A stretch of DNA of 28,637 nt, taken from Candidatus Aenigmatarchaeota archaeon (lineage in GTDB: Archaea; Aenigmatarchaeota; Aenigmatarchaeia; QMZP01). The DNA lies in the NCBI GenBank assembly GCA_039091855.1, contig JAWCLA010000006.1, positions 1 through 28,637 of the forward strand. The letters are read 5' to 3'. Below are positions 1 to 28,637 of this stretch, in pieces; the first letter of the stretch is position 1; every line of letters starts with the position of its first letter. The notes below the pieces were generated by a model that saw nothing but the letters and a program-made list of their open reading frames with translations, made no database searches and had not been told where the DNA came from. The position numbers and the translations under genes are program-made.

Positions 1-1
1 C

Positions 2-922
2 ATAGTTATACGCCCAATCCTGTGGGTGTCCTATCTCAGCAAAGCCTGTTGCAGTTCTCGCTACATATGTAGATGGGTTAAAAACACCAAAACTGAATAA
101 AAATATAAAGCTAAATAGAATGAATATAATGAGAGGTAATGTTAATATCCCCATCGCTGCCCTGAATCCTGATATCTCTTGGAGCTTTGAAACCCCCTTT
201 ATTGCAATTATTAGCGACCATAAGATAGGTATTAAAAATAGCGAAATGGCAAAAAGGATATATTCTGGCGATGAAAATAAAACAAAAACCCAAAGCATAA
301 GAAAAACTCCAAAAAGTATTGAAGGCGCTGTTGAGTACATAAGGGCCTTGTATGTCTGGTGAAAGCCCTTCCTTCCGCCAAAGATATAAACAAAAATGTG
401 GATTAATCCTGCCCCTAAAATTGTTGCAATGAAAGCGAACCCGTATGTAATCAAAATGTTTAGTGGGTCTAGAATGTTAACCATTGAAATAAAAACCATA
501 AGCTGGAATAGCTGACTGAAAAGTTCGCTCTTTATGAGGTTGTCTATAACATTTGCGGCAAAAAACAATACAGAAATTGTGATAACAATATTTATGAAAT
601 AAATCACGCCAAAGAAAGCCAAACTTCCCCTAAATCCTTCCTCGCTCTTTATCGCATCGAAAAGTCTTCCCGGATGGAAAAGTGAGTTTTTAAACTTCCA
701 GAAAAATCCAGGCTTTTGAGGAACATCCTTAACAGGATATGCCTGTGGTGGAGGGGTTGGCTCAGTCGTACCGTAAATCTCGTTTGCAACCTCATAGAAT
801 GCCTGGTCTATTTCCTCCTTGTACCATCCCGCTTCCAGAAGAGCGTTATAAATCTCTGGCTTCCTGAATCCTGCGTTCATCTGCTCCCTTATGTAGCGGA
901 GCACTCTCGGGTCAGAGGCCAT
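2..922 (-). CDS. Yip1-domain multi-pass membrane protein, 3' end runs off the window; pilin-like GVFNP segment at the C-terminal side
   Basis: Not in the ORF track because it has no stop inside the window. Manual translation from ATG 922 gives MASDPRVLRYIREQMNAGFRKPEIYNALLEAGWYKEEIDQAF...SLFHPGRLFDAIKSEEG...LIHIFVYIFGGRKGFHQTYKALMYSTAPSIL...IKGVSKLQEISGFRAAM...FGVFNPSTYVARTATGF, open to the edge. Motifs are typical of Yip1. Confidence 0.8.
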   Translation of the reverse strand, partial: MASDPRVLRYIREQMNAGFRKPEIYNALLEAGWYKEEIDQAFYEVANEIYGTTEPTPPPQAYPVKDVPQKPGFFWKFKNSLFHPGRLFDAIKSEEGFRGSLAFFGVIYFINIVITISVLFFAANVIDNLIKSELFSQLFQLMVFISMVNILDPLNILITYGFAFIATILGAGLIHIFVYIFGGRKGFHQTYKALMYSTAPSILFGVFLMLWVFVLFSSPEYILFAISLFLIPILWSLIIAIKGVSKLQEISGFRAAMGILTLPLIIFILFSFIFLFSFGVFNPSTYVARTATGFAEIGHPQDWAYNY

Positions 923-955
923 AAGTAATATTTGTTTGCGCCTTCTAATAAATCA

Positions 956-1489
956 CTAAAAACTTATCTTCTCAGCCTTTATGCCTGCCTTTGAGATGAG
1001 CTTGTTGATAGAAGCCCTCAACCAATACGTGTATTTTTCAGGGTTTTTTTCAATGTCATTTTTAAGGGCTTGAAGAGAAACCCATTTCCAACTTTCCGCC
1101 TCTTTTGGGTTTGGCTTCGGCTCCCCATCAAACCTTCCGACAAAAACGTGGTCATACTCGTTCTCGTAAAGCCCGTTTCCAAATTTCACTTTGTAAACAA
1201 AGCTGAAAATCTCTTTGAGCGGGACATCAAACCCCATCTCTTCTTTTAGCCTCCTGTGAACAGCCTCATCAAGCTTCTCTCCTGCTCTGGGGTGGCTGCA
1301 ACACGTGTTTGTCCAAAGCCCGCCTGAATGATACTTTTCCCTTGACCTTTTCTGCAAGAGAAGCTGTCCCCTTGAATTGAAAATGAATATGGAAAAAGCC
1401 CTGTGGAGCTTTCCCGACCTGTGTACCTCCATCTTTTCTCCTGTGCCTGTTTCCCTGTCATTTTTGTCAACGAGTATTATTTTCTCCAT
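956..1489 (-). CDS. idi: Isopentenyl-diphosphate delta-isomerase, type 1 (Nudix fold)
   Basis: LHRAFSIFIF, LLLQKR, WTNTCCSHP, RRLKEEMG, ENEYDHVF and YTYW motifs. Start moved to the ATG at 1489 (MEKIILVD). Confidence 0.95.
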   Translation of the reverse strand: MEKIILVDKNDRETGTGEKMEVHRSGKLHRAFSIFIFNSRGQLLLQKRSREKYHSGGLWTNTCCSHPRAGEKLDEAVHRRLKEEMGFDVPLKEIFSFVYKVKFGNGLYENEYDHVFVGRFDGEPKPNPKEAESWKWVSLQALKNDIEKNPEKYTYWLRASINKLISKAGIKAEKISF

Positions 1490-1569
1490 AGGCTTCACTT
1501 GTTTTGATAAACTTTAAATATCTTTTAATTATTATTTAATCAGTTTGATAAAAACATTAGTGAGGTTTC

Positions 1570-2934
1570 ATGAAAAGGTTCCTTGTGTTCGCTGCTGTTT
1601 TGTCGTTTTTTGCTATTTATGCCTTTTCTGTCTGTGCCTCTCCGGTTGAGGTGAGCGTAGAACCGAAAGAGCAGGAAGGACAGCTTTATTCAATTTCAAA
1701 GTTCAGGCTTACAATATGGAACAACCAGAACTTTCATGACAGCTTCCAGATTGTGTTCTCAGGGCCTCACTTGGAATGGCTTATGCCTAGCAGGATAGCT
1801 CAGGGCGTTGACGCAAACTCCTACGAGGAAAATGAGGTTGTTTTTTACCCAACAGGTGCCAACAAGGGAAAATTCGAGTTTACTGTTTCTGTAAACTCGC
1901 TAAAAAACCCTAATGTAAAGGCATCTGAAAGCTTTGTTTTGGATATACCCTATGATGTAAGCTTAAAGTCTTTGACAGCAGAGGCATCAGGGAATTCAAT
2001 AAATTTTGTTTTGAAGGTTAAATCTCCTGAGGAAAAAACTGTCAAGGGTGTTTTCAGCTTAAAGGACGCCTCTGGTAAATCTTTGGGAAGCGTGTCATTC
2101 GAGGAAAAAATCAGCGGCGATGGAACAATAACAAGGATCTTGAGCCTTGGGGAAATACTTTCTGCAGGAACTTACACAGCAGAAGCGGAAACGGATGAAG
2201 GAATGAGAATTTACTCCCAGCTCAGCGTAAGCCCTGTGAGAAACATGATTCAGACCGTGGAGGAAACTTCAGGTCTGCTTGTGAAAGAGGTTAAGATATC
2301 GATATACAATGCTGGTAATGTGTTGGAAAGAAACTATCCTGTACAGCACGAGATGCCTATTGACTTTATGACAGGTCTTATGACAAAGCCTGACGATAAC
2401 TGCAGGGAGGAATCAGGTAAGATGATATGCAATTACATCGTGAGTGAAATAAAGCCAGGGTCAACAGCGCAGGTAACATACACTGTAAACCAGTGGCCAG
2501 CACTAAACGGATATATTATACTAACGATAATCGTGATTTCTCTTGTTTTGTACTCTTTCCTGAGGGTGACAACGCCACAAATAATAAAAAGGCACTCAAA
2601 AAGAGATGAAAAATACAACATTTCTATACACATAAGGAATCCCTTCTTCCGAACTTTGAAGGACGTCATTGTAAAGGACAGGGTCTCTCCTCTTGTGCAG
2701 GTGCTTCACGAGGAAATAGAGTCAACCCCTCCTGTCATAAGGAAGGCTGAGGAGGGAACTGAGCTTATATGGAAGATCGGTGAAATGAAGCCAAGGGAGG
2801 AGAGAATCCTTCAGTACAAGGTAAAGCCACTTGTCCACGGTCACCTGAAAATGCCAAAGGCTCACCTGAAATTCTCCTCAGGAAAGGATGAGAAAAAACT
2901 CAGGGTGTTCTCAAACGCAATAACGCTTGAATGA
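1570..2934 (+). CDS. Membrane-anchored surface protein (signal peptide, Ig-like beta domains, one TM helix, C-terminal DUF11/adaptin-like beta domain)
   Basis: 454-aa ORF with GAGGT SD-like site, N-terminal hydrophobic signal, TM GYIILTIIVISLVLYSFL, and DVIVKDRVSP...ELIWKIGEMKPREERILQYKV. Confidence 0.75.
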   Translation: MKRFLVFAAVLSFFAIYAFSVCASPVEVSVEPKEQEGQLYSISKFRLTIWNNQNFHDSFQIVFSGPHLEWLMPSRIAQGVDANSYEENEVVFYPTGANKGKFEFTVSVNSLKNPNVKASESFVLDIPYDVSLKSLTAEASGNSINFVLKVKSPEEKTVKGVFSLKDASGKSLGSVSFEEKISGDGTITRILSLGEILSAGTYTAEAETDEGMRIYSQLSVSPVRNMIQTVEETSGLLVKEVKISIYNAGNVLERNYPVQHEMPIDFMTGLMTKPDDNCREESGKMICNYIVSEIKPGSTAQVTYTVNQWPALNGYIILTIIVISLVLYSFLRVTTPQIIKRHSKRDEKYNISIHIRNPFFRTLKDVIVKDRVSPLVQVLHEEIESTPPVIRKAEEGTELIWKIGEMKPREERILQYKVKPLVHGHLKMPKAHLKFSSGKDEKKLRVFSNAITLE

Positions 2935-2939
2935 TGTAA

Positions 2940-3068
2940 TTAGTAAAACTTCCAGAGAGGGTTCCTGTTTTTCCTTCTCAGAATTTCATTTTTAATAGAG
3001 CAAAAAATCCTTTTCAGCCTCCTGAAAAATCTTCCGATTACAACCTGCTCAACTGGTTTTTCCTCCAT
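2940..3068 (-). CDS. Small basic hypothetical protein (42 aa)
   Basis: Manual translation MEEKPVEQVVIGRFFRRLKRIFCSIKNEILRRKNRNPLWKFY*. It fills the gap between the 2934 stop and the tRNA terminator and is below the ORF-track cutoff. Confidence 0.5.
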   Translation of the reverse strand: MEEKPVEQVVIGRFFRRLKRIFCSIKNEILRRKNRNPLWKFY

Positions 3069-3085
3069 AATATTAATGTGAAACC

Positions 3086-3100
3086 CAAAAAAATTAAAAA
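3086..3100 (-). terminator. Oligo-T archaeal terminator after tRNA-Tyr
   Basis: TTTTTAATTTTTTTG directly follows the discriminator base on the minus strand. Confidence 0.6.
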
Positions 3101-3322
3101 TCCCGCGAGGGAGATTCCCAGCGCACAGTTAACCACTTTAATGGTTAATTGTGATTACCCCTTTCCTTGGATAATGCCTACACCTTCTTTCGGGAAAGAA
3201 AAGGGTTGGCTCTTGAACTCCCAACCCCACGGTTGCTGCGAGCACTTGCTTCTGGTTCTCGCGCGGATATTTGTCCGAGCGTGAGCCTACAGCCGTGTGC
3301 TCTGCCATTGAGCTATCGCGGG
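3101..3322 (-). tRNA. tRNA-Tyr(GUA) with two BHB introns (37/38, 53 nt; 59/60, 97 nt)
   Basis: Exons 3322-3287, 3233-3212 and 3114-3101 join to CCCGCGATAGCTCAATGGCAGAGCACACGGCTGTAG|ACCGTGGGGTTGGGAGTTCAAG|TCTCCCTCGCGGGA, a full cloverleaf with the C1:G72/A73 Tyr identity elements. BHB central helices are CTGT/GCAG and TTCA/TGGG with 3-nt bulges. CCA is not encoded. Confidence 0.93.
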
Positions 3323-3390
3323 ATATTAAAGGATTATTCATTCGGTTTTTTAAATAGGATTCATTTATAAGCGGCGGATAATATATTTAT

Positions 3391-3663
3391 ATGAAGGAAC
3401 TCAAATCAATAGACCCTCTGTCCCTTGGGAAGATAGTGGCAATAGTAAATGCTGTTATGGGATTCTTGGTAGGACTTTGCGTTACAGTATTTTCACCATT
3501 TATGTATATATGGGGCCCTTTGGGTGCAGCTGCTCTTGGACTTCTCGCAATTATAGTGTTTCCCATATTATTCGCAATAATAGGATTCATAACAGGGATA
3601 ATAGTTGCGTTTGTCTATAATGTGGTTGCCAAGAGGTTCGGTGGGGTAATGCTGGATTTGTAG
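3391..3663 (+). CDS. Small two-TM membrane protein (DUF3566-like)
   Basis: KELKSIDPLSLGKI...GFITGIIVAFVYNVVAKRFGGV motif. TATA-like TTTATAA lies about 25 nt upstream, suggesting a leaderless mRNA. Confidence 0.75.
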   Translation: MKELKSIDPLSLGKIVAIVNAVMGFLVGLCVTVFSPFMYIWGPLGAAALGLLAIIVFPILFAIIGFITGIIVAFVYNVVAKRFGGVMLDL

Positions 3664-3674
3664 AATTGGTTGTT

Positions 3675-4100
3675 TTAAGCAACATCCAACATCTTCCTGA
3701 AAAGCATTGACATTGGAAGGACAACTATTATATACCACCACAGCCAGCCAAGCTCATAGCCAAGAAACGGTATTGGGATTGGTGAAATTATCTTTACACC
3801 AGCGTAACTTGTGTTGAGCCAGCCGAGAGCAATGAGAAAAACAAAGAAAGAAACCATCATTGGCCTAAGGTTGTGCCTGAACTGTCTCTGGCTTGCCTTC
3901 AGCATCTCGCTTGTGTATTCATTGGCTTTTTTAATGTCGCCTGACTTTTGGGCCTTCATTGCCTTCTCCCTGTAAAACTCCATCTCCTTCCTTGCTTTCT
4001 TTATTTCCTGCTGGTTTCCAAGGAATTTTGAAATCAGTACTGTCAGCACTGAAAGCCCGACAGCCCAGATGAATATCTCCTGATATGGAAGCAGCTGCAT
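3675..4100 (-). CDS. EMC3/TMCO1 (DUF106, Oxa1 superfamily) membrane insertase
   Basis: TM, coiled coil, LRPMMVSF and GWLWWYI...RKML pattern. Conserved position after secY. Start set at ATG 4100. Confidence 0.88.
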   Translation of the reverse strand: MQLLPYQEIFIWAVGLSVLTVLISKFLGNQQEIKKARKEMEFYREKAMKAQKSGDIKKANEYTSEMLKASQRQFRHNLRPMMVSFFVFLIALGWLNTSYAGVKIISPIPIPFLGYELGWLWWYIIVVLPMSMLFRKMLDVA

Positions 4101-4104
4101 TTTT

Positions 4105-5655
4105 TCACTCCTTTTCTCCAAACAGTTTTCTGATGGCAGGGTGCATATCCTCCATATGCTGAGCAGCTATTTGTTCGTACATATTGTAAATTATAAGGGT
4201 TGCAAGAAGTATTCCTGTTCCCGTGCCCAATGCGTTTGTGAAATCTGCGAATGCTGCCAGCATTCCCACAGCCATACCTCCCAAAACAGCAAGGGGCATT
4301 ATGTATCTTGAGAGGACGCTCTCTATTATTCGGACATCCCTCCTATATCCTGGTATCTGCATTCCTATTGAGTGTATCTGCTCTGAAACAGAGCGGGCAT
4401 CCATCCCCGCTGTTGTTACCCAGAAAACTGAAAATATTATTGCCCCCGTCACGAGGAAGAGAAGGTATGTGAACATCCTTGTTAAGTCTGAAAGCGGGAC
4501 ATTAACAAGCCCTGAAAGGCCAAAAGAGGTGGCAAAGGCGTACCAGACAAATATCCCCAATATTCCGAAGGTAAAGGTAATGGGAATTGGTTTTTTCTTT
4601 GAAAAATAGGCAATTATCACCCCAATAAGTGCAAATGTTCCCATAAAAATCATATACCCTGCAAGTGCCTGGCTGTTTGGAACAGTGAGGTAAAACAAAA
4701 TCCCTCCTGTCACCTGTCCTTGGCTGTCAAACTGGGCAATCCAGGGAGCGGTTGCAGACAATGACCTGCCTATAAGCTGTATGTTGGCAAGCAGGGCAGC
4801 AGTAAGGATAACTGGTATGTTTGACGTGTAGAAGAATTTCAGTGGCCATCTTCTGCCGAATCCCCTTATTGAGCCAAAGGCAAGCGGGATCTCAACCTTT
4901 ATCGCGTTTGCATAAATCACTATGAAGAAAACAAGTATGGTTGCCATCAAAGGCAAAAGGGAAAGGAAAGCTCCCATAGGCTCTCCTGCAAGAAGCGCTG
5001 TTATTGCAAAAGGTATTATCCCTGCTGGCGGGTTTCCAGGGCTTGGGAAAGCTCCAGACTGGGTAAGCGGGTTGAATGCCCTTACTATTATTGTTTTTGA
5101 AACACCCGCAACTATGAACAAGCTCACGCCTGAGCCAAAACCCCACTTTGATACGAGCTCGTCCATAAATATCACGAGAATTCCTCCCATAGCGAGCTGA
5201 AGAATAACTAAATGCTCAAGTCCTGTCTGTGCTGGTATTGCCCCAAGCATCACGTAAATCCCTGCCTCAAGGAAAGAGAAGACTATCGCAAGGAACTTCT
5301 GCGTTCCCTGAAAGAGAATCTTTCCCCTCTCTGTCCGAAGGTCCCAGTTTATAACCTTTGAGCCGACAAGAAGCTGTAGTATTATTGAGGCTGTAACGAT
5401 TGGTCCTATTCCGAGGGTCATTACGGAGCCAAAGCTAGAGCCGAGCAGTATTTCCAAGAATCTCAGGTTCTCGAAGTTTGCCTGTGCTATACCATAAACA
5501 GTGATTTGAGCCAGCATAAAGTAGAGAAGAAGCGTGAGTGCTGTCCACTTTAGCTTCTGCCTGAATGTTAGCCTCTGAAGCGGACCTGCAACACCAGGTA
5601 TCCTCTTCAGGAATCCTATGTAACCCTCTCCGCCAAACATCATCCCACTTGCCAA
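4105..5655 (-). CDS. secY: Preprotein translocase subunit SecY (Sec61 alpha)
   Basis: KLKWT, LGIGPIVTASIILQLL, DELVSKWGFGSGVSLFI, PLKFFYTSNIPVIL, GMQIPGYR and GTGILL motifs. The start may be ATG 5643/5640. Confidence 0.97.
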   Translation of the reverse strand: MASGMMFGGEGYIGFLKRIPGVAGPLQRLTFRQKLKWTALTLLLYFMLAQITVYGIAQANFENLRFLEILLGSSFGSVMTLGIGPIVTASIILQLLVGSKVINWDLRTERGKILFQGTQKFLAIVFSFLEAGIYVMLGAIPAQTGLEHLVILQLAMGGILVIFMDELVSKWGFGSGVSLFIVAGVSKTIIVRAFNPLTQSGAFPSPGNPPAGIIPFAITALLAGEPMGAFLSLLPLMATILVFFIVIYANAIKVEIPLAFGSIRGFGRRWPLKFFYTSNIPVILTAALLANIQLIGRSLSATAPWIAQFDSQGQVTGGILFYLTVPNSQALAGYMIFMGTFALIGVIIAYFSKKKPIPITFTFGILGIFVWYAFATSFGLSGLVNVPLSDLTRMFTYLLFLVTGAIIFSVFWVTTAGMDARSVSEQIHSIGMQIPGYRRDVRIIESVLSRYIMPLAVLGGMAVGMLAAFADFTNALGTGTGILLATLIIYNMYEQIAAQHMEDMHPAIRKLFGEKE

Positions 5656-5691
5656 ATATTAAAACACCCTATTTAAATTGGTTGCGCTGAA

Positions 5692-6699
5692 TCAATTTTC
5701 CTGGCTGCTCACTGTCCTTATTCTCGGAAAAACCTTTACGTGATAGCCTTCGGAAACCTTTCTAATGAACTCTTCCATCTGCTTTTTGTAGAAATCGTCA
5801 AGCTCTGAAAGCCTTTTCGATTCTCCGGACTGAAAAATCCAAGGGTCTATGTGCCTTGGCTTTGTCTTAACGAAAAAATCAAAGTCTTTTGGAGAGTTTA
5901 TGGCAAAGAACTCGGGGTTAAGAAGTTCCAACTTGGATGTTATGCTCGGGTTTCCTGAAACCTTCAGCTTCCTGTAAACATCCTGATCAGTGAGAAGAAA
6001 GTCCTTTTCTGTTATCACCCCTGACTCGAGCCCTGATTTTATCGCGTCGGCAAGAATCTGGTACGAGGCGGCTTGTGTTGGGCTCGACCAAAACCTTTTT
6101 GAGCATTCCATATAGGCAAGTGCCATCTTCTTTCCAATTTCAAGGTTGTCTACTGCTATTTTGCCTTCACTAACTACCAAGTGGTTCATAAATGCAGATA
6201 TCTCGTCCCTTTCACATATCCCGAGAAGCACGCTGTCCCTGAAGAAGTAGTCAAGCCTGTCCGCGCAAAGGTCAGGGGAAGGCCTTTCGAGGAGGGAAAA
6301 ATTCTCTATCTTCAGGAAAATGTTTGGCTCTATGCCGTTTTCCTGCGCTATCTTTGGTATCTTTGAGTTCGTAAAAATCTGCTGGAAAAGAGACTGGTGA
6401 TGCTCCTGCCTGTCGCTCTGTCCATAAACGTAGTCAAGGACGTGGGAAAAGGCGGTGTGGGAGATGTCGTGTATGAGTCCCGCTGCCTGCTCCTCAATCG
6501 AGGCTCCAAGTTTTTTAAGAAGAAAGCACACTCCAAGGGAGTGCTCAAACCTGCTTGACCTCATCTTCGGAAGTATGAACTGCCAGCTTCCGTACTGGTT
6601 TACTCCCTTGAGCCTCTGGAGAGGCTGCGTCATTATTATTTCAAGAAGAATTGGCTCTGATATCTCTATTTCTCCATAGGCAGGGTCAGGGAATCTCAT
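5692..6699 (-). CDS. HD-domain phosphohydrolase (SAMHD1/dNTP triphosphohydrolase-like)
   Basis: DPAYG, LQRLKGVNQ, RFEHSLGV, LIHDISHTAFSH and ADRLDY motifs. Confidence 0.88.
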   Translation of the reverse strand: MRFPDPAYGEIEISEPILLEIIMTQPLQRLKGVNQYGSWQFILPKMRSSRFEHSLGVCFLLKKLGASIEEQAAGLIHDISHTAFSHVLDYVYGQSDRQEHHQSLFQQIFTNSKIPKIAQENGIEPNIFLKIENFSLLERPSPDLCADRLDYFFRDSVLLGICERDEISAFMNHLVVSEGKIAVDNLEIGKKMALAYMECSKRFWSSPTQAASYQILADAIKSGLESGVITEKDFLLTDQDVYRKLKVSGNPSITSKLELLNPEFFAINSPKDFDFFVKTKPRHIDPWIFQSGESKRLSELDDFYKKQMEEFIRKVSEGYHVKVFPRIRTVSSQEN

Positions 6700-6806
6700 A
6701 AAAATTAAATGTAAAACAGAGGTTAAAAAACAATTGCTCGTTTATTGCCTGTCCGCCTGCCAACCAGTCCACATTTCTTTTAAATGTAAACATTCACAAA
6801 AGAAAA

Positions 6807-7208
6807 CTATTCATTTAGTATAGCTTTGCCGCCCGCTGCCTCTATCTTTTCCTTTGCCTTTTCGGAAAATGAGTTTGCTTTCACAATGACTGGCTTGCTT
6901 ACAACCCCTTTTCCGAGAACCTTTTGGTAGCCAAATTCGGAAGCGTCTATCTCGCTCTTGTCAGCAAGCCTTATAAGGTCGCCTATGTTTATTGCCCTCT
7001 CTTCTGGAACTATCTTTCTTTCCTTGAGGGACTTGAACCTCGGCTCCTTTTCATAGCCCCATCTCTTGAAAAAGGTTTTCTTGTGCTTGAACCTTCCTGA
7101 CTTTCCCCTTCCTCCCTTTGAGCCTCCTCCCCTGTGCTTCTTCTTTGAGCCGTAGCCGTGGGTCTTGCTTCCTCGCATCTTAATGACTTTTTTTCGTTTT
7201 TTTGCCAT
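6807..7208 (-). CDS. rpl15p: 50S ribosomal protein uL15
   Basis: RGSKTHGYG..KKHRGGGSKGGRG, KVLGKG and FSEKAKEKIEAAGG motifs. Confidence 0.96.
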   Translation of the reverse strand: MAKKRKKVIKMRGSKTHGYGSKKKHRGGGSKGGRGKSGRFKHKKTFFKRWGYEKEPRFKSLKERKIVPEERAINIGDLIRLADKSEIDASEFGYQKVLGKGVVSKPVIVKANSFSEKAKEKIEAAGGKAILNE

Positions 7209-7756
7209 TAAATCATCCTCTTCAGCAACTCGTTAATTTTTTCTCCCCTGTATCCAAGGGAACCCTTAGGGTAAAGGGTTTTTGTTGATTCGTAACCTTT
7301 TGAAGGCGGCGAAAGCCTGAACACGGGCTTTATCCCAAGTTCGGATAGCTTTTTGCCCGAAAGTATTAGTTCTGCGAGCTCCTTTACATAGTTTTGGTCG
7401 GTTATCCTCCTATCCCCTGCAAACCTGCCCCTTTTAGCTATCATTTTTTCAAGCGTTTCCCTTTCTATTTCTCCCCATGTTATGTAGTGCTGGACTTTTT
7501 TGAGCATTCCCTCAAAATTGCTGTTCTTCGGAACAAGAACGCAGTGGTTAACCCTGTCAAGCCTTAGCATAAGAAGGGTGTCTGCTATTTCCTTTCTGAC
7601 ATTGACGCATCCCCTGACCCTTACCACAGCGAGAATTTTGGCTTGCTGCTCTTTTTTTTCCTGTATTGACTTTGTTTTGGAAGGTCTTTCCCTTGTTTTC
7701 TTGTTTGAATCCGATGCCAATGCTTTCTTTCTCTTAGTTCTGGGCTTTTCTTCCAT
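7208..7756 (-). CDS. rpl30p: 50S ribosomal protein uL30 with a roughly 35-aa charged N-terminal extension
   Basis: [40 protein letters not shown] and [24 protein letters not shown] precedes ATG 7756. Confidence 0.95.
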
Positions 7757-7757
7757 A

Positions 7758-8462
7758 TCAAAGCTCACCCTTTGTCTTGTTTAGATTTTTCAGGGCATTA
7801 AAAACAGCATAAGCCATATTTTGCCTTGTTGCGCTCTGTCCACGGGTTTTTACCCATATGTCCTTTATGCCTGCAAGGGAAAGCATCGTTTTTACTGTCG
7901 GGTTTGCAACAGTGCCCGTGCCCTTTGGTGCAGGAAGAAGCTTAACATAAACAGAACCGTATTTTCCCTCTGTTTTGAAAGGTATCGAGTGTTCCCCACC
8001 GCAACCACATTCCCATGAGCCGCAACCCCTTCTTACCCTTATCACGTTAATCTTTGCCTGCTCGGATGCCTTTTCTATCGCTATCCTGTGCTCCCTTGAT
8101 GATGCCTTTCCTATGCCAAGAATGCCGTTTTCGTTACCCACTACTATTAGGGCTGTAAGCTTGAATCTTCTACCTGACTTGTGCATTCTTGCAGTGCGCT
8201 TTGTTGCTGTTCTCTTTATTCCACCACCCTTTCCAGGGCTTCCTCCTATGTATATTATTTCCTCCTTCAGGTCAGGAACGAGATGGTCAACTATACCACC
8301 TTCCAGTATAATTTCCCCGCTTTTCAGGACATCTTCAATTGTTTCAAACTCGCCTTTCAGGACTCTTTGTCCCAGCTTTGTTTTTGGTATCCAAGGTTTT
8401 CCCTTCTCAGGTTTCTCTATGACCTCCTCCACAATCTCTTCTGCAAGGTTTTCGTCTTCCAT
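7758..8462 (-). CDS. rps5p: 30S ribosomal protein uS5
   Basis: [40 protein letters not shown] and LLPAPKGTG motifs. Confidence 0.97.
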
Positions 8463-8465
8463 CAA

Positions 8466-9083
8466 TCATTCACCTTTGTATCTTCGCCTTCTCTCGATTT
8501 TCTCAATCCTTTTCAGGACGTCATTAGATTTTGGATAGTTTTGTTTATAAGCATTTATAATGTTTTTCCATGCCTCTTCAAGCAGTTTAAGGTGTGTAGA
8601 CTTCAGGGCTTCATAAAGAAGGAAAAGGTCAACCGCCTGGTCCTCAATCTTGCCTGAAATCTTTCCTAGGCCGAAGTCTATTATGAAAAGCCTTCCGTTG
8701 GTTAGAATCATGTTCGATGTTGTTAAGTCCCCATGGACTATGCCTGCTGAATGAAGCCTGCCTGTTGCCTCTCCTATCATCCTGTAAACGCTCATCCTTC
8801 TTGCCTTTGGCATTGCGTTAAGCGTGTCTTTTAGCTTTTTTCCGTCAATCCATTCCATAACTATTTTTGATTCTGATGTTTCTATTACATTTGGCACGTG
8901 TACACCTGCCCTCTTAGCCCTGAGCAAAAGACACTCCTCCCTTCTTGTTCTCTGGATTCGAATTTTATCATCAAGCTGCGGTATTCTGTAGCCCTTCGGA
9001 AGCCTTTCCTTAACAAGGACTTTGTTCCCTCCAATTTCCTCAATATAAAGAATTGCCTCTGCGCCCCTCTGTATTACCTGCAT
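8466..9083 (-). CDS. bud32: KEOPS complex kinase Bud32
   Basis: RGAEA, KERLPKGYR, RTRRE, HGDLTTSN, IDFGL, EDQAVDL and C-terminal RRRY motifs. Confidence 0.95.
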   Translation of the reverse strand: MQVIQRGAEAILYIEEIGGNKVLVKERLPKGYRIPQLDDKIRIQRTRREECLLLRAKRAGVHVPNVIETSESKIVMEWIDGKKLKDTLNAMPKARRMSVYRMIGEATGRLHSAGIVHGDLTTSNMILTNGRLFIIDFGLGKISGKIEDQAVDLFLLYEALKSTHLKLLEEAWKNIINAYKQNYPKSNDVLKRIEKIERRRRYKGE

Positions 9084-9132
9084 GGAAATAGTTTTGCTGT
9101 CTTACTTAAATACTCGGTTAATTTGCCCGCTC

Positions 9133-9271
9133 CCATATCCACCAGTCATATGCAATTGGTGAATAATACTTTGGAATTTCGGCGATAGCTGTTGATTGCA
9201 TAATTAGTGAAGCCAGAATTAACTTGGATTATCCAAACCCATACCACCACTGGTCATAGACAAGTGGAATT
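9133..9271 (-). mobile_element. Non-autonomous IS200/IS605-type element (MITE/PATE-like) with two same-orientation subterminal hairpins
   Basis: On the minus strand, 9271-9201 (AATTCCACTTGTCTATGACCAGTGGTGGTATGGGTTTGGATAATCCAAGTTAATTCTGGCTTCACTAATTA) closely matches 14654-14726, which lies upstream of a tnpA remnant. A second similar hairpin, ATTCACCAATTGCATATGACTGGTGGATATG, is at about 9164-9134. Confidence 0.65.
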
Positions 9272-9277
9272 ATTTAT

Positions 9278-10489
9278 TTAAATATCCTTCCTGTACCTCA
9301 AAATCCCACCAATGCCACCGAGCTCCTTTAACTGCTCACCCTTCTGCGTGTGTACGGAAATCATCTCAACTGTGGTTCCCATCTCCTCTGCTGTCCTTAT
9401 TATGTTCTCTGTTATGTCTTTCTCCTCCGTGACATCAAGCCTTGAATTGCATTCAGGACACTTCTGCTCATCTATCTGAGCCCTGTTAAGGATTTTCTCG
9501 GTTTTGTAGCCGCAGGAAGGGCATTGGAATCCCGTCCTTACCCAGTCAAACTCCTCGGAAAGCAGAAGAAGCTCGAGATTTCCTGACTTGAGGGCATCTG
9601 CTGTCTCGAAGAAACCATAGACTGCGAGACCAGAATCCTTCTGGAGTTCGGAAAAGAACCTGTCAAGGACTTTCTTCTCCCTTATGACAGACGCCTCTGC
9701 AATAATCTCTTCCGCCCTTTCAACAGCTTCTTTCAACCCGTACTCTCCTGTGTAAGAGGTGTTGACTGTTCCCAACACCTTTCCCTTTATTGTGTATTCA
9801 AGAAAGTCACCTTCCGCAAACTCTTCCTTTATCGGTCCTGGACCGCCTATTATTACACCCTTTAACTCAGGAACCTGCTTGAAGTTGGCTGTGGCGACCT
9901 CGCCAACCTTCTTTAGGAAGTCGTTTAGCAGTCCTTCTCGTATCCTGGCATACCTGTTTGCGCTCCAGCCTCCTGCCTTTGTCTTGCCAGGAACTATTGA
10001 GTCCATACTCTTTAGAAGCTCAATCCTCTTTCCCTTAAGCAGCCCTATTGCAGCGTTATTCTTGTCAACAACAATTATTCCATAGACTTCCCTTTCCCTA
10101 ACCATCTCCTTCAAGGGATCGAGTATGAAGTTCTGGTCGCACCTGTAAAGCCTTGTTTTCACGGGCTCGTGGGGCTCTATTGCCCATATCTCTATGTCAG
10201 CCACGCCTTCCTTGTCAGAAACGTTTCCGCAGAAGATAACAAGCCCGTTTTCGGGCGTCTGCCTGTAAAGTTTAAGGTGCTGCATTATCCTTTCCAGCGC
10301 AGCGAGAACGTTCTTCCTGACGGTCTTGCTCTTGACGTTCTGCGCTGTCGACTGCTCAGAGCGAATCTGCTCGACCACCTTTGTCAAGTTGTATCCTGCA
10401 GGGACGTAAAGGCTGATAAGCTCTGTGTGCCTGCCCCTTATCTTCTCCAGCTCTGATATTATTGCCCTCAGTCTCCTTTCCTCTTCCAT
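9278..10489 (-). CDS. prf1: Peptide chain release factor aRF1 (GGQ replaced by GGW)
   Basis: GRHTELISLYVP, TAQNVKS (NIKS-like), YRCDQNF (YxCxxxF), VPGKTKAGGWSANRY, IIGGPGPIK, a C-terminal CxxC..CxxC zinc ribbon and GGIGGILRY. Confidence 0.95.
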   Translation of the reverse strand: MEEERRLRAIISELEKIRGRHTELISLYVPAGYNLTKVVEQIRSEQSTAQNVKSKTVRKNVLAALERIMQHLKLYRQTPENGLVIFCGNVSDKEGVADIEIWAIEPHEPVKTRLYRCDQNFILDPLKEMVREREVYGIIVVDKNNAAIGLLKGKRIELLKSMDSIVPGKTKAGGWSANRYARIREGLLNDFLKKVGEVATANFKQVPELKGVIIGGPGPIKEEFAEGDFLEYTIKGKVLGTVNTSYTGEYGLKEAVERAEEIIAEASVIREKKVLDRFFSELQKDSGLAVYGFFETADALKSGNLELLLLSEEFDWVRTGFQCPSCGYKTEKILNRAQIDEQKCPECNSRLDVTEEKDITENIIRTAEEMGTTVEMISVHTQKGEQLKELGGIGGILRYRKDI

Positions 10490-10667
10490 AGGTTAAACCC
10501 TGTATTCAACGGAATTTCCGATTTAACTTCCAATATGTATGTAATATTGAATGCCGAATTAATACCCCTTTGCTTTTTCAGCTGTTTATTGAAGTCGGCA
10601 TTTGGTATTATCGGCTTTTTGATGGCTGATTTTTATAGTTCCTTAATAAATATATATAGCGGGTGCT

Positions 10668-11357
10668 ATGGAGAGGCTGAAAACTTGCATACCTGGTCTT
10701 GATGAGCTTATGGGAGGCGGGATTCCAAAGACCCAGCTCGTGCTTTTGACAGGAACGAGCGGGACAGGAAAGACCACGTTTTGTACCCAATTCATATATC
10801 ACGGGGTGAAGAAATTCGGCGAGAACGGGGTATATCTTACCCTGGAGGAACCCATAGACTCCATAAAGGAAAATGCAAAGGGTTTTGGCTGGGATTTTGA
10901 CGCCCTTGAGAAAACCAAGAAGTTCGCCTTCATAAGATACGACCCCTTTCACATAGAGGATGTTTTCACTATGCTTGAGTCAACCGTAAGGCAGATAAAG
11001 GCCGTGAGGGTGGTTGTTGACTCCGTTTCCGCGATAGGGCTTCACATAAAGGACAAGACAGAGCTTAGGAGGATGATTTTCAACCTTTCCCTCATCCTAA
11101 GAAAGCTTGGCTGCACCGCCCTCATCTCCTCTGAGATAGTCCCTGGAAGCAAGGGAATATCAAGGTACGGGGTTGAGGAATTCGTTTCTGACAGCGTAAT
11201 AGTACTTTATTACGAGAGGTTGCAGTCAACCTTCTCAAGGGCTCTTCAGGTTTGGAAAGTTAGAGGCTCGAGCCACTCTGAAAAGCTGCATCCCTACAAA
11301 ATAGACGAGAACGGCATAACAGTATATCCAAAGGAGGAGGCGTTCATAAAATGGTAA
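10668..11357 (+). CDS. KaiC/RAD55-family single-domain ATPase (FlaH/ArlH-like), linked to the pilus ATPase
   Basis: IPGLDELMGGG, Walker A GTSGTGKT, TLEE, RVVVDS, GVEEFVSD and KVRGS motifs. Confidence 0.9.
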   Translation: MERLKTCIPGLDELMGGGIPKTQLVLLTGTSGTGKTTFCTQFIYHGVKKFGENGVYLTLEEPIDSIKENAKGFGWDFDALEKTKKFAFIRYDPFHIEDVFTMLESTVRQIKAVRVVVDSVSAIGLHIKDKTELRRMIFNLSLILRKLGCTALISSEIVPGSKGISRYGVEEFVSDSVIVLYYERLQSTFSRALQVWKVRGSSHSEKLHPYKIDENGITVYPKEEAFIKW

Positions 11358-13099
11358 GGCTTAAACTTAAGCCAAAGGAGAAAAAACAAGCCGTAGAGTA
11401 TCCAAAATTCCAGATAAAGGAGGCAAAGGGCTTAATAGTGATACCTCCTGTTTCTGACATAACAAAGGTTGATATAAAATACCCGCTAATAGAGCCGTTT
11501 GCTTTTGCAAGAATTTTATGGGAACCGAACGGAAAGAAGCTTGTTTACACTATTATGGAGCCTGAGATGAGCGATGACGACAAGGGAATTCTTAGAAAAA
11601 TAGAAGACGCGCTTATGGAGGTCATAGATGTAAAGCTTTCCAACATAAAGAACAGGGAAGAGGCAGTCCAGTACATCCAGTCAAAAACAAACAGCGTTCT
11701 CGGCGATATGAACCTTGTCCTGCCTAGCGAAAGATATATGAAAATAATGTACTATCTCGTAAGGGATTTTGTTGGGCTGAATGAGATAGAGCCGCTTATG
11801 TATGACCCTTACATAGAGGACATAGGGTGCAGTGGCGTAAACACGCCTGTCTACGTAGTGCACAAGAAATTCGGCTCGCTTGAGACAAGCCTTGTTTATT
11901 CAGACCCTGAAAAGCTCTCAAACTTTGTCATAAAAATTTCGGAGAGGTGTGGCAGATACATCTCTTATGCAACGCCGCTTCTTGACGGAAGTTTGCCTGA
12001 CGGCTCAAGGGTTCAGGCATCTCTTGCAAAGGACGTGACTACAAAGGGTCCTACCTTCTCCATCCGAAAGTTCAGGAAGAACCCATTTTCACCAATAGAC
12101 ATAATAAACCTTAAGACAGCATCAGCTGATATGATGGCATACCTCTGGCTTCTGATACAGCACAATGTTTCGATTATGATATGCGGCGGGGTTTCAACCG
12201 GAAAAACGAGCTTCCTGAACGTCCTCAGCATGTTCATACCCATGGAGGAGAAGGTCATCTCCATAGAGGATACGAGAGAGATAAACCTTCCGCACGAGAA
12301 CTGGATACCTTCTGTATCGAGGTCGGGGTTTGGCATACAGGATGTGACAGGTAAAAAATACGGCGAGGTTGACCTTTTTGACCTTTTGAAGGAGAGCTTC
12401 AGGCAGAACCCCGACTATGTGGTGGTTGGGGAGATAAGGGGAAAGGAGGCTTACGTTATGTTTCAGGGAATGGCGTCAGGCCACGCGTCTATGGGAACCA
12501 TTCACGCAGGCTCTGTTGAGGATGTTATGAAAAGGCTCCAGACCCCTCCGATAGAGCTTTCGCCTTCACTGATAGAGTCCCTTGACATAATGATAGTTAT
12601 GACCAACGCGAGGGAGAAGGGAAAGTCTGCGAGAAGGGTTAAGGAGATATGCGAGATACAGTCCGTTGACAGCCACACAGGGATAGCTCACACGAAAAAA
12701 ATATTCACCTGGATACCTTCCGAGGACATTTTCAAGGAGGAGCTTTCCGAATCAGTCCTTATTCAAAAGATATCATTCGAGGAAGGAGTTCCACTTCAAA
12801 AAATGGTTTCGGAACTAAGGGACAGGAAGTCTGTCCTGCTGTGGATGCAGAGGCAGAACATAGTGCAGTTTGAGGACGTCTGTTACGTGATAAACCTCTA
12901 CTACAAGGACAAGCCTGCTGTTATGTCATGGGTAAGGAAAAACACAAATCCCTTCAAAAAGGAAGTTCTTCCCGAGAAGCCGAAAGCTTCTGAAAAAAGG
13001 AAAGTCAGGCAAAAGGAGAGCAAGCGTGAAAGAAAGCAGAAGAGGGTTTCAAAGGAGCTCGAGGAGATAGAGGAAATACTGAAGAGCGCTAAAAGGTAG
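11351..13099 (+). CDS. Type II/IV secretion system (type IV pilus) assembly ATPase, VirB11/TadA/FlaI family
   Basis: DPYIEDI, LPDGSRV, FSIRKF, Walker A GGVSTGKT, IEDTRE, RQNPDYVVVGEIRG and GH...TIHA. Overlaps the KaiC stop. Confidence 0.93.
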   Translation: MVRLKLKPKEKKQAVEYPKFQIKEAKGLIVIPPVSDITKVDIKYPLIEPFAFARILWEPNGKKLVYTIMEPEMSDDDKGILRKIEDALMEVIDVKLSNIKNREEAVQYIQSKTNSVLGDMNLVLPSERYMKIMYYLVRDFVGLNEIEPLMYDPYIEDIGCSGVNTPVYVVHKKFGSLETSLVYSDPEKLSNFVIKISERCGRYISYATPLLDGSLPDGSRVQASLAKDVTTKGPTFSIRKFRKNPFSPIDIINLKTASADMMAYLWLLIQHNVSIMICGGVSTGKTSFLNVLSMFIPMEEKVISIEDTREINLPHENWIPSVSRSGFGIQDVTGKKYGEVDLFDLLKESFRQNPDYVVVGEIRGKEAYVMFQGMASGHASMGTIHAGSVEDVMKRLQTPPIELSPSLIESLDIMIVMTNAREKGKSARRVKEICEIQSVDSHTGIAHTKKIFTWIPSEDIFKEELSESVLIQKISFEEGVPLQKMVSELRDRKSVLLWMQRQNIVQFEDVCYVINLYYKDKPAVMSWVRKNTNPFKKEVLPEKPKASEKRKVRQKESKRERKQKRVSKELEEIEEILKSAKR

Positions 13100-13102
13100 T
13101 TT

Positions 13103-13984
13103 TTATGATGTTGGAGAGGTTATGTGCAGGAATGTCAGGAAAAGTATGTTAACCAATGGTATAACGAGCCATGTCATAAGGAAAATAAGGTCTGTTGCGG
13201 CAAAACCCATAATGTCTCCTCCTATCACGCTCATTATGCCGAGGACTACAATCATCATCACAGGGGCTGATATGAGGACTGCTGTGTAGACATCTGCATA
13301 GGTTGAAAGCGTTTTCAGGTAGTTTTCCCTTTTTATCCTGTACTCGAAAAGTGCCCGGTTTGACATCTCATCAAGATACTGTGTAAGGTTTCCGCCCTTT
13401 TCTATTGTTGACTGTATTCCCATAAGAACCTGCCTGAAGGAGGGGGAAGGTGTTCTTTTTGCAACATCAGCTATTGCAGCCACAGAACTCATTCCAAAGG
13501 TCTTTATGTTTCTAACTATCATTCCTGCCTGTCTCGATATTTCCCCATATTCCTTGAAACCAGTGAGAAGCTCAAACATGAATTCCGGCGGAATTCCTGA
13601 GGATGCTATGGCGCTCATATGCGAAAGCGCAAAAGGAAGGTTGCTGTCTATTGAGTTTCTTATTTTTGTGGATTTCTGGACGGGATAGACGTAGAAAAAA
13701 AGCAGCACCATCGAGGAAGTCATTATTGGAGTGAAAACCAATGCATATAGAAATGTTATCTCATCCAAAGGTATGACTATGCTTATAACTAAAACAGCAA
13801 TGAGAGACAATAAATATGAAATTAGAACTGTCATGAGGATTATTGCAACCCAGCTCTCGAGGAGGATTGTCATTCCTGCTCCCATCATATGGGGCTTCAA
13901 TGGATAGAACATTGGCGATAATCTCTCAGCAATCCTTCCGAAAAAACTGAAAGAAAGTTTTTTGTATGCCTCGAATAATTTCAT
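13103..13984 (-). CDS. Type II secretion F / TadC (FlaJ-like) pilus platform membrane protein
   Basis: IDSNLPFALSHMSAIASSG, YGEIS, RTPS..F..L.GI..TIEKGGNL and multiple TM segments. Confidence 0.88.
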   Translation of the reverse strand: MKLFEAYKKLSFSFFGRIAERLSPMFYPLKPHMMGAGMTILLESWVAIILMTVLISYLLSLIAVLVISIVIPLDEITFLYALVFTPIMTSSMVLLFFYVYPVQKSTKIRNSIDSNLPFALSHMSAIASSGIPPEFMFELLTGFKEYGEISRQAGMIVRNIKTFGMSSVAAIADVAKRTPSPSFRQVLMGIQSTIEKGGNLTQYLDEMSNRALFEYRIKRENYLKTLSTYADVYTAVLISAPVMMIVVLGIMSVIGGDIMGFAATDLIFLMTWLVIPLVNILFLTFLHITSPTS

Positions 13985-14016
13985 GTAAAAATATTGGCTT
14001 TGTGTCTAAAAAAACT

Positions 14017-14328
14017 TTAATCGGCGAATGTTTCACAAGGCGTGTTCTCTATCGGAATTTCTTCAATGCTGTAATCCTCATCTGTTGATGGATACAGCGT
14101 CTTCCATACGTACAAGTCTTCTTCCTGAATGGTATCCACGTAACAAGGCTCTTTCTCATCATTCTCCTGCTCGTCCGCTTTTTTGAATGTACAGGTTGAG
14201 AGAATCTCTTCAATGTCTGACATTTCTTCATCGTCCTCAGAAAAATATATAGATAAGTCTGAAAAACTCAATCTTCCCGCCAGGTAGTTGGGATGTTCAA
14301 ATTCCACACCGCTTTTGTATTTTTCCAT
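14017..14328 (-). CDS. Acidic hypothetical protein
   Basis: 103-aa D/E-rich ORF starting 18 nt after the rps26e stop, on the same strand. Confidence 0.55.
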   Translation of the reverse strand: MEKYKSGVEFEHPNYLAGRLSFSDLSIYFSEDDEEMSDIEEILSTCTFKKADEQENDEKEPCYVDTIQEEDLYVWKTLYPSTDEDYSIEEIPIENTPCETFAD

Positions 14329-14346
14329 TTCGGGGAGTCTGGGATG

Positions 14347-14607
14347 TTATCTTTTTTTCCTTACTATGTTCCTGTGCCTTGCACATGCCGGGCACGCGTG
14401 CATCTTGCTTGAAAAAAGCATAAGCTCTCTCCTGTCCCTGTTGCCGAGCTCCTTCCTTAGCAAAGGGTCCGTTATGCTGAAACCCTTGACAACAGGAAAG
14501 GTCTTGTATTTTGGAACTTTCCTTCCGCAGAAGCTACAAGTTATTACTGATTCCTTTCCTCTTGTCTTTGTGTGATGCCATCCTCTCTTGTAGTACTGTC
14601 TTGCCAT
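14347..14607 (-). CDS. rps26e: 30S ribosomal protein eS26
   Basis: RG....CSFCGRKVPKYK...ITDPLLRKEL...CPACARHRNIV matches the eS26 zinc-finger layout. Start set at ATG 14607 (MARQYY). Confidence 0.8.
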   Translation of the reverse strand: MARQYYKRGWHHTKTRGKESVITCSFCGRKVPKYKTFPVVKGFSITDPLLRKELGNRDRRELMLFSSKMHACPACARHRNIVRKKR

Positions 14608-14653
14608 AGAACAATTCCTCAATTATTTATTGACTTCAAAAGTTTAAATAAAG

Positions 14654-15190
14654 AATTCCACCGGTCTGTGACCGGTGGTGGGTATGGGCTTGGCCCATCC
14701 CGAATTAATTCTGGCTTCACTAATTAATCAATATCTAAAATTAACAGGGAGGTGAAGCCGTGGCCGATTTTGTCAGCCATATTTCTAGCTTTGGCAGAAA
14801 ATTGAAGGGCGGCATAGTTAAATTGGCTTAAGCTGTCGATTTGGATTTGGAAGGATGACTTTATTCAAACTGTTTAATTCGTCTTTTTTGAATTTCTGCC
14901 TTTATTTTAAGATGCATAGATGTCTCTTCTCCAACAGCAAGGTAAGACACGATACTGCCATAAAATATTTGATATTCCTGAAATAAAAGCTTGGTGTGAA
15001 CAGTTGCTTTGGGAAGCAATAAACCAACTTAAAATACAATGCGATGAACTGGAAATGGAAAGCAACCACGTGCATTTAATATGACCACTACATATTTATT
15101 AATTGTTTCACAGCTCTGAAACAACTCAAAACCTATAAAGGTTGTTCCAGAGTTTGTGGAACCCATCATACTACTTAGATTCACTCAGCA
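14654..15190 (+). mobile_element. Decayed IS200/IS605 element: end hairpin plus tnpA remnant
   Basis: Perfect hairpin CCACCGGTC-TGT-GACCGGTGG at 14658-14678, followed by tnpA fragments. Boundaries are approximate. Confidence 0.7.
14950..15190 (+). pseudogene. tnpA: IS200/IS605 TnpA (Y1 HUH transposase) pseudogene
   Basis: Manual translation RYCHKIFDIPEIKAWCEQLLWEAINQLKIQCDELEMESNHVHLI* (HUH motif at 15067-15075, stop at 15082). It is followed by KG.S and LWNPSYYLDS (from 15154), which are TnpA signature blocks, with stops and indels. Confidence 0.75.
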
Positions 15191-15211
15191 AAGACTGCAA
15201 CAGTTGTTAAA

Positions 15212-16510
15212 TTATTTGTTTTTCCTAATTTCCTCAAGAATCTCCTTTGCCCTGTCCACCCTTATCTTGTTTTCCTGCGCCATTCTTGATGCAACCCTTT
15301 CTATCTCATCCCCCTTTGCCCCGGCCATAACAGCGATGTTTCTCGCGTGAAGCCTCATGTGACCCTTCTGTATTCCTTCTGTTGCAAGTGCCCTCAAAGC
15401 TGCAAAATTCTGAGCAAGCCCGACGGAGGCTATGACCTCTGAAAGCTCCTTTGCTGTCTTCACCCCGAGAATCTTTAAAGCAATTTTCGCTACTGGATGA
15501 GTTTTTGTCGCCCCGCCAACAAGCCCCACCGCAATAGGCATCTCTATCTCTCCTACCAAGTCGCCATTGTTGTCCCTGTAATATTTCGTAAGAGTGGTGT
15601 ATCTTCCCCTCAGAGAGGCATAGCTGTGCGCCCCTGCCTCCACAGCCCTCCAGTCGTTTCCAGTTGCCAGAACAACAGCATCAACACCGTTCATTATTCC
15701 CTTGTTGTGCGTTGCTGCCCTGTAAGGGTCTGAAAAGCCAAAAGCCCAAGCCTCTATTATGGCATTTACGACATCCTCCCCCTTCATCAACCCCTTTGTG
15801 GACTGCTCTAGAACTTCCTTTTTCCACACAGCCCTTGCCCTTGCCAATCTCTTATCCGCGAGGTTTGATATAATCCTAAGCCTGGCTTTGCCTCCTGATA
15901 TGTCCTCAAACATTGGTGCGAGCGTTTCCGCCAGGGTGTTCACCGCATTGGCACCCATTGCGTCCCTGCAGTCAACAAGAAGATGGACTATCACCATCTT
16001 TCCAGCAGGCGTTGAAATAACCCTTGTCTCTATGTCCCTTAAACCCCCGCCAAACTTAACCATAACGCAGGGATCAATTTTGTTCGCGTAATCAACCATC
16101 TCCTGCTTTTTGGCAATTATGTCTCTTGCTGCCTTCTCCGGGTTTTTCACATTCACTAACTGAACCTGCCCTGTCATTATAGGCTCCGTGCTTGTTGCTG
16201 TGAAACCGCCTCCTGCCCTGGCAAGCTTTGCGGCATAAGAAGCGGCAGCCACGACAGAGGGCTCCTCTATAGCCATTGGTATTAGATAGTCCCTGCCGTT
16301 AATCAGGAAGTTTGTGGCTATGCCCAAGGGAAGCCCCGTCGTTCCTATGACATTCTCTATCATCATGTCCGCTGTCTTGATTTCAAGAGAGCCAGCCTTC
16401 TCCAAAACCCTTGCCTCCTCCTTTGTCAGCCCTGCAAAATCCCTGACAATCTCCAGCCTTTTTTTGATTGGAAGCTCGTGAAAGCCAGAAATGTCGCTTC
16501 TTCTTTCCAT
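15212..16510 (-). CDS. mvaA: Hydroxymethylglutaryl-CoA reductase, class II
   Basis: MIENVIG, PMAIEEPSVVAA, DAMGANAVNT, THNKGIMNG, GNDWRA and EGIQKGHMRLH motifs. Confidence 0.95.
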   Translation of the reverse strand: MERRSDISGFHELPIKKRLEIVRDFAGLTKEEARVLEKAGSLEIKTADMMIENVIGTTGLPLGIATNFLINGRDYLIPMAIEEPSVVAAASYAAKLARAGGGFTATSTEPIMTGQVQLVNVKNPEKAARDIIAKKQEMVDYANKIDPCVMVKFGGGLRDIETRVISTPAGKMVIVHLLVDCRDAMGANAVNTLAETLAPMFEDISGGKARLRIISNLADKRLARARAVWKKEVLEQSTKGLMKGEDVVNAIIEAWAFGFSDPYRAATHNKGIMNGVDAVVLATGNDWRAVEAGAHSYASLRGRYTTLTKYYRDNNGDLVGEIEMPIAVGLVGGATKTHPVAKIALKILGVKTAKELSEVIASVGLAQNFAALRALATEGIQKGHMRLHARNIAVMAGAKGDEIERVASRMAQENKIRVDRAKEILEEIRKNK

Positions 16511-16568
16511 AAAAATTATATGAGAGAAAGGGTTTTAAAACAGGGGTTTGGAATTTCGTCAGAAGCAG

Positions 16569-16853
16569 TTATTCCTTCCAGAAGGACATAAGGCTCTTGG
16601 TGTAGTTCTTTATATCTCTTATAATCCTTTGGCAGTCCTCGCAAATTCCAGAACCACCAACAGGAGCCATCTTTTCCCTGTAGAAGCTGTGAGGTTCCCT
16701 TATCACCTTTCCTTTGTATGTCACACCTATGCAGTGAATATCGTGGCTGTAAGGAACCCCGTTCTCATCAACATAATCAACATTAAAATACTGAGAAAAA
16801 GGCCTAACAAGATTTTCAACACTTTTAAGCATTGTTACTTTGATGCCTGCCAT
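16569..16853 (-). CDS. Hypothetical protein (94 aa, CxxC)
   Basis: ATG-initiated ORF filling the gap, divergent from dph2 across an AT-rich promoter region and co-oriented with mvaA. Confidence 0.5.
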   Translation of the reverse strand: MAGIKVTMLKSVENLVRPFSQYFNVDYVDENGVPYSHDIHCIGVTYKGKVIREPHSFYREKMAPVGGSGICEDCQRIIRDIKNYTKSLMSFWKE

Positions 16854-16907
16854 TTACAATATATTTTGGTTGAGCCCAAATATAAATCCTTCTGCCAACT
16901 ATTCCCT

Positions 16908-17840
16908 ATGCCTGACTACGAAAAACTAATTCAGGAGATAAGAAAAAGGAACGCGAAAAGGGTTTTGCTCCAAATCCCAGAAGGGCTGAAAACCCAGGCG
17001 CAGGACATAGCCAAAGAGCTGGAAAAGTCCGGGGCAGAGATTTTGCTTTCTGCTGAAACCTGCTATGGGGGGTGTGACATTCCCGAAATGGAGGCAAGGT
17101 CGCTTGGTTGCGATTTGATTGTGCACTTCGGACATTCAGAAATGCTCAAAAAAACAGCAGTCCCGGTTATTTACGAGGAACACAGGACCGGTTTCAATCC
17201 AATCCCTCTTCTTGAAAAAAACCTCAGCCAACTGAAACCCTTTAATAAGATATGCCTGTTAACCACAGTCCAGTTCATTGACTCCATTGAGCCGGCAAAA
17301 AAATTCCTCGAGTCAAAAGGAAAAAACGTCCTGATAGGAAAGCCCAAAATAGCCAAATACCCAGGACAGGTTCTGGGTTGCGATTACTCAGCGGCAAAGG
17401 CCTGCGAGAAGGAGGCGGAATGCTTTTTGTTCCTGGGCTCGGGAAGGTTTCACCCCATTGGCCTTGTACAGAATGTCAATAAGCCAGTCCTTTTTGCTGA
17501 TTTCGAGAGCGGAAGAATTGAAAATCTGGAAAGGGAGAGATTCAGGCTTATGAAAATCAGGGCAGCTAATCTGGAGAAAGCCAAGGAGTCAAATAATTTC
17601 GGGATTGTTGTTTCAACGAAGCCTGGACAGCAGAATTTAGTTGTGGCGGAAAAAGCCAAATCCGTTTTGGAGAAGAAAGGGAAAAATGCGTGGATAATAA
17701 TTGCAGGAGAGTTCACTTCCCAAAAGCTTCTCGGCCTAAAAATAGATTGCCTTGTGGACTGCGCCTGCCCAAGGATTGCCGAGGATTTTTCCCTTTTCAA
17801 AAAGCCGATTATAAGGCCAGAGGATGTTGAAAAAATTTAG
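16908..17840 (+). CDS. dph2: Diphthamide biosynthesis enzyme Dph2
   Basis: VLLQIPEGLK, CYGGCD, VHFGHS, GQVLGC, SGRFH, STKPGQ and CACPRI motifs. True start is ATG 16908, with TATAAAT about 25 nt upstream. Confidence 0.95.
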   Translation: MPDYEKLIQEIRKRNAKRVLLQIPEGLKTQAQDIAKELEKSGAEILLSAETCYGGCDIPEMEARSLGCDLIVHFGHSEMLKKTAVPVIYEEHRTGFNPIPLLEKNLSQLKPFNKICLLTTVQFIDSIEPAKKFLESKGKNVLIGKPKIAKYPGQVLGCDYSAAKACEKEAECFLFLGSGRFHPIGLVQNVNKPVLFADFESGRIENLERERFRLMKIRAANLEKAKESNNFGIVVSTKPGQQNLVVAEKAKSVLEKKGKNAWIIIAGEFTSQKLLGLKIDCLVDCACPRIAEDFSLFKKPIIRPEDVEKI

Positions 17841-18151
17841 GACTCATTCTGCTGCTTTCTTGGAGTTTGCTGAATAGTTCTCTGCGCCTGAACAATCTCC
17901 TCAGGAGTCGCCTGAAGCATTGCCTTTATTTCCGCGAGGTCGAGCTCGACCTCCCTCGCGAGCCTGCTCCTGTCAAGCCTGGTTATCTTCTGCTCCTCAA
18001 GTGTCCTCAGCTTCTGCTCTGTCATGTCAAGCTTTTCCAAAGCGGTTTTCTTAACAAGGCCCTTTTTCTTTAGAGCCTTTTCCCTCAGCCTGTCCCACCT
18101 CTTTCTCAGCTTCCTTATCTTCCTGGGCCAGCCAAATAAAAGACCAAACAC
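17837..18151 (-). CDS. Conserved-looking basic coiled-coil hypothetical protein
   Basis: 104-aa ORF with GAGGTGA SD and GTG start. Sequence includes IRKLRKRWDRLREKALKK. Confidence 0.65.
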   Translation of the reverse strand: MFGLLFGWPRKIRKLRKRWDRLREKALKKKGLVKKTALEKLDMTEQKLRTLEEQKITRLDRSRLAREVELDLAEIKAMLQATPEEIVQAQRTIQQTPRKQQNES

Positions 18152-18165
18152 CTCTTCACCTCAAA

Positions 18166-18708
18166 TTACTTAACTATGTTGTAGCAAATCTCGCAAGCCT
18201 TTATGTTGCCTTCCACAGCTTCTGGATGTTCCTCCTCCGTTAACTCAATTCTTACAGCCTCCTTCAGTTTTTCCAATGGGAAAAGGTTCGTGATTTTTAA
18301 GAAGCCCCCGAGTATTGTGACATTAGGTATAGGCTTACCAAGAGTGTCCATTGCTATTTTTGTAGCATCCACAAAAACGGCATTTGGGAATTTTTCAAGT
18401 GGCCTTTCTGAATTGACTATTACCTTTCCACCTTCCTTCAAACCCTTTAGAATCTGTCCAGGCTCAACAGTGGGATCAAGTACGATAACTGCGTCAGGAT
18501 TGAAAATATACCCTCTTGTAAGAATATCCTCCTTTGAAATCCTGCAGAACGAAGCAACAGGCGCTCCTCTCCTCTCTGCGCCATATATTGCGAAGTCCTG
18601 AGTTATGAATCCTGAAAGAAAGGCAGCCCTGCCAAGTATGTGGGCTGTCATCCTCACGCCCTGCCCTCCCCTTCCGTGAATCCTTATCTCGTAAACACCT
18701 TCCAGAAT
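18166..18708 (-). CDS. porG: Pyruvate/2-oxoacid:ferredoxin oxidoreductase gamma subunit
   Basis: EIRIHGRGGQG, YGAERRGAPV.SF.RIS, PDAVIVLD and DATKIA..TLG.PIPN motifs. The start codon is uncertain. Confidence 0.88.
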   Translation of the reverse strand: MLEGVYEIRIHGRGGQGVRMTAHILGRAAFLSGFITQDFAIYGAERRGAPVASFCRISKEDILTRGYIFNPDAVIVLDPTVEPGQILKGLKEGGKVIVNSERPLEKFPNAVFVDATKIAMDTLGKPIPNVTILGGFLKITNLFPLEKLKEAVRIELTEEEHPEAVEGNIKACEICYNIVK

Positions 18709-18772
18709 ACCACCATTAATAATATATTTAAACACCCTCCTTATATTGAACTTATGAAATCGAGGTGATATT

Positions 18773-19684
18773 GTGCTTTACCAAAAAATTTCGGAGATAA
18801 ATTTGGATCTTGAAGGGAGGGTTGCGATAAAGCTTCATATGGGAGAGAAAGGAAACAAGACACACATCTCCCCAGATGATGTGAAGATAGTCTTTGACAA
18901 GCTGAAGGATTATGGATGCGATCCCTTTCTCGTTGACACCACCTGCCTTTATGAAGGCCCGAGAAGCACCCCCGAGGGATATTTTAAGGTTGCAAGGGAG
19001 AACGGCTTCGGCAACTTCCCTGTTGTTATAGCAAGGGATGAGGATTATGTTGTGAAGGGAGGGTTTAAGATAGCAAAGGCTGTCCTTGATGCTGACTCTC
19101 TCCTTGTTTTAACCCACGGGAAGGGTCACGCAATAACGGGTTATGGCGGGGCGATAAAGAACCTGGGTATGGGCTGCGTAAACAAGGAATCCAAGAATCA
19201 CATTCACAGCCCTTCAAAGCCTTTGGCAGAGCCTTCCAATTGCAGGAAGTGCAAGGCGTGCGAAAGGGTTTGTCCAACAGGTGCTGTAAAGGTAAAAGAA
19301 TCAGGAGTAAACCTTGAAGAAAAAAAGTGCGTTGGCTGCGAATATTGCGTGGAAAGCTGCCCTTCCGGAGCGTTAAAATCCCGTCCAGGAGGGCTTGAGA
19401 AAAGCTTCAGATTTTTTTCCCAAGCTGCCAAAAATGTTATAGATTCATTCCAAAAAGGAAATGTAGCTTACATAACCGTCCTCAAGAACATAACAGAATT
19501 CTGCGACTGCAGGTCAAACTCGGGAAAGATAGTCTGTCCTGACATTGGATACCTTTCAGGAAAAACCGCCTTGGAAATAGATCAGGAGGCTGTAAAACTT
19601 ATAAGGCAGAAAAACCCGAAAGCCCTGAATTTCAGGAGATGGGAAATTTTTGAGAAGGAGGCGAAAAAGGTTTTCGGACAATAA
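18773..19684 (+). CDS. DUF362-domain Fe-S protein with a 2x[4Fe-4S] ferredoxin insert
   Basis: VAIKLHMGE.GN, DTTCLY.G.R, THGKGH...YGGAIKNLGMGC, CxxCxxCxxxCP twice and FCDC. GAGGTGAT SD. Confidence 0.88.
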   Translation: MLYQKISEINLDLEGRVAIKLHMGEKGNKTHISPDDVKIVFDKLKDYGCDPFLVDTTCLYEGPRSTPEGYFKVARENGFGNFPVVIARDEDYVVKGGFKIAKAVLDADSLLVLTHGKGHAITGYGGAIKNLGMGCVNKESKNHIHSPSKPLAEPSNCRKCKACERVCPTGAVKVKESGVNLEEKKCVGCEYCVESCPSGALKSRPGGLEKSFRFFSQAAKNVIDSFQKGNVAYITVLKNITEFCDCRSNSGKIVCPDIGYLSGKTALEIDQEAVKLIRQKNPKALNFRRWEIFEKEAKKVFGQ

Positions 19685-19685
19685 A

Positions 19686-20978
19686 TCATTTCCACTCTTT
19701 GAGAGCGTCAGCCAGTTCCCTGTGCGTTTTCGCATACTCCTCCAGAGAAATTTTTTGCATAGCAGCATCAACAGCCTGCCTGATAGATCTCGCTCCTGAA
19801 ATCGTTCCATTCGGATGCCCGTGAATACCTCCACCTGCCTGTATTATCACGTCATTTCCGAAATATTTCAAAAGAGAAGGCACGTGACCTGCGTGAAGCC
19901 CGCCAGAGCAGACAGGAAAAACAGGTTTTATCCCGTGCCAGTCCTGACCAAGAATGTTTTCGTTCGATTTTATTTTTTGGAAAGTAATAGCATCCCTTAT
20001 GTTCAAAACATCCTGCTCAGAACCTTCCATCTTTCCAACTATAGTTCCTATGTGGAGCTGGTCCACGCCAATGAGCCTGTATGTTTTAGCAAGCGCAAGC
20101 ATGCTTATCCCATGCTTCTTGTTTCTCGTGAGCGCTGCGTGCATTGCCCTGTGGGCATGGATTACAAGCTTTAAATCCTCGTTTTCCTCTCTCAATGTCT
20201 GCAATCCAGACCAACCGACCGTGAGGACATCAACCATCAAATACTCGTTTCCGGAATCCTTAACCATTTTTGCGCGCCTGAGCATTTCCCTTGTTTCAGC
20301 AGTGACGTTTGGCATGTAGATTTTTTTCTCGCCTGTTTCCCTCTCAGCCTTTTCCTTCATTTTCACGGTCAGCTCAAGCCTTTTCCCAAACCTGTTAAAA
20401 GACTGCGAGGAAAGGTTTTCATCATCCTTTACAATATCCACTCCACCAACCCAGGCATCATAGGCAACCTTTGAGTGGGATTTCTCGTCAAGACCGAGTT
20501 TCGGCTTTACTATAGTTCCTATCAATGGCCTGTCCTTAACCCCTGTCACTTTTCTAACTCCTTCTATTCCATAAAGAGGACCCTTAAATGATTTCACTAT
20601 TGATTGCGGAAAGCTCAAATCGAGAAGCCTGAGATTTTCCACTGCTTTCATCCCGAATATGTTACCAGCAACACTGCTCATTATCTGCGGCATGTTTCCT
20701 TCCTCAAAAAGCTCCGCAGGATACGCTATCCTGATGTAATTTCCCCTTCTCTTGACTGAAGGCAGCTTTTGTCGCCTCCCATCCGAAATCGAGAAAACCC
20801 TTGCTGCGATTTTTTTGATTCTAGGAGAAGAAGTCTTCACTTCTGTCCATGTCCCGACAGAAGACTCTCCTGCCAAATGCTCTGCAGCTTCCCTTATTGA
20901 AAGCCCTTCTGCTGGCTCAACATAAAACTCGCATACAATGTCATCCTTTGGCTTATACTTTAAGTCAATGTAGGACAT
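19686..20978 (-). CDS. rbcL: RuBisCO large subunit, form III
   Basis: AGESSVGTWT, GTIVKPKLGL, GGVDIVKDDE (catalytic KDDE), HAHRAMH, GKMEG, SGG and QAGGGIHGHP. Start is ATG 20978 (MSYIDL). Confidence 0.95.
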   Translation of the reverse strand: MSYIDLKYKPKDDIVCEFYVEPAEGLSIREAAEHLAGESSVGTWTEVKTSSPRIKKIAARVFSISDGRRQKLPSVKRRGNYIRIAYPAELFEEGNMPQIMSSVAGNIFGMKAVENLRLLDLSFPQSIVKSFKGPLYGIEGVRKVTGVKDRPLIGTIVKPKLGLDEKSHSKVAYDAWVGGVDIVKDDENLSSQSFNRFGKRLELTVKMKEKAERETGEKKIYMPNVTAETREMLRRAKMVKDSGNEYLMVDVLTVGWSGLQTLREENEDLKLVIHAHRAMHAALTRNKKHGISMLALAKTYRLIGVDQLHIGTIVGKMEGSEQDVLNIRDAITFQKIKSNENILGQDWHGIKPVFPVCSGGLHAGHVPSLLKYFGNDVIIQAGGGIHGHPNGTISGARSIRQAVDAAMQKISLEEYAKTHRELADALKEWK

Positions 20979-21012
20979 AATATTATATACTTTGGACAAT
21001 TTATAGAGTTTC

Positions 21013-22260
21013 ATGCATGAAATAACAGTTCTTGGCGGGGGAAGAGAGGTTGGGAGGCTTTCTGTTCTTCTTGACACAGGCTCGGAAAGGATGCTGCTTG
21101 ACAGCGGGATAGACGTGCAAACATTTGGAACACCGATAAAGCCCGCTGTCCCTGTTGACGCTGTTCTTTTGAGCCACTGCCACCTTGACCATTCCGGATT
21201 TGTTCCCGGGATTTACAAAAACGGATACAAGGGAAATGTTTATGGGAGCGAGCTCACGTTTGATTTGTGCTCCCTTCTCTTGAGGGATTCGATTAAGGTT
21301 CAGGACAGGAACGATATTGAACCACTATACCTTCTACACGACATAAAGGAAATGGAGAGAAGGAAAAAAATCATAGAGTCAGGAAGAACCGAAAGGATTG
21401 GCTCTTCTGAAATAGAATTTATTGAATCAGGACACATACCAGGAAGCCAATGTTTCATAATAAATTCCAACGGAAAAAGGATTATGTTCACAGGGGACAT
21501 AAACTTCATAGACACTCAGCTCATGAAAGGCGCATCATACAAATACAAGGACATTGACATACTGATAGCAGAGGCAACATACTCTTACAAGAACCACCCT
21601 GACAGAAGGGTTTTGGAGGACAGATTAAGAGAGATTGCACAATATACTGTTTACGGAGGGGGGATTCTCCTTTTGCCCACCTTTGCCGTCGGCAGGACGC
21701 AGGAACTGCTCCTGATTCTTCACGATTTGGGCTTCCCGATTTACATTGACGGTATGGGAATACAGGCTTCTGAGATAATACTTTCCCACCCGAAATCAGT
21801 AAAAAACCCTGAGTTACTGAAAAAGGCCTTCGGAAAGGCCCGGAAGATAAACAAAAACTCACAGCGAGAGTCATTGCTGAACAAGCCCTGCATAATAATA
21901 ACAACAGCAGGCATGCTCAACGGAGGACCAATAGGCTACTACATTAAAAGGCTTCACAAGAGGGAGAACTGCAAGCTTGTGATAACAGGCTATCAGGTTG
22001 AAGGAACAGCAGGCAGAAAGCTCTTGGAAACAGGAAGGTACGTGAACGATGGGCTTGATGTAAAGCCGAGAATGGGCATAGAGCAGATGGACTTCTCTGC
22101 CCACACCGACCACGACCATCTGATAGAGTTTTTCAAAAACACAAATCCCGGAAAAATAATCCTTGTTCATGGCGAGAGAACTACTGACTTTGCCGGGGAG
22201 CTCAGGTCAATTGGCTTTGACGCTGTTGCGCCTGCAAACGGGGAAAAGATTAAGATATGA
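21013..22260 (+). CDS. Metallo-beta-lactamase beta-CASP ribonuclease (aCPSF2-like)
   Basis: LGGGREVGR, SHCHLDHSG, GHIPGS, TGD, EATY, FAVGRTQE, GYQVEGT.GR, FSAH and VHGE. No N-terminal KH domains. Confidence 0.92.
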   Translation: MHEITVLGGGREVGRLSVLLDTGSERMLLDSGIDVQTFGTPIKPAVPVDAVLLSHCHLDHSGFVPGIYKNGYKGNVYGSELTFDLCSLLLRDSIKVQDRNDIEPLYLLHDIKEMERRKKIIESGRTERIGSSEIEFIESGHIPGSQCFIINSNGKRIMFTGDINFIDTQLMKGASYKYKDIDILIAEATYSYKNHPDRRVLEDRLREIAQYTVYGGGILLLPTFAVGRTQELLLILHDLGFPIYIDGMGIQASEIILSHPKSVKNPELLKKAFGKARKINKNSQRESLLNKPCIIITTAGMLNGGPIGYYIKRLHKRENCKLVITGYQVEGTAGRKLLETGRYVNDGLDVKPRMGIEQMDFSAHTDHDHLIEFFKNTNPGKIILVHGERTTDFAGELRSIGFDAVAPANGEKIKI

Positions 22261-22276
22261 AATCCCATTATTTATT

Positions 22277-23293
22277 ATGTCATTTGTTGAGATAGACGGC
22301 TCTGAGGGAGAGGCAGGGGGGCAGATATTGAGAACGGCTGTTGGTCTTTCCTGCGTCACGAGAAAGCCTGTCAGGATATTCAACATAAGGAAAGGCAGGC
22401 CCGTTCCTGGACTTAAGGCGCAGCATCTCAAGGGAGTAGAGGCAGCGGCGAGGCTTTGCAACGCAAAGGTAAGGGGCTTGAAGATCGGCTCCAAGGAAGT
22501 GGAGTTTCACCCAGGCGAAATATCAGGACAAAAACTGCAGGTAGACGTGGGGACAGCCGGCTCTGTGACGCTCGTTTTGCAGACGCTTATGATTCCTGCT
22601 TCCACATCAGGAAAGGAGCTCATATTCGAGATATCGGGAGGAACCCATGTCCCCTGGAGCCCCACGACAGGATATTTCAGGCATGTTTTCTGCGAGTTTC
22701 TTGGAAAGATGGGAGTTAATGTTGAATCAGAAACTCTTGGTTACGGGTTTTATCCAAAGGGTGGAGGAAAGATACTGGTTATCGCAAGGTCGACAGGAAT
22801 TTTGCTGCCAATAACCATAACCGAAAGGGGAAAGCAGGTTTTCATAGAGGGATGGAGCTCTGCATCCAAAGATTTGTCAAAAAATAGGGTAGCAGAGAGG
22901 CAGATGGAAGCAGCGGAAAAAATTCTAGGAGACATAAAGAAATCAGTTAAGTATGTGCCTTCATTGTCAACAGGCTCTGCGATAACACTCGCCTCTTTTT
23001 TTGGAAACTGCTTTATGGGAGCGAGCTCGGTAGGCGAGAGGGGAAAAACAGCAGAGAAGGTCGGTGAGGAGGCTGCACGTCTTCTCAAAAGGCAGATGGA
23101 ATCAGGAGCCTGCCTTGACGAGTGGATGGCTGACCAGATTCTTCCCTATATGGCTCTGGCAAGGGGCAAGTCAGAGGTTTCTGTTGCAAAAATAACACAG
23201 CACGCAAAAACCAACATTTCGGTCATAGAAAGGTTTCTTGAAGTTAAGTTCAAGGTAAAGGGTAACGTGATTGAGTGCAAAGGAAGCTCTTGA
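22277..23293 (+). CDS. rtcA: RNA 3'-terminal phosphate cyclase
   Basis: EIDGSEGEAGGQILR, NIRKGR..PGL..QH, GGTHVPWSP, GFYPKGGG, DQILPYMAL and TQHAKTN. Start is ATG 22277. Confidence 0.95.
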   Translation: MSFVEIDGSEGEAGGQILRTAVGLSCVTRKPVRIFNIRKGRPVPGLKAQHLKGVEAAARLCNAKVRGLKIGSKEVEFHPGEISGQKLQVDVGTAGSVTLVLQTLMIPASTSGKELIFEISGGTHVPWSPTTGYFRHVFCEFLGKMGVNVESETLGYGFYPKGGGKILVIARSTGILLPITITERGKQVFIEGWSSASKDLSKNRVAERQMEAAEKILGDIKKSVKYVPSLSTGSAITLASFFGNCFMGASSVGERGKTAEKVGEEAARLLKRQMESGACLDEWMADQILPYMALARGKSEVSVAKITQHAKTNISVIERFLEVKFKVKGNVIECKGSS

Positions 23294-24027
23294 CAGACAG
23301 GGTTTGGGAGATAGACTTCCTTAGGGGAACTGCAGTAATACTCATGCTTTTTTCAAATTTTGCAACCGATGTCGCTTATTTCAGGATTTACCCGGTTGAC
23401 GTTTACTCGGGCTTCTGGCTGTATCTTGCTCGTATTATTGTTTCAATGTTCATACTGGTTTCAGGAATGTCTCTGACATTGAGCTATTACAGGATGAAAA
23501 ACAAAAAACCCGCAGAAATCAGGAAAAAGTACTTTTTTAGAGGGGCAAGGATTTTCGGGTTGGGAATTTTGATAACAATAGTAACTTCAATTTTCATAAG
23601 AGATTTCGTTGCCTTTGGGGTTTTGCACCTGATAGGATTTTCCGTGTTTTTCGGACAATTTCTTGCCGGAAGGAAAAGGGAGTGCCTTATCCTCGGGATT
23701 TCCTTCCTGTTGACAGGGATTTTTCTTCAGGGAATTAGGTTCGGTTTTCCCTGGCTTTTGTGGCTCGGCTTTATCCCCGAAGGTTACTCAAGCGTTGATT
23801 ACGTCCCTGTTTTTCCTTGGTTTGGGTTTTTCCTTATAGGAATGTTTTTGGGAAACGTTTTTTATCCAGACGGCAATAGAAGGTTCAACGTAAGGGATTT
23901 TTCAGGAAAAATTTTTATAAAACCCGTGAGCTTTCTCGGCAGGAACTCTCTGAAAATCTACCTGATTCACCAGCCTTTGCTAATTCTTTTTCTCAGGCTT
24001 TCTTTTCCATATAATTTTCCCTTCTGA
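23290..24027 (+). CDS. DUF1624 / heparan-alpha-glucosaminide N-acetyltransferase-like membrane protein
   Basis: RVWEIDFLRG, FILVSGMSL, FGVLHLIG, DYVPVFPW and LGRNSL.IYLIHQP. The TTG start probably overlaps the rtcA stop. Confidence 0.87.
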   Translation: MTDRVWEIDFLRGTAVILMLFSNFATDVAYFRIYPVDVYSGFWLYLARIIVSMFILVSGMSLTLSYYRMKNKKPAEIRKKYFFRGARIFGLGILITIVTSIFIRDFVAFGVLHLIGFSVFFGQFLAGRKRECLILGISFLLTGIFLQGIRFGFPWLLWLGFIPEGYSSVDYVPVFPWFGFFLIGMFLGNVFYPDGNRRFNVRDFSGKIFIKPVSFLGRNSLKIYLIHQPLLILFLRLSFPYNFPF

Positions 24028-24234
24028 CCAAATCTCCAGAACCCTGTGTAAAGGGATAGTTGTTTCCCTTCCGTTTTCTGAATAATAGAAATAGTGCCTG
24101 TCAAGCTCTGTAACCAACGAGCCCTTTATTAGCTTCCTGTCCTTTGGTGCTCCTCTATGCAATATTATAATATCGCATTTTCCAAGGTTTCCCGTCCACT
24201 TCATCTTGTTCAGTATATCAAATGCCATTTGCAT
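23980..24234 (-). CDS. DUF504 / MJ1316-like RNA-repair-associated domain protein
   Basis: DILNKMKW, IIILHRGAP and TTIPLHRVLEI..EGKIIWKR motifs. Confidence 0.82.
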   Translation of the reverse strand: MQMAFDILNKMKWTGNLGKCDIIILHRGAPKDRKLIKGSLVTELDRHYFYYSENGRETTIPLHRVLEIWSEGKIIWKRKPEKKN

Positions 24235-24394
24235 AAAAAGATTTGTGAAATCAAAATATAAGCTTAAAAAACAGCCGTTTTATTTATCAGAATTCTGAGA
24301 GAATTTATGACCTGTAATAAAATTTTACATAAAAGTGGGAAGTTATGGATATCCTTATAGTACAGAAACCAAATCACTTAACCAAACAAGAAAC

Positions 24395-24820
24395 TCAACC
24401 TTTAAATTTTTCCAAAAAAGCTATTATTTCCTTCCTGAAGCTGTCAAAATCCCCAAGGTTCTTCCTGAGGAAGCGAAAAACTAATTCGTCATCCACTTCA
24501 TCGTATCTGTGGACTAGGATATTTCTGAAGCCCTTCATGGATTTGAGCTTTCCTACCAGACTCCTGCTTAATATGCCTTTTTTCTGGAGCTTGTTGAAAA
24601 AATCCTCCTCCTCTCCTGGAAGCCCAAGCTTGAGTTCTTTTACTATAAGGTTGCATATATCAATAACAGTCTCAATCATTATATGGAGCAGCCTCTCGCA
24701 TGCCCTCTTCGTTTCCGTGGAGCTGACATAGTCTTCATACTCCTGTGGCATAATTTCTTCAAGCTCCTTCCTATATGAGTCAAGCTCGTCTATTTTTGCC
24801 AGAATCCTTTTCTCATCCAT
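24395..24820 (-). CDS. hepT: HEPN (DUF86) ribonuclease toxin, HepT-like
   Basis: ACERLLHIMIE.VIDI and GFRNILVHRY (RX4HXY motif). Confidence 0.9.
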   Translation of the reverse strand: MDEKRILAKIDELDSYRKELEEIMPQEYEDYVSSTETKRACERLLHIMIETVIDICNLIVKELKLGLPGEEEDFFNKLQKKGILSRSLVGKLKSMKGFRNILVHRYDEVDDELVFRFLRKNLGDFDSFRKEIIAFLEKFKG

Positions 24821-25181
24821 ATTTCACAGCCTCCAGATAGCTCTCATATGCAGGCTTGAAGTATGCAAACTCCTTTGCAGTCTGACCAGCAATGTCATAC
24901 AATGCATCTATATCCCTGCAGAAAATAATCTTGCCTTCCTTAAGCACACGGACCCTTATATAAATTGGAATTTGTTGGAAAATATGCAAATCAAAATCTG
25001 ATTCTGACATATAAACAACTCTCTTCCTTGACATAGCTGTTTTCTTCAGCTTCCTGTTTAGAACGAGGCAGATATCTATGTCCCTGTGCCTCTCTCCGCG
25101 CGCATAACTGCCGAATAAAATGACTGCCAAAATATCCTTGTCCTTCTTCACTCTCGAAATAAGCCTGCCCAACCCTTTCAT
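24813..25181 (-). CDS. mntA: Minimal nucleotidyltransferase antitoxin, MntA-like
   Basis: ILFGSYARGE..RDIDICLV motif. Overlaps the HEPN start by 8 nt. Confidence 0.9.
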   Translation of the reverse strand: MKGLGRLISRVKKDKDILAVILFGSYARGERHRDIDICLVLNRKLKKTAMSRKRVVYMSESDFDLHIFQQIPIYIRVRVLKEGKIIFCRDIDALYDIAGQTAKEFAYFKPAYESYLEAVKYG

Positions 25182-25274
25182 AACTAAGGTTTGTATTTTT
25201 TTGTTAATAAATAATATGTAGATAAGAGAGACCCTGATATCAGCAGGACATAAACCATAACTCTATATTAAAGA

Positions 25275-25880
25275 TTAGAAAACTAACCCGAGTTTTTTGA
25301 GCTCGACATTAAGCCTTTCAGCTCCCCTGAACCTTATTGCCCTCATTCCGAGCAGTTCAGCAGGAGGCAGGTTTTCTGGCTGGTTGTCTATGTAAACGCA
25401 CTCCTCCGGCTTCAGACCGAATTTTTTAAGTGCAAGTGTGTATATGCCCTGTTCAGGCTTTGCCATCCCAACCTCAAAGGAGAGGATAACCCCATCGAAG
25501 AGGCTGTAAATTTCGGCGAATTTTTTCGCTGCATATTTATACGTTTCCCTGTCCACGTTTGAAATTGCATAAATCTTGTATCCTGATTTGAGCTTTCTTA
25601 TCAGTTCTATCGTTCCTTCTATGGGAACAAGTATGCTCCACCAAGTCCTTTTTATCTCTTCCGCAACGTCTGGCTGCAAATATTTCTTTTTTATCGCGTC
25701 CCAAACCCTTTCCTCTGAAATTTTCCCCTTGAAATAAAGTTTCCATTCAGGGCTTCCTATCACAGAAAGGTAAATCTGCTCTTTACTCATTCCTGTCTTC
25801 TTGACGAACCTTCCAGCATAAGAGAGGAAGTCGTCGTTTATTACAACCCCGCCTATGTCGAATATAACTGCCCTTATCAT
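25275..25880 (-). CDS. HAD-superfamily phosphatase (YihX-like)
   Basis: IFDIGGV, AISN, FDGVILSFEVGMAKP and YIDN motifs. Start is ATG 25880 (MIRAVIFD); the longer start in the ORF track lies inside the tRNA. Confidence 0.9.
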   Translation of the reverse strand: MIRAVIFDIGGVVINDDFLSYAGRFVKKTGMSKEQIYLSVIGSPEWKLYFKGKISEERVWDAIKKKYLQPDVAEEIKRTWWSILVPIEGTIELIRKLKSGYKIYAISNVDRETYKYAAKKFAEIYSLFDGVILSFEVGMAKPEQGIYTLALKKFGLKPEECVYIDNQPENLPPAELLGMRAIRFRGAERLNVELKKLGLVF

Positions 25881-25882
25881 TA

Positions 25883-26096
25883 CGCTGAGGGAGGGATTTT
25901 CATCGCGCCTCATTAACATAGCAAGCAGTTAATGATTTAACTGCGCCTTCGAACCCTCGCGTGCTTTCGCACACAGGTTGTTTGCAGCTTTTCCGTTAAC
26001 GCTTTTGCGCGAAGCGGAAAAGGGGTATAGCAAACCTGCGCCTTTAATCGGAAGACACCTTATTGTCCACCTTAAACCTGACTCGGCCACCTCAGC
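25883..26096 (-). tRNA. tRNA-Ser(GCU) with three BHB introns (about 21/22, 29 nt; 37/38, 48 nt; 59/60, 51 nt)
   Basis: Exons 26096-26073, 26043-26028, 25979-25948 and 25896-25883 join to GCTGAGGTGGCCGAGTCAGGTTTA|AGGCGCAGGTTTGCTA|AACCTGTGTGCGAAAGCACGCGAGGGTTCGAA|TCCCTCCCTCAGCG. This is a cloverleaf with a long variable arm GTGC-GAAA-GCAC and G73. BHB helices are GGTT/GATT, TTGC/GCAA and TTCG/TGAA. Confidence 0.92.
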
Positions 26097-26158
26097 AATA
26101 TCTCATAAGTTTTTTGCTTAAAATAAGATGTCGGGAGTGTATAAATTGTTTGGGGTTT

Positions 26159-27949
26159 TTAAGCGGAAAACCCAGTCCTGTATTTCCTCAAAAGGTCATC
26201 CCAAGTCACTTCCTTTTTGCCTTTTTTGTGGAATTCCTTGTAAATTATCACGATTGTCAAAACAAGAACTATTATTACTCCGAAAATAGAAACAACTATC
26301 CAGGGGAATTCAGGCGGTCCTGTTTTGGAGTAAACACCATCAAAACAATAACCAATTGTATAAAACTTGTCCCCACACATACAACCTTCTTCGGGTATCA
26401 AACCATTTTCACATATCTTGATATTTTCTTCAGGAACGCAGTTTTCGTCAATTTCGTTATCACAGTCGTCATCCTTTCCGTTGCAGACTTCTTCAGAAGG
26501 ACCAATATAGCCTATGCATTCTCCCCAAGCTCCTGAAGCGCTACAATAACTTTTTCCTTCTTTACATTCGCCAAACTTCGGGCCACATGCCCTTGATTCG
26601 CCCACATAACACAAGCAAGTAAGGCTTTCATCCACCTGCCCGTTGCAGTCATCATCCTCCTTGTTACAAATTTCTGTTGATGGGGCAGGGCAACCCATCC
26701 AGTTTCCATTTACGCATGTTTCTGTCCCCAATGCACACTTACCCTTGTGTGCAACAGAGCAGTTTCTTGTCTGACCATTGGTGCAGGTTGGTGTTCCTCC
26801 CCCACCTCCACCACCGCCGCAGTTCGTTCTGCACACACCATCAGAACATCTCGTCTGTCCTTGCGGGCATGGACACTGTCCGCAGTCCTGTGGGCAGGAG
26901 GAGCAGGTTTCAGCAGGATCGCATATATTGTTTCCACAGCCTTCTGTTGCTGAATATGTTGTGAATTGGGTTACATTGAATACTAAGGTACCTCCAGAAT
27001 AACTAACAAAAGTGCATATTGATGAAGGACAGGACGAACCATCCCTTAATATTAATGGATTGATAAAGTTAAGGTTGTAAAGGTAGATTGTAGCGGGTTT
27101 ATTAAGTATAGGAAGTGCAGAGCTGTTTATGTATGCCCTGTTAAATGATATGTTTGTGAAAAAATCAAGATTTACGCTTTGGGTAAATGTTATATTTTCT
27201 CTGAATACTATTTTTCCAGCACCAAGCTTTTCAAGAACCATTTGCTGTATACTTTGGGAAAGGTTCAGGTTAGAGAAATTTGTAGTCGATCCGTCATAAT
27301 AGTTTGTTGTTACTTTTATGGAAGTAGTACAACCTGATAAATTTTCATCTATGTATCCATTACAATTGTCATCAATGCCATTGCACATTTCCGTAGCATT
27401 TGGCCTAATGTTATAATTTGAGTCGTTGCAGTCAAGACTGTTATTAACATAACCTGATGGCTGTGTGCAGCTTTGAATAGTCCAAGAGGAATTTCCATAT
27501 CCATCATTATCGTAATCCCTGTAAAATGTCATATTAATACATGTAGCCACTTGGACTTCGTTCTGCCCAGAGATCTGAATCTCGTTAGGATAGGTCGAGT
27601 TGAACATGTAAATTCCTGAGAAGGTGTAAGTTCCTGTCGTGGTGGGCGCTTTTATTATGTAGGTATAGGTTGTATTTACTCCATTTTCGATTACAACCCA
27701 CTTTATGTGACCTGACTGATTTCTGTCGCCATCTGTGCTGACAACAGTCCATCCGGAAGGGTAGACTTCATCTATTGCATAATATGTATCCTGAGGCAAA
27801 GTGATCGAAACAGTCAGGTTAACTATAAGGTTCTCTCCCGGAGAAAGCGTAGTTTTTGAAAAAGTCCTTGATACCGAAGAGGCTTGACAGGATGAAATAG
27901 TAAAAATAAAAAGCAAAAAGCAAAAAACTGATATTTTTTTACTTTCCAT
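26159..27949 (-). CDS. Cys-rich cell-surface protein (signal peptide, cohesin/Ig-like domain, ExCNxxDDxCxGxxDE metal-binding repeats, poly-Gly linker, C-terminal TM anchor)
   Basis: Repeats EMCNGIDDNCNGYIDE, EICNKEDDDCNGQVDE and EVCNGKDDDCDNEIDE. Also FYRDYDNDGYG, many N-x-S/T sequons and TM WIVVSIFGVIIVLVLTIVIIY. Confidence 0.85.
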   Translation of the reverse strand: MESKKISVFCFLLFIFTISSCQASSVSRTFSKTTLSPGENLIVNLTVSITLPQDTYYAIDEVYPSGWTVVSTDGDRNQSGHIKWVVIENGVNTTYTYIIKAPTTTGTYTFSGIYMFNSTYPNEIQISGQNEVQVATCINMTFYRDYDNDGYGNSSWTIQSCTQPSGYVNNSLDCNDSNYNIRPNATEMCNGIDDNCNGYIDENLSGCTTSIKVTTNYYDGSTTNFSNLNLSQSIQQMVLEKLGAGKIVFRENITFTQSVNLDFFTNISFNRAYINSSALPILNKPATIYLYNLNFINPLILRDGSSCPSSICTFVSYSGGTLVFNVTQFTTYSATEGCGNNICDPAETCSSCPQDCGQCPCPQGQTRCSDGVCRTNCGGGGGGGGTPTCTNGQTRNCSVAHKGKCALGTETCVNGNWMGCPAPSTEICNKEDDDCNGQVDESLTCLCYVGESRACGPKFGECKEGKSYCSASGAWGECIGYIGPSEEVCNGKDDDCDNEIDENCVPEENIKICENGLIPEEGCMCGDKFYTIGYCFDGVYSKTGPPEFPWIVVSIFGVIIVLVLTIVIIYKEFHKKGKKEVTWDDLLRKYRTGFSA

Positions 27950-28433
27950 AACCGGACCTTGCCTTGTATATAGCAAAGGATAGAGCCAAAGCGCCTATTA
28001 TTACAACAGGCAGAATGATTATTTCGGTAGCAGGCGCTGACATGACAACAATAGTGTTTTGCCCGCCTATAACCCCCTCTTCTGTCATTCCCTCAAACAT
28101 ATATTTTCCTGAAAATACATAAGTTCCCTCTGTCTTTGGGGCAGTTACTTGATAGGTGTGTTTTTTGCTCACTGCATTTTGTATTACTGCCAGCTTAATA
28201 TGTCCAGGCTCAGTTCCCTCTTCGGCACCGCTCACTATTGTCCAGCCATCAGGAACCTTCTCGTCAACCAGGTAGTAAGACTCACCACCTGTTATTGCTA
28301 TGTCAAGAGAAACCGAAATCGTTTCTCCCGGTTTAACCGAATCAGGGAGTGTTCTGGTTACGGTTGAAGCCGAAACAATCGGCAACAAAAAAGCAACCAA
28401 AATTAAAGCCAAGGATAGTTTTTTCGCTTTCAT
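27939..28433 (-). CDS. Small membrane-anchored surface protein, paralog of the N-terminal domain of the downstream gene
   Basis: Starts MKAKKL at 28433, with signal peptide, beta domain and C-terminal TM. Shares V.RT..PGE, YY..DE..P.GWT.VS, GHIK and GTY.FSG.YMF with the neighbouring gene. Confidence 0.8.
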   Translation of the reverse strand: MKAKKLSLALILVAFLLPIVSASTVTRTLPDSVKPGETISVSLDIAITGGESYYLVDEKVPDGWTIVSGAEEGTEPGHIKLAVIQNAVSKKHTYQVTAPKTEGTYVFSGKYMFEGMTEEGVIGGQNTIVVMSAPATEIIILPVVIIGALALSFAIYKARSGYGK

Positions 28434-28517
28434 AATAAATATTAGGAATTTTTTATACTTAAAGGTTTTTTTGGTTGGCTTTGGACACTTTCCGCTAATT
28501 CTTGAGTTGAGGGAATA

Positions 28518-28637
28518 TTGAATACAGGCATTAAACAGCAAAAAATATTCACTGATTTCAATTTGAAGAGAATAGACGGCAAGACACACGGCTCGTACAG
28601 GAAGAAAATGCTAAGACATTTTGATAACACCATATAT
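28518..28637 (+). CDS. 5' end of a hypothetical gene running off the window
   Basis: GAGGG followed by TTG. Open frame MNTGIKQQKIFTDFNLKRIDGKTHGSYRKKMLRHFDNTIY to the edge, with an AT-rich divergent promoter at 28434-28465. Confidence 0.35.
   Translation, partial: MNTGIKQQKIFTDFNLKRIDGKTHGSYRKKMLRHFDNTIY

What the first reader, a model, noticed from the sequence alone, without database searches (positions are those of the whole stretch)
9965..9973. Class-I release factor aRF1 lacking the catalytic glutamine: GGQ is GGW, with no substitute Gln
Seen: codons GGA GGC TGG give VPGKTKA-GGW-SANRYARIRE, which aligns without gaps to the canonical VPGKxxxGGQSxxRF. The protein is otherwise a full three-domain aRF1 (NVKS, YRCDQNF, zinc ribbon, GGIGGILRY). 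Gln (CAR) to Trp (TGG) needs at least 2 substitutions, so a single base error is unlikely. Established: GGQ is near-universal in RF1/RF2/eRF1/aRF1, and its Gln is methylated by HemK/Mtq2 and helps position the hydrolytic water. GGW-like loops in divergent aeRF1-superfamily rescue clades lack the stop-codon domain and often keep a nearby Gln. Inference: this lineage may terminate translation with a Gln-independent, non-methylated loop, or this is a specialised paralog.
Basis: partly seen in the sequence, partly recalled or inferred. Interest (0 to 1): 0.85.

Follow-up and report, generated by a model that had tools for sequence, protein, structure and literature searches.

The report
Archaeal release factor without catalytic glutamine
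The only stop-codon release factor of this small hot-spring archaeon carries tryptophan where release factors normally have their hallmark glutamine, the same holds for a large part of its phylum, and the enzyme that normally methylates that glutamine is missing too.

Summary
Window 9278-10489 (-) encodes a 403-aa aRF1, well above the family's ortholog score cut-off. It reads G173-G174-W175 where solved aRF1/eRF1 have GGQ, in an ungapped alignment.

- **Not an error:** two public runs show the same TGG.
- **Not a paralog:** it is the only class-I release factor found in the 84%-complete genome, and no relative showed a second copy.
- **Inherited:** 117 of 121 closest proteins have GGW. In a 101-genome sample of the phylum (named Aenigmarchaeota by sources), 59 have GGQ, 29 GGW, 6 GGM, 1 GGY, 1 GGA and 5 are unread.
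- **Methylase lost:** the GGQ-glutamine methyltransferase Mtq2 scores over cut-off in 51 of 59 GGQ genomes but 1 of 37 non-Gln genomes, and that one lacks NPPY. The link repeats inside the window's own family.
- **Nearby amide:** 38 of 46 non-Gln relatives read have Gln two residues on (GGxSQ). This protein has Ser-Ala-Asn instead.

Best reading: a working release factor that relies on the Gly-Gly backbone and a hydrophobic packing residue, without methyl-glutamine. The mechanism is inferred. I found no paper describing this.

The parts
9278..10489 (-). aRF1 gene, 403 aa plus stop; the only class-I release factor found in the genome
   Evidence: ORF. Pfam eRF1_1, eRF1_2 and eRF1_3 all match. 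TIGR03676 scores 495.3 bits against a cut-off of 234.7. The own-genome search finds only this gene and Pelota.
9965..9973 (-). GGA GGC TGG = G173 G174 W175, in place of GGQ
   Evidence: Ungapped alignment to GGQ of 4af1 and of human eRF1. Confirmed in contigs of runs X1 and X2.
9956..9964 (-). S176 A177 N178. Most non-Gln relatives have S-Q-x here; Asn at +3 is the only carboxamide near the loop.
   Evidence: Relatives read.
10328..10339 (-). NVKS (NIKS-type stop-codon recognition motif, residues 51-54)
   Evidence: N51, K53 and S54 are invariant in 50 aligned relatives.
10127..10147 (-). YRCDQNF (YxCxxxF motif, residues 115-121)
   Evidence: Y115, C117, Q119 and F121 are invariant.
9449..9523 (-). 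Zinc ribbon insert in domain 3 (CPSC ... CPEC, residues 323-347)
   Evidence: C323, C326, C344 and C347 are invariant.
9293..9319 (-). GGIGGILRY near the C-terminus (residues 391-399)

Best explanation
This is the organism's ordinary, essential translation termination factor, not a side copy.

Shown here:
- The gene is real, single-copy, and a full aRF1 ortholog with intact stop-codon motifs.
- The Trp is inherited and held by selection.
- It belongs to a large part of one DPANN phylum in which the Gln of GGQ has been replaced by a hydrophobic residue (W, M, Y, F, rarely A).
- The Gln-N5 methyltransferase Mtq2 is missing wherever the Gln is missing.

Inferred mechanism:
- The two glycines still place the loop in the peptidyl-transferase centre.
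- The main-chain NH of residue 175 does the catalytic work that structural studies assign to the Gln backbone amide.
- The bulky hydrophobic side chain takes over the packing role of the methylated Gln side chain. A post-translational methyl group is thus replaced by an encoded greasy residue, and the methylase became dispensable in these reduced genomes.
- A carboxamide nearby (Gln at +2 in most relatives, Asn at +3 here) may help order the water, but it is not strictly kept.
For: **Identity.** TIGR03676 scores 495 bits against a cut-off of 235. All three eRF1 domains match. The AF2 model (pLDDT 83.9) hits aRF1 4af1 best, at E 1.5e-41.

**Sole copy.** The own genome (84% complete) holds this gene plus Pelota, and no bacterial-type RF domain. 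At least one aRF1 match was found in 38 of 41 and 98 of 101 relatives searched. Every genome with two matches that I read was one gene split by an intein or by contig ends.

**All three stops are in use.** TAA 131, TGA 119 and TAG 64 among 314 ORFs of at least 250 aa.

**Selection.** 117 of 121 closest proteins have GGW. 29 of 30 order-level loci have GGW. The GGW DNA pattern occurs in 117 of 371 phylum genomes, with the Gly codons varying. G173, G174, S176 and R179 are invariant, and W175 is at least 90% conserved.

**Range of residues.** W, M, Y, F and A were all read at this position.

**Mtq2.** TIGR00537 is over cut-off in 51 of 59 GGQ genomes and in 1 of 37 non-Gln genomes; that one lacks NPPY. 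Within family f1, GGQ genomes G009, G022 and G015 have an NPPY Mtq2, while GGW genomes G003 and G019 have none.

**Literature (passages read).** The Gln backbone amide catalyses hydrolysis (PMC6742477). The Gln side chain has a packing role, and methylation adds van der Waals contacts with U2506, A2451 and 2452 (PMC5799190).
Against: - No biochemical or structural data exist for any of these proteins, so catalytic competence is inferred from conservation and single-copy status alone.
- The genome is only 84% complete.
- A bulky indole may not fit the pocket of a canonical peptidyl-transferase centre, and I could not model it on a ribosome.
- The Mtq2 link rests on few independent events. One origin of the non-Gln clade is not rejected, and there is one GGQ subclade in f1.
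- 8 of 59 GGQ genomes also lack an over-cut-off Mtq2. Three of those eight have sub-threshold or truncated hits.
- GGQ genome G023 (58% complete) shows no Mtq2.
- The mutagenesis papers I recall (Shaw and Green 2007; Seit-Nebi 2001) were not held, so tolerance of Gln substitutions is cited from memory and from secondary passages only.
Confidence: 0.62

Rival explanations
1. Register shift. The catalytic carboxamide has moved down the loop, so that GG-x-S-Q works like the GGxSQ loop described for VLRF1-type release factors. The hydrophobic residue at the old Gln position is only a spacer or anchor. In the window's own sublineage, Asn at +3 has taken over from Gln at +2.
For: 38 of 46 non-Gln, intein-free aRF1 read have S-Q straight after the variable residue. 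The same holds in nearly all non-Gln rows listed by the phylum-wide pattern scan. Some GGQ families already carry GGQSQ (G053, G059, G071 and further f19/f22 rows), which could be an intermediate. 7 of the 8 forms that lost the +2 Gln have Asn at +3 (six SAN and one SSN), and these lie on several branches of the tree. Burroughs and Aravind give GGxSQ as the motif of aVLRF-1 and acVLRF-1 (PMC6514570, passage read).
Against: The amide is not always kept: G025 has SAS, and G211, G217 and G237 have MSA, MSA and MSS (read by eye). In the AF2 model the long helix begins at residue 175, so +2 lies on the first helical turn rather than at the loop tip. That is the free form, not the ribosome-bound one. 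The window protein itself has no Gln there.
Confidence: 0.22
2. The factor recognises stop codons but no longer hydrolyses peptidyl-tRNA efficiently. Termination would then proceed Pelota-style: ABCE1-driven subunit splitting or drop-off, followed by hydrolysis by a free peptidyl-tRNA hydrolase or another unidentified factor.
For: The hallmark Gln and its methylase are both gone. Relatives of this fold work without GGQ: Pelota, and the Balon hibernation factors that appear among the fold hits. These are small, probably host-dependent archaea with reduced genomes of 0.5-1.9 Mb.
Against: G173, G174, S176 and R179 are invariant, and the residue at 175 is tightly held within each lineage. That is not expected for a loop with no job in the peptidyl-transferase centre. 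No other release-factor-like protein was found in the genome. Domains 1 and 3 are conserved like those of ordinary aRF1.
Confidence: 0.1
3. Artefact or non-standard reading: a sequencing or assembly error, a decaying or paralogous copy, or a TGG codon that is read or edited to Gln.
For: Nothing positive. The genome is a fragmented, 84%-complete assembly, and no RNA run was available.
Against: The same codon appears in two runs and in over 100 separately assembled genomes. The frame is intact and scores as an ortholog. No second copy was found. Sister lineages have ATG, TAY, TTT or GCA at the same codon, which no single recoding of TGG explains. The two other Trp codons in the same gene are nearly invariant columns (W102 and W316).
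Confidence: 0.02

Closest known systems
Canonical archaeal aRF1 / eukaryotic eRF1 (e.g. PDB 4af1 'Archeal Release Factor aRF1'; human eRF1 1dt9, 5lzu)
   Same: Same three-domain fold and length. NIKS-type and YxCxxxF motifs are present, as are the Gly-Gly pair and the conserved S..R after it, and the C-terminal GILRY. It is a single-copy ortholog.
   Different: The Gln of GGQ is Trp (M, Y, F or A in sister lineages). The partner methyltransferase Mtq2 was not found. Both were described as universal in archaea in the passages read from PMC6144793.
VLRF1 / Vms1-type aeRF1 relatives with a GGxSQ loop (Burroughs and Aravind 2019, PMC6514570)
   Same: Most non-Gln relatives read literally GG-x-S-Q, the motif given for aVLRF-1 and acVLRF-1. 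The window protein gives weak sub-threshold hits to acVLRF1 models (47 bits).
   Different: Those are rescue factors without the stop-codon-reading domain. This protein has that domain and scores as aRF1 (495 bits), against 46.9 bits for the acVLRF1 model with a cut-off of 125. The window protein has SAN, not SQ.
Pelota/Dom34 and Balon-type hibernation factors (aeRF1 fold without GGQ)
   Same: Same superfamily and fold. They are natural examples of the fold working on ribosomes without a GGQ Gln.
   Different: TIGR00111 pelota scores 86.6 bits against a cut-off of 177.65, and the Balon-type models score 31-37 bits against cut-offs of 320-480. A separate Pelota gene exists on contig C29. Those factors lack the NIKS and YxCxxxF motifs.
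Laboratory GGQ mutants (eRF1 AAQ used for cryo-EM; Gln substitutions in RF1/RF2/eRF1)
   Same: They change the same tripeptide. From memory, several Gln substitutions keep part of the release activity, whereas Gly changes abolish it.
   Different: Those are engineered and generally impaired. Here the substitution is natural, lineage-wide and accompanied by loss of the methylase. The primary papers were not available to me.

Membership tests
aRF1/eRF1 class-I release factor (TIGR03676) | Whole-protein score above the curated ortholog cut-off | tested here: met
   495.3 bits against 234.7, covering residues 5-400.
aRF1/eRF1 class-I release factor (TIGR03676) | Three domains: eRF1_1, eRF1_2 and eRF1_3 | tested here: met
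   PF03463 at 69.8 bits, PF03464 at 135 bits and PF03465 at 88.9 bits, all over cut-off. The fold search puts aRF1/eRF1 chains first.
aRF1/eRF1 class-I release factor (TIGR03676) | Stop-codon recognition motifs (NIKS-type, YxCxxxF) in domain 1 | tested here: met
   NVKS at 51-54 and YRCDQNF at 115-121. The key residues are invariant in 50 relatives. The motif names are recalled from the literature.
aRF1/eRF1 class-I release factor (TIGR03676) | GGQ tripeptide with the Gln at the loop tip | tested here: not met
   The protein reads GGW, with W175 aligned to Gln without gaps. Gly-Gly is kept.
aRF1/eRF1 class-I release factor (TIGR03676) | Sole class-I factor of the genome (ortholog, not paralog) | tested here: met
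   The own genome has one aRF1 and one Pelota and no PF00472 domain, at 84% completeness. No second copy was seen in the relatives searched.
aRF1/eRF1 class-I release factor (TIGR03676) | Catalyses peptidyl-tRNA hydrolysis at stop codons | not testable with these tools
   Needs a release assay. Here it is inferred only from conservation and single-copy status.
Mtq2/HemK2 substrate (N5-methyl-Gln in GGQ) | A Gln to methylate and an Mtq2 ortholog (TIGR00537, NPPY motif) in the genome | tested here: not met
   There is no Gln in the loop. The best TIGR00537 hit in the own genome scores 37 bits against a cut-off of 87. 36 of 37 non-Gln genomes are below cut-off.
Pelota/Dom34 | Score above the TIGR00111 cut-off | tested here: not met
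   86.6 bits against 177.65. A separate 344-aa Pelota lies on C29.
VLRF1-type release factors (GGxSQ loop) | Family model over cut-off, and a GGxSQ loop | tested here: not met
   NF041024 scores 46.9 bits against 125. The window loop is GGWSAN. Relatives do read GGxSQ, so the loop resembles this family but the protein is not a member.
Balon-type hibernation factors | Family model over cut-off | tested here: not met
   NF052289 scores 36.5 bits against 320, and NF052288 scores 31.2 bits against 480.

The most novel reading that the evidence does not exclude
A whole branch of the archaeal tree ends protein synthesis without the 'universal' catalytic glutamine and without its methylase. On this reading, what the methyl-glutamine side chain contributes is mainly hydrophobic packing, which evolution can hard-wire as Trp, Met, Tyr or Phe. 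This happened in a phylum whose peptidyl-transferase centre already departs from the universal sequence, with C2452U, A2453G, C2499U and A2503C widespread and U2504C added in the window's order. The release-factor loop and the ribosome's active site would then have drifted together into an alternative termination chemistry.
Probability: 0.3. Interest if true: 0.92.

Novelty: new variant of a known kind. Interest (0 to 1): 0.82.

Why it matters
The GGQ glutamine and its N5-methylation are textbook universals of translation termination. [quoted passage not shown]

A natural, lineage-wide replacement of the Gln, with matching loss of the methylase, bears on a long-running question. Is the side chain catalytic, or only a packing and gate-keeping element? 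Nature appears to have run the mutagenesis here with W, M, Y, F and A. There is also a GGQ subclade in the window's own family that has Mtq2.

It yields directly testable proteins: wild type against W175Q, with and without a +2 Gln. It also warns annotation pipelines and motif-based screens that a GGQ-less aRF1 can be the genuine factor. Finally, it adds to the picture of how far the core translation machinery of DPANN archaea has diverged.

Tried and rejected
**1. PTC changes tracking loss of Gln.** I compared three 23S segments in 50 genomes and checked the numbering against E. coli rrlH. The unusual letters occur in GGQ and non-Gln families alike. U2504C was seen in 9 of 9 own-order rows, including GGQ genome G015, and in 0 of 32 others. 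I rejected this as a specific covariation and kept it as context.

**2. Near-cut-off TIGR00537 hits in non-Gln genomes.** G027 (83 bits), G111 (87.5 and 79 bits) and the second hit of G015 lack NPPY. Four of the five cluster with the second hit of G108, a genome that also has a true Mtq2; G111's 87.5-bit hit sits apart on a very long branch. I treat them as paralogs, not Mtq2.

**3. A methyltransferase about 1.6 kb from aRF1 in family f9.** It reads NPPI and matches TIGR00537 only partly, so it is not Mtq2.

**4. Trm112.** There is only a 14.8-bit hit in the own genome. I did not pursue it, because Trm112 has other partners.

**5. RNA evidence.** No RNA holder was listed.

**6. Primary mutagenesis papers.** PMC2175178 and PMC60236 are not held.

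**7. blastn of the PTC stretch against E. coli.** No match. I used an annotated rrlH instead.

**8. Earlier scan notes by place.** Nothing was returned.

**9. Free aRF1 tree without the motif columns.** It did not recover one non-Gln clade. The constrained tree was better by 59.65 log-likelihood units, with p-AU 0.926. The group was defined after seeing the trait.

**10. Direction of change for the GGQ subclade of f1 (kept or regained).** The aEF-2 tree leaves its place in the order unresolved.

**11. Supplements.** These are closed. The Mtq2 distribution table behind reference 28 of PMC6144793 was not seen.

Full report
**The observation.** Window 9278-10489 on the minus strand is an uninterrupted 403-codon ORF. 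Its residues 173-175 are encoded by GGA GGC TGG at + strand 9965-9973. The protein matches all three eRF1 Pfam domains. It matches the NCBIfam ortholog model for aRF1 (TIGR03676) at 495 bits against a cut-off of 235. The pelota, VLRF1 and Balon-type models all stay far below their cut-offs. An AlphaFold model built on 50 relatives (mean pLDDT 83.9) finds aRF1/eRF1 chains first, with 4af1 at E 1.5e-41. There is no Gln between residues 119 and 205.

**Not an error and not a paralog.** Contigs of two public hot-spring metagenome runs cover the codon with no difference there. They come from one study and may include the source sample. The window's genome is 689 kb in 38 contigs and 84% complete. 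Beyond this gene it holds only a 344-aa Pelota as a relative, and no bacterial-type RF domain. ORFs of at least 250 aa end in TAA (131), TGA (119) and TAG (64), out of 314 in total, so all three stops are in use. Among relatives, 38 of 41 genomes at order level and 98 of 101 at class level have an aRF1 match. Every genome with two matches that I read was one gene split by an intein or by contig ends. I saw no second copy in any of them.

**How far the Trp goes.** Of the query plus the 120 best database hits, 117 of 121 read GGW and 4 read GGQ. The sources name these proteins Aenigmarchaeota. Of 30 aRF1 loci from the window's order, 29 read GGW and 1 reads GGQ. A back-translated pattern for PxK-x3-GGW-[S/C/T] hits 117 of the 371 genomes held for the phylum. 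In this collection the phylum forms a single class. Within the window's order the pattern hits 79 of 90 genomes. The reversed control pattern hits about 11 genomes, and at least three genomes hit only by evident chance. In those matches the two Gly codons use all four third letters while TGG stays put. That is what purifying selection on the Trp looks like.

**Other residues at the same position.** I read the loop in a 101-genome sample drawn across the phylum. It gave 59 GGQ, 29 GGW, 6 GGM, 1 GGY, 1 GGA and 5 unread. A general pattern scan of all 371 genomes listed 145 of its 261 matches. I read those by eye. They added GGF in one family and showed family f21 to be mostly GGM (33 M, 3 Y and 2 W among 38 rows). 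Two genera with no pattern match turned out to be GGM followed by a mini-intein. Families in which every aRF1 I read is non-Gln, bar four genomes discussed below, hold 215 of the 370 other genomes. I did not read every genome in those families.

**Number of origins.** An aRF1 tree that included the motif columns put all non-Gln rows but one in a single clade (SH-aLRT 92). With the motif columns removed, the quick free search lost that clade. A tree constrained to keep those families together was nevertheless better by 59.65 log-likelihood units, with p-AU 0.926. One origin is therefore compatible with the data. The caveat is that I named the group after seeing the trait.

**The residues after the loop.** Of 46 non-Gln, intein-free aRF1 read, 38 have Ser-Gln directly after the variable residue, giving GG-x-S-Q. 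This is the motif that Burroughs and Aravind give for aVLRF-1 and acVLRF-1 (PMC6514570, passage read). The 8 exceptions all lie in the window's order and on several branches. Six, including this protein, read S-A-N, one reads S-S-N and one reads S-A-S. A few GGM forms in f21 also lack the Gln. Some GGQ families already read GGQSQ. A plausible path is GGQ-S-A, then GGQ-S-Q, then GG[W/M..]-S-Q, then GGW-S-A-N. Tyr instead of Phe at +5 and Ile instead of Val at +8 tend to travel with the non-Gln state.

**The methyltransferase.** In Haloferax, Mtq2 methylates the Gln of aRF1. The authors state that Mtq2 orthologs occur in all archaea and that GGQ is universal (PMC6144793, passages read). In the window's genome, the best hit to the archaeal HemK/Mtq2 model TIGR00537 scores 37 bits against a cut-off of 87.

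| aRF1 loop state (101-genome sample) | Genomes | TIGR00537 over cut-off |
|---|---|---|
| GGQ | 59 | 51 |
| non-Gln | 37 | 1 |
| unread | 5 | 3 |

The single non-Gln case (G111, 87.5 bits) sits in a 368-aa ORF without the NPPY motif. The other near-cut-off hits in non-Gln genomes also lack NPPY. Four of the five such hits group with the second hit of G108, a genome that also has a true Mtq2, while G111's hit sits apart on a long branch. Of the eight GGQ genomes without an over-cut-off hit, three have sub-threshold or truncated hits.

**A second, independent contrast inside the window's own family.** Four genomes of family f1 read GGQ. G009, G015 and G022 each carry a roughly 500-aa intein, and G023 has none. 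G009 (120 bits), G022 (98 bits) and G015 (79 bits) each have an Mtq2-like gene with FNPPYLP. GGW genomes G003 and G019 of the same family have none. G023, at 58% completeness, shows none. These three Mtq2 form their own long-branched clade (95). Their aRF1 bodies are of the order's type. In an aEF-2 tree, G015, G022 and G023 form a clade (100/100), but its place inside the order is unresolved. GGW family f14 branches next outside the order. Whether this subclade kept GGQ and Mtq2 or regained them is open. Kinship means the overall correlation rests on few events, but it holds at two levels.

**How it probably works (inferred).** Passages I read assign catalysis to the Gln backbone amide (PMC6742477). 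They assign a packing role to the side chain, with the N5-methyl group adding van der Waals contacts to U2506, A2451 and nucleotide 2452 (PMC5799190). From memory, many Gln substitutions in RF1 and eRF1 keep partial activity while Gly changes abolish it. I could not open those papers. The invariant Gly-Gly, Ser176 and Arg179 argue that the loop still enters the peptidyl-transferase centre. The residues tolerated at 175 are W, M, Y and F, and rarely A. A hydrophobic side chain could supply the packing that methyl-Gln gives elsewhere and make Mtq2 dispensable. The nearby Gln or Asn may help, but it is not always kept.

Three rivals remain. The first is a true register shift to the +2 or +3 amide. 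The second is a factor that only reads stop codons, with hydrolysis done elsewhere. The third is an artefact, which the data make very unlikely.

**Ribosome context.** The genome's partial 23S rRNA departs from near-universal PTC letters. Against E. coli rrlH numbering it shows C2452U, A2453G, C2499U, U2500C, A2503C, U2504C, U2586A and A2600C. Across 50 genomes, most of these changes occur in GGQ and non-Gln families alike. U2504C appears in 9 of 9 own-order rows, including a GGQ genome, and in 0 of 32 others. There is therefore no clean covariation with loss of Gln. Still, the phylum's active site is unusual, and nucleotide 2452 lines the Gln pocket.

**Novelty.** Seven full-text searches found no paper describing a non-Gln aRF1/eRF1 loop or loss of Mtq2 in these archaea. 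The searches combined GGQ, GGW, aRF1, DPANN, Aenigmarchaeota/Aenigmatarchaeota, Mtq2, release factor, tryptophan, backbone amide and nucleophile. The one paper holding both GGQ and Aenigmarchaeota does not mention it. Subscription journals and supplements were not searchable. Earlier notes of this scan had seen inteins after GGQ in aRF1 of other DPANN genomes, but not the Gln replacement.

**Verdict.** This is a new variant of a known kind of protein, real and lineage-wide. The mechanism is inferred, not shown.

Noticed in passing
Relatives' aRF1 genes, e.g. L187 (G015), L188 (G022), L189 (G009), L193 (G019), L194 (G039), L032 (G003), L220-L229; insertion point corresponds to window 9964/9965: Inteins sit exactly between the third loop residue (Q, W or M) and the following Ser. 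Sizes range from 133 to 510 aa in the 18 examined. The 13 large ones split into two lineages that track the host allele. All 7 in GGQ alleles form one clade (100/100), including 3 from the window's own family. They stand apart from those in GGW and GGM alleles.
   Followed up: partly
G000 contig C8:11155-13078 (-), locus L135 (outside the window): The genome's 23S rRNA departs from near-universal peptidyl-transferase-centre letters: C2452U, A2453G, C2499U, U2500C, A2503C, U2504C, U2586A and A2600C, by E. coli rrlH numbering. Most of these are spread through the phylum in GGQ and non-Gln families alike. U2504C was seen only in the window's order (9 of 9 rows against 0 of 32).
   Followed up: partly
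L135 (G000:C8), 23S rRNA: The partial 23S rRNA gene carries many insertions relative to the Rfam archaeal LSU model: one of 962 nt and about ten of 32-119 nt. These may be introns or expansion segments.
   Followed up: no
Whole genome G000: Almost no tRNA genes are detectable. No hit reaches the Rfam tRNA gathering score. ARAGORN finds 1, or 4 when introns are allowed. Same-genus relatives show 9-14 matches and other order members 10-47, many of them 100-150 nt long and so intron-bearing. This could be assembly loss or heavily interrupted tRNA genes.
   Followed up: partly
Genomes G009, G015, G022, G023 (family f1): A GGQ-bearing subclade lies inside the otherwise GGW order. Three of its four members have an NPPY Mtq2 and the 'GGQ-type' intein. 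Whether it kept both or regained them is unresolved. One possible route for a regain is intein homing with co-conversion of the flanks.
   Followed up: partly
e.g. G035:C28, G038:C35, G032:C16, G029:C2, G028:C8: In families f5 and f6 the aEF-2 gene lies directly beside aRF1, about 70-130 nt apart. This is not so in the window.
   Followed up: no
window 8466-9083 (-), 10668-11357 (+), 11351-13099 (+): The neighbours of aRF1 are a RIO-type small kinase (205 aa), a KaiC-family ATPase (229 aa) and a type II/IV secretion-type ATPase (582 aa). Nothing links them to termination.
   Followed up: partly
Runs X1 and X3, contigs matching window 9965-10005 only: A second organism in the same hot-spring runs matches only the loop-coding stretch. 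By my reading of its loose end, it continues as GGW-SQQRYARVRE. A GGWSQ relative therefore lives alongside this GGWSAN form.
   Followed up: no
L190 3745-4356 (-) (G064:C2), and the same place in other f9 genomes: A 203-aa small methyltransferase with an NPPI motif lies about 1.6 kb from aRF1 in five f9 genomes. It matches TIGR00537 only over positions 8-91 and is not Mtq2. Its target is unknown.
   Followed up: partly
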